Below are positions 1 to 39,960 of a stretch of 39,960 bases of DNA, one piece after another; position 1 is the stretch's first letter, and each line of letters opens with the position of its first letter. The position numbers and the translations under genes are program-made. A model generated the notes under the pieces. The model ran no database searches. It worked only from the letters and a program-made list of their open reading frames with translations, and was not told the origin of the DNA. Source of the stretch: a virus. Taxonomy: Duplodnaviria; Caudoviricetes. Location: positions 1 to 39,960 of the IMG/VR virus record IMGVR_UViG_3300008255_000053. One strand, 5' to 3'.

Positions 1-123
1 AAGAATCTAAATATAACTAGTATGAAATCAAATTTGTTTATCGACCTAGCAATAGTGGTCACAGTAGTTTCATTGGTAATCTTGTGTGTTACTTTCTTTT
101 CAATAGCGACAAACACACACACT
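1..123. repeat. Terminal direct repeat copy 1 (circular assembly overlap)
   Basis: Identical to 39838-39960; ORFs read through the junction. Confidence 0.95.
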
Positions 124-237
124 TATGCAATCATGCAATCAGCACAAAACTATGAAGAATGTGTTAAGCGTGAAAGTGGATTCACACCTATTCAATTCAA
201 GACATTAACAGGTAGTGAGTTTGGTATTTGTAATTAG
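22..237 (+). CDS. Small membrane protein
   Basis: 71 aa with an N-terminal hydrophobic helix; TAGTATG stop-start coupling. Confidence 0.7.
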   Translation: MKSNLFIDLAIVVTVVSLVILCVTFFSIATNTHTYAIMQSAQNYEECVKRESGFTPIQFKTLTGSEFGICN

Positions 238-238
238 T

Positions 239-688
239 ATGAAAAGAGAAATAAAATTTAGAGCGTGGAGTACAGTTACGAAATCATTTACAGACGCTTT
301 TGTATTTGATGTCTCTACTGGTGTGTTAACACCAGCAACAAAAAGTTGTATCCTCACACAATACACAGGACTCAAAGACAAGAATGGTAAGGAGGTATAT
401 GAGGGGGACATAGTGACTGGAGTTGTTAAAGCACCACAGCTCCTTACTGGCGACACTGACGAAAACTGCAACACAAAAATGGGTGGAGTCGTATTCTACG
501 ACTATTGTGGATTTTCCCTAGACTGCCAACATACGCAATATCTGTGTGATGGAGACAGAGAAGGGATGTGTAACTACTTTAGCTTTATTGACACTTACGA
601 TGGTGACTTTGGCGAAATGGAAATCATCGGCAACATATACGAAGACGGGCATTTGTTGGAAGGTCAGGGTTCTCGTGATAAAATGTAG
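239..688 (+). CDS. YopX family protein
   Basis: MKREIKFRAW, QYTGLKDKNGKEVYEGDIV and EIIGNIYE motifs; start moved to ATG 239. Confidence 0.9.
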   Translation: MKREIKFRAWSTVTKSFTDAFVFDVSTGVLTPATKSCILTQYTGLKDKNGKEVYEGDIVTGVVKAPQLLTGDTDENCNTKMGGVVFYDYCGFSLDCQHTQYLCDGDREGMCNYFSFIDTYDGDFGEMEIIGNIYEDGHLLEGQGSRDKM

Positions 689-691
689 TAT

Positions 692-1162
692 GTGGCTAAA
701 AGAGGAACAAAAGAATGGAAAGAAAAGATTGGAAGCGCTAATCGGGGAATTTGGGTTGAGTACCAATGCGACTATTGTGGTAAAGACAATAGTGAAAAAC
801 AGTCTCACTTCAACCGTAAGCAACGCCACTTCTGCAACAATCAATGCTACGGACGTTATCGCGAAGAGATTATGCCTCCTCATGAACAAAATACTTGGAA
901 AGGCGGTATCACCAAAATTACTCAAAGAGGTAGAGGAGGTAAAAAATACAAGATTTGGCAACAGATGGTATTCAAACGTGATGGGTATGCATGTGTATGG
1001 TGTGGAGGGAATGAAAGGCTGGAAGCTGACCACATTAAAAGGTGGAGTACCCACGAAGAACTCCGTTATGAGTTATCCAACGGACGAACACTCTGTATGA
1101 AATGCCACAACAAAACTCGAAACAAGAAATATTACGAGAACCCAGAACTCTTAACCAATTAG
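692..1162 (+). CDS. HNH endonuclease with N-terminal Zn-binding DNA-binding module
   Basis: CDYC..FCNNQC, WKGG, VFKRDGYACVWC, ADHIK, NGRTLCMKCH. Confidence 0.9.
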   Translation: MAKRGTKEWKEKIGSANRGIWVEYQCDYCGKDNSEKQSHFNRKQRHFCNNQCYGRYREEIMPPHEQNTWKGGITKITQRGRGGKKYKIWQQMVFKRDGYACVWCGGNERLEADHIKRWSTHEELRYELSNGRTLCMKCHNKTRNKKYYENPELLTN

Positions 1163-1163
1163 T

Positions 1164-1328
1164 ATGAAAAACTTTGCCACATACCAAAGAGGACGAGAGC
1201 AAATAAAGCTCGCAAGAACCATACGCGCAAAGGAAATGAAATACAGGTACGTGTTCAAGAATAACTTAATAGAGATAATGTTCTTTGCAACTGTGGCATC
1301 GACATCATTAGCAGGTATAACAATGTAA
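1164..1328 (+). CDS. Small hypothetical protein (54 aa, hydrophobic C-terminus)
   Basis: Manually translated ORF MKNFATYQRG..., tightly packed between neighbours. Confidence 0.55.
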   Translation: MKNFATYQRGREQIKLARTIRAKEMKYRYVFKNNLIEIMFFATVASTSLAGITM

Positions 1329-1329
1329 T

Positions 1330-1428
1330 ATGAAGGAATTTATGGACAAACTATTAGAAGACGCAATTCAACTTGAGAAAGATGCTACGGAGCTACGCGA
1401 GAGTTGTGAGGTGGTAATGTTTAATTAG
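1330..1428 (+). CDS. Small hypothetical protein (32 aa)
   Basis: Manual ORF MKEFMDKLLE..., 1 nt after the previous stop. Confidence 0.4.
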   Translation: MKEFMDKLLEDAIQLEKDATELRESCEVVMFN

Positions 1429-1461
1429 TAAGAACATTAAAAGTTAATATAAAATAGTATT

Positions 1462-2067
1462 ATGGAGAAGATTAAAAAAGCATACACAGACATATTTAAG
1501 GTCTGCGACAAATATGCAAAAGAGGAGTACCTTACTGATTTTGAGTTTGAAGATGTAAGGAATATGAGAGATAAGGCGAAAAATCATTTATTGATAATAG
1601 ACTGGTATGAAAAATACGGGTTAGATATTAAGCACGACAGACAGCTCTTTGGATACAACTTTGTAAAAATGGACGACTACACAAGTTTTTCTTATTTTGA
1701 AGATGCAAAAAAGGAAAAAGAAGAAGGATATGGTCGTTACATATCTTGGAGTGATGATGATAGGCAACCTAAAAATGAGTGGTTATTCGTAATCAATTTT
1801 TCAACAGGTGCTTATATTTTCGGCGATGACTATCCAACTGAATTATTCCAAGAATTTTGGCAAGAACTAAAGAGTTATAAACCAAAATATTGCGACACAA
1901 CCAACGGAGGTCTTTATTTCTCAATAGATTCTGCGAAAAACATATTTGAAGACTTCCCTGAAATTCTGAAAAAATATCACGAGAAAAATCGTGAAGATGC
2001 AAAGTTACGCAAGATAAAGAAAATGAAAAAGGAATTAAAGGAACTAGAGTCAATAACCCCCCATTAA
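1462..2067 (+). CDS. Hypothetical protein
   Basis: 201 aa ORF with an AT-rich leader. Confidence 0.8.
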   Translation: MEKIKKAYTDIFKVCDKYAKEEYLTDFEFEDVRNMRDKAKNHLLIIDWYEKYGLDIKHDRQLFGYNFVKMDDYTSFSYFEDAKKEKEEGYGRYISWSDDDRQPKNEWLFVINFSTGAYIFGDDYPTELFQEFWQELKSYKPKYCDTTNGGLYFSIDSAKNIFEDFPEILKKYHEKNREDAKLRKIKKMKKELKELESITPH

Positions 2068-2086
2068 AAGTAATAAGTAAGAAGAT

Positions 2087-2242
2087 ATGACCGAAATAAA
2101 AGAACTACAAAATGACATAGAAGTATACGACATGGGTATAGATGATGCTGTGAAGGAGATTAAAAAGCAGCTTAAAGCTATAGAAGACTTCCAGCAGTGG
2201 AAGAAGGGAGCGAAGGAGAGTATTAAGAGTTTAGATGAGTAA
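2087..2242 (+). CDS. Small coiled-coil hypothetical protein (51 aa)
   Basis: Manual ORF MTEIKELQND... filling the gap. Confidence 0.6.
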   Translation: MTEIKELQNDIEVYDMGIDDAVKEIKKQLKAIEDFQQWKKGAKESIKSLDE

Positions 2243-2244
2243 TT

Positions 2245-2802
2245 ATGAAGATTTTAGTAGCGTGTGAAGAAAGCCAAGTAGTATGTAAAGCCTTTAGAGA
2301 TAAAGGGCATGAAGCATATTCGTGTGACACCTTACCTTGTAGTGGAGGTAAACCAGAGTGGCATATACAAGGTGATGTACTAGAACAATTTGATAAAGGA
2401 TGGGACATGATGATTGCACACCCACCCTGCACACATTTAGCTGTGAGTGGTGCTAGACATTTCAAAGAAAAGATTGCTGACGGAAGACAACAGGAAGGTA
2501 TAGATTTTTTCATGAAGCTAATAAACGCTCCCATAGAAAAGATATGTGTAGAAAATCCTGTGTGTATTATGAGCACGAAATATAAAAAGCCCAGTCAAAT
2601 AATTCAACCTTGGCAGTATGGGCATGGAGAAACAAAAGCAACCTGTTTATGGCTAAAGAATCTACCCTTACTAGAACCTACTAATATAGTTAAAGGTCGA
2701 GATAACAGAATACATAAAATGCCACCTGGACTAGACAGAGCACGTCTCAGAAGTGTTACTTATCAAGGAATAGCTAATGCTATGGCAGACCAATGGAGTT
2801 AA
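2245..2802 (+). CDS. Phage DNA cytosine methyltransferase-like protein
   Basis: MKILVACEES SAM-binding-like start, catalytic-type AHPPCT, ENP motif. Confidence 0.8.
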   Translation: MKILVACEESQVVCKAFRDKGHEAYSCDTLPCSGGKPEWHIQGDVLEQFDKGWDMMIAHPPCTHLAVSGARHFKEKIADGRQQEGIDFFMKLINAPIEKICVENPVCIMSTKYKKPSQIIQPWQYGHGETKATCLWLKNLPLLEPTNIVKGRDNRIHKMPPGLDRARLRSVTYQGIANAMADQWS

Positions 2803-2812
2803 TCATCTAACC

Positions 2813-3028
2813 ATGCTAACCACACAACAAAAGTCCATGATACGAAGCAATCCTATTAAGGCATTAGTAGGTGCTTACGAACATGGAAACGATACTGTAC
2901 TCGACTATGCTTTGAGTGTAGCTACCGAGCCACAGAAGATTAAAGCTAGGCAAAAAGCTGTGTTTGCTGGATATGAATTGGATGTGTTGGCTAGCGATGT
3001 CGGAATGCACTGGAGTGATACTAGATAA
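2813..3028 (+). CDS. Hypothetical protein
   Basis: ORF from ATG 2813 (MLTTQQK...). Confidence 0.6.
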   Translation: MLTTQQKSMIRSNPIKALVGAYEHGNDTVLDYALSVATEPQKIKARQKAVFAGYELDVLASDVGMHWSDTR

Positions 3029-3029
3029 C

Positions 3030-3090
3030 TGTTGATAACTCACTTTGCACTTACATACACATGTTAAAATCAAGTAAAGACATTAGAAGT
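3030..3090 (+). promoter_or_regulatory. Promoter with DnaA-box-like element
   Basis: TGTTGATAA at 3030-3038; extended -10 TGnTAAAAT at 3062-3070. Confidence 0.5.
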
Positions 3091-3104
3091 AAAATATAAA
3101 TTAT

Positions 3105-3500
3105 ATGAAACCAGAACTATTACAAGCAATCCAAACAGTGCGCGACAACATGAAAAGTGTTGCTAGAAATGCCAGCGGATACAACTATAAGTACACAGAC
3201 TTGCCGCACCTATGGGATAGTATAGATGAAACTATAACCAAGGCAGGATTTACTATTGTGAACACTTGCGACGGAGAAAATATAGTCACAGCCGCAGTTC
3301 ATGAAGCAGGAGAAATCTCTAGTAAAATACCTTTGAGTTTTGCTAAAGGAAACTCCCCACAGGAATTAGGTAGCGCAGTGACCTACTTCCGCAGGTACAA
3401 TCTACTAATGCTTTTCAATGTTATGACAGAAGACGACGATGGTGCTAAATCACAGAAGTCAGCAGAAAAGGTTACTAACAAAGAAGACTTTGGTCTTTAA
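3105..3500 (+). CDS. erf: ERF superfamily ssDNA-annealing protein
   Basis: YNYKYTDL and PQELGSAVTYFRRYNL...EDDDG signature. Confidence 0.9.
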   Translation: MKPELLQAIQTVRDNMKSVARNASGYNYKYTDLPHLWDSIDETITKAGFTIVNTCDGENIVTAAVHEAGEISSKIPLSFAKGNSPQELGSAVTYFRRYNLLMLFNVMTEDDDGAKSQKSAEKVTNKEDFGL

Positions 3501-3513
3501 TAATAAAATAAAT

Positions 3514-3819
3514 ATGTATAAAAACTTTAACATCTTCAAAAACACAAATAAGACATCGGAGAACCAACCAGACTATAAAATCAGTGTATCTGAGAAACTT
3601 GCAGACGGCTCTTTCAAGAACAAAGAAGCTGGCGCATGTTGGTTAAAGCCGATGCGAGACGGTAGCAAGTTCATGAGTTGCCAATTAAAAGACGCGCGAG
3701 AACACGAGGGGGTACAATATGCTGGATTCAGTATGCAAGAAGATAATGGTGGAGTACCTACTAGGATAGAGCAACTAGCGGAAATGGACGACGATGGTGA
3801 TTCTTCAATTCCTTTTTAG
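3514..3819 (+). CDS. ssDNA-binding-like protein
   Basis: FKNTNKTSENQPDY, GACW, acidic tail ending DSSIPF; directly follows ERF. Confidence 0.7.
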   Translation: MYKNFNIFKNTNKTSENQPDYKISVSEKLADGSFKNKEAGACWLKPMRDGSKFMSCQLKDAREHEGVQYAGFSMQEDNGGVPTRIEQLAEMDDDGDSSIPF

Positions 3820-3836
3820 CAACTAACAAATAAAAC

Positions 3837-4538
3837 ATGGAAAAAATAACATTAAAAGATGAACAAGGAGTAGCATACGAAGTAGAAGTATCTGCTCTTA
3901 AAAAAGTAGAGGATAAGAAGAAAGCAATAACTTTTGAATTAAAAACATTTGGTGGAGAAGTAAGATTTTCCTCTACTACTGCTACTACACAGCGTGAAGC
4001 TATATTAGAAGCTGTTGCTAGTGGTGCTTACCTTAGTGGTGCTGACCTTAGTGGTGCTGACCTTCGTGATGCTGACCTTAGTGGTGCTGACCTTCGTGAT
4101 GCTGACCTTAGTGATGCTGACCTTAGTGGTGCTGACCTTCGTGATGCTGACCTTAGTGATGCTGACCTTAGTGGTGCTGACCTTAGTGGTGCTTACCTTA
4201 GTGGTGCTGACCTTCGTGATGCTGACCTTAGTGGTGCTTACCTTAGTGGTGCTGACCTTCGTGATGCTGACCTTAGTGATGCTGACCTTAGTGGTGCTTA
4301 CCTTAGTGGTGCTGACCTTAGTGATGCTGACCTTAGTGGTGCTGACCTTAGTGGTGCTGACCTTCGTGATGCTGACCTTAGTGATGCTGACCTTAGTGGT
4401 GCTGACCTTAGTGGTGCTTACCTTAGTGGTGCTGAATTATGCAATGCAAAGTTCTACGGCAAAGGAGGAACACAAAAACTAAAAAAGTCACAGTTACCTG
4501 ACTTCTTAGCGGCACTAGGATTCATAATAGAAGACTAA
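3837..4538 (+). CDS. Pentapeptide repeat protein
   Basis: A(D/Y)L(S/R)(G/D) repeats. Confidence 0.95.
4026..4430 (+). repeat. 27 x 15-bp tandem repeat GCT(G/T)ACCTT(A/C)GTG(G/A)T
   Basis: Read directly from the sequence. Confidence 0.95.
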
Positions 4539-4548
4539 TAATTAAAAT

Positions 4549-4929
4549 ATGTTTACAAAACCAAAACACAAAATAGGAGATACAGTATACATTATTATAG
4601 AAAACGGTGTAGATGCTGACGTATATAAAACAGAAGTCGAGAGTTACGAATTTAGTTTGAGTGAGGGATGGTACGTAAGAGTGAGAAAGATATGGACTAA
4701 TGTTAACATGTTTTTATTTCACTGGGACGAAGTTTCTAAAGACACACTAATTCACAATTCCAGCGTCTTCTCTAGCGAAGAAGACGCAAAGGAACACGCA
4801 GAGACAGTTGCTGAGGAGCTTGTTGAATCGGCAAAGGTTGAAAAAATAAAGCAACTCACCGAGTCTATAAAGTTGACAGAAGCTAAGTTAGCCGAAGACA
4901 AGAAGGAACTCTCAAAGCTTAGCAAGTAG
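4549..4929 (+). CDS. Hypothetical protein
   Basis: KHKIGDTVY SH3-like start; coiled-coil C-terminus. Confidence 0.75.
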   Translation: MFTKPKHKIGDTVYIIIENGVDADVYKTEVESYEFSLSEGWYVRVRKIWTNVNMFLFHWDEVSKDTLIHNSSVFSSEEDAKEHAETVAEELVESAKVEKIKQLTESIKLTEAKLAEDKKELSKLSK

Positions 4930-4932
4930 CCT

Positions 4933-5205
4933 ATGAAACACTCACTGAAAGCCAGACTCCTAACATACCTTGAAAGGAATGGGGGCTGGTTTGCCAGTGG
5001 TGAATTGGAAAAGCTAGCAATCAAACATGGTTACACAGGTAGTACCGCTACACGTAACCTAAGAAAGTTAGCAGAGGAAGAAAAAATAGAAGTAGAGCAT
5101 CGTGGCAAAAGTCGTCATGCGTTCTACAAAGCAAAAACTTATAAGCCAGTGCAACGTGGGTACCTTGACGAGAAAAGAGGTGTCTATGTTGTAGTAAATA
5201 GATAG
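4933..5205 (+). CDS. Winged-helix DNA-binding protein
   Basis: Helix pattern ...GSTATRNLRKLAEEEKIEV followed by a beta wing. Confidence 0.65.
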   Translation: MKHSLKARLLTYLERNGGWFASGELEKLAIKHGYTGSTATRNLRKLAEEEKIEVEHRGKSRHAFYKAKTYKPVQRGYLDEKRGVYVVVNR

Positions 5206-5207
5206 AT

Positions 5208-5543
5208 ATGTTCCAACTAACAGGATACTTCACACGTTTTGGTTCCAAATCTGACGGGTCTGCGTCACTATCATTTAACACACAAGAGTTGAACGGCGAG
5301 GACTTCGCTACACTTAAACAGCACCAAAACCTATTCGGATATATCATGTTCTCTGAAAACAAGTTTACAGACAGCGACCTACCAAAAGAACAAGCCGAAG
5401 ATAAGAATAAGACACCGAGCAAGAGACTACGTTCAGTGCTGTTCATTCTTTGGCAACAAGAAGGTTCCGAAGGTGACTTCGAAGTGTGGTATCGTGACAG
5501 AATGGAGAAACTGATAGACAAGATTAAAGCGAAGTTAGATTAG
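5208..5543 (+). CDS. Hypothetical protein
   Basis: 111 aa; KTPSKRLRSVLF motif. Confidence 0.75.
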   Translation: MFQLTGYFTRFGSKSDGSASLSFNTQELNGEDFATLKQHQNLFGYIMFSENKFTDSDLPKEQAEDKNKTPSKRLRSVLFILWQQEGSEGDFEVWYRDRMEKLIDKIKAKLD

Positions 5544-5560
5544 AAGTAGTATACTTATAT

Positions 5561-5631
5561 AGTCCTCCACAAAGAAAGGAGGTGGTCTAGAATCTAGGGC
5601 GCATGTCTTAACTGATGTGCGCCCTTTATTT
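5561..5631 (+). ncRNA. Candidate small RNA (or 3' UTR element) complementary to the 16S rRNA 3' end
   Basis: TATACT at 5550-5555, AGAAAGGAGGTGGTCTAG at 5573-5590, then a terminator; no properly spaced ORF. Confidence 0.55.
5596..5631 (+). terminator. Intrinsic terminator
   Basis: 12-bp stem AGGGCGCATGTC/GATGTGCGCCCT followed by TTATTT. Confidence 0.8.
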
Positions 5632-5679
5632 ATCCCCATCTATACATGTTGCTTTTTTGTAACCTAGTATAATTAGTAT

Positions 5680-6378
5680 GTGAACGGCAAAGAAAAAAAG
5701 AATGTTAAGTATTGCCAAAAATGTGGTAATACAAACACTAAAGTATTGCACGTAAACTCCCGTACGGTTCTAAAGAGTGGAAATACAAAATTAAGTTACT
5801 TATGTAGGACTTGTAATAACCTTCGAGCGAAAGAATACTATAATAAAAATAAAGACACAAAAAAAATGCTAGAAAAGAAAAGCATGTACGCTCTCAGTAG
5901 AAAAAAAAGATTAAAAGCTCTTAGTTTACTAAAAACCTACATCTCCAAAGGTTTAGTAATTATTCCAAAAATATGTGATGAGTGCGAATCAAGGGGCGTT
6001 CTGAAACCAAATCATATAGACTACAGCGAACCGTTAAAAGTTTCTTGGTTATGTTCTGAATGTTCACAAATATTTACTTTCAGAAACAAAAGAGAGTACA
6101 TTACATGTAAAACATGTAGTTTCAAATACAAGTATACAGATATATGTATGTTCTGTGCGGACGAGAGTAAGAAAATAAAAAAAGACGTACGGGCTAATCG
6201 TGTAAAAGACTTCTTAGACGAGTATATTTTCCATGATGATAGGGATATAGCTTTACTCGTAGCTACATGTTCCAGCACTAAGGGTGTTAAGTCATTTTTT
6301 AAATATCCTTCTCAAGAACTAGAAGATAAGATAGAAGAAATCCACGCACGATTTAAATACTTTATGAAACACAACTAA
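5680..6378 (+). CDS. Multi-Zn-finger protein with a degenerate HNH-like domain
   Basis: Six CxxC pairs; NHIDYSEPLKVSWLCSECS; TATAAT at 5668-5673 just upstream (leaderless). Confidence 0.7.
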   Translation: MNGKEKKNVKYCQKCGNTNTKVLHVNSRTVLKSGNTKLSYLCRTCNNLRAKEYYNKNKDTKKMLEKKSMYALSRKKRLKALSLLKTYISKGLVIIPKICDECESRGVLKPNHIDYSEPLKVSWLCSECSQIFTFRNKREYITCKTCSFKYKYTDICMFCADESKKIKKDVRANRVKDFLDEYIFHDDRDIALLVATCSSTKGVKSFFKYPSQELEDKIEEIHARFKYFMKHN

Positions 6379-6419
6379 AAACAGTCCCAGAAGCGCGAAG
6401 CAAGAGGGACTGTCTTTTT
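6377..6419. terminator. Bidirectional terminator between the convergent genome arms
   Basis: AAAAACAGTCCC...GGGACTGTCTTTTT. Confidence 0.85.
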
Positions 6420-6509
6420 AGAAAGCGTAGAGTGTTAGATTTACGTTGTTTACATCTTTACTTTGTACGCTTCTAGTATTATTACACCTACATTGTGAAT
6501 GTAAATGTT

Positions 6510-6788
6510 TTATTCTGTGGACAACTCCTTCTTAGAAAGAGAACGTCCTTGTGAATATAGACCTGATGCACTAAGTCCTACGATGATACCTGACAATACA
6601 GCTTGAGTGGTATCTAGGTTGGTAAAGAACACGCCGCCGATAATACCGAATAGGAGTGCAAATAGGGGAAGAAGTCTGTCGTGTTTTTCTTTTGGTAAGA
6701 GTCGTCTTACTACTTCCACAAGCCCTATCGTCACTGGAATAAGTCCTACTAAGATAGGGGTTAATTCTACTACTGTTGTTTCAATCAT
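6510..6788 (-). CDS. Holin
   Basis: Three hydrophobic segments, GLSASGLYS motif, adjacent to the endolysin. Confidence 0.85.
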   Translation of the reverse strand: MIETTVVELTPILVGLIPVTIGLVEVVRRLLPKEKHDRLLPLFALLFGIIGGVFFTNLDTTQAVLSGIIVGLSASGLYSQGRSLSKKELSTE

Positions 6789-7408
6789 GATTTTAATTTA
6801 ATTTGTAACTTTAATAATTCCACTACTTTTGTAGCGGCTACTACAATTTGTTTCAATATTTTGCGTTGCCCATCTTTCGACCAATCAACGCAACCATTGA
6901 AACCATTATTGTAGTCACGAATCTGAACATACTTACCATTAAACTGAAGGGGTTGCCATTGATAATTATATAGCGGAATTTTAGTCAGCTCATCTACAAG
7001 TTCACATTCTCGTTTCTGTACATGACGGTGGTGTCCTCGTGTGTCTCCTGCATCTTGCATTGACTTAGTAATGCGTATACCACCAGCATAGACTTCTCCT
7101 TTGTTGCTTTCTAATCCGATAACATCTGTGGTTTCGTACCACTTGCCTTCAGTTGCCAACGTAACACAGTGGCCATACAGCCATTCATGGCCTTCTTCAT
7201 CTATGCCAAAAACTCCCGTGAAGCCACTGCCATCGTTCGCAATCTGGTTTGTGCCGTCTAGTACCTTATACACGTATATGCGGCGTTCTGGGTATATTTT
7301 TGAGCCAAATCCGCACACTATATCCCTCCCCGTGTGTCCTTTAAGACCTTCACGGCTATATGCACCGTTTGCGTTTTCTCCAAAGCCTTGTGTAGTTGTG
7401 CAGGTCAT
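6785..7408 (-). CDS. M23 family peptidase endolysin
   Basis: QGFG, HTGRD (HxxxD), YGH, HRH (HxH). Confidence 0.8.
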   Translation of the reverse strand: MTCTTTQGFGENANGAYSREGLKGHTGRDIVCGFGSKIYPERRIYVYKVLDGTNQIANDGSGFTGVFGIDEEGHEWLYGHCVTLATEGKWYETTDVIGLESNKGEVYAGGIRITKSMQDAGDTRGHHRHVQKRECELVDELTKIPLYNYQWQPLQFNGKYVQIRDYNNGFNGCVDWSKDGQRKILKQIVVAATKVVELLKLQIKLKS

Positions 7409-7448
7409 AGTGTTGACAGTGTGGGTATTAGGTGTTTAATGATTGGAT

Positions 7449-7595
7449 ATGGCATATTTTATTGCAGCAATTGTTGTACTTGCTATCTTATCAACTATCG
7501 TCGATTCGCGTCATCAGCGTCCCCGCGAAAAATCTCAGAAAGCACCTGAATGGTTGCCGCGCGCGTTGGTTCGTCAATGGTACGAAGAACATTAG
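7449..7595 (+). CDS. Candidate antisense single-TM small protein (48 aa)
   Basis: MAYFIAAIVVLAILSTIV...; TTGACA-16-TTTAAT promoter directly upstream. Confidence 0.5.
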   Translation: MAYFIAAIVVLAILSTIVDSRHQRPREKSQKAPEWLPRALVRQWYEEH

Positions 7596-9141
7596 CAAGT
7601 CTTTGTACTTGTTGTGTTGTCATGCCTGTGTAGGCAGTTATTTCACCAATTAGTTTAGGCGAAATAACAGTTTGGATAGCACTTCTTAGTAAGTCACCCA
7701 ACGATGCACTTGCACGGGTAATACCGCCAAGTTCTCTCCCAGCTTCTTGTGCGAGTATATTTCTTCCTCCTGGCACAGCTTCTTCGAGTAATCCGATAGT
7801 GCTGTCTTTTTCTCCTGAAAACAAGTTTGCAATTTTTCTTTCAGTCTTCATTCTTTCTGCCATGCCACCAACAAGACTACCTTTAGTAGCAAACTCTTGG
7901 TTAAGTGCTTTTATTTTGTCTTGTGCTTGAGCATACTTAGACAACATTTCTTTTGCGGCTGGTATTCTGTCGCCTATATAGTTGCGTGTGTTGCGCGATA
8001 CTGAATCAATGATTGCGTTTAGCTGTTTTGATTGTTCTCCAGGCTTTCTGTAGTTACTTATTTTCTTAGCTAGTTTGTGGAGTCCTTCTGGTGTCGTGTC
8101 TTTCCACCCTTTCACTACATCAAACACCTCTTGTAAGCGTTTTCCTTCACCAGAATCAATAGCAGCTTGGGAGAAGTTAAGTTTTCCTTTTTTCGGGTCT
8201 ACTATTACGTCAAAGTTTCGTAAAACCTGTGTTAGTTTTGACTTAACACCTTGTGTTGAGAGAGTATACGTTTTTCCATCAACCTTTATAGTCGTTTTGG
8301 CTCCTTCCTGTATAACTTTAGGTGTTCTTCCAAGTCGCTTAGGTAAGTTTGCCAAGTCGTCACCAAACTCTTTTGATGCTTCTCTAGCGAGATTAGATAC
8401 AGACTCACGTATTTTAGTAGCTGACTGTGGCAACGAAGCCTGTCCACGTAAACCCTTAAGAGCTTCCTGTGGATTGTCAAGTATCGCGTCAATAACTTTA
8501 GTACCTTTTCCTGAAAGTCCAGCAGCAAGGTTTTTTCCGAAGGTTCCTGCAAATTTAGTTGCACCTTTCGCTACACCACCAGCAACAGGAAGTCCACCAC
8601 CAACAAGCGCACCAATGCCAGGTTTCACTGCGTCAGCAACGTCTTCTCCTTGTTCTAGTCCACTAGCTACGTCAAATCCGTAACCAGTTGCAGCACCAGC
8701 ACCTACTTTTCCTAGTCCTGAAGCTAGTTTTGCTCCAACTCCTAATGCTCTTGCTCCAGTACCAAGTGCCGCTGCTCCGCGTCCTACAGGTGTAAAGAGC
8801 AAAGCAGAACGTGCCGCACTTCCTCCTATTTCTTTAAGAGAAGGAGTGCTAGTGTCAACATACTGTCTGTCTTCTTTTGGTGTAAATAATGGTGCAAGTT
8901 TAGAACCGATTGCTTCACCGACTTTTCCACCTCCAAAAAGAGTATCGGCTACACCAGCAGCCTTACCAAGTGTTGTTTTTTGTGCTTGAACTGGTATTTG
9001 TTTATTTGTAGGAGTGCCTTGTACATCAGCACGTACTCTGGCTATACGCTGTTGTGGAGTTTCTTGTTTATTGTCTACCGTCTTCTGGTTAAGACTTGCA
9101 CGTACTCTTTCTATTCTCTGTTGTGGTGTTTCTTTAGGCAT
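7495..9141 (-). CDS. Putative ejection / internal virion protein
   Basis: G/A-rich hydrophobic segment plus a helical region; position after the tail genes. Confidence 0.6.
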   Translation of the reverse strand: MPKETPQQRIERVRASLNQKTVDNKQETPQQRIARVRADVQGTPTNKQIPVQAQKTTLGKAAGVADTLFGGGKVGEAIGSKLAPLFTPKEDRQYVDTSTPSLKEIGGSAARSALLFTPVGRGAAALGTGARALGVGAKLASGLGKVGAGAATGYGFDVASGLEQGEDVADAVKPGIGALVGGGLPVAGGVAKGATKFAGTFGKNLAAGLSGKGTKVIDAILDNPQEALKGLRGQASLPQSATKIRESVSNLAREASKEFGDDLANLPKRLGRTPKVIQEGAKTTIKVDGKTYTLSTQGVKSKLTQVLRNFDVIVDPKKGKLNFSQAAIDSGEGKRLQEVFDVVKGWKDTTPEGLHKLAKKISNYRKPGEQSKQLNAIIDSVSRNTRNYIGDRIPAAKEMLSKYAQAQDKIKALNQEFATKGSLVGGMAERMKTERKIANLFSGEKDSTIGLLEEAVPGGRNILAQEAGRELGGITRASASLGDLLRSAIQTVISPKLIGEITAYTGMTTQQVQRLANVLRTIDEPTRAATIQVLSEIFRGDADDANRR

Positions 9142-10867
9142 AAATTTTTGTACTACTTTCTTTTTGAGCTATTGCTCTTGCTAAAGTATTTAAGTCAATT
9201 TGTTGAATTGGTGTGCTTGATTTAGCACCTGTACTTTGTAGTATTTGTTGTAGATATTGTTGTGTATTGTTTTCAGATGGAGGTGCGTATTTAGTTACGA
9301 ATTGAGCTAGAGTTAGTCCACGGCCAGCATCTAATTTAATTTGATTTTGTAATGCTTGGTATCCTGCTTCAGGACTACTAAACTTTGCAAATCCTCCTTC
9401 TCCTTGTGTAGCACCTGTTTGACCTGCAAAACGTAGGTTCCCTGGATTGTTGTTCACAAACGCTAAGCGTGCTGTTCTCGGTATTGCTACGGTGCCTTGA
9501 TTTGTGTCGGCACCACCAACTTTGTTAAAAGATTGGGGGATATTACCTTCAAGTAACTCTGCTATTTCTTCATCAGTAGCATCAGGATTTTCTTGTAGGT
9601 ATTTGAGTACTTGGTCGTTTTGATAGTCCTCAAAGAATTTTACCACCTGTCCCAAATTCTCTTTTAGTTGTGAAGGGGACTGCGCTGTATCAAGTGCTGA
9701 TATTACCGAACTCAAGAGTTGTAACTCACGTTCAGATACTTGACCAAGTGCTCCACCAGTAGGTGACGCGTCACGCATAGCTTGTAACTCAGCGAATCCA
9801 ATGTTTCCCTGAATAGTATTAACAGTTTGTGCTAAGTCAAATGCTGGTGTACCACCTATGTTTCGCAAAGATTGTCCACCAATTCCAGCAGAAAGTGCAC
9901 TGACTTTAGATAATGCTTCTTGAGCTTTGTTGATTACGAGTGCTGCCTTACCAAGATTTCTAGCCTCTTCTCCTCCGAGTGTGGTCTGGTTAGAAAGTAT
10001 ATCAGCAACGCTACTTTTAAGAGCTGTAGGTACATCACTCAACTTAGCATCTCCTCGCGCTACAAGACTAGCCCATGAATCAGCAGCTTTGGTTACTCCT
10101 CCGTCAGAAGCAATTGTGTTTGATGCAATTACATTACCTTGTGCGTCAAATCGTCTCTGTCCTTCTCCAAGTGTAAAGCCTTCAGCAGCATCACCAAGTA
10201 GGCTCTTTTCAAAGTCAAGTCGTGCCTTTTGAGCTTCCGTCATTGCACTACGCTGTCCTGTAAGGCTTGAAAGGGCATCTGAGGCGGCTTGAATGTCAAA
10301 AGCTCGGTTTCTATTAACACGAGATGCTTCTCCTGAAGCAAATCCAAGTGTTTCTCCAGTTTGAAGTGCTTTCTCTTCTTCTCTACGTGAAGTATCAAGC
10401 AATCCACTTAGATACTTCTGAGCTTCTTGTTCTTTTGAAGACGGCTGTAGCGAACTTATATATGAATCAAATGCAGAACGGTACGATGCTTGCGGGTCAC
10501 TTCTTGTAGTTGCGCGAGCGCTACTGTCAGGTGGATTATAGAAAGCACCCTCACCGAATGACGTATCAGCAAGACGACCAGTATCAGCGTTGACTTTAGC
10601 ACCTGACGGCGTGGTAAACACATTAGGGTCTACATTTTGTATTTGGCTTTGTACAAACTGTTGCCGTGCTGGGTTTGGTTGTGTTGTCAAACTAGGCACG
10701 TTTGTTGAAGTAGCTGCTGTGTTAGCAGTTATACGTGAAGGGTCGTTTCTAACACCTCGTGTTGGGCTTATAGGTTGTGGGTACTGTTGTACTCCACTCT
10801 GTACAAACTTCTTTTTTGGGTTTGCAACACTCGTAGGTGCTGTTAGTTGTTTTAAGTAGTTAGGCAT
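9134..10867 (-). CDS. Putative ejection protein with a C-terminal lysozyme-like muralytic domain
   Basis: NNNPGNLRF...FAKFSSPEAG...KYAPPSENNT; GGALGQVSERELQLL. Confidence 0.65.
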   Translation of the reverse strand: MPNYLKQLTAPTSVANPKKKFVQSGVQQYPQPISPTRGVRNDPSRITANTAATSTNVPSLTTQPNPARQQFVQSQIQNVDPNVFTTPSGAKVNADTGRLADTSFGEGAFYNPPDSSARATTRSDPQASYRSAFDSYISSLQPSSKEQEAQKYLSGLLDTSRREEEKALQTGETLGFASGEASRVNRNRAFDIQAASDALSSLTGQRSAMTEAQKARLDFEKSLLGDAAEGFTLGEGQRRFDAQGNVIASNTIASDGGVTKAADSWASLVARGDAKLSDVPTALKSSVADILSNQTTLGGEEARNLGKAALVINKAQEALSKVSALSAGIGGQSLRNIGGTPAFDLAQTVNTIQGNIGFAELQAMRDASPTGGALGQVSERELQLLSSVISALDTAQSPSQLKENLGQVVKFFEDYQNDQVLKYLQENPDATDEEIAELLEGNIPQSFNKVGGADTNQGTVAIPRTARLAFVNNNPGNLRFAGQTGATQGEGGFAKFSSPEAGYQALQNQIKLDAGRGLTLAQFVTKYAPPSENNTQQYLQQILQSTGAKSSTPIQQIDLNTLARAIAQKESSTKIYA

Positions 10868-10873
10868 ATATTT

Positions 10874-11866
10874 TTAGTTAAATCCACTAGCTTGCTGCCA
10901 AGGATACCAGTAATCTCCAGGCCACCCTCCGAAGTCTTTGTCACTTGGGCTAATATAATGACCGTCAAAGGTTTCTCCAGCTTCTTCAAGCATCTGTCCG
11001 ATGAGTCCTGCTGGAATCTGTGAAAATCCTGCTTCTTGTCCTCCGTCGTAGAGTCTCCAGTAACGATTAGCTTGTTCAGGCTGCATTGGCTGGTTAATTT
11101 GGTAGAACAAAGCACATGCTCGGTAAATAGGTGCCATTTGGTACGCTTCTGGTTCAAAGGTAATCTGTCCCATACGATACGCTGCCGAACCTGCTGCGAT
11201 AGTAGTTCCTGCGTATGGCTTCACGAGTTCAAGTGTTGTTGTGTTGGTAATTGAAGCAATTTCATACCATTCCCCATCTCCTCCGTTAGCCGCTGCTGTC
11301 TGCGTAATACGGATATATTGTCCAGCCATTCCAGTTGTCCATGTGGTTCCACTTCCTGTAACCGTTGTCTCTCCATTAGCGATAGCACTTACTGTTCCAG
11401 TAGTGTAGTCAGCTATGTTTACATCTGTTATGTTTCTGCGTCCTATTAAAACAGTATCAGTACCTGTCACTGAAGGTATTGGGTTGAGTAATAGTTTCTG
11501 TCCTCGTTGAAACACGAAGTATGGGTATTGGTTAGAACCTAATCGTAGTGCAAGTACGAGCTGCCACTTCTGTTCATCAAATACGAGCTTGGGAAGATAG
11601 ATTGTAGCTGATGTTCCTGAACCGACAACTGAACGAACTGCGGTCACACGACGCATATTTGCAGGTATATAAATGTAGTCTCGGTCGGCTACAGTTTCCA
11701 CTGTTTTTTCTATTTCAAGCCATGGCCAGTTTCCTCCACGGATTGAACCAACAGTACGGCGTGATTCATTCCACAGGTCTATAAGCAACGTAGAGTTGGT
11801 CGTGTCAGTTGAAGGAACCTTGGTAAGGCTCTGTAACATTGATAGGGCTTTGTCGTATGTAAGCAT
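10874..11866 (-). CDS. Head-tail adaptor-like protein with an inserted beta domain
   Basis: Helical N-terminus with WPWL; internal YTTGTV..TVTGSGTTWT module; helical C-terminus. Confidence 0.55.
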   Translation of the reverse strand: MLTYDKALSMLQSLTKVPSTDTTNSTLLIDLWNESRRTVGSIRGGNWPWLEIEKTVETVADRDYIYIPANMRRVTAVRSVVGSGTSATIYLPKLVFDEQKWQLVLALRLGSNQYPYFVFQRGQKLLLNPIPSVTGTDTVLIGRRNITDVNIADYTTGTVSAIANGETTVTGSGTTWTTGMAGQYIRITQTAAANGGDGEWYEIASITNTTTLELVKPYAGTTIAAGSAAYRMGQITFEPEAYQMAPIYRACALFYQINQPMQPEQANRYWRLYDGGQEAGFSQIPAGLIGQMLEEAGETFDGHYISPSDKDFGGWPGDYWYPWQQASGFN

Positions 11867-11871
11867 AATAA

Positions 11872-12375
11872 TTAAGTTAGTTGTAATTGTACTAAGTACA
11901 CAGGAAAGGTAACGGTGTTGGCGAGTGTACCTGTAGCTGCTGCTCTGATGCGTAGTCTGTCGCCTTCTACCACCTGTAAGTCATTGGTCGTGCTAGTAAG
12001 CGTAAGGGTACGTTTCGTGTTTGCTACCAGCGCTGAACCTCCTGTAGCCTTAGTGGTGTTAGCGTCAGTAGCAGCTAAAAGAGCAGCGGTACCACTCCCT
12101 GCTTGTCCTAGGTTAGTGATACTAAACGTAATGTAGTTAGTATCACTCGCGGTAAGAGCAGCAGTAGCAGAAAAATCTATCTGACTAATTTTACCATTTG
12201 CAGTAGCTACATAATAGGTATCTGTGTTTCCTGTTGTTGCAATCGTTGCAGAAGTCACATTATCAGAATCGATAACTCCGAATATGTCGAAGAAGTTGAC
12301 ACGTTGAGAGTAGTTTCCATCATGGATATGGAGTCGTATTTGTTCATCTATGTATTGTCGTGTTTCTGGGTTCAT
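11872..12375 (-). CDS. Virion structural protein
   Basis: HIHDG motif, Thr/Ala-rich beta domain, tail-module position. Confidence 0.55.
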   Translation of the reverse strand: MNPETRQYIDEQIRLHIHDGNYSQRVNFFDIFGVIDSDNVTSATIATTGNTDTYYVATANGKISQIDFSATAALTASDTNYITFSITNLGQAGSGTAALLAATDANTTKATGGSALVANTKRTLTLTSTTNDLQVVEGDRLRIRAAATGTLANTVTFPVYLVQLQLT

Positions 12376-12377
12376 AG

Positions 12378-13841
12378 TTAGCCTTTATCTGAGTAGAATA
12401 TAGTCATGCGTTTAATTGCAGCTGTCACAAGTGGTATATACCGTAATCTGAACGAGCGAGTTGCTATACTAGGGTATGTTGCTTCATAAAATGTCTTGAC
12501 CTGAGTACCAACACTAACAACAGGTAAATCTGTAGAAGTGCTATTATCTGAAAATACCGTTATAAGTCCAACACCGTTAGGAGCTGCTGAATCAAGTGGG
12601 ATATCATCAACATAGTCTATAATTACTTGATTAAACGTAACAGGACGGTCGAATTCATATTCTAATGAATAGAAACGTGAAGTGAACATTAAGTTAGAGC
12701 CTGAAACATCAGATATATCGAATGTGAAAAACTTTGCTGTAGAATACGAGTAAGATAGTAAGTTGTTTCCTATATTAACTAAAAATTGTAAGTCAGTTGG
12801 TGTTGTTACAATCACGTTCTGTAATGCATACCAAAATACACGTCCTTGACCACTTACAATTTCACCGTATGCGAGTATGCGATTTTTCTCTATCAAGTAC
12901 AAAATGTCGTTTATGTTAGTGACGTGGTGCTTGTACACCAGTTCAGTGTTGTCTAGGTCGATGTTAAGCTGTCTTAAAAACTGTATACCTGCACCGTTCC
13001 AATATCCCATTCGTTGTCCGTAGAACACAAATACCGTACTTCCTACATTGTAGAATGAAGTAATCATTGCATCTACTAATACTACTTTGAGTGCTTTGTT
13101 GCTGAAACCGTCGTAGTACAGAACGCGGGCTTGTGCGTTCTGCGTACCGCTTACGTTGTATTGGTCGGCTACCGAGATAAGCATCTTCCCTGAGCCTGGG
13201 TCTATTCCTAATGCAATAATTACTTGGTTTGTAGGTAAAGTAAGAATTGTCTGTGGTGTTCCACCTGCTGAAGATTGTCTAAGAAGTAAATTACCGTCAC
13301 CATAAAAAGCATTGTCTTCGTATACTATTGCAGGGTGTGGCGCGAACGAGTCACTAAATGAATAGAAGGCGTAGTTAAAAGTATTGCTAGAACCGACTGA
13401 TGACCAACGTACTATGTCTCCACTGTTTGTGATATATGCTTCGTCTTGGAACAAAATCATGTCAGTACGTCCGTAGATATAGTTATTTGTGGTGTCTTCT
13501 GCACCTACTTCGGTCAAGTCCCCGTCAGAGTCACAGTGGAAAAACCGTCCGTCTTGTCCTGCATCAGTTGAGACAAATAAACGTGTATAAGTAAATGAAG
13601 GTGCTTCACACGAAGCAATCATATCTCCTGTTAAACTTGTACTTTTATCAGTTGGTACTGTTGGGAAGTTAAGTACACCAGGCTGTGCTGTTAAATTAAC
13701 TATTGTAGCGCTTTCTCCATTAGATATTACTGTTCCATTGGCAAAACCACCATCTTCTGTTTCAGGAGTCGTTGTCATACCTGCCGCAAGATTACGCCAG
13801 TTGATTTCTATAGTTTTTTGTCCAATGGATGAATACGCCAT
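12378..13841 (-). CDS. Putative tail nozzle / hub (beta-propeller-like)
   Basis: 487 aa beta-rich protein; podovirus gene order. Confidence 0.5.
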   Translation of the reverse strand: MAYSSIGQKTIEINWRNLAAGMTTTPETEDGGFANGTVISNGESATIVNLTAQPGVLNFPTVPTDKSTSLTGDMIASCEAPSFTYTRLFVSTDAGQDGRFFHCDSDGDLTEVGAEDTTNNYIYGRTDMILFQDEAYITNSGDIVRWSSVGSSNTFNYAFYSFSDSFAPHPAIVYEDNAFYGDGNLLLRQSSAGGTPQTILTLPTNQVIIALGIDPGSGKMLISVADQYNVSGTQNAQARVLYYDGFSNKALKVVLVDAMITSFYNVGSTVFVFYGQRMGYWNGAGIQFLRQLNIDLDNTELVYKHHVTNINDILYLIEKNRILAYGEIVSGQGRVFWYALQNVIVTTPTDLQFLVNIGNNLLSYSYSTAKFFTFDISDVSGSNLMFTSRFYSLEYEFDRPVTFNQVIIDYVDDIPLDSAAPNGVGLITVFSDNSTSTDLPVVSVGTQVKTFYEATYPSIATRSFRLRYIPLVTAAIKRMTIFYSDKG

Positions 13842-13843
13842 AC

Positions 13844-13984
13844 CTAACTAATTAAACTAATAATGAATTTCTTTTTAGCGTCTGCATACCTAGCACGAGG
13901 GTTAAACTTTTCATTCTTAGGTACCAGTCGTCCTTCACCGATTACTTTCTGTCCTTCTTTCTTTTTTACAAATTTTCCTTCCAT
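13844..13984 (-). CDS. Small basic protein (46 aa)
   Basis: Manual ORF MEGKFVKKKE... that exactly fills the gap. Confidence 0.55.
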   Translation of the reverse strand: MEGKFVKKKEGQKVIGEGRLVPKNEKFNPRARYADAKKKFIISLIS

Positions 13985-13985
13985 A

Positions 13986-14285
13986 TTATTGTGTTACTTC
14001 AAAGCGGTAGTTTTGAAGTGTTGTGTCAATCGCTGTCTGTATTTCCTTAGTATACTGTTGCTTAAATTCTAAGTAGTCCATAAGAAGCCACGTTATTGTC
14101 GGTGTCACGAAGAACAACGCGCCAACTGCTAAGTAAATCATTTTTTCTGTAAATCTCACACGCCCATTTGTATATGTTACTTGTTTTGTTAATGGTTCAA
14201 CCTTTAAGTCAATGTGGCTTTTAACATCGTCGGTGATGTCTTTCATCATCTTTTCTATTTGGCGGTTGTTATATCGTTCTTCCAT
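13986..14285 (-). CDS. Single-TM membrane protein
   Basis: TNGRV motif followed by a hydrophobic helix. Confidence 0.7.
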   Translation of the reverse strand: MEERYNNRQIEKMMKDITDDVKSHIDLKVEPLTKQVTYTNGRVRFTEKMIYLAVGALFFVTPTITWLLMDYLEFKQQYTKEIQTAIDTTLQNYRFEVTQ

Positions 14286-14292
14286 ACTCGTT

Positions 14293-15045
14293 TTACATTA
14301 GTCCTCCTGCTATTTGCATATGGTGCATTATCGGAAGATAATTCCCTGCATCAACAAATGGGTACTGAACACCAACTCCTCCATTATAAAGTTGAGATAT
14401 CTCTCCAGCCGATAACTCTCTTGTCCAAATTCCTATTTCATCAATAGCATCGTTATAAGAACGATAACCACCACCAACAAACCAAGAACCAAGAATTAAA
14501 TTGTCAAGAGATATTGCAGGCAAAGCTGTTGCAAAGTTAACAGTATTAACAAAAGAGCCGTCAACATAATATGAGATATTACGAGTCGTAGTATTTACGA
14601 CTGATGTAATCATATGCCAGTTACCATCTCCAATATCTGTTGTACAGAACTTAGCGTTAGCTACAGAAGAACCATCTGGATTAGAACCGTATACATAAAA
14701 CAATATTCTATTGTAAGTAGAGCCAGAATCTCTTGAAAACATTTCAAAAGAGAACTGCCCATTTGTTGACCATCCGTTATAACCAACCAAAACTCTATCT
14801 AAGTTTCCTGTGGTGTTTGGTACTTTTGCCCAACAATTAAATGTTGCTAATGCAACCCCCGTACCACCTACTGCTCCTACTAAAGAACGACTATTACTTG
14901 CAGCAACAAAACCTCCTCCTTCATTTATTTTTCCATTAGGTACAGAATAAGTAATTGACGTATCAGTTCCATTTGCTGAACCGACTGAATCATTGCTGTT
15001 TCCGTCCATTTTCCAATATCCAACTATATTATCAATTAAAGCCAT
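14293..15045 (-). CDS. LamG / concanavalin A-like lectin domain protein (possible receptor binding)
   Basis: VGYWKMDGNSND, DGNWHMI, YVDG, IDEIGIWTRELSAGEISQLYN. Confidence 0.85.
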   Translation of the reverse strand: MALIDNIVGYWKMDGNSNDSVGSANGTDTSITYSVPNGKINEGGGFVAASNSRSLVGAVGGTGVALATFNCWAKVPNTTGNLDRVLVGYNGWSTNGQFSFEMFSRDSGSTYNRILFYVYGSNPDGSSVANAKFCTTDIGDGNWHMITSVVNTTTRNISYYVDGSFVNTVNFATALPAISLDNLILGSWFVGGGYRSYNDAIDEIGIWTRELSAGEISQLYNGGVGVQYPFVDAGNYLPIMHHMQIAGGLM

Positions 15046-15047
15046 AA

Positions 15048-16424
15048 TTATTGTTCTTCAGCCCAGACAGTCTCCCATTCTGCGCCGTTATAAGAAGCTG
15101 TGACCAGTAGCTCCTTGCTGATAGTGGTTGCGGTTGGAAGTGCTTGTCCCATCGGGATAAAAGCGGCATTCCAAGTAAGTGAGCGAGATGTACCGTCGTC
15201 AATCAGCATGAATACCAACACCTCTCCAAGAACAGGTGTGCCTGTAGGGGCGTTGATAGTAATACCAGCAGAAAGTGCTGTACGTTGCCATATGTTTGCT
15301 GTAGCAAGTGCAGGGGTGATGTCTCCTGATGCTGCCGTTGAGGAGCGTGGCTGTATACGTTTGTTTGTAAAGGTTTCTGAACCTGCCAGCGTGCTTAATG
15401 TACCTGTTGTTGGAAGTGTTACGTTTGTTGCACCTGTGGAAGTAAGAGTAATGGAGTTTGTTGCTGAAGTGGCTAGTGTAGACCCAGCCCCTAACGTAAG
15501 TGTTCCTGTTCCTGTTGTTATAGTATTCCCATTTATCGAAGTGGCAGTTGCAACTCCAAGTGCTGGTGTAATCAACGTAGGCGAGTTAGAAAGCACAACC
15601 GAACCAGTACCTGTACTTGTAGTAACACCAGTTCCACCGTTTGCTACTGCGATAGTAGTACCGTTCCACGTACCAGTCGCAATAGTGCCTAGCGTAGTAA
15701 TGCTTGTCTGTCCTACATAGGTAGAAGCAATATCTACTACAGGGTTTACAGGGTCTGTTGAGTTGACGGTAATACGGTCAGCCGTTCCTACCACACTATC
15801 TACCTGTCCTCCACCACTTTGTGCAACAAGCTCAAACTCGTCATTCGTAGAGTTATATGCAACGACATATCCATTTGTTGGAGTTGTAAACTGTGCAACA
15901 GGCATTGCCACCACCCCCATTTCCTCGGTTGAATAGTATTTAAGTACACCTGCTGAGAAGTCTGCAACAGAGTTATCTACGGCTATTTCCCCGTTTGCGT
16001 TGACTGTTGGAGTGTCAGAGTTAGGAAGTTCGAAGCTATCTGCACCTCCTGCGTCTATAACACCTGTTAAAGTAGCTCCTGCTATGCTTGGCGTAGTGAG
16101 TGAAGGAGAAGTAGCAAGTACTACAGCCCCTGAACCTGTTGTAGTAGCTGCTGATATAGCGGTACCGTTTCCTTGTAGGATACCTGTTATCGTGGTTGTG
16201 AGTGTAATGGCTGGGGTTGTGGTTGCTGTTGCTACTGTTCCTGCAAAGCCGTTTGCGGTTACTACGGATACTGAGGTGACGGTGCCACCATTTCCTGCGT
16301 CGTCTACTAATACACGCCCTGTACTTTCGTCAATTAGTACAGGAAGCACTGTTACTCCGTCACTGCTTGAAGTACCTAGCAATGCTGGTATGTGGTTTTC
16401 GTCTCTGAAAGCTTGTTCTACCAT
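15048..16424 (-). CDS. Tail fibre protein
   Basis: Thr/Gly-rich GTVTSV, VANGGTG and TFTNKRI fibre motifs. Confidence 0.75.
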   Translation of the reverse strand: MVEQAFRDENHIPALLGTSSSDGVTVLPVLIDESTGRVLVDDAGNGGTVTSVSVVTANGFAGTVATATTTPAITLTTTITGILQGNGTAISAATTTGSGAVVLATSPSLTTPSIAGATLTGVIDAGGADSFELPNSDTPTVNANGEIAVDNSVADFSAGVLKYYSTEEMGVVAMPVAQFTTPTNGYVVAYNSTNDEFELVAQSGGGQVDSVVGTADRITVNSTDPVNPVVDIASTYVGQTSITTLGTIATGTWNGTTIAVANGGTGVTTSTGTGSVVLSNSPTLITPALGVATATSINGNTITTGTGTLTLGAGSTLATSATNSITLTSTGATNVTLPTTGTLSTLAGSETFTNKRIQPRSSTAASGDITPALATANIWQRTALSAGITINAPTGTPVLGEVLVFMLIDDGTSRSLTWNAAFIPMGQALPTATTISKELLVTASYNGAEWETVWAEEQ

Positions 16425-16427
16425 ATA

Positions 16428-16700
16428 TTATTCGTCAACTAATAATTCACCGTCTGCTGTGGCAACTGCTGGGTATGTCAAGTTGTCAGTTCCAGTGCAA
16501 AGCATACAGTCTTTATAATTTTCGTCTTTTGGGTCAATCGGTTCCATTGTGAAGGAAATAGTTGCAGTTTTACTTATCATTACACCACCATTTGAGTCAT
16601 CTACCGTGATAGGCACCAAGTTAGTACCTTGCACCGTATCAGTGTTAAGACACGCGAGCATGGCGGGGATATGGTTTTGGTCTAGTGGTGCGTTTGTCAT
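16428..16700 (-). CDS. Small structural protein (two DENH-type modules)
   Basis: Resembles the N-terminus of the downstream fibre. Confidence 0.6.
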   Translation of the reverse strand: MTNAPLDQNHIPAMLACLNTDTVQGTNLVPITVDDSNGGVMISKTATISFTMEPIDPKDENYKDCMLCTGTDNLTYPAVATADGELLVDE

Positions 16701-16701
16701 A

Positions 16702-16983
16702 CTACTTTTCTATCACTACGAGTTTAGCGGTTGCAGCTTCTTGAATAAATTGTGCTGTTGCTGCTAACACTACAAATGTCTTTGATGTGTTTGCAGGAAT
16801 AAACTCATCAAAAGCACTTGATGAAGCTGTAGCCCCCCACTTCATAAAGATGCCCTTATCTATCGCTGAGACTTCGATATAGTCTGTTCCTGCTGCGAAA
16901 GTTACCGTAGTTGAAGACGATATTGTTGCGTCATATGTCGCCGCAAGGGTGGGTGCTTTCGGGTTGTAAAAGTAGTCATTCAT
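16702..16983 (-). CDS. Small beta-rich virion protein
   Basis: Start moved to ATG 16983 (TAATATG coupling). Confidence 0.65.
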   Translation of the reverse strand: MNDYFYNPKAPTLAATYDATISSSTTVTFAAGTDYIEVSAIDKGIFMKWGATASSSAFDEFIPANTSKTFVVLAATAQFIQEAATAKLVVIEK

Positions 16984-16984
16984 A

Positions 16985-17509
16985 TTATATTTTTCCTTTT
17001 TTAAGTCGTGCAATGGCGCGGTCTAAGGTGCCACGCTCATCTTTTAATTTAATTTTATCTTTCTCAAGTGTCTCGTTATTTACAATAAGCTGTTTCTTCT
17101 CGCTTTCTATCGCTACAAGGTCAAGTTTGAGAGCATTTCGTAGGTTTTGTACCTTTTTTTCTTCGTTTTCTAGGTATTTTCGTACTAATTCGTCTTTTTC
17201 TTCCTTTTTTGCTAATAGTTCCTTAAATTCTGCGTATACTTCACCCAAAAACTTACCTCCTTCGTGTATATCTTTGGCGTAGTCAGCTACTACAGCGTAG
17301 TTTTTGTCTATCTGAGCCACCAGCTCCTTACTTTCCTCTAAAACAACATCAATGCGCTTTAGTGCTAGTTTTTCCCGTGATGTAAGGTAGTCAGTTTCTT
17401 CAGCTTTGAGCTTCGCTAGAGTCTCACGAGCAGCACTAATATCAATATTAGCCTGTGCCAACGCCTTTAGTGCGTCCATGTGTTCTTTTGTTGCTTCAAT
17501 TTCATTCAT
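16985..17509 (-). CDS. Coiled-coil protein
   Basis: E/K/L heptad composition. Confidence 0.75.
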   Translation of the reverse strand: MNEIEATKEHMDALKALAQANIDISAARETLAKLKAEETDYLTSREKLALKRIDVVLEESKELVAQIDKNYAVVADYAKDIHEGGKFLGEVYAEFKELLAKKEEKDELVRKYLENEEKKVQNLRNALKLDLVAIESEKKQLIVNNETLEKDKIKLKDERGTLDRAIARLKKGKI

Positions 17510-17570
17510 ATATTTGAATCGGTGTTATCGGCTTGCACGATTTTTCATGTCTTTGCAACACCGACAGCCA

Positions 17571-18164
17571 CTACTTAAGTAGTTCCTCTAGATTTGCTTT
17601 AGACGCTCGTTTATCGTGCTTGATACCACGGCTTTCTAGCTCTGCAAGCACTTCTTGCTTGTCAGCGAACACTCGTGGAGAAGGTGCGTCCTGTGTCGAC
17701 GCATCGGTTGTCTCTACTGTGTTTTCTTTCTTTTCCTCTATAGTACCTTCCTTTTTCATCAAGGCATCAACCATAGCTTTGTATTCCTCAACCTTTGCCA
17801 TGAGGCGGTCAGTTTCAGTTACAATGACTGGTCGTTCTTCTGTGTAAAGGTCAGTGAGGAATGACTTTTTGAGGGCTTCTAAGTCCTCATCACTCCACAA
17901 CGGCTTTCCTAAAGGATTGTTTTCTTCGTCCTTGATAGGGGCACGTTTTACTTTAACTACTTTTGCTAAGTTTGTAGCAAGACGGTTTCCTACATGGTAG
18001 GGCAACGTCATGCTTTCGCCAGCTTTAATGCCAGCTTCTCCTGAAATACCAGAGATGGGGCGGCCATCAAACATGCAGCCCATTTCAGGAGTGAACGTAA
18101 AGTCAGTCGAGTTTGTGAACTTGACTACCTTAAAGTCGTTCGGATTACTTTTTGTATTATCCAT
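17571..18164 (-). CDS. Hypothetical protein with a C-terminal HeH/LEM-like domain
   Basis: KQEVLAELESRGIKHDKRASKANLEELL. Confidence 0.65.
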   Translation of the reverse strand: MDNTKSNPNDFKVVKFTNSTDFTFTPEMGCMFDGRPISGISGEAGIKAGESMTLPYHVGNRLATNLAKVVKVKRAPIKDEENNPLGKPLWSDEDLEALKKSFLTDLYTEERPVIVTETDRLMAKVEEYKAMVDALMKKEGTIEEKKENTVETTDASTQDAPSPRVFADKQEVLAELESRGIKHDKRASKANLEELLK

Positions 18165-18261
18165 ACGTGTAATCTTAGTTAATAACTGAAGCTCTATCTT
18201 TCTTCAGACAGGATACTATCCTGCACCTTTCCCACCATTACTGATGGGAAAAAGCAGTACA

Positions 18262-18960
18262 CTATCGTACTATCCAACGTACTAATGTAGCTACGTCAGC
18301 TCCTGAGTTCGCAACGATTGCGTAACCTAGGTTCTGTGCGTCAAACGGCCCTTCGGCTGTAACTGCTACGATAACTTGTCCTTCAGTGTCGTCACCAGTA
18401 CTGAAACCAGCCCCAACAACCAAAGTGTTACCTGGCACAGCTCGTCCATCACCGTTGGTCAAAGCCCAACCATAGTCACCAGACGTAAAGGCAACTTGGT
18501 TTGAACCCTGACACATTTGTTTAGTAGAAGTAATAGCAGCCATTTCTACTTGTGACATCACAAGGTAAGTAAGGTCTGAGTCTGCTACTGCAAGTGCTGT
18601 GGTAAGTGCAGTTTCAGGTTGAAGTGTAAGAGTCGTCACGTTGTTTGTACGAATCTTAAACGTCTGACCTTCTCCTGTACCATCGTCTACGAGTCCGATA
18701 CCGTTTTCGTATGCACCAACAGTAAGACTGTTAGCTGCACGAGTAAGGTACACGATGCGTCCTTGGTTATCTGTTGAAGATGACCATAGGTCTGCGGCAG
18801 TAGCTGCAATCGGAACTACAGCCGCGCTGTTTGTCATGTTCTCGTTTGCGTGTACGTACTGCCATTCACGTCCATCAGGTGTGTAACCACGTTGCCCTAC
18901 GTCAAACTGACCTCGTGCAGTAGTTGTCTGATAAACGTCTTGAAAAGTTATTGTATTCAC
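18262..18960 (-). CDS. Putative capsid decoration / minor capsid protein
   Basis: GQRGYTPDGREWQYV and GDYGW motifs; downstream of the MCP. Confidence 0.55.
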   Translation of the reverse strand: MNTITFQDVYQTTTARGQFDVGQRGYTPDGREWQYVHANENMTNSAAVVPIAATAADLWSSSTDNQGRIVYLTRAANSLTVGAYENGIGLVDDGTGEGQTFKIRTNNVTTLTLQPETALTTALAVADSDLTYLVMSQVEMAAITSTKQMCQGSNQVAFTSGDYGWALTNGDGRAVPGNTLVVGAGFSTGDDTEGQVIVAVTAEGPFDAQNLGYAIVANSGADVATLVRWIVR

Positions 18961-19069
18961 GTTATTTCTAGATTTACTTATAATTCATTTCTTGAATACT
19001 TCGTAATCTGTTTTCAGCCTCCGATTCTTAGTCTTTGGCTATTTGGGGTAGCACCCCTTAGTTGTTAAT

Positions 19070-19513
19070 TTATGCAACGGTGAATGTTATAAACACACGT
19101 GCATTTCCTGCTGACGATGAGTCTACTACTACATTAGTACCTGCGGCAACTGTAGTGTTAGAAAGCGTTGTTGCTCCTACAGTTACACCTGCACTAGTAC
19201 CTTTTGCAATAGTACATACTACAGTAGCTGCTGGGTTCTCCACGGTGATGTTACCAGCAGTAGTATCTTGTGATACTAGGAACACTCCAGTAATTGTTAT
19301 AGCTGTGTCTAGTCCTGAAGCTCCGAATACTGATACTGCGGTAGTACCGTTAGTATCTGCTGCTACTGTAAAGTAGCCAGTCCCCGTAGATAGCTTTGCA
19401 CCAGTTACTGAACCATCCTCAATGTTTGAAGCGGTAATCGCTCCTTCTTCTATTTCGTCGCCTGCAACTAAGTTACCGTACTTGATTGCAGGAATGTATT
19501 GTTTTACTGCCAT
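19070..19513 (-). CDS. Virion structural protein
   Basis: IEDGSVTGAKL repeat motif plus a beta domain; follows the MCP. Confidence 0.55.
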   Translation of the reverse strand: MAVKQYIPAIKYGNLVAGDEIEEGAITASNIEDGSVTGAKLSTGTGYFTVAADTNGTTAVSVFGASGLDTAITITGVFLVSQDTTAGNITVENPAATVVCTIAKGTSAGVTVGATTLSNTTVAAGTNVVVDSSSAGNARVFITFTVA

Positions 19514-19573
19514 ATATTTCCTTTTGTTTCTGCCTCTCTTGTATACAAGGTTAAAGCCGAAATATATTACTTA

Positions 19574-20650
19574 TTAAGATGCTCCGTTGAGCTGTCCTTG
19601 TAGACGTGGCTCTGTAGCAATAAAGTCACCTGCGTAAATGAGGTAACCTACGTTAGTAAGCTGGTCTACTGGACTCATCATCTTGCGGAATTGGAATCCA
19701 CGAGTTGACTTCACGTTACCAGGTACTCCTGTTGGAACTGCGTCAGAAGTCTGACGGAAGTTCACAGTCATAATGTTCTGGTCTTGGTAGTTGAATCCTA
19801 CGAATCCAAATCCCTTCGTGTTTGAGATAAAGAACTTACCTGATGGTACCTGTTCGTCTTTTGCAATACCTGTTCCTCGGAAAGATAGGTACACAAAGCC
19901 TTGGTCGGCACCATTACCTGCGTTTGTTGGTACTCCACCCCATGCGTTCATCTTTGGATACCCTGAGGTAGAGAAGTTTGCGCGCACATTTGGAGTAAGA
20001 AGTGACTCATATGTTGACCACAATGCCTTAGTCGTTAGAGCAAGGTTTGGTGTGTCAGTACCGATTGTTACTGCGTCCCATGCAGTTGCAAGTTTCGCAA
20101 GAGTAATTGCACCAGTTGATGCAAGGTAGTAACCCTCCCATGCACTGTATGTGGTACGTGACAAGTCACCATACGTGTTAAATAGAGTTGAGTCGGCTGC
20201 TGCGTTAGCGAGCGAGTCCCAGTCATTACCTACACCGTTACCAGTGTAAAGGTTTTCTGCCATTAAGTTCATAAGAGACTGTGCTTGAGAGTCAAATTCT
20301 GTGTCTAAGAGGTCAACAATTTGCTCATCTCCCATGTTTGCTGTTGTCTCAGCGATTGCGACAACCACTGGCTTGTAAGCCATTTTAAGGTTGAAGTTTG
20401 TACGTACACGTACGTTCTGGCGGTCAGTGTCTAGCTTATCTGCTACACCTGAGTTACCACCGTTTGTAGTGTCTTGGTACTTGATTGGGAACTGGAATGA
20501 AGTACCAGATGTCCAATTCTTCCCAAGTTCACCTTTTCCTGTTCCTTGTAGGAACGTCATCAAGCCTGGTGAACCAGTTGTAACCTCGTCGTATACACGC
20601 TTGAGGATGAATTCACGAGTTGTAGTCGTGACTGCTGCGTTAAATATCAT
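19574..20650 (-). CDS. Major capsid protein
   Basis: 358 aa, after the scaffold; LYTGNG and C-terminal PRLQGQL, typical of HK97-fold capsids. Confidence 0.85.
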   Translation of the reverse strand: MIFNAAVTTTTREFILKRVYDEVTTGSPGLMTFLQGTGKGELGKNWTSGTSFQFPIKYQDTTNGGNSGVADKLDTDRQNVRVRTNFNLKMAYKPVVVAIAETTANMGDEQIVDLLDTEFDSQAQSLMNLMAENLYTGNGVGNDWDSLANAAADSTLFNTYGDLSRTTYSAWEGYYLASTGAITLAKLATAWDAVTIGTDTPNLALTTKALWSTYESLLTPNVRANFSTSGYPKMNAWGGVPTNAGNGADQGFVYLSFRGTGIAKDEQVPSGKFFISNTKGFGFVGFNYQDQNIMTVNFRQTSDAVPTGVPGNVKSTRGFQFRKMMSPVDQLTNVGYLIYAGDFIATEPRLQGQLNGAS

Positions 20651-20668
20651 GTTGCTAATTTACTAATC

Positions 20669-21385
20669 CTACTTACCACTCGCCTTGAGAGCTGCCAAGT
20701 ATTCTTGAGAGCTTGCAAATTGTGATGGTTCTGGTCGGCTGCCTGTGGCACCTGGAGAAGTTGAAACAGGGTCTGTACGTTTTGCGACGTTAGCAGATGT
20801 CTGTTTCTGTACCTTCTTTGCCAGTAGTCCCATATCTTTCATATTCTGGTGAGCAAGCTTCAAGTCACGGAAACCGTACTTGTTAGCATGTTGGAATAAT
20901 GTGTTTTCGTTCAGCGATGGGTCAGCTTTCTTAACTTCGGCAAGCTGTTGCTCAACCATTGTCTCGACTGCCCTTTCCTGTTCAATACGTTGCTGTTCCT
21001 TTGCTTCCATTTTGTCGAACATTCGTTTCTCAAGTAGTTCAGCAAGTTCTGCTGCATCTTTCGGAACGTAGTTCGGGTCAGAAAGTGGGTCTGTAGGTTT
21101 GTTGTTAATGTTCTCTTTTTCCGCAAGAGCTTGAGACTTTCGTGTGTAATCTGGCAAGAAGTTTTCTTTCCATTCACGAGTAAGTGTCTCTGCGTCCACC
21201 TTTCTACCGTCAGGAAGCTCATAAAGAGTTTCTTCTGGTTCAGATGATATAACTTCCTCCTCTTCTTCGGCTGGAGTCTCCGTTTCCTCAATTTCCTCAC
21301 TTGGTGTTTCCTCGGTTTCAGTCTCTACACTGATGTTTCCCGATTCCTCACTGGGAGCAACTGAGATGCTTTCTTCTTCAGGCAT
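20669..21385 (-). CDS. Capsid scaffolding protein
   Basis: Acidic N-terminus, DYTRKSQALAE motif, between portal and MCP. Confidence 0.85.
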   Translation of the reverse strand: MPEEESISVAPSEESGNISVETETEETPSEEIEETETPAEEEEEVISSEPEETLYELPDGRKVDAETLTREWKENFLPDYTRKSQALAEKENINNKPTDPLSDPNYVPKDAAELAELLEKRMFDKMEAKEQQRIEQERAVETMVEQQLAEVKKADPSLNENTLFQHANKYGFRDLKLAHQNMKDMGLLAKKVQKQTSANVAKRTDPVSTSPGATGSRPEPSQFASSQEYLAALKASGK

Positions 21386-21496
21386 GATAGATGCGACTGC
21401 CCCTTCTTTACTTGGCCTTTCGGCTGAAAAGAATTGCTTGGTCGAATTATGCTTTTAATGTGCGCGACTTTTAAGGTCTTTCGCCAGGACACGTAC

Positions 21497-21664
21497 TTAA
21501 CTAAATCGTTCTTTTGCTTCGTTCAACGCGATTGCTTGCATTTGAGCAGTTGAAACTGGTCTACGTGGGTTTGACTTTGAAACTGGTGCATGGGTGTTAC
21601 GCCGAACACCCTTCTCTTTAATCTCTTTGAACTTCCTATTTAAGAATTTCTGTTTTGCATTCAT
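21497..21664 (-). CDS. Small basic protein (55 aa)
   Basis: Manual ORF MNAKQKF...QAIALNEAKERFS with ATGA overlap on the portal stop. Confidence 0.65.
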   Translation of the reverse strand: MNAKQKFLNRKFKEIKEKGVRRNTHAPVSKSNPRRPVSTAQMQAIALNEAKERFS

Positions 21665-23730
21665 ACAGTTGTTTCTACTTTCTTTTCAACAGTTCCCTGT
21701 TCTGTCTTTTTCTTTGTTTCAATCTCTCTCGTCTTTTCTTGTCTGTCAGCCATCTTCTCAGCAAGTAAAACATTTGGGTCTGCGTCTATGCCAATGCTTG
21801 CAAGTAACTGAATCTGTGCATCAGGAGGAAGGTCACTATAATTTATAGACACAGAAGGCGGTTTCTTTTCCTCTTCCTGTTGAGGTGGCGCAAGTTGTGC
21901 GGCTTCTTCAGGGTCAATGCCTGTAGCGATAATAGGGTTAATCTTGTATTTAACAGCGTTCTGGGAAAGTTCCTTTGAGTTGTCGTACTGTGCAATCTCA
22001 AGGTAATCAGTAGGGGAGATGTAACCGTTTTTAACGTCGTTCTGTGCTTGCTCAAACTTGAATTCATCATCAACAGGTAGTGTTTTTCCTGCAATGATAG
22101 TTACTTCTGAACCTTCCTCGAAGTCGTCTTGGATAAGCTCAATAACCTCTCTAGCTCCTTCTTTACCCATCCATTTAGCATAGTGATACTCAGTGTAGCG
22201 AGTCTTACCAAGCTGCATACTCCAGCTAAACATTTCGTGGTACATGAAGTCTACTACCTGTACAAGCTCGTTTAAGCGTAGATATGACTGTTGAATGAGT
22301 GCCAAGCGTCCTGCCTTAGTCTCCTGTCCTTCCCGTTCCCCTCGGAAAGCCGAAGACGCAGCCATGATGTTGTCAATCTCGTTGCGTGAATCAATCATAT
22401 CCTCACGTACAAAGGCTGGAAGCGGTGTGCCCATTTCACGGGTAACACCAGCGTTGACACCCTTACCCCATATGATTCCCTTTGTTTCAAAGCGGATACG
22501 TTGTGCGTCATTTTTAGGCATTACCGACGCGTCAACTTTGAGCATTCCGTTTACTAGCTCTGCGTTCTCATCAATGTCCATCTTTCGCTTGTCGATGTTC
22601 CTTTGAAGCTCAGCTGAAAGAGTAATCATGTCAGTACGTCCGATTGGTGTGTTTTCGTTATTGAAGATAGTTGCAAACATGTACGGCTTGCGTGGACTAT
22701 CAAAATAGTTGAAGAAGTATGGGTGGTACTCAGGAGAAACAATTTCTTCTGGTGACGTAGCTCCTTCAGTAGGCTCAATGTCTCCTTCTGGTACTTCTTC
22801 CTTCGGCATTACAAACGACTTGAAAGACTCAATACCTTTTTCAATCACTCCTTTTTCTTCTACTGGTTCTTCCGCTACAGGTTGTCGGTTGTCTTGGTCA
22901 AGCTTAATCTGTTGCAAATAGTCACGGCGTTGCTCTCCTTCTAGCTGTTCTAACTGTTCTTCCTCCTCATCGGTAATCAAGATGCCGTCCCAGTCCCAAT
23001 ATGGGTTTTTAATACAGTCAAGAACAATGTTGTCGAGTTTGAAAATAACATAGTCTTGAATCCACGCTTCCTTGTATTTAACGTCAGGGTTTCTAATGTA
23101 CATCTGACGTTCTCCTTCCTCACCGTAAAACCCATACTTTTCCATGAGTTCTTTCTTCTTTTTAGGGAAGCGTTCAACAACAGCACAAAGGTTATCCTCT
23201 ATTTCTTCAATAACGAACTCCGAGTCTTGTTCTTTACGAGCATACTTACCGATACGAATCTTTGTGGGGTCAATAGCCCTAAAATCAAAGTCACCGTTGT
23301 CTCCAAGTAGTGGGTTCCAAAATGCCTTGATAACGATAAGACGTGAGAAGTAAAGGTTGCGTAGTCCCATACGCATCACCTCTTTTACGTTCAAGTCTGT
23401 GTATTTCTTTCGGAAGTAGCTTTCTAGTTTGCGTGCAAAATCCTGTGCTTCGATACCGTCACGAGCAGGGAGTATGTTGAGTCCAGGAGGGTTAGCAATG
23501 AGTGAGTTAATAACCGACTCCATGTTAGGAAAGATTCGGTTTGCTTGTACACGCCAACTTCTACGTCGTTCTGAGATTCTGCCAAGCCAATCAGCTTTGT
23601 TCTCGTACAATGCTTTGTTGTCACGAGTGACACGTCCCACTACTTCCCACAGTTCATCAGACGAAGACCATCGGCTTTCAACCAATGCTGCTTTTTCTGA
23701 ATCTGTGTATTGCGTTAAGTCTAATTTCAT
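21661..23730 (-). CDS. Portal protein (P22-like) with an acidic insertion
   Basis: 689 aa after terL; NRIFPNMESVI, QRNIDKR, GQETKAG motifs. Confidence 0.85.
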   Translation of the reverse strand: MKLDLTQYTDSEKAALVESRWSSSDELWEVVGRVTRDNKALYENKADWLGRISERRRSWRVQANRIFPNMESVINSLIANPPGLNILPARDGIEAQDFARKLESYFRKKYTDLNVKEVMRMGLRNLYFSRLIVIKAFWNPLLGDNGDFDFRAIDPTKIRIGKYARKEQDSEFVIEEIEDNLCAVVERFPKKKKELMEKYGFYGEEGERQMYIRNPDVKYKEAWIQDYVIFKLDNIVLDCIKNPYWDWDGILITDEEEEQLEQLEGEQRRDYLQQIKLDQDNRQPVAEEPVEEKGVIEKGIESFKSFVMPKEEVPEGDIEPTEGATSPEEIVSPEYHPYFFNYFDSPRKPYMFATIFNNENTPIGRTDMITLSAELQRNIDKRKMDIDENAELVNGMLKVDASVMPKNDAQRIRFETKGIIWGKGVNAGVTREMGTPLPAFVREDMIDSRNEIDNIMAASSAFRGEREGQETKAGRLALIQQSYLRLNELVQVVDFMYHEMFSWSMQLGKTRYTEYHYAKWMGKEGAREVIELIQDDFEEGSEVTIIAGKTLPVDDEFKFEQAQNDVKNGYISPTDYLEIAQYDNSKELSQNAVKYKINPIIATGIDPEEAAQLAPPQQEEEKKPPSVSINYSDLPPDAQIQLLASIGIDADPNVLLAEKMADRQEKTREIETKKKTEQGTVEKKVETTV

Positions 23731-23733
23731 ATG

Positions 23734-23767
23734 AAAAAAGACGGCACCCTGAAATAAGGATGCCGCC
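23734..23767 (-). terminator. Terminator/attenuator directly before the portal ATG
   Basis: GGCGGCATCCT/AGGGTGCCGTC stem followed by T6. Confidence 0.8.
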
Positions 23768-23798
23768 CGTGGTTTGGGTTTGGCGATATGTACGTATA

Positions 23799-23826
23799 AT
23801 TATATATGATGTAATAATTTGTGCAA
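23799..23826 (-). promoter_or_regulatory. Sigma70-type promoter for head genes
   Basis: TTGCAC-16-TATAAT. Confidence 0.65.
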
Positions 23827-23831
23827 GCTGT

Positions 23832-24077
23832 CTAGTTGTGTTTCCTTGAATAAAGTGTATCGGCTCTCTGAATTGTCTGTAGTGTGCCTTCTGAATCAAA
23901 GTGTAAAGCAACACTACCGTTCACTATTGAGAACACCCCAGCATCAATCATAGTGGCTATCGGCTTGTAGTATTGTTGGAATACTTGCCAACGTACAGCT
24001 TCAGGTGTTGTTATGATTATTTTTACTTCATCCTTCATATGATTCGTCGAATTGTAATGATACATCATAATTTCCAT
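23832..24077 (-). CDS. Hypothetical protein
   Basis: ORF between terL and portal; true start probably at MKDEVK. Confidence 0.6.
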   Translation of the reverse strand: MEIMMYHYNSTNHMKDEVKIIITTPEAVRWQVFQQYYKPIATMIDAGVFSIVNGSVALHFDSEGTLQTIQRADTLYSRKHN

Positions 24078-25587
24078 CTGAGTCTATAACAGATGGTCTA
24101 TTTTCATTTGACTCTCCGTAGAATACACCAGCACCACTACCGAGCATAGCTAGGTATGAATACAAATCGCTCATCACAAAATGGTCTTCACCTGTTGTAG
24201 AACCCCAAATATACCTCTCTATACCTTTGTTATTAACGACCTTTTCACGTCGTAGTGTTTCAAAGTGTTTTATGTATAACCTAAACATTTCGTCAGATTC
24301 AACACCAATAAGCCATTTAGCTTCTGCCATTCCAGTAAGAAATTGGTCAAGGATACGGTCACGGAAAGAGTACACAATTCCTTTCTTGTCTCCTTCACCC
24401 CACCACACAAGTATCTGAGGATTGTTGCTGTTTTCTTGAAAGTACGACATCTGCATAAATGGATACGTTTCCACTATGTACTTTGAAAGTGTCGTGTTTG
24501 GCATTGCATCTATCACACCTGCCGTTGGCTTCCAAAACTTTATGATGTCGTCTAGCTCTGAGTCCTTTGTAAATCTTCCAAGTTTGAGAAGTCCCTTATC
24601 TGAACGAACGACATAGTATTTTATGTTTCCTACATCTACCCCTAAGTAAATGTTTCCAGTCCTCAAGTCCTTTGGAGTCCACAAATCAAGTATCGTAGTC
24701 TTTGATACCGATAAGTCCCCAGGAGAGTATGGTCTACCAAGCACGAAGTTGTTGAAGTATGCAGGGTCGCCTTCTGCGTCTGCTAACACTTCTTCTGCAC
24801 TAATATCAGCACACATCATGTGTGTGATTCTGTACCCACTTATCTTAGAGCCTGGATTCTGTGCTACCCACTCTCCCTTTCTCCTTACGTCATCACTAAT
24901 CGGTTCTTTACAAGCACGACATACGTATATCTTTTTCTCCAAGTCAAAGCTCTCTGGGTAAATTAGGTCATGTTTATCGTTACAGTGAGGACATGTAATA
25001 ATCCACTCCTTCTGGTCTGACTTCTGGTGGTTCAAGTCAAGCTCGTCGCGCTCTGCACCTGGGTTTGAAAAGAGCCAGCGTCCTTTATACTTGCTTGCTT
25101 TGGTACGAGACTTGTATGTGTTGATGGCTCCTTGGTCTGAACGTGATACCTCATCGTGAATAAGAATGTCTGCTGTAGTGGAAATAGGAGCCGTCTTAGA
25201 CACCGTACCTTTGAAGAAGACGAAACGGTCATTGAGTTCCTTACGAAATACGTTATCAGATTCCATACCTGAGAACTCAGACTCGTTCGCTTGGAGTATC
25301 TTGTTGAACTTTGAAGAAACAAACTCATTAACGTCCGAGTCTGTCGGCATAGTGTAGATTACGTTGAAGTGTAGGTGCTTTACTGCGAATAACGTCTTCA
25401 GTGAAAAGGTAACACTCTTACCAACCTGAGCACACGCCATTACTACAATGCTCGGTGAGAAGTCGGTAAGTATGTCTAATAGGAACGGTCTGTCATAGTA
25501 GCTGAATGGTTCTCCCTTTTCAGATACTATTCCACGCTCAGTAAGCCACTGAAGGATTGAGAAGTATTGCTTATCATTTTTTTGCAT
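24028..25587 (-). CDS. terL: Terminase large subunit (GpA-like)
   Basis: Walker A AQVGKS, Walker B ILIHDE, FSNP, CPHC/CRAC, nuclease GVDVG. Confidence 0.92.
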   Translation of the reverse strand: MQKNDKQYFSILQWLTERGIVSEKGEPFSYYDRPFLLDILTDFSPSIVVMACAQVGKSVTFSLKTLFAVKHLHFNVIYTMPTDSDVNEFVSSKFNKILQANESEFSGMESDNVFRKELNDRFVFFKGTVSKTAPISTTADILIHDEVSRSDQGAINTYKSRTKASKYKGRWLFSNPGAERDELDLNHQKSDQKEWIITCPHCNDKHDLIYPESFDLEKKIYVCRACKEPISDDVRRKGEWVAQNPGSKISGYRITHMMCADISAEEVLADAEGDPAYFNNFVLGRPYSPGDLSVSKTTILDLWTPKDLRTGNIYLGVDVGNIKYYVVRSDKGLLKLGRFTKDSELDDIIKFWKPTAGVIDAMPNTTLSKYIVETYPFMQMSYFQENSNNPQILVWWGEGDKKGIVYSFRDRILDQFLTGMAEAKWLIGVESDEMFRLYIKHFETLRREKVVNNKGIERYIWGSTTGEDHFVMSDLYSYLAMLGSGAGVFYGESNENRPSVIDSDGNYDVSLQFDESYEG

Positions 25588-25596
25588 GTGTAGTGT

Positions 25597-27156
25597 TTAC
25601 TTCTCTGCATGGTCTTCGTCTTCATTAACTATTGCAACCTCCATTGTCACTAAGTCTGATGTAACAGCAACCGCACTTTCAAGTGCAAGGCGTGTCACCT
25701 TGAATGGGTCGATTATTCCTCCGATAAACATATCTCTTATACGCTTTTCTTTGAAGTCATATCCCCAGTATTTTAAGTTATCAAACTTAGTTGAACTATC
25801 AGTGAATATAGTCTTTCTTGTGAAGATTGTTACTCCAGCATTTAATGCCATTTGTTTTATTGGAGAAAGAAGTGCCCTCCTAATCATTGGCTCGTTTATG
25901 TTTTTTGATACATAGTTCAAAGCACTTCCGCCACCTGGCAATATCCCTTCTTGCAATGCAGCTTGAGTAGCGTTGATACCGTTCTCAAATTTGTACTTCT
26001 TTGCGTTGAAGTCTGTATCAGTGTAAGCACCCACACGAATGACCCCAATTCCCCCTGTAAGCGCCGCTAGACGGTCTTCAAGCATCTTCTTCTCATAATC
26101 ACTGGTTGTGCCTTCTAAGTCGCTCTGAATCGCTTTTATGCGGTCTTTTGGCTCTCCCTTACCTCCTATGATAGTAGTGGTGTCTTTTGTCACGATAACC
26201 TTTTCAGCTCGTCCACATACTTCTTTAGTCTGTGTGTCAAGTTTCATTCCCGTTTCTTCACTGACGACAGTAGCACCTGTAAGAGCTGCCATGTCAAATA
26301 AGAAGTCACGTCCACGGCTTGCTGAATATGGGTTACGAACACAAGCAATGTTAGCAATCTTGTTGACTGCGTTCTGTGCAAGGGTAGCTAGAGCAACACT
26401 TTCAATGTCGTCTGCTACGAATAGGATACTCTTACCTGTACCTATTGAGTTGAGCAAAGACAATACCTGTTCGTTTGTGCTTACTTTACGGTCAATCAGG
26501 ACAATGTATGGGTCTTCAAGCACTGTTTGCTTGTTCTCATGGTCATTGATAAAGAATGGACTGATAAGTCCTTTGTCAAAACGTGCGCCTTTTACTACTT
26601 CCTTGGTGTATCCTAGCTTTGAACCCTTTTCCACAGTTACCACTCCAGTAGCACCTACTTCTTTAATAATTTCTGCAATGAGCTTGGCCACTTCTGGGTC
26701 TAGGCTTGAAATAGCGGCAATCTTTTCAATGTCTTCTTCCTTAACTTCACGCTTGAGCTTCGATAGTTCTGCAATTACTTCTTCTAGCCCTGCTTCAAGG
26801 CGTTCCCGCACTTCACGAATCTTTGAACTGTCCTCTCCGATTTCTTTGAATGCTTCGTTCACGAGTGCTTGAGTCAATACGGTTGTAGTAGCAGTACCAT
26901 CACCACCTTTGCGTGATGTCCTTAGTGCTGCTTGGCGTAGCATCTCTAATCCCATGTTTTCGTATGGGTCTTTGAAGTCTAAGTTGCGTAACACGGTAAC
27001 ACCATCGTCACATAAGACTGGTTCAAGTCCCTTGAACTCAATCAAAGCTGTCATTCCAACTACACCAAGAGTTGGCTTCACGGCTTCTGCTGCGTTGTCA
27101 ATACCAGCTTTTACTTTTAATCGTGCTTTGTGTCCTGTAAGAATTATTTTTGACAT
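25597..27156 (-). CDS. groEL: Chaperonin GroEL-like
   Basis: DDGVTV, GDGTATTTVL, GVVTVE, FDKGLISPFF, PGGG, IIDPFKV. Confidence 0.95.
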   Translation of the reverse strand: MSKIILTGHKARLKVKAGIDNAAEAVKPTLGVVGMTALIEFKGLEPVLCDDGVTVLRNLDFKDPYENMGLEMLRQAALRTSRKGGDGTATTTVLTQALVNEAFKEIGEDSSKIREVRERLEAGLEEVIAELSKLKREVKEEDIEKIAAISSLDPEVAKLIAEIIKEVGATGVVTVEKGSKLGYTKEVVKGARFDKGLISPFFINDHENKQTVLEDPYIVLIDRKVSTNEQVLSLLNSIGTGKSILFVADDIESVALATLAQNAVNKIANIACVRNPYSASRGRDFLFDMAALTGATVVSEETGMKLDTQTKEVCGRAEKVIVTKDTTTIIGGKGEPKDRIKAIQSDLEGTTSDYEKKMLEDRLAALTGGIGVIRVGAYTDTDFNAKKYKFENGINATQAALQEGILPGGGSALNYVSKNINEPMIRRALLSPIKQMALNAGVTIFTRKTIFTDSSTKFDNLKYWGYDFKEKRIRDMFIGGIIDPFKVTRLALESAVAVTSDLVTMEVAIVNEDEDHAEK

Positions 27157-27159
27157 AAC

Positions 27160-27498
27160 TTATTTTCCGTAGTTCTTATTGTTAATATTTTTAATGTTTT
27201 CTTTGTGTAATTTAACTAACTCATTTATTTTTTTGTTTCTTTCGTCTTGTAAAGCTCCCAAGCCTTCTGAAGAAGTAACGACTACTGGTTTATATGCAAA
27301 CGCACCCCATCTTTCCCATTCATATCCAGGAGTAAGAGCTATCAAGTATTCTTCTATAAGTATACTTTCTGACATTGGTTTCTTCTTCATTATAAAAGAA
27401 AATCCTTTTTCAATACCGTCTATTGGGTATTCTTTTACGTTATCATGAGTCTTCATCCACTCCTGTGCGCTTGCCTTATCTATCTTTCCAATCTTCAT
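27160..27498 (-). CDS. Hypothetical protein between groES and groEL
   Basis: 112 aa AT-rich ORF with ATGA overlap. Confidence 0.7.
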   Translation of the reverse strand: MKIGKIDKASAQEWMKTHDNVKEYPIDGIEKGFSFIMKKKPMSESILIEEYLIALTPGYEWERWGAFAYKPVVVTSSEGLGALQDERNKKINELVKLHKENIKNINNKNYGK

Positions 27499-27746
27499 AT
27501 AGTCGCTAATATATCGTCGCCGTTAACAAGTTTGTACAACGTGCCTTCGTGTTTTACTTCGTGTGTGTCAGGAGAATATTTGGCAAAGTATATAGTATCG
27601 CCAACTTTTACATTTGTAATGTCTCCAACAAACTTCACTTCTCCTTTGTAGAGTGAGTCGTCTTGAATCTCTACTGCGGCAAATCCTTCTGTTCGTTCCT
27701 CTTTTTCTACTGGAACTACTGCTACTCTGTTTCCTATTATATTCAT
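27495..27746 (-). CDS. groES: Co-chaperonin GroES-like
   Basis: GNRVAV, GEVKFVG, VKVGDTIYFAKY, DDILA. Confidence 0.9.
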   Translation of the reverse strand: MNIIGNRVAVVPVEKEERTEGFAAVEIQDDSLYKGEVKFVGDITNVKVGDTIYFAKYSPDTHEVKHEGTLYKLVNGDDILATI

Positions 27747-27747
27747 A

Positions 27748-28191
27748 TTACTTTTTGTTATACGCTATATTAAAACCTGTCTCGAATGGTTGCAGCACGT
27801 CGACGGCATGTTTTGCTCTGTCTTGTGCTATCTTTTTAGACTTATAAAAATACTTATCTCGTAAGTGGTCAGTGATAAGGCGTTGGCACCAATGACCTTT
27901 GAAACACTTGGTACGGTAGAAAGCTATCTGCTGCTTTGAATTGCTCCAGTCTTGTTCTACTTCCTTGAATGCTTCTGCTAAAAAATCCTTCTTGCATGTC
28001 TGACAATAGAACGCTTTAAGCTCTTTTGGTGCGGCTGCTCTGATGTCTTGTTCTCTTTGAGCTAACGACTTGTTCTTGTCGTGGTAGTAGCTTCTGTCAT
28101 CACTACGTTTCTCTTGTGCTTCTATAAGCGCACGGATATGGTAGTGGTCTTCAATCTGTGGGCGTGGTGTGTAGTCGTAGCTTCTACTCAT
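27748..28191 (-). CDS. Zn-binding hypothetical protein
   Basis: CQTC...CFKGHWC. Confidence 0.7.
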   Translation of the reverse strand: MSRSYDYTPRPQIEDHYHIRALIEAQEKRSDDRSYYHDKNKSLAQREQDIRAAAPKELKAFYCQTCKKDFLAEAFKEVEQDWSNSKQQIAFYRTKCFKGHWCQRLITDHLRDKYFYKSKKIAQDRAKHAVDVLQPFETGFNIAYNKK

Positions 28192-28385
28192 GTTCCAAAA
28201 ATTCCTTTAAGCCCTTTGTCTTCTTTGACTTGTTCCTCAAACTCATCATGCGTTCCTTCTCCTAAGAACTCTGCTTTGCCGTCACCAAGTTCTTCAATTG
28301 CTACTTCTTCGCCATTACGTTCAACAACTTTAATCTTTCCTGTAGCCACTTGAATTGTTTGTCTAATCTTCTTTAACATGTCCAA
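28188..28385 (-). CDS. Small hypothetical protein
   Basis: 65 aa ORF in the operon. Confidence 0.6.
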   Translation of the reverse strand: MDMLKKIRQTIQVATGKIKVVERNGEEVAIEELGDGKAEFLGEGTHDEFEEQVKEDKGLKGIFGT

Positions 28386-28827
28386 TTAGTTTAGATTTTA
28401 TGCGTGCTTCGATTTCGTTTACTTCGTCCTGTATTTCCTTTGAAAAAATAAAGTTATAAGTGTTTTGGTTTCCTTGTCCTCCTTCTTCTGCTACTCCGTA
28501 AATCTTTGTTGCGTGTGCGATTCCTTTGTCTACAAATTTGTCATTGTCTGAATTTAAAAGATGGTCAACTTTCTCTGCAATCTTTTCTGGTGTTACTCCT
28601 TGTTTTGCTAACGCTTCTTTGAGTGAAAGTCTACCTGCCTCAACTGCTTCAGCTACATTAGGTTTGTTTAAGTTTTCTGTTGCGATAACTGCTGCCGTTT
28701 CGTACTTGTTGACATCATACGCTTTCTGTGCTGCTCTTGTACCGTTACCATTTATTACATAGTCGTCAACGAAGTCTTGTTGCTTCTTAGTCAGCTTCTT
28801 CTTCGGTTGTGTCGCTTGGTTCTTCAT
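28363..28827 (-). CDS. terS: Terminase small subunit
   Basis: LTKKQQDFVDDY..GNGTRAAQKAY..AAVIATENLNKPNV. Confidence 0.9.
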   Translation of the reverse strand: MKNQATQPKKKLTKKQQDFVDDYVINGNGTRAAQKAYDVNKYETAAVIATENLNKPNVAEAVEAGRLSLKEALAKQGVTPEKIAEKVDHLLNSDNDKFVDKGIAHATKIYGVAEEGGQGNQNTYNFIFSKEIQDEVNEIEARIKSKLIGHVKED

Positions 28828-28987
28828 GTACTTGGATAGGACTTACAACACCTTCGTCATCTGTTCGTCTTAGTAACTGTATACTTGATACTACTCCTAA
28901 TTCACAGTTATGTTTGGTTAATACTTCTTGTAGGTCTTTGGTTAGTGCTTCTCCTTCTTCTTTAGTGAGTTCTCTAGTGTTTGACAT
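28787..28987 (-). CDS. Small hypothetical protein
   Basis: 66 aa ORF. Confidence 0.6.
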   Translation of the reverse strand: MSNTRELTKEEGEALTKDLQEVLTKHNCELGVVSSIQLLRRTDDEGVVSPIQVHEEPSDTTEEEAD

Positions 28988-28989
28988 AG

Positions 28990-29283
28990 TTATTTTACAT
29001 TTTCTAGTAATTCTAAAGTTTGTCCTAGAATAATTGCATTACCATTGTAAGCGTTACTTGTTTCAACTGCTTTCTTAATAAGTGTTAGGTCTGATGAGTC
29101 AATCTCGATTTCTTTTTCTGTGAATGCTCGCTGTGCAAGTGTATAGAGCTTCATCTTTCCTCCTTCTTGTGCATTTACTAAAACTTCTGCGATAACACCA
29201 CCGAGCGTGATGTCGGTCTTGTCAGCGGTCTTGTATGTTTCTCCACCGAGGCTTTTAATAGGTGTGTCTAATTTAATCTTCAT
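28990..29283 (-). CDS. Hypothetical protein, first gene of the packaging operon
   Basis: 97 aa ORF after the promoter. Confidence 0.75.
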   Translation of the reverse strand: MKIKLDTPIKSLGGETYKTADKTDITLGGVIAEVLVNAQEGGKMKLYTLAQRAFTEKEIEIDSSDLTLIKKAVETSNAYNGNAIILGQTLELLENVK

Positions 29284-29293
29284 ATTGCTATAT

Positions 29294-29353
29294 ATTATAC
29301 ATACTAAGCCACAGAATGTCTACACTCTAAGCTTGTTAATAAGTTGTGCATAT
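29294..29353 (-). promoter_or_regulatory. Promoter with two upstream DnaA-box-like 9-mers
   Basis: ATATGCACA and TTATTAACA, then TAGACA-17-TATAAT. Confidence 0.7.
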
Positions 29354-29383
29354 CCTTTGTTTCTTAGTGATTACTTAATAATA

Positions 29384-29500
29384 CTACTCCCACTCATGCT
29401 TACGGTCACTATCATTAGTAAGACTTACTTGCACACATTCATAGTAATGTTCTTGTACTTCTTCTCGTGTACGTCCACACTTTTTACATGTTTCTTTCAT
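29384..29500 (-). CDS. Tiny Cys/His protein (38 aa)
   Basis: Manual ORF MKETCKKCG... Confidence 0.45.
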   Translation of the reverse strand: MKETCKKCGRTREEVQEHYYECVQVSLTNDSDRKHEWE

Positions 29501-29503
29501 ACA

Positions 29504-29938
29504 TTACTCTTTAGTGTCTTGGGTGAGGGTTTGTAAAATCTCTTCTAAAGTAGCACCGTACAGGACATTAAACCCAACTGGTGTGTTTGGATACCACTGC
29601 AACTCCCATATTGAGTCGGTTTCAATCGCCCGCTTTCTACTTGTCGGGGTAGCCCAGTCGTCGTCTTCAATATCATTATCCTCGATGTATCGTTCGATAG
29701 GGTCGTAGTACGCCTTATGCTGGTTGTGAGTGATGTGAAGCGACGCTTCGTGTTCTGGTAGACGGTCTTCGAGCTTACACCCATCCTCCCGTACCCTCTG
29801 CACTGTGGAGGCGATGAGGTCATCTAACTGCTCAGAGTCCCACTTGTCCATTCTAAAAGCACCGTCGTCTTCGCTTTGAAAGCATTTTCGTGCTTCCTCC
29901 TGTAACTGCTGAGTGAGTGTGTCGTTGGGTGTTGTCAT
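29504..29938 (-). CDS. Hypothetical protein
   Basis: ITHNQHK and WELQWYPNTPVG motifs. Confidence 0.75.
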   Translation of the reverse strand: MTTPNDTLTQQLQEEARKCFQSEDDGAFRMDKWDSEQLDDLIASTVQRVREDGCKLEDRLPEHEASLHITHNQHKAYYDPIERYIEDNDIEDDDWATPTSRKRAIETDSIWELQWYPNTPVGFNVLYGATLEEILQTLTQDTKE

Positions 29939-29949
29939 ACTCTAGTTAG

Positions 29950-30171
29950 TTATTGGTTGGTAAGGGGTGGTGTGTCTTTAACTTTTATACTTTTGGTTCT
30001 TTCATCAACTTCGACCATATCCTCTGAATATGTTTCTGGGTTTATACGCGAGTGCTTAATCCACTGTACTGTTGAACATTCTGGGCAAGTGTACTTTTGA
30101 AATGCAGGACACTTTTCTGCACATGGTATCATCTCCAAAAAGTCGCACTCTATGCAATTATGGAAAATCAT
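29950..30171 (-). CDS. Zn-ribbon protein
   Basis: CIEC, CPEC. Confidence 0.65.
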   Translation of the reverse strand: MIFHNCIECDFLEMIPCAEKCPAFQKYTCPECSTVQWIKHSRINPETYSEDMVEVDERTKSIKVKDTPPLTNQ

Positions 30172-30572
30172 ACATCCTCGTTGTTATCTCCTTCTTTGTT
30201 GGTGAGAGTTTTCAAATCAACTACCGCGTACTCTTTACCACCATACTCAATTGGGAATCTGCCACCTTTGAATGTCTCAACAACTGATTCGTGCACTATT
30301 CGCTCCCTCTCCCTCTCACGCTCATCTGCTCGTGCTATTTTTATTGCTGTGCGAAAGAAGTCTTTCACGTCGGTAATATCCATTGTTTCTGTTTTGTCAC
30401 ACCATTCGTTGTGCCATTTTTCTTCAAAAGAATCCACCAACTCCTCATCACTCGTACCAAGTGGGGTGTGACATTTGCAGTTCTTATCATGGCAGTATAT
30501 GTGCTTCCCGTTTGGGTAGTCGGAACATTTTATGCACTCCTTGCAGCATGTGTTGTCTTTAGTGTGGGTCAT
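30168..30572 (-). CDS. Cys-rich hypothetical protein
   Basis: Start moved to MTHTKD (30572). Confidence 0.65.
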   Translation of the reverse strand: MTHTKDNTCCKECIKCSDYPNGKHIYCHDKNCKCHTPLGTSDEELVDSFEEKWHNEWCDKTETMDITDVKDFFRTAIKIARADERERERERIVHESVVETFKGGRFPIEYGGKEYAVVDLKTLTNKEGDNNEDV

Positions 30573-30573
30573 G

Positions 30574-30813
30574 TTAGGTGTTGTTAGTTGGTAAGGTGTT
30601 ATCTTCATTAAAGTACTTATGTTCGTAGTAAAAGAATTTTATTAAGAGTGCCAGAATTAGTGTAAAGGTTACTGGTAAAGCAATGTATTCAGATAAAAAG
30701 CCATTGTCGAATAAGATTGCTGTTACAAAATATCCCCATACAAGCAATGAGTCAGCACCAGAATATGTGCGTTGCCACAATAGTCTCTCTATAAATGTTT
30801 TTTGTTTTTTCAT
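30574..30813 (-). CDS. Two-TM membrane protein
   Basis: Hydrophobic segments. Confidence 0.65.
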   Translation of the reverse strand: MKKQKTFIERLLWQRTYSGADSLLVWGYFVTAILFDNGFLSEYIALPVTFTLILALLIKFFYYEHKYFNEDNTLPTNNT

Positions 30814-30814
30814 A

Positions 30815-31030
30815 CTACTTTAATATGTTAATGTTTTTAATTTTTGACTCTAACCACGGATTAAACTTGTCTAATCCCCACAAACTTAAAAATAATGCCT
30901 GAATAAATATACCCAACAGAAAAAACAAGAGCGATAGTAGTAAGTGATTATGGTTACTATATATAAACGCAATTATCGTAGTAAGAGAAATGACGATTCC
31001 TGCGACTCCAATTATCTCATTTGCTTTCAT
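30815..31030 (-). CDS. Two-TM membrane protein
   Basis: Hydrophobic segments. Confidence 0.65.
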   Translation of the reverse strand: MKANEIIGVAGIVISLTTIIAFIYSNHNHLLLSLLFFLLGIFIQALFLSLWGLDKFNPWLESKIKNINILK

Positions 31031-31064
31031 ACTACTTCAATATATCTGTTAATGATTGTTGCGC

Positions 31065-31331
31065 TCATATTATTTTATTTATCTCCTCTCTTAATGCTTG
31101 TAGGGTGGTGATGGTGTCTTTTCTTGCTTGTCCGTAACATTCACATTTGCAGTCTCCATCGTTGAACCTGCAAATATGTTCGGAATAATCCCCCTCTAAA
31201 TCACTGATAAGACTGTCGATTAAGGTGAGGTTAGTTTGTGAGCAAAGATTTATTGCTTGTTCTCTGTCTATTAAGTTATCATTACCGAAGACATCTTCCA
31301 CACTCTTTTTAATTGTTTCTATTGTTTTCAT
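31065..31331 (-). CDS. Hypothetical protein
   Basis: 88 aa ORF with a His/Cys cluster. Confidence 0.65.
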   Translation of the reverse strand: MKTIETIKKSVEDVFGNDNLIDREQAINLCSQTNLTLIDSLISDLEGDYSEHICRFNDGDCKCECYGQARKDTITTLQALREEINKII

Positions 31332-31332
31332 A

Positions 31333-31746
31333 CTATGTAAGTAATGCTAGTAATGCTTCTTGTACTTCTTGGGTTTGTTCTAGAGGTTTTTTAGTTAAGT
31401 CAACATACAATCCTATCCCTTCGTATGTTGACGTTCCACTCTCGTTCGCACTCACGAGTTTAGCTATATGCCCATCTGTTCCTATTACGTACTCACAACA
31501 ACTGTATTTCTTCTCAAGCGCAATAAGTAAGTGGTTTAGTTCTGGTGGAGCGTAAACTGGAATATACGCAGGAGACCTACTTGAGTCCACACAGTAGTTA
31601 CACGCCCCCCACTCTATCTCTGACTCGCCATACTCATTTAGTAGTCGCTCCCCAAGCGGAACGTGCCCTTCGTGACATTCCAAGCATATCAGCTCTGGGT
31701 TTGCCTTGTTTATAAGCTCTCTTAGTGTTTGTGTTGTTTGGGTCAT
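31333..31746 (-). CDS. Hypothetical protein with CxxC pairs
   Basis: CLEC, CNYC; C-terminal DLTKKPLEQ. Confidence 0.7.
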   Translation of the reverse strand: MTQTTQTLRELINKANPELICLECHEGHVPLGERLLNEYGESEIEWGACNYCVDSSRSPAYIPVYAPPELNHLLIALEKKYSCCEYVIGTDGHIAKLVSANESGTSTYEGIGLYVDLTKKPLEQTQEVQEALLALLT

Positions 31747-31753
31747 GGTGTTA

Positions 31754-32029
31754 TTAAATTATGTTTATTTTCGGATTTGGGATGTTGAACGACGTTTGGG
31801 CGAATACTCGGCATAGTTTAAAAGTATGTACTTCCTCAGTTTCGCCACTTATATAATCTCTAACCAACTCCAAGTTTTTAGCTTTCAAGTCCTTACGAAT
31901 GTCGTCTATGTTTGTTGCCTCACTTACCGCATGCTCTCTTAAAAACGTGAACAACTCTTGGTCGATAGCAGTTGCTCGTGCGTTTAGGTATTTCTCTGTT
32001 GCTTCTTCTATAATACTTTTCGATTTCAT
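31754..32029 (-). CDS. Hypothetical protein
   Basis: 91 aa ORF. Confidence 0.65.
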   Translation of the reverse strand: MKSKSIIEEATEKYLNARATAIDQELFTFLREHAVSEATNIDDIRKDLKAKNLELVRDYISGETEEVHTFKLCRVFAQTSFNIPNPKINII

Positions 32030-32442
32030 ACTTCTTCTTCGTTATTACTGGTAGGGGGTGTGAGGGTTTGTAACTCGATACTATCATGGATGTCTTGGAC
32101 GGTTTCCTCGGCTGGAATGTTTTTTCTGCGGTCATAGTCTATCCTTAGTTTGATTTTCTCCCTCTCCTCCCTCTTCCCCTGCTCTAGTGAGATGAGGTGT
32201 TGTGAGGTGCGTGCTTGTTTGAGGGCTTTTATTAACCATTCTTTTTCCCTGCCTTTAGCAAGTACCTCATAGATGATAGATTTTTCTCCCCAATTCCTAG
32301 CTAACAAATCGTTGAACTCCTCCACTATCTCCTCGTCCTCTTTTACGTGTTCACTTTCGCTACTTTTTGAACAGGTTTCTTCAACGTGTTCATGTGATGC
32401 ACTTATGTCCTCTTTTGCGGTTGTGTTGTTGTGTTGGTTCAT
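32026..32442 (-). CDS. Hypothetical protein
   Basis: 138 aa ORF with ATGA overlaps. Confidence 0.65.
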   Translation of the reverse strand: MNQHNNTTAKEDISASHEHVEETCSKSSESEHVKEDEEIVEEFNDLLARNWGEKSIIYEVLAKGREKEWLIKALKQARTSQHLISLEQGKREEREKIKLRIDYDRRKNIPAEETVQDIHDSIELQTLTPPTSNNEEEV

Positions 32443-32609
32443 AAGTCTGTTTCTAACCAGCTAATTAGTTCGTATACAGGATTTGGCATAGATTGCCACC
32501 CTATTGTCCAGCCACCCAATATCCATATTAGAATGGTTAATGACAATGCTGGAATCAAAAGATAAGCAACAATTACTAGTTTAGTAAATATTCTTAAAAA
32601 GTCTTTCAT
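32439..32609 (-). CDS. Small membrane protein (56 aa)
   Basis: Manual ORF MKDFLRIFTK... with ATGA overlaps. Confidence 0.6.
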   Translation of the reverse strand: MKDFLRIFTKLVIVAYLLIPALSLTILIWILGGWTIGWQSMPNPVYELISWLETDL

Positions 32610-32761
32610 ACTTGTTCATTATTATATTTTTTTGATAATATATTGCGTATGTCATGCATAGTACTCCTTGTGTCTATACTCATCTCCATAATAATTCGTG
32701 TAGCTCTTTCAATAGTAGGGTCTTGATTATAATCTTGGACTACTGCATGTATACTTCTCAT
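32606..32761 (-). CDS. Small hypothetical protein (51 aa)
   Basis: Manual ORF MRSIHAVVQD... with ATGA overlaps at both ends. Confidence 0.55.
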   Translation of the reverse strand: MRSIHAVVQDYNQDPTIERATRIIMEMSIDTRSTMHDIRNILSKKYNNEQV

Positions 32762-33135
32762 ATTTGTTCTTTTATTTTAGTAATGGCGTTGTTTAGAGCT
32801 TGGTTGTATCCGTTTTCCTCATGTATGTAACATTTTTCCTCCATACAGTGATTGTGGCTATCATGCGGGCAATCCCGTCTTAATCCCTCCAACACCTCCA
32901 CTACACGCTCCTGTACTGCTTGTTCGTGGAGGGTGAGGGCCTGACGAAATTCGTCTTCTGAAATCATAAATTTTTTTTCTGTTCTTTCCACACCACCCCA
33001 AAAGCGACAATGCGGACAAGGACTTATGTTGCAATGAAGGCATGTTTCGCCATCATGTTTGGCTTGGCACCCCTCAATCTCCACTTCTTTTTTGTACATC
33101 TCCACTATTTCTTCTTTTGTCTTAGGTGTGTTCAT
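32758..33135 (-). CDS. Cys/His-rich hypothetical protein
   Basis: 125 aa; GYNQALNNAI tail. Confidence 0.65.
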   Translation of the reverse strand: MNTPKTKEEIVEMYKKEVEIEGCQAKHDGETCLHCNISPCPHCRFWGGVERTEKKFMISEDEFRQALTLHEQAVQERVVEVLEGLRRDCPHDSHNHCMEEKCYIHEENGYNQALNNAITKIKEQI

Positions 33136-33137
33136 GG

Positions 33138-33455
33138 TTAGACTTCGTCTTTATCTATTAGTAGTTTGTCTATGGCGTAACGCATACCTTTGTCAGTGAT
33201 AAACCAGCCAGAGCCACTCGGTTTTTCTTCCACGGTGTCTATCGTCATTACTAATTCAACAAGCCCCTCATTCCTTATGTCCTTCATGGTCGATTTCAAT
33301 AGTGACAAAGGTGCTTCAATCTCAAAATCATTATAACGAAGTGCTGGCGACATATCATCATTTACCGCAAAACCTTTGTATGTATCTCCTCTGGGAAATG
33401 AGCAGTTAAATCTAACTTGCTGTAGTGCTAATTCTCGTAGTATTTTGTCCTTCAT
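33138..33455 (-). CDS. Winged-helix-like protein
   Basis: MKDIRNEGLVE...GWFITDKG wing pattern. Confidence 0.5.
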   Translation of the reverse strand: MKDKILRELALQQVRFNCSFPRGDTYKGFAVNDDMSPALRYNDFEIEAPLSLLKSTMKDIRNEGLVELVMTIDTVEEKPSGSGWFITDKGMRYAIDKLLIDKDEV

Positions 33456-33754
33456 ACTCTTTTAGTGTTAGTGATAAGTGCTTGTTTGAGGTCGTTGAGG
33501 ACGCGATTTGCACCGTTGGCATTCTTATCGGGACAACGAATTTCGCTTAAATGGGTTTTGCCGTCGTCCTTTTCGCAGTTGCAATACTCTTTCCGCCTCT
33601 CAATCTCCTCTAGTACCGTATTGCGGGGGATGAAACTTTGGCGGATGAAGCGTTTTACTTTTACTTTGTTAACGTAATCTCCATACTGTCCATTTATTTC
33701 GTCTGTTGGAATTTCATCAAATTCCTTCTCCAATTGTTCTTGTGTTTGTGTCAT
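33452..33754 (-). CDS. Hypothetical protein
   Basis: 100 aa ORF. Confidence 0.65.
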   Translation of the reverse strand: MTQTQEQLEKEFDEIPTDEINGQYGDYVNKVKVKRFIRQSFIPRNTVLEEIERRKEYCNCEKDDGKTHLSEIRCPDKNANGANRVLNDLKQALITNTKRV

Positions 33755-33768
33755 GGTGTTAGGTGGTG

Positions 33769-34080
33769 TTACTCATCTTCTTCGTCGTAGTTTTCTGCAT
33801 ACTCTTTAGCTTCCTGCATATCTTTATAAAGATTTCGCAATGCTTCTAGTGGCGTTCCACCTAGCCCCTCACATGGGTCGTCATCGCCTACTATCATTGT
33901 GCTTATTGCTCGCCACTGATACGGATATGGTGGTTTTATATCGCCGTCGGTACAAATGGCAGTAAGAGTATAAAACTCGCGCCCTATACCAAGTCCCTTG
34001 ATTTTATCTAAGTAAAACGTGTAGCTATGTGCCCCTACTTTTCGCTCCGCTTCTGATGTGTTGCATGTGTGCATCTCCAT
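33769..34080 (-). CDS. Hypothetical protein
   Basis: C-terminal GGTPLEALRNLY motif. Confidence 0.65.
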   Translation of the reverse strand: MEMHTCNTSEAERKVGAHSYTFYLDKIKGLGIGREFYTLTAICTDGDIKPPYPYQWRAISTMIVGDDDPCEGLGGTPLEALRNLYKDMQEAKEYAENYDEEDE

Positions 34081-34139
34081 ACTTATACTAATTAAGAATA
34101 TCTAATAATTGCTCTGTGGTGTTCATGTTAGGTGGCGTG

Positions 34140-34319
34140 TTAATACCCTGTAGCCACTAGCCACAACAAGTAGAACACAGGTAAGTTAATAAAAAGTCCT
34201 AAAAGCCACAGTGTCGGCGAGTATGGAGGTCGTTCTTGACCAAAGATAAATACTTCTGCTAACTTGAAAACTATGAACGATGCTAGGTATACTGCTGCTA
34301 TAATTTGTGTGACTTCCAT
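34140..34319 (-). CDS. Two-TM small membrane protein (59 aa)
   Basis: Manual ORF MEVTQIIAAV... Confidence 0.6.
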   Translation of the reverse strand: MEVTQIIAAVYLASFIVFKLAEVFIFGQERPPYSPTLWLLGLFINLPVFYLLWLVATGY

Positions 34320-34342
34320 ACTTATATTATTTACTCTAATAA

Positions 34343-34714
34343 CTACAAAAGTGGTCCGCCGATTTCCTTTTTAAGTTCTTCAAGCGGCTTCATTGCTTTT
34401 GCAAGTTTGTTGAACATCTGTTCGGTTTCTTTCATTGTGGCGAAGCGTGTTTTTTCTCTCCAAGCGTCTTCTTTTCCATCGTAGAAACCTTGATTGTAAA
34501 GGTTGCGACGTTCTATTGCGGCTCTTGCTGTTGGTCGATAGAGCGTGTTTCCATACTCCGACTCCCATGCACGTTGTTCTTCCTCGTATCGTTTTCGACG
34601 TTCAGCTTCTAAAAGGTAACTGTCAACCATGACAGTATCTTTACTTAGTGAACCAATCCAACATCCTACTGCAAAGATGAAGATTAAAATTGCGGCGATA
34701 ATAAAGTATTCCAT
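34343..34714 (-). CDS. Membrane-anchored hypothetical protein
   Basis: N-terminal TM helix. Confidence 0.7.
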   Translation of the reverse strand: MEYFIIAAILIFIFAVGCWIGSLSKDTVMVDSYLLEAERRKRYEEEQRAWESEYGNTLYRPTARAAIERRNLYNQGFYDGKEDAWREKTRFATMKETEQMFNKLAKAMKPLEELKKEIGGPLL

Positions 34715-34750
34715 ATCTATTTATTACTTAATAACTCTCCATAGAAGACT

Positions 34751-34912
34751 TGGTGCAGTGGGCAACGAACGACGCACCCTCGACCTCTTATACGTTGCTT
34801 TCTTTTGACTAGCCACTGGTACCGCTCACTAAACGCTGTGTGTTGAATCCAGAGCTACACTACTACACGGCTTCAAACCCTAGTCACTCGTAATGGCTTC
34901 CGCCACCACTGC
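34751..34912 (-). ncRNA. tRNA-like structured RNA 1
   Basis: Acceptor GCAGUGG/CCACUGC+ACCA; UGGCGGAA; UGACUAG/CUAGUCA and GCAACG/CGUUGC arms with oversized loops. Confidence 0.6.
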
Positions 34913-34954
34913 ACGAAACCTTCTATGTGTGAATGAACAATGTTTCTGAAAGGC

Positions 34955-35054
34955 TGGTGGCGGGACGGTAGGGAATTACACCACTTTCGTTATTGGTAGC
35001 AAAGCTGGATAGCTAGCATACTTTGTCGTACCAACGCCTATTACGCGCGCCCCC
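34955..35054 (-). ncRNA. tRNA-like structured RNA 2
   Basis: GGGGCG/CGUCCC+GCCA(CCA); T-loop-like GGUGUAAUUCCC; long central arm. Confidence 0.55.
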
Positions 35055-35120
35055 ATCAACCTTCCAAAGAACAACTCAGTGCTATTCACTGAAAACTGGG
35101 TAGGGTGTTGGTTTGTTAAA

Positions 35121-35366
35121 TTAAGATTTGTCTTCTTTTGAACTCACTGCATAACCACCGAAACGGGTTTTTGAGTTCTCTATAATAAAAGCTATGTGAC
35201 CCTCGTAGTTTGTAGTAGCTCTTATTCTTGCACGATATTCTTTTGCATCTTTACTAGCGAGATTAAGAGCTTGAGCTATTGCTTCGTTCCTATTCTCGCT
35301 TCCATGTTCTGTGTCTTCAAATACACAGTGCGTCCACATTGGCGCTAAGCGTTTTACCGTAAACAT
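35121..35366 (-). CDS. Hypothetical protein enclosed by an RNA stalk
   Basis: Start moved to ATG 35366 because the upstream ATG lies inside the boxA/stalk arm. Confidence 0.65.
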   Translation of the reverse strand: MFTVKRLAPMWTHCVFEDTEHGSENRNEAIAQALNLASKDAKEYRARIRATTNYEGHIAFIIENSKTRFGGYAVSSKEDKS

Positions 35367-35391
35367 TGTTTTTGTTGTTACCCCTACCCAA

Positions 35392-35404
35392 TTTTCAAAG
35401 AACA
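35392..35404 (-). promoter_or_regulatory. boxA antitermination-like site
   Basis: TGTTCTTTGAAAA matches the rrn boxA consensus; about 40 nt after a promoter. Confidence 0.7.
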
Positions 35405-35446
35405 TAGTTTATGGTCATTTCGGACACGCTTCATCTGTCTACCTTA

Positions 35447-35491
35447 AATATACACGATGCTTGCGATATGTTAAGTGTGGGGTGTGGATAA
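35447..35491 (-). promoter_or_regulatory. Promoter with a perfect DnaA box
   Basis: TTATCCACA (35483-35491), then TTAACA-16-TATATT. Confidence 0.7.
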
Positions 35492-35875
35492 CTTTTTTAC
35501 CTCTTTTGTGTAGTGTTCTATTTGTTCTTTGTACCAGTTAGTGTCAACTTTGAATATAGTAAACTTTTTCCGCTCAAGCTCAGACACTCGTTCTTCTCCT
35601 ATTTCTTTCACTAGGTTTATTCTAAAGTCTACAAACTTTCCGTTGCCGTATAAGTTACACCCGATACATTGTAGGCGACAATTATCTTCGTCAAATCTGG
35701 TAGCTAAGATGTTGCGAGGTATCCAATGACCGTTGTGTGCTTCTTTGTAATGCTTGGCTACGCCACATGTATAGCATTTACCGTATCCTTCTTTGTTTGA
35801 ATCCCTAAGACGTATGTAAAGGCTAAATATCTTGTCTAGCTTTTCCTTTTGTTTTTGCTGTTCTGACTTTGCCAT
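35471..35875 (-). CDS. ninG: NinG/Rap family recombination endonuclease
   Basis: LDKIFSLYIRLRD, CYTCG, GHWIPR, TRFDEDNCRLQCIGCN. Confidence 0.9.
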   Translation of the reverse strand: MAKSEQQKQKEKLDKIFSLYIRLRDSNKEGYGKCYTCGVAKHYKEAHNGHWIPRNILATRFDEDNCRLQCIGCNLYGNGKFVDFRINLVKEIGEERVSELERKKFTIFKVDTNWYKEQIEHYTKEVKKLSTPHT

Positions 35876-35876
35876 A

Positions 35877-36134
35877 CTAAAACATGGGTTCCCTCTTGCT
35901 TATCAGAACAAAGAACTCTGCTGCTGTCTTACTTCCTTTTTCCGTATCACAATCTACACATGATGGAGCAAGATTAGACAAATTATTAAGTCCTCCTCTT
36001 GAAAGAGGTATTTTGTGTTCAGCAACCATTTCATAGAATGTAATCTCTCGGTTGCAATAAAAACATAATCCGTTGTTGGAACGCCAAACTTTTGCTCTCT
36101 TGTTAGAAGATAATGTTTTTCTTTTTAGTTTCAT
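35877..36134 (-). CDS. HNH endonuclease
   Basis: CFYC, EHKIPLSRGG, NLAPSCVDC; start at ATG 36134. Confidence 0.85.
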   Translation of the reverse strand: MKLKRKTLSSNKRAKVWRSNNGLCFYCNREITFYEMVAEHKIPLSRGGLNNLSNLAPSCVDCDTEKGSKTAAEFFVLISKREPMF

Positions 36135-36135
36135 A

Positions 36136-36405
36136 CTACTTACTAAACACCTTAAAATTAAGAGTCTTTGAAGGGTTTTGTGCATCTCTACACCCTGCTA
36201 TCAAGCTATAAATCTTATCAGCACTGTCATATCCTCGTTTCTTTAATGCTAGGAAGTAGGGGAGATAGGGAAGTGTTTTGTATCCTGCTTCTATTCTACT
36301 AGCATTGAGTATTGTGCGTACTCGTTCTACTTGTTCTTTTAGTGCTTCATCTTTTCTTGTCTTTTCTACTTTGAAGCGGTTGAGGTTGGTGGTCGGCTTG
36401 TCCAT
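36136..36405 (-). CDS. Hypothetical protein (probably leaderless)
   Basis: MDKPTT start about 6 nt after TATAAT; TTATCCCCA box at 36448-36456. Confidence 0.65.
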   Translation of the reverse strand: MDKPTTNLNRFKVEKTRKDEALKEQVERVRTILNASRIEAGYKTLPYLPYFLALKKRGYDSADKIYSLIAGCRDAQNPSKTLNFKVFSK

Positions 36406-36573
36406 ACACCAATTATACATCTTATCTTCATGTTTGTTTTTGTTGAGTGGGGATAACTAAGTATCTAGGTACACGACCTCTATATCCCTGAAGGCGTGGG
36501 GTCTTATCCTCTGTGTGGTCTGCCTTGCTACTCATACCTGTATCCCTGCTTCTACGGTACTTATAGCTTAGTC

Positions 36574-36646
36574 TAATTATGAACAAGTCAGGTCGCCCGT
36601 TGTCAGGTCGTAGGACAGAGCGGGCAATATCACTTGTTCACAATTA
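36574..36646 (-). ncRNA. Long hairpin element preceded by boxA-like GGACTTAACA
   Basis: 15-bp outer stem with inner GCCCG/CGGGC and TGTC/GACA. Confidence 0.5.
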
Positions 36647-36744
36647 TGTTAAGTCCAAGTTTTTTAGGAGATGTTCTTATAGCTCCTAAGGCATACGTTG
36701 TAATGTGTACCCTGAGTACTGAATAGGATTGTTTCTAGTAATTT

Positions 36745-36797
36745 ATTAGAGGAGGTACGAACGGTTGCCCAATCACCTCCCCTCTAATGCAACCGTT
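36745..36797 (-). ncRNA. Pseudoknot or switch containing an extended SD sequence
   Basis: AACGGUUGC/GCAACCGUU interleaved with AUUAGAGG..AGGU/ACCUCCUCUAAU. Confidence 0.6.
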
Positions 36798-36806
36798 ACT
36801 GTTTAA

Positions 36807-36989
36807 CTAATCAACGCACTTGTCGTTAATTTTAACTGCGCAAGTTTCCGACGTTCCATATAACCCTTTGTGTTCACGTGATTTTTCTCTAGCCGAATTT
36901 ACACTTGCAAGCACTACTGAGGTGAGTATTCCAACTATTGCAATACACACAAGTAATTCAATGAGGGTGAACCCTTTGTTTCCGTTCAT
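36807..36989 (-). CDS. Miniature type IV prepilin-like protein
   Basis: [10 protein letters not shown] prepilin cleavage-methylation motif, hydrophobic helix, C-terminal Cys pair. Confidence 0.85.
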
Positions 36990-36990
36990 A

Positions 36991-37791
36991 CTACTTAATT
37001 AAGTTGAGAAATGGTACAGCACTTCCTGGTACGAATTGTACAGGCAGCACTCCGTTCCACTTATCAATAGCTTGTAGTTGCACGTAGTCTTTTCCTCCTT
37101 GTTGTGTAACGGCTTGTGCTTGGATTCGGATTGATTCTGCCTCGGCTTTAGCTTGTTCAATCTTTTGCTGTGCCTCAAACTTAACACGCTCAAGGTCGTT
37201 CTGTGCCTTCTGTGCATTTTGTTCTGCTGTTACTTTCTGTTCAATTGCAACTGAGAACTGTTCTGAGAACTTAAAATCAACAATAGATGAGCCAGTAACA
37301 CTGATGTATTTCCCCTCCATTGATTTTTGTAGTTGTTCAGAGATACCAGCCTTTACTAACGCACGGTCTGTGATTAGCTCACTTGCGTTGAAGCGCGCCG
37401 TCACCGCTTTAATTGAGTCTTGAATTGCTGGTGCAAGTTCTCGTGCGATTACGTCACCACGGTACTGTTTGTACATGTCCTCTACTGTACTTGATTCAAT
37501 GTTGTATTGAATCGCAACAGTAGTGAAAACATCTTGCAAGTCTTTAGATGCAGCAGATACTTCCAGCTCAACCTTTTGAGTAGCAACTTCTATCTTCTTA
37601 ACCTTTGTGATGTACGGTACTACCATGTGGAACCCAGGCTCAAATGAACCTTTAACCTCACCGAATACCAATACAACACCTCGCTCTGTAGCGTCCACTA
37701 TTCGTATGGATGCAAAGAGTGTTATTACCGCGAATACGGCAACAATTCCAATTACAGACCAACGAACAAAACGCTTGTCTTCTTCTAACAT
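36991..37791 (-). CDS. SPFH / prohibitin (band 7) family membrane protein
   Basis: N-terminal [36 protein letters not shown]. Confidence 0.92.
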
Positions 37792-37830
37792 GTTTATAAT
37801 GTTAAATCCTATTCAGTTTTCAAGGTACAC

Positions 37831-37982
37831 AAAAATCCCCACAACTAAATAAGCCGTGGGGCGTTGAAAAACTCCATACTTAATGTGATAGCCAAGCGGT
37901 CGATGTGTGCACCGACAACTGGGAAAGCTTGCTTAGCTCTCACATTAAATACAGAGTTTCTTAGGTGCTTTCCCATACCTAT
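37831..37982 (-). ncRNA. Structured RNA with a 9-bp loop-loop pseudoknot, ending in an intrinsic terminator
   Basis: TTGACT-17-TATTAT promoter; ~30-bp interrupted stem; UGGGAAAGC/GCUUUCCCA; CCCCACGGCU/AGUUGUGGGG plus U-tract. Confidence 0.7.
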
Positions 37983-38021
37983 AATAATATAATTTCCTGA
38001 AATAAAAGTCAAGTGGTAAAC

Positions 38022-38050
38022 ACAAAAACCACCCATGAAGGTGGCTTTGT
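38022..38050 (-). terminator. Intrinsic terminator
   Basis: AAAGCCACC/GGTGGTTTTT. Confidence 0.75.
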
Positions 38051-38115
38051 AACAGTATGTCATTTAAGTATATACAACGTGTTACTCACTGGCAAGGATG
38101 GGGTGTGGTTTTTAA

Positions 38116-38385
38116 TTATTGTTCCGTTTCTGTGTAAGAAGAGATAAGTCTTTTTACTTCAGGTACTTTTTTTGATTCTACGAATCTTCCATGTTTTAAC
38201 ATGGTTCCACCCCATATATGTTGTCTAATTGTCGATTTCAATGCTTCTGACTGTTCTGTAGGTAAACCTAATAGCTCTACAGTGGTTAGCATTTTACCTT
38301 CTAATATACTCACGTACTTTGAATCTATGAAGAAAGAATCATGATATTCAATCCCATTTTCAACATGTGTATCTTCGTTTGCCAT
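38116..38385 (-). CDS. Hypothetical protein enclosed by an RNA stalk
   Basis: Start moved to ATG 38385 (MANEDT). Confidence 0.7.
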   Translation of the reverse strand: MANEDTHVENGIEYHDSFFIDSKYVSILEGKMLTTVELLGLPTEQSEALKSTIRQHIWGGTMLKHGRFVESKKVPEVKRLISSYTETEQ

Positions 38386-38427
38386 AACTTTACTTAACTT
38401 AACCCCCACCCTTGTCAATGAGCAACA

Positions 38428-38586
38428 TCAGATACAATGACCGATGCTTGTAGGTCGTAACAGTTTTCCGTCTTGACCCACACAAGCATCCGTTACTGTA
38501 TCCGACCAATCCCCTGTGCGCCCATGCCGAAGCATGGACATCCAGCCTTGCATCCCATTCCTTAGAATGAGCGCACAAAGGACTGG
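38428..38586 (-). ncRNA. Structured 5' leader: multibranch domain plus long hairpin
   Basis: 16-bp closing stem, C(UUCG)G tetraloop hairpin, adjacent ~78-nt hairpin. Confidence 0.65.
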
Positions 38587-38590
38587 ATAT

Positions 38591-38660
38591 AGTATAGCAT
38601 AAACATGTTAAAAAGTTATCCACACCCCATGCTTTTATTATGCTTGCGGTGTGGTATTGT
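38591..38660. promoter_or_regulatory. Divergent promoters flanking a perfect DnaA box
   Basis: Leftward TGnTATACT, rightward TGnTATTGT, TTATCCACA at 38616-38624. Confidence 0.7.
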
Positions 38661-38688
38661 TAGTTGATTAGAAGTAGATTATAAAAAT

Positions 38689-38868
38689 ATGACAGAAGAA
38701 AAACACAAACACCAATACGAGTGTGAAACTATTAACGAACCCAAACTAGCTTCAAAGTATGTTAGTAGTAAAACAGGAGACATCACTGGTAAGGAAGACA
38801 GGATAGTAAAGGTGATTTTTTGTATCTACTGTGGAGACTCAAAACAGATTTACCCGATAGAAAAATAA
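38689..38868 (+). CDS. Small His/Cys protein (59 aa)
   Basis: Manual ORF MTEEKHKHQY...FCIYCG. Confidence 0.6.
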   Translation: MTEEKHKHQYECETINEPKLASKYVSSKTGDITGKEDRIVKVIFCIYCGDSKQIYPIEK

Positions 38869-38870
38869 AT

Positions 38871-39068
38871 ATGACAGAAGAAAACACATTAAAAATACTT
38901 TGTCCATTTTGTAACGAACCGTATACCGCTGAAATGCTCATTGACTTGGAAGAAGGAAATGATTGTGATACATGCGGAGGAGATAGTGCAGATTTAACAG
39001 TGGAAATAAAGTGTGCGAATTGTAAGAAAATTGTTTATAAGAAAGAAGGAAAAGGATATGATTTTTAA
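38871..39068 (+). CDS. Zn-ribbon protein
   Basis: CPFC, CDTC, CANC; start at ATG 38871. Confidence 0.7.
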   Translation: MTEENTLKILCPFCNEPYTAEMLIDLEEGNDCDTCGGDSADLTVEIKCANCKKIVYKKEGKGYDF

Positions 39069-39101
39069 CAGTAACATCATCTAACAATTCACAAAATAAT
39101 T

Positions 39102-39245
39102 ATGACAGAAAAAGTACCACAAGTAATATCAGATTACTTTTCAGAGAAAGCAAAGGACAAGTGGAAAAAGGTTTCTAAGAAAGACAGGAAGGAACATTCT
39201 AGGAAAATGCTCGAAGCAAAAAGGCTTAAAAAGTTAAATAAGTAA
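39102..39245 (+). CDS. Small basic protein (47 aa)
   Basis: Manual ORF MTEKVPQVISDYFSEKAKDKWKK... Confidence 0.6.
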   Translation: MTEKVPQVISDYFSEKAKDKWKKVSKKDRKEHSRKMLEAKRLKKLNK

Positions 39246-39248
39246 TAC

Positions 39249-39611
39249 ATGTTCGTTAAAAAAAGCACATACAAAAAAGCACTTGATGAAATAAAGACAC
39301 TAGAAAAATCATTAGAGCAAGCAAATGATTTAAAATCTGTTTTATGTAAATTGACAGACAAGTCATGCTCTTACGGTGAAACAATAAGTGTGCTTAGTGG
39401 TTCATTCACCAACAGTGAGATAGTTCTTCCGAATGATGTGGCAAGGTACGTTGACGACTACTATGGTGGTAAGGTTATAAAGCAAGAAGCAAACAAAGTT
39501 GTCGCATTAAATGATGAAGGTGAAGCAACATACCACCTTACAAAGCGTCCAAATACCAAAGGTTACAAATTCAGATTAGAACTACCTAAAAAGGCTCAAC
39601 AACACTCTTAA
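39249..39611 (+). CDS. Hypothetical protein
   Basis: 120 aa ORF. Confidence 0.7.
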   Translation: MFVKKSTYKKALDEIKTLEKSLEQANDLKSVLCKLTDKSCSYGETISVLSGSFTNSEIVLPNDVARYVDDYYGGKVIKQEANKVVALNDEGEATYHLTKRPNTKGYKFRLELPKKAQQHS

Positions 39612-39614
39612 AAG

Positions 39615-39660
39615 TTATCCACACCAATCACTTGCGGTAAGCACAAAACAAGCATATAGT
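39615..39660 (+). promoter_or_regulatory. Promoter with a perfect DnaA box
   Basis: TTATCCACA (39615-39623), then TTGCGG-17-TATAGT. Confidence 0.7.
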
Positions 39661-39698
39661 ATAGGTAGTGAGGTTAAAAGTTCACTTAATATAAATAT

Positions 39699-39857
39699 AT
39701 GAAAACACAAGAAGATTACCTAACAGACATTCATTGCGCTAACGACATCACCGAAGAAGATGTAGAACGGCATGAGTTTCTTGAAGGACTTAATGCACGC
39801 AAGGACATATCAGTGGAGGAGAAGATGGCTATATTAGAAGAATCTAAATATAACTAG
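39699..39857 (+). CDS. Small acidic protein (52 aa)
   Basis: Manual ORF MKTQEDYLTD... Confidence 0.6.
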   Translation: MKTQEDYLTDIHCANDITEEDVERHEFLEGLNARKDISVEEKMAILEESKYN

Positions 39858-39960
39858 TATGAAATCAAATTTGTTTATCGACCTAGCAATAGTGGTCACA
39901 GTAGTTTCATTGGTAATCTTGTGTGTTACTTTCTTTTCAATAGCGACAAACACACACACT
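39838..39960. repeat. Terminal direct repeat copy 2
   Basis: Identical to 1-123. Confidence 0.95.

What the first reader, a model, noticed from the sequence alone, without database searches (positions are those of the whole stretch)
5550..5631. ORF-less ~70-nt RNA with 18-nt complementarity to the 16S rRNA 3' tail (anti-SD decoy candidate)
Seen: TATACT, then a CCTCC/GGAGG hairpin containing AGAAAGGAGGTGGTCTAG (5573-5590), then a 12-bp terminator, with no start codon at SD spacing. Established: a common 16S 3' end is CUGGAUCACCUCCUUUCU. The element pairs with it over 18 contiguous nt (2 G-U), far longer than a normal SD. The phage's own genes mostly lack SD sites (AT-rich leaders, TAGTATG coupling). 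Inference: the RNA could bind 30S subunits, either masking the anti-SD to favour SD-less phage mRNAs or protecting the RNA. No good -35 is visible, so it may be a 3' UTR element of the upstream operon.
Basis: partly seen in the sequence, partly recalled or inferred. Interest (0 to 1): 0.8.

Follow-up and report, generated by a model that had tools for sequence, protein, structure and literature searches.

The report
Phage mini-RNA matching ribosome's 16S tail
A groundwater phage carries a roughly 70-base non-coding unit, also found in otherwise unrelated phages, whose core is complementary to the whole free tail of 16S ribosomal RNA; it is likely transcribed and predicted to grip the small ribosomal subunit without making a protein, though whether it traps ribosomes is untested.

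Summary
The element is real and conserved. Bases 5573-5590 complement the 16S 3' tail (two G-U pairs), the best such site in the genome. Against Patescibacteria tails the pairing is 17 nt, and 15-16 nt outside helix 45, not 18. The same layout (-10 box, masked long SD, AUCU, terminator) is the only DNA shared with two phages that share no protein with this one. The closest known kind is the rre/CC2171 extended-SD small mRNAs, which bind 30S; this is a version without the peptide frame. The idea that it favours SD-less phage mRNAs is not supported: 5 of 7 terminator-closed copies lie in SD-using phages. Best reading: a non-selective 30S-docking RNA (0.45). Host, transcription and binding are not shown. 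The scan has noted start-less super-SD RNAs in other phages before (unchecked AI notes).

The parts
5550..5555 (+). -10-like box TATACT (preceded by TAG, as at the next promoter-like site 5665); no -35
   Evidence: aligned with TG-n-TATAAT boxes of L197 and L248
5561..5631 (+). predicted ~70-nt RNA; start inferred from -10 spacing, end from terminator
   Evidence: inference; fold z -4.3, mostly from the terminator
5564..5582 (+). 5-bp CCUCC/GGAGG hairpin that masks the SD core and leaves the first five tail-pairing bases (AGAAA) in the loop
   Evidence: opening cost 9.8 kcal/mol
5573..5590 (+). extended SD complementary to the 16S 3' tail (15-17 nt, two G-U against the commonest Patescibacteria tail)
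   Evidence: 5570-5587 invariant in 3 of 3 aligned copies
5592..5597 (+). AUC near-cognate codon 9 nt after GGAGG, followed by UAG; AUCUA conserved
   Evidence: AUCU enrichment
5596..5633 (+). intrinsic-terminator-like hairpin (12 pairs) and T-rich tail; sequence differs between copies while the hairpin is kept

Best explanation
A conserved ~70-base phage unit (-10 box, masked 15-17-base complement of the 16S tail, AUC, terminator) that is likely transcribed as a small RNA and predicted to dock on 30S subunits without productive initiation, which would hold them idle regardless of which mRNAs compete. Shown in the sequence or by calls: the complementarity, the conserved layout in phages that share no protein, the absence of a conserved reading frame, and enrichment of AUCU at start-codon spacing. 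Inferred: (1) transcription from the -10 box, plus read-through from the upstream operon in this phage; (2) the looped-out AGAAA seeds pairing with the extreme 16S 3' end and opens the hairpin, net about -16 kcal/mol; (3) AUC falls at the P site, where IF3 rejects it, and the terminator stem starting 5-7 nt after the A of AUC hinders entry of the RNA into the mRNA channel, so the complex is stable but unproductive; (4) this lowers or buffers free 30S during infection, which is easier in cells with few ribosomes. My odds: real selected element 0.9; transcribed 0.75; binds 30S if transcribed 0.85; non-selective trapping is its purpose about 0.45 overall.
For: Only blastn match between this 40-kb genome and G001 or G002, which share 0 of 65 window proteins. 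Terminator sequences differ but all form hairpins. L636 was found without AUCU in the pattern and has -10, long SD, AUCU and terminator. In an unselected sample a terminator follows the long SD in 2 of 8 AUCU cases, 0 of 49 canonical-start cases and 0 of 21 others. The best Rfam match aligns to the SD head and terminator of CC2171, with 101 middle positions missing. rreB binds 30S, needs its unpaired 5' SD bases, and stays in the ribosome fraction without a start codon (PMC5711450). AUC is an IF3-discriminated start (PMC5499595). CPR cells are said to have few ribosomes (PMC12641178, passage).
Against: 20-fold overproduction of rreB did not slow growth, and its authors doubt that ribosome recruitment is its main role (PMC5711450). 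A phage needs ribosomes, so a non-selective trap has no clear benefit. Only three close copies were found, two of them from related phages. The role of AUCU is open: a stop follows AUC in only 6 of 23 viral copies, about chance, and in some copies AUCU may instead pair back with AGA (flank covariation p 0.009-0.017; none in the three close copies). The host is not identified.
Confidence: 0.45

Rival explanations
1. Ribosome-sensing attenuator: a 30S subunit that binds the nascent RNA at SD and AUC covers the 5' arm of the terminator and lets polymerase read through, tying downstream transcription to free 30S or IF3 levels.
For: The terminator stem starts 5-7 nt after the A of AUC in the window, L197 and L248, within a ribosome footprint. 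In L636 what reads like a tRNA gene start follows the terminator (by eye). AUC is IF3-sensitive (PMC5499595).
Against: The downstream gene here has its own -10 at 5665. In L186 the next ORF is on the opposite strand. Downstream genes are unrelated between copies.
Confidence: 0.15
2. Cis-acting stabiliser (STAB-SD-like): a parked 30S protects the upstream operon mRNA, or the short hairpin RNA itself, from nucleases.
For: No terminator lies between the upstream operon and the element. Strong SDs stabilise transcripts without start codons (PMC7509114, passage). The start-less rreB mutant has a half-life of 37 min against 10 min (PMC5711450). Several copies sit right at the end of an ORF.
Against: Known cases protect RNA downstream of the SD (recalled), and here only the terminator lies downstream. 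In G001 the unit begins about 200 nt after the upstream ORF, behind its own extended -10.
Confidence: 0.15
3. One reading: the RNA masks only the anti-SD, so that SD-led host mRNAs lose out to SD-less phage mRNAs.
For: This phage is SD-poor (4 of 60), as are G004, G005, G007, G008, G010 and G417, which carry long-SD AUCU elements.
Against: 5 of 7 terminator-closed copies whose phage was measured lie in SD-using phages: G001 23 of 37, G002 5 of 8, G003 11 of 23, G006 10 of 19, G416 26 of 41. Many Patescibacteria stretches are SD-poor themselves, 0 of 17 up to 13 of 22.
Confidence: 0.12
4. Remnant or captured fragment: the head and terminator of a host rre-type small mRNA, or a dead ribosome-binding site, passed between phages without a present function.
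For: The layout equals CC2171 minus its middle. The element is rare: no copy next to a homologue of the upstream gene in L022.
Against: The SD core is invariant while the terminator sequence has turned over with pairing kept. No copy of the full layout was found among the 13 hits in 401 Patescibacteria genomes.
Confidence: 0.08

Closest known systems
rreB / rreR extended-SD small mRNAs of alpha-proteobacteria (Hahn et al., PMC5711450) and Rfam RF01867 CC2171
   Same: 16-17-nt complement of the 16S tail near the 5' end of a small promoter-to-terminator transcript; first five pairing bases unpaired, the rest in a hairpin; weak start codon at the end of the SD. The CC2171 consensus begins with such an SD plus GUG; that CC2171 is an rre gene is my inference.
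   Different: Phage-borne, about 70 nt rather than 160-165; no conserved 14-18-codon frame; AUC rather than GUG; two G-U pairs; 23.4 bits against a gathering score of 75.
Rfam RF02471 Ms_IGR-5 (Actinobacteria sRNA)
   Same: Members fetched here carry the same long SD with GGUGGUC, followed by non-canonical starts (L373 scores 50.4 bits against 45).
   Different: Chromosomal, about 180 nt, with a conserved ~14-codon frame; the window has no hit to this model.
STAB-SD and SP82-type start-less SD stabilisers
   Same: Strong SD without a canonical start, thought to park a 30S subunit (PMC7509114 passage; details recalled).
   Different: Those lie in 5' UTRs ahead of the protected gene; this one is longer and is closed by a terminator.
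Extended SD of rpsU (bS21) in Bacteroidota (PMC9976891)
   Same: An exceptionally strong SD in an SD-poor genome, used as a probe of ribosome state.
   Different: That SD leads a real ORF in an autoregulatory loop; here no ORF follows, and no bS21 gene was among the Pfam or PHROG hits of 63 ORFs.

Membership tests
rre / CC2171 extended-SD small mRNAs | At least 16 nt complementary to the 16S 3' end | tested here: met
   17 nt with two G-U against the tail in 17 of 30 Patescibacteria 16S genes; not perfect Watson-Crick as in rreB; host unknown
rre / CC2171 extended-SD small mRNAs | 5' bases of the SD unpaired, rest hidden in a hairpin | tested here: met
   Predicted fold: AGAAA in the loop, GGAGG paired
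rre / CC2171 extended-SD small mRNAs | GUG (or AUG) start at the end of the SD and a conserved 14-18-codon ORF | tested here: not met
   AUC-UAG in the window; in L197 and L248 the AUC frame runs into the terminator hairpin with unrelated sequence
rre / CC2171 extended-SD small mRNAs | Rfam RF01867 score at or above gathering (75) | tested here: not met
   23.4 bits, E 0.004 on 401 bases; not recovered on a 111-base stretch
rre / CC2171 extended-SD small mRNAs | Expressed small transcript that co-sediments with 30S | not testable with these tools
   Needs RNA from infected cells or in vitro binding
Ms_IGR-5 (RF02471) | Covariance-model match and ~14-codon frame | tested here: not met
   No hit; no frame
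STAB-SD stabilisers | Start-less SD in a 5' UTR ahead of the protected ORF | tested here: not met
   A terminator follows at once and the next gene has its own -10
STAB-SD stabilisers | SD-dependent gain in mRNA half-life | not testable with these tools
   Needs decay measurements
Type I toxin mRNA with sequestered SD | Small toxin ORF behind the hidden SD | tested here: not met
   No ORF of 25 aa or more on the + strand between 5543 and 5680; definition recalled

The most novel reading that the evidence does not exclude
A widespread, undescribed class of phage RNA-only ribosome traps: promoter, full-length 16S-tail complement, IF3-rejected AUC and terminator in 70 bases, passed between unrelated phages, which titrates the few 30S subunits of ultra-small hosts or captures a chosen 30S state during infection.
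Probability: 0.25. Interest if true: 0.85.

Novelty: new variant of a known kind. Interest (0 to 1): 0.58.

Why it matters
I found no paper describing a phage small RNA aimed at the 16S tail. rre-type RNAs have been shown to bind 30S, but their function is unknown, and the peptide complicates the question. A natural 70-base version that has lost the peptide frame yet keeps the long SD, a near-cognate codon and a terminator suggests that ribosome binding itself is what is selected. It is small enough to test directly in vitro, and would be a minimal RNA handle on bacterial 30S subunits.

Tried and rejected
Rfam at gathering on the whole window: 0 hits. INPHARED blastn: 6 weak partial hits, none covering the unit. 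Pattern scans that gave no new close copy: 6 loci, 1 = L001; 11 loci, 1 = L001; 122 loci of about 2000; 64 of 97 distinct with ATG, the rest mostly GTG/TTG; 41 metagenome loci; L178 matches the window, L163 = L001's contig. The one locus with a homologue of the upstream 111-aa gene (L022) lacks the element downstream. Patescibacteria chromosomes: 13 of 401 hold the long-SD pattern against 14 matches of the reversed control, none with the full layout. Host search: TerL only 24-25% to Vibrio phages; upstream-protein profile 1 weak hit in 251 Patescibacteria genomes; cluster look-up and Atlas gave no host. Expression: no RNA holder listed; only the possible source run covers the element. Start-stop as a general rule: rejected, 6 of 23. 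Antisense partner in the window: no 30-mer stands out, best -27.8, graded down to -24. Ordinary RBS for ATG 5603: 20 nt from GGAGG and followed by TCT TAA. The AUCU:16S 790-loop pairing idea (recalled sequence, 4 nt) was not tested. No covariance model was built; three close copies are too few.

Full report
Setting. The window is a whole 39,960-base phage record with portal, terminase, capsid, GroEL/GroES, holin and a pilin-like gene. The element lies between the stop of a 111-aa gene of unknown function (5208-5543) and a 232-aa endonuclease-like gene (5680-6378). The run that holds the stretch is an aquifer metagenome and may be its source. A Patescibacteria host is my inference from habitat, SD-poor genes and the pilin-like gene; searches did not establish it.

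The 18-mer is the only match to the 16S complement within 3 mismatches (2 of 100 shuffles reach one) and the best tail duplex in the genome (-27.1 against -23.8 and -18.4 kcal/mol). The test is after the fact, so conservation carries more weight than this number. SD 4-mers precede 4 of 60 genes against 12% background. Of 151 Patescibacteria genomes 86 gave a 16S end. The outer pairs fall in helix 45, so 15-16 nt is the realistic duplex. It is worth -26.0 kcal/mol, or -16.2 after opening the RNA's own structure. One CPR 16S (L533) has a tail that pairs perfectly with GGUGGUC.

Conservation. A pattern for hairpin plus SD gave 4 viral loci. One, L001 (= L197, record G001), repeats the whole layout, including parts the pattern did not ask for: an extended -10, AUAGU, CAA, AUCUA and a different terminator. 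Two others were ordinary SDs with ATG; the fourth had neither layout. A pattern with AUCU gave 64 loci, among them a third close copy, L248 (G002). In the three-way alignment 5570-5587 and AUCUA are invariant, while terminators differ in sequence and still fold. G001 and G002 are related to each other (8 of 9 proteins), but share 0 of 65 window proteins, and the element is the only blastn match between the window and either. So there are two independent lineages, not three. G007 shares six proteins with this phage and also has a long SD plus AUCU, but inside a longer non-coding stretch without the -10 or T tail. L241, L249, L186 and L636 show a looser version of the layout; L636 was found with a pattern that did not contain AUCU.

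The AUC. In an unselected sample of long SDs (119 of about 440 loci), AUCU begins 1-5 nt after the motif in 11 of 86 distinct loci against 1.9% background (p 7e-7). After dropping a family in which the motif is coding sequence, it is 8 of 78 (p about 1e-4). A terminator follows in 2 of 8 AUCU loci, 0 of 49 canonical-start loci and 0 of 21 others, and in 7 of 24 loci selected for AUCU. AUC lies 6-10 nt after GGAGG in the 13 copies folded, which is start-codon spacing, and AUC is a non-canonical start rejected by IF3 (PMC5499595, passages). Against over-reading: a stop follows AUC in only 6 of 23 viral copies, about chance. In some copies the flanks covary so that UCU pairs back with AGA (p 0.009-0.017), though not in the three close copies and not in 21 chromosomal ones. 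AUCU may therefore be a codon, a structural arm, or both.

Known relatives. The best sub-threshold Rfam hit is CC2171: the element aligns to its SD head and its terminator, and 101 model positions in between are absent (23.4 bits, gathering 75; not recovered on a shorter stretch). That head has the design of rreB of Bradyrhizobium (PMC5711450; I read parts 1-4 of 6, introduction to discussion; its supplement, which may list further long-SD loci, was not read). rreB has a 17-nt SD whose first five bases are unpaired and needed for ribosome association. It co-sediments with 30S, is barely translated, and stays in the ribosome fraction with a longer half-life when GUG becomes UAG. Overproducing it 20-fold did not affect growth. 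The scan of GTDB genomes gave 96 loci, mostly Actinobacteria with a short frame behind non-canonical starts; one of 20 loci tested passes the Ms_IGR-5 threshold and two hit it below threshold. Three were Patescibacteria, none with the full layout. The window element works like these RNAs in design but fails membership: no peptide frame, and scores below threshold.

Mechanism. Best reading (0.45): a small RNA that seeds on the 16S end through its looped-out AGAAA, forms a 15-16-bp duplex, and sits with AUC at the P site and a stable hairpin 5-7 nt further on, giving a stable unproductive 30S complex. Only the anatomy is shown; transcription, binding and purpose are inferred. Of seven terminator-closed copies whose phage was measured, five lie in SD-using phages (G001 23 of 37, G002 5 of 8, G003 11 of 23, G006 10 of 19, G416 26 of 41) and two in SD-poor ones (window 5 of 54, G004 3 of 37). 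Twenty 20-kb stretches from 18 Patescibacteria genomes range from 0 of 17 to 13 of 22 SD-led genes, so an SD-poor phage may well have an SD-poor host. These counts use the first ATG of each ORF and are rough. An attenuator (0.15) and a cis stabiliser (0.15) remain open, since the same 30S binding would serve them.

Literature and earlier notes. Searches listed no phage RNA aimed at the 16S tail; most subscription journals are not in the library. Also seen: PMC9297842 (passages: anti-SD found in 48% of Parcubacteria; bS21 often absent), PMC10582724 (passages: Era binds this tail, most CPR lack Era, so blocking Era is an unlikely purpose), PMC7509114, PMC12641178, PMC8079986 and 10.1101/2022.01.24.477521 (passages), PMC9976891 (abstract and outline). 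Earlier notes of this scan describe start-less super-SD RNAs in other phages; none matched this sequence. They are unchecked leads, not support.

Verdict. Real and conserved; a new, phage-borne, peptide-less variant of the extended-SD small RNAs; function untested. Interest 0.58.

Noticed in passing
window 38598-38395 (-): TG-n-TATACT -10 followed by a ~190-nt ORF-less stretch that folds into two long irregular hairpins (z -8.3, 0 of 200 shuffles). No Rfam hit; not found in 5 other phage records. Strong candidate for a second non-coding RNA.
   Followed up: partly
window 36812-36745 (-): Second-best 16S-tail duplex in the window (-23.8), right after the pilin-like ORF: an SD-like GGAGGUGAU inside two interleaved inverted repeats that could form a switch or pseudoknot; 36420-36800 is ORF-poor.
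   Followed up: partly
L369, L371, L373, L408 and about 70 more; L148, L156, L166, L176, L181: Actinobacterial Ms_IGR-5-like RNAs carry a 16-17-nt SD and a conserved ~14-codon frame with AUC/AUA/CUG/UUG starts; similar units appear in Planctomycetes-labelled genomes (L391, L403, L421). They look like rre genes outside alpha-proteobacteria.
   Followed up: partly
L196, L209, L216, L219, L233: Phage family with long SD, then AUCUCCC and interleaved repeats that suggest an H-type pseudoknot, often right at an upstream stop codon (by eye).
   Followed up: no
L418 and L426, about 160 nt downstream of the long SD: Two Patescibacteria chromosomes (Saccharibacteria, Staskawiczbacteria) have long SD plus AUCU ahead of similar 76-80-aa ORFs.
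   Followed up: no
L005, just upstream of its element: A second -10-like box followed by a small CUCC/GGAG hairpin and T-rich tail, in tandem with the element.
   Followed up: no
window 5630, 35491, 36456, 38616, 39615: TTATCC(A/C)CA boxes, resembling DnaA boxes (recalled); those at 5630, 36456 and 38616 lie shortly before -10-like sites.
   Followed up: no
window 25597-27746 (-) and 36807-36989 (-): The phage encodes GroEL, GroES and a 60-aa pilin-like protein with an N-methylation motif.
   Followed up: no
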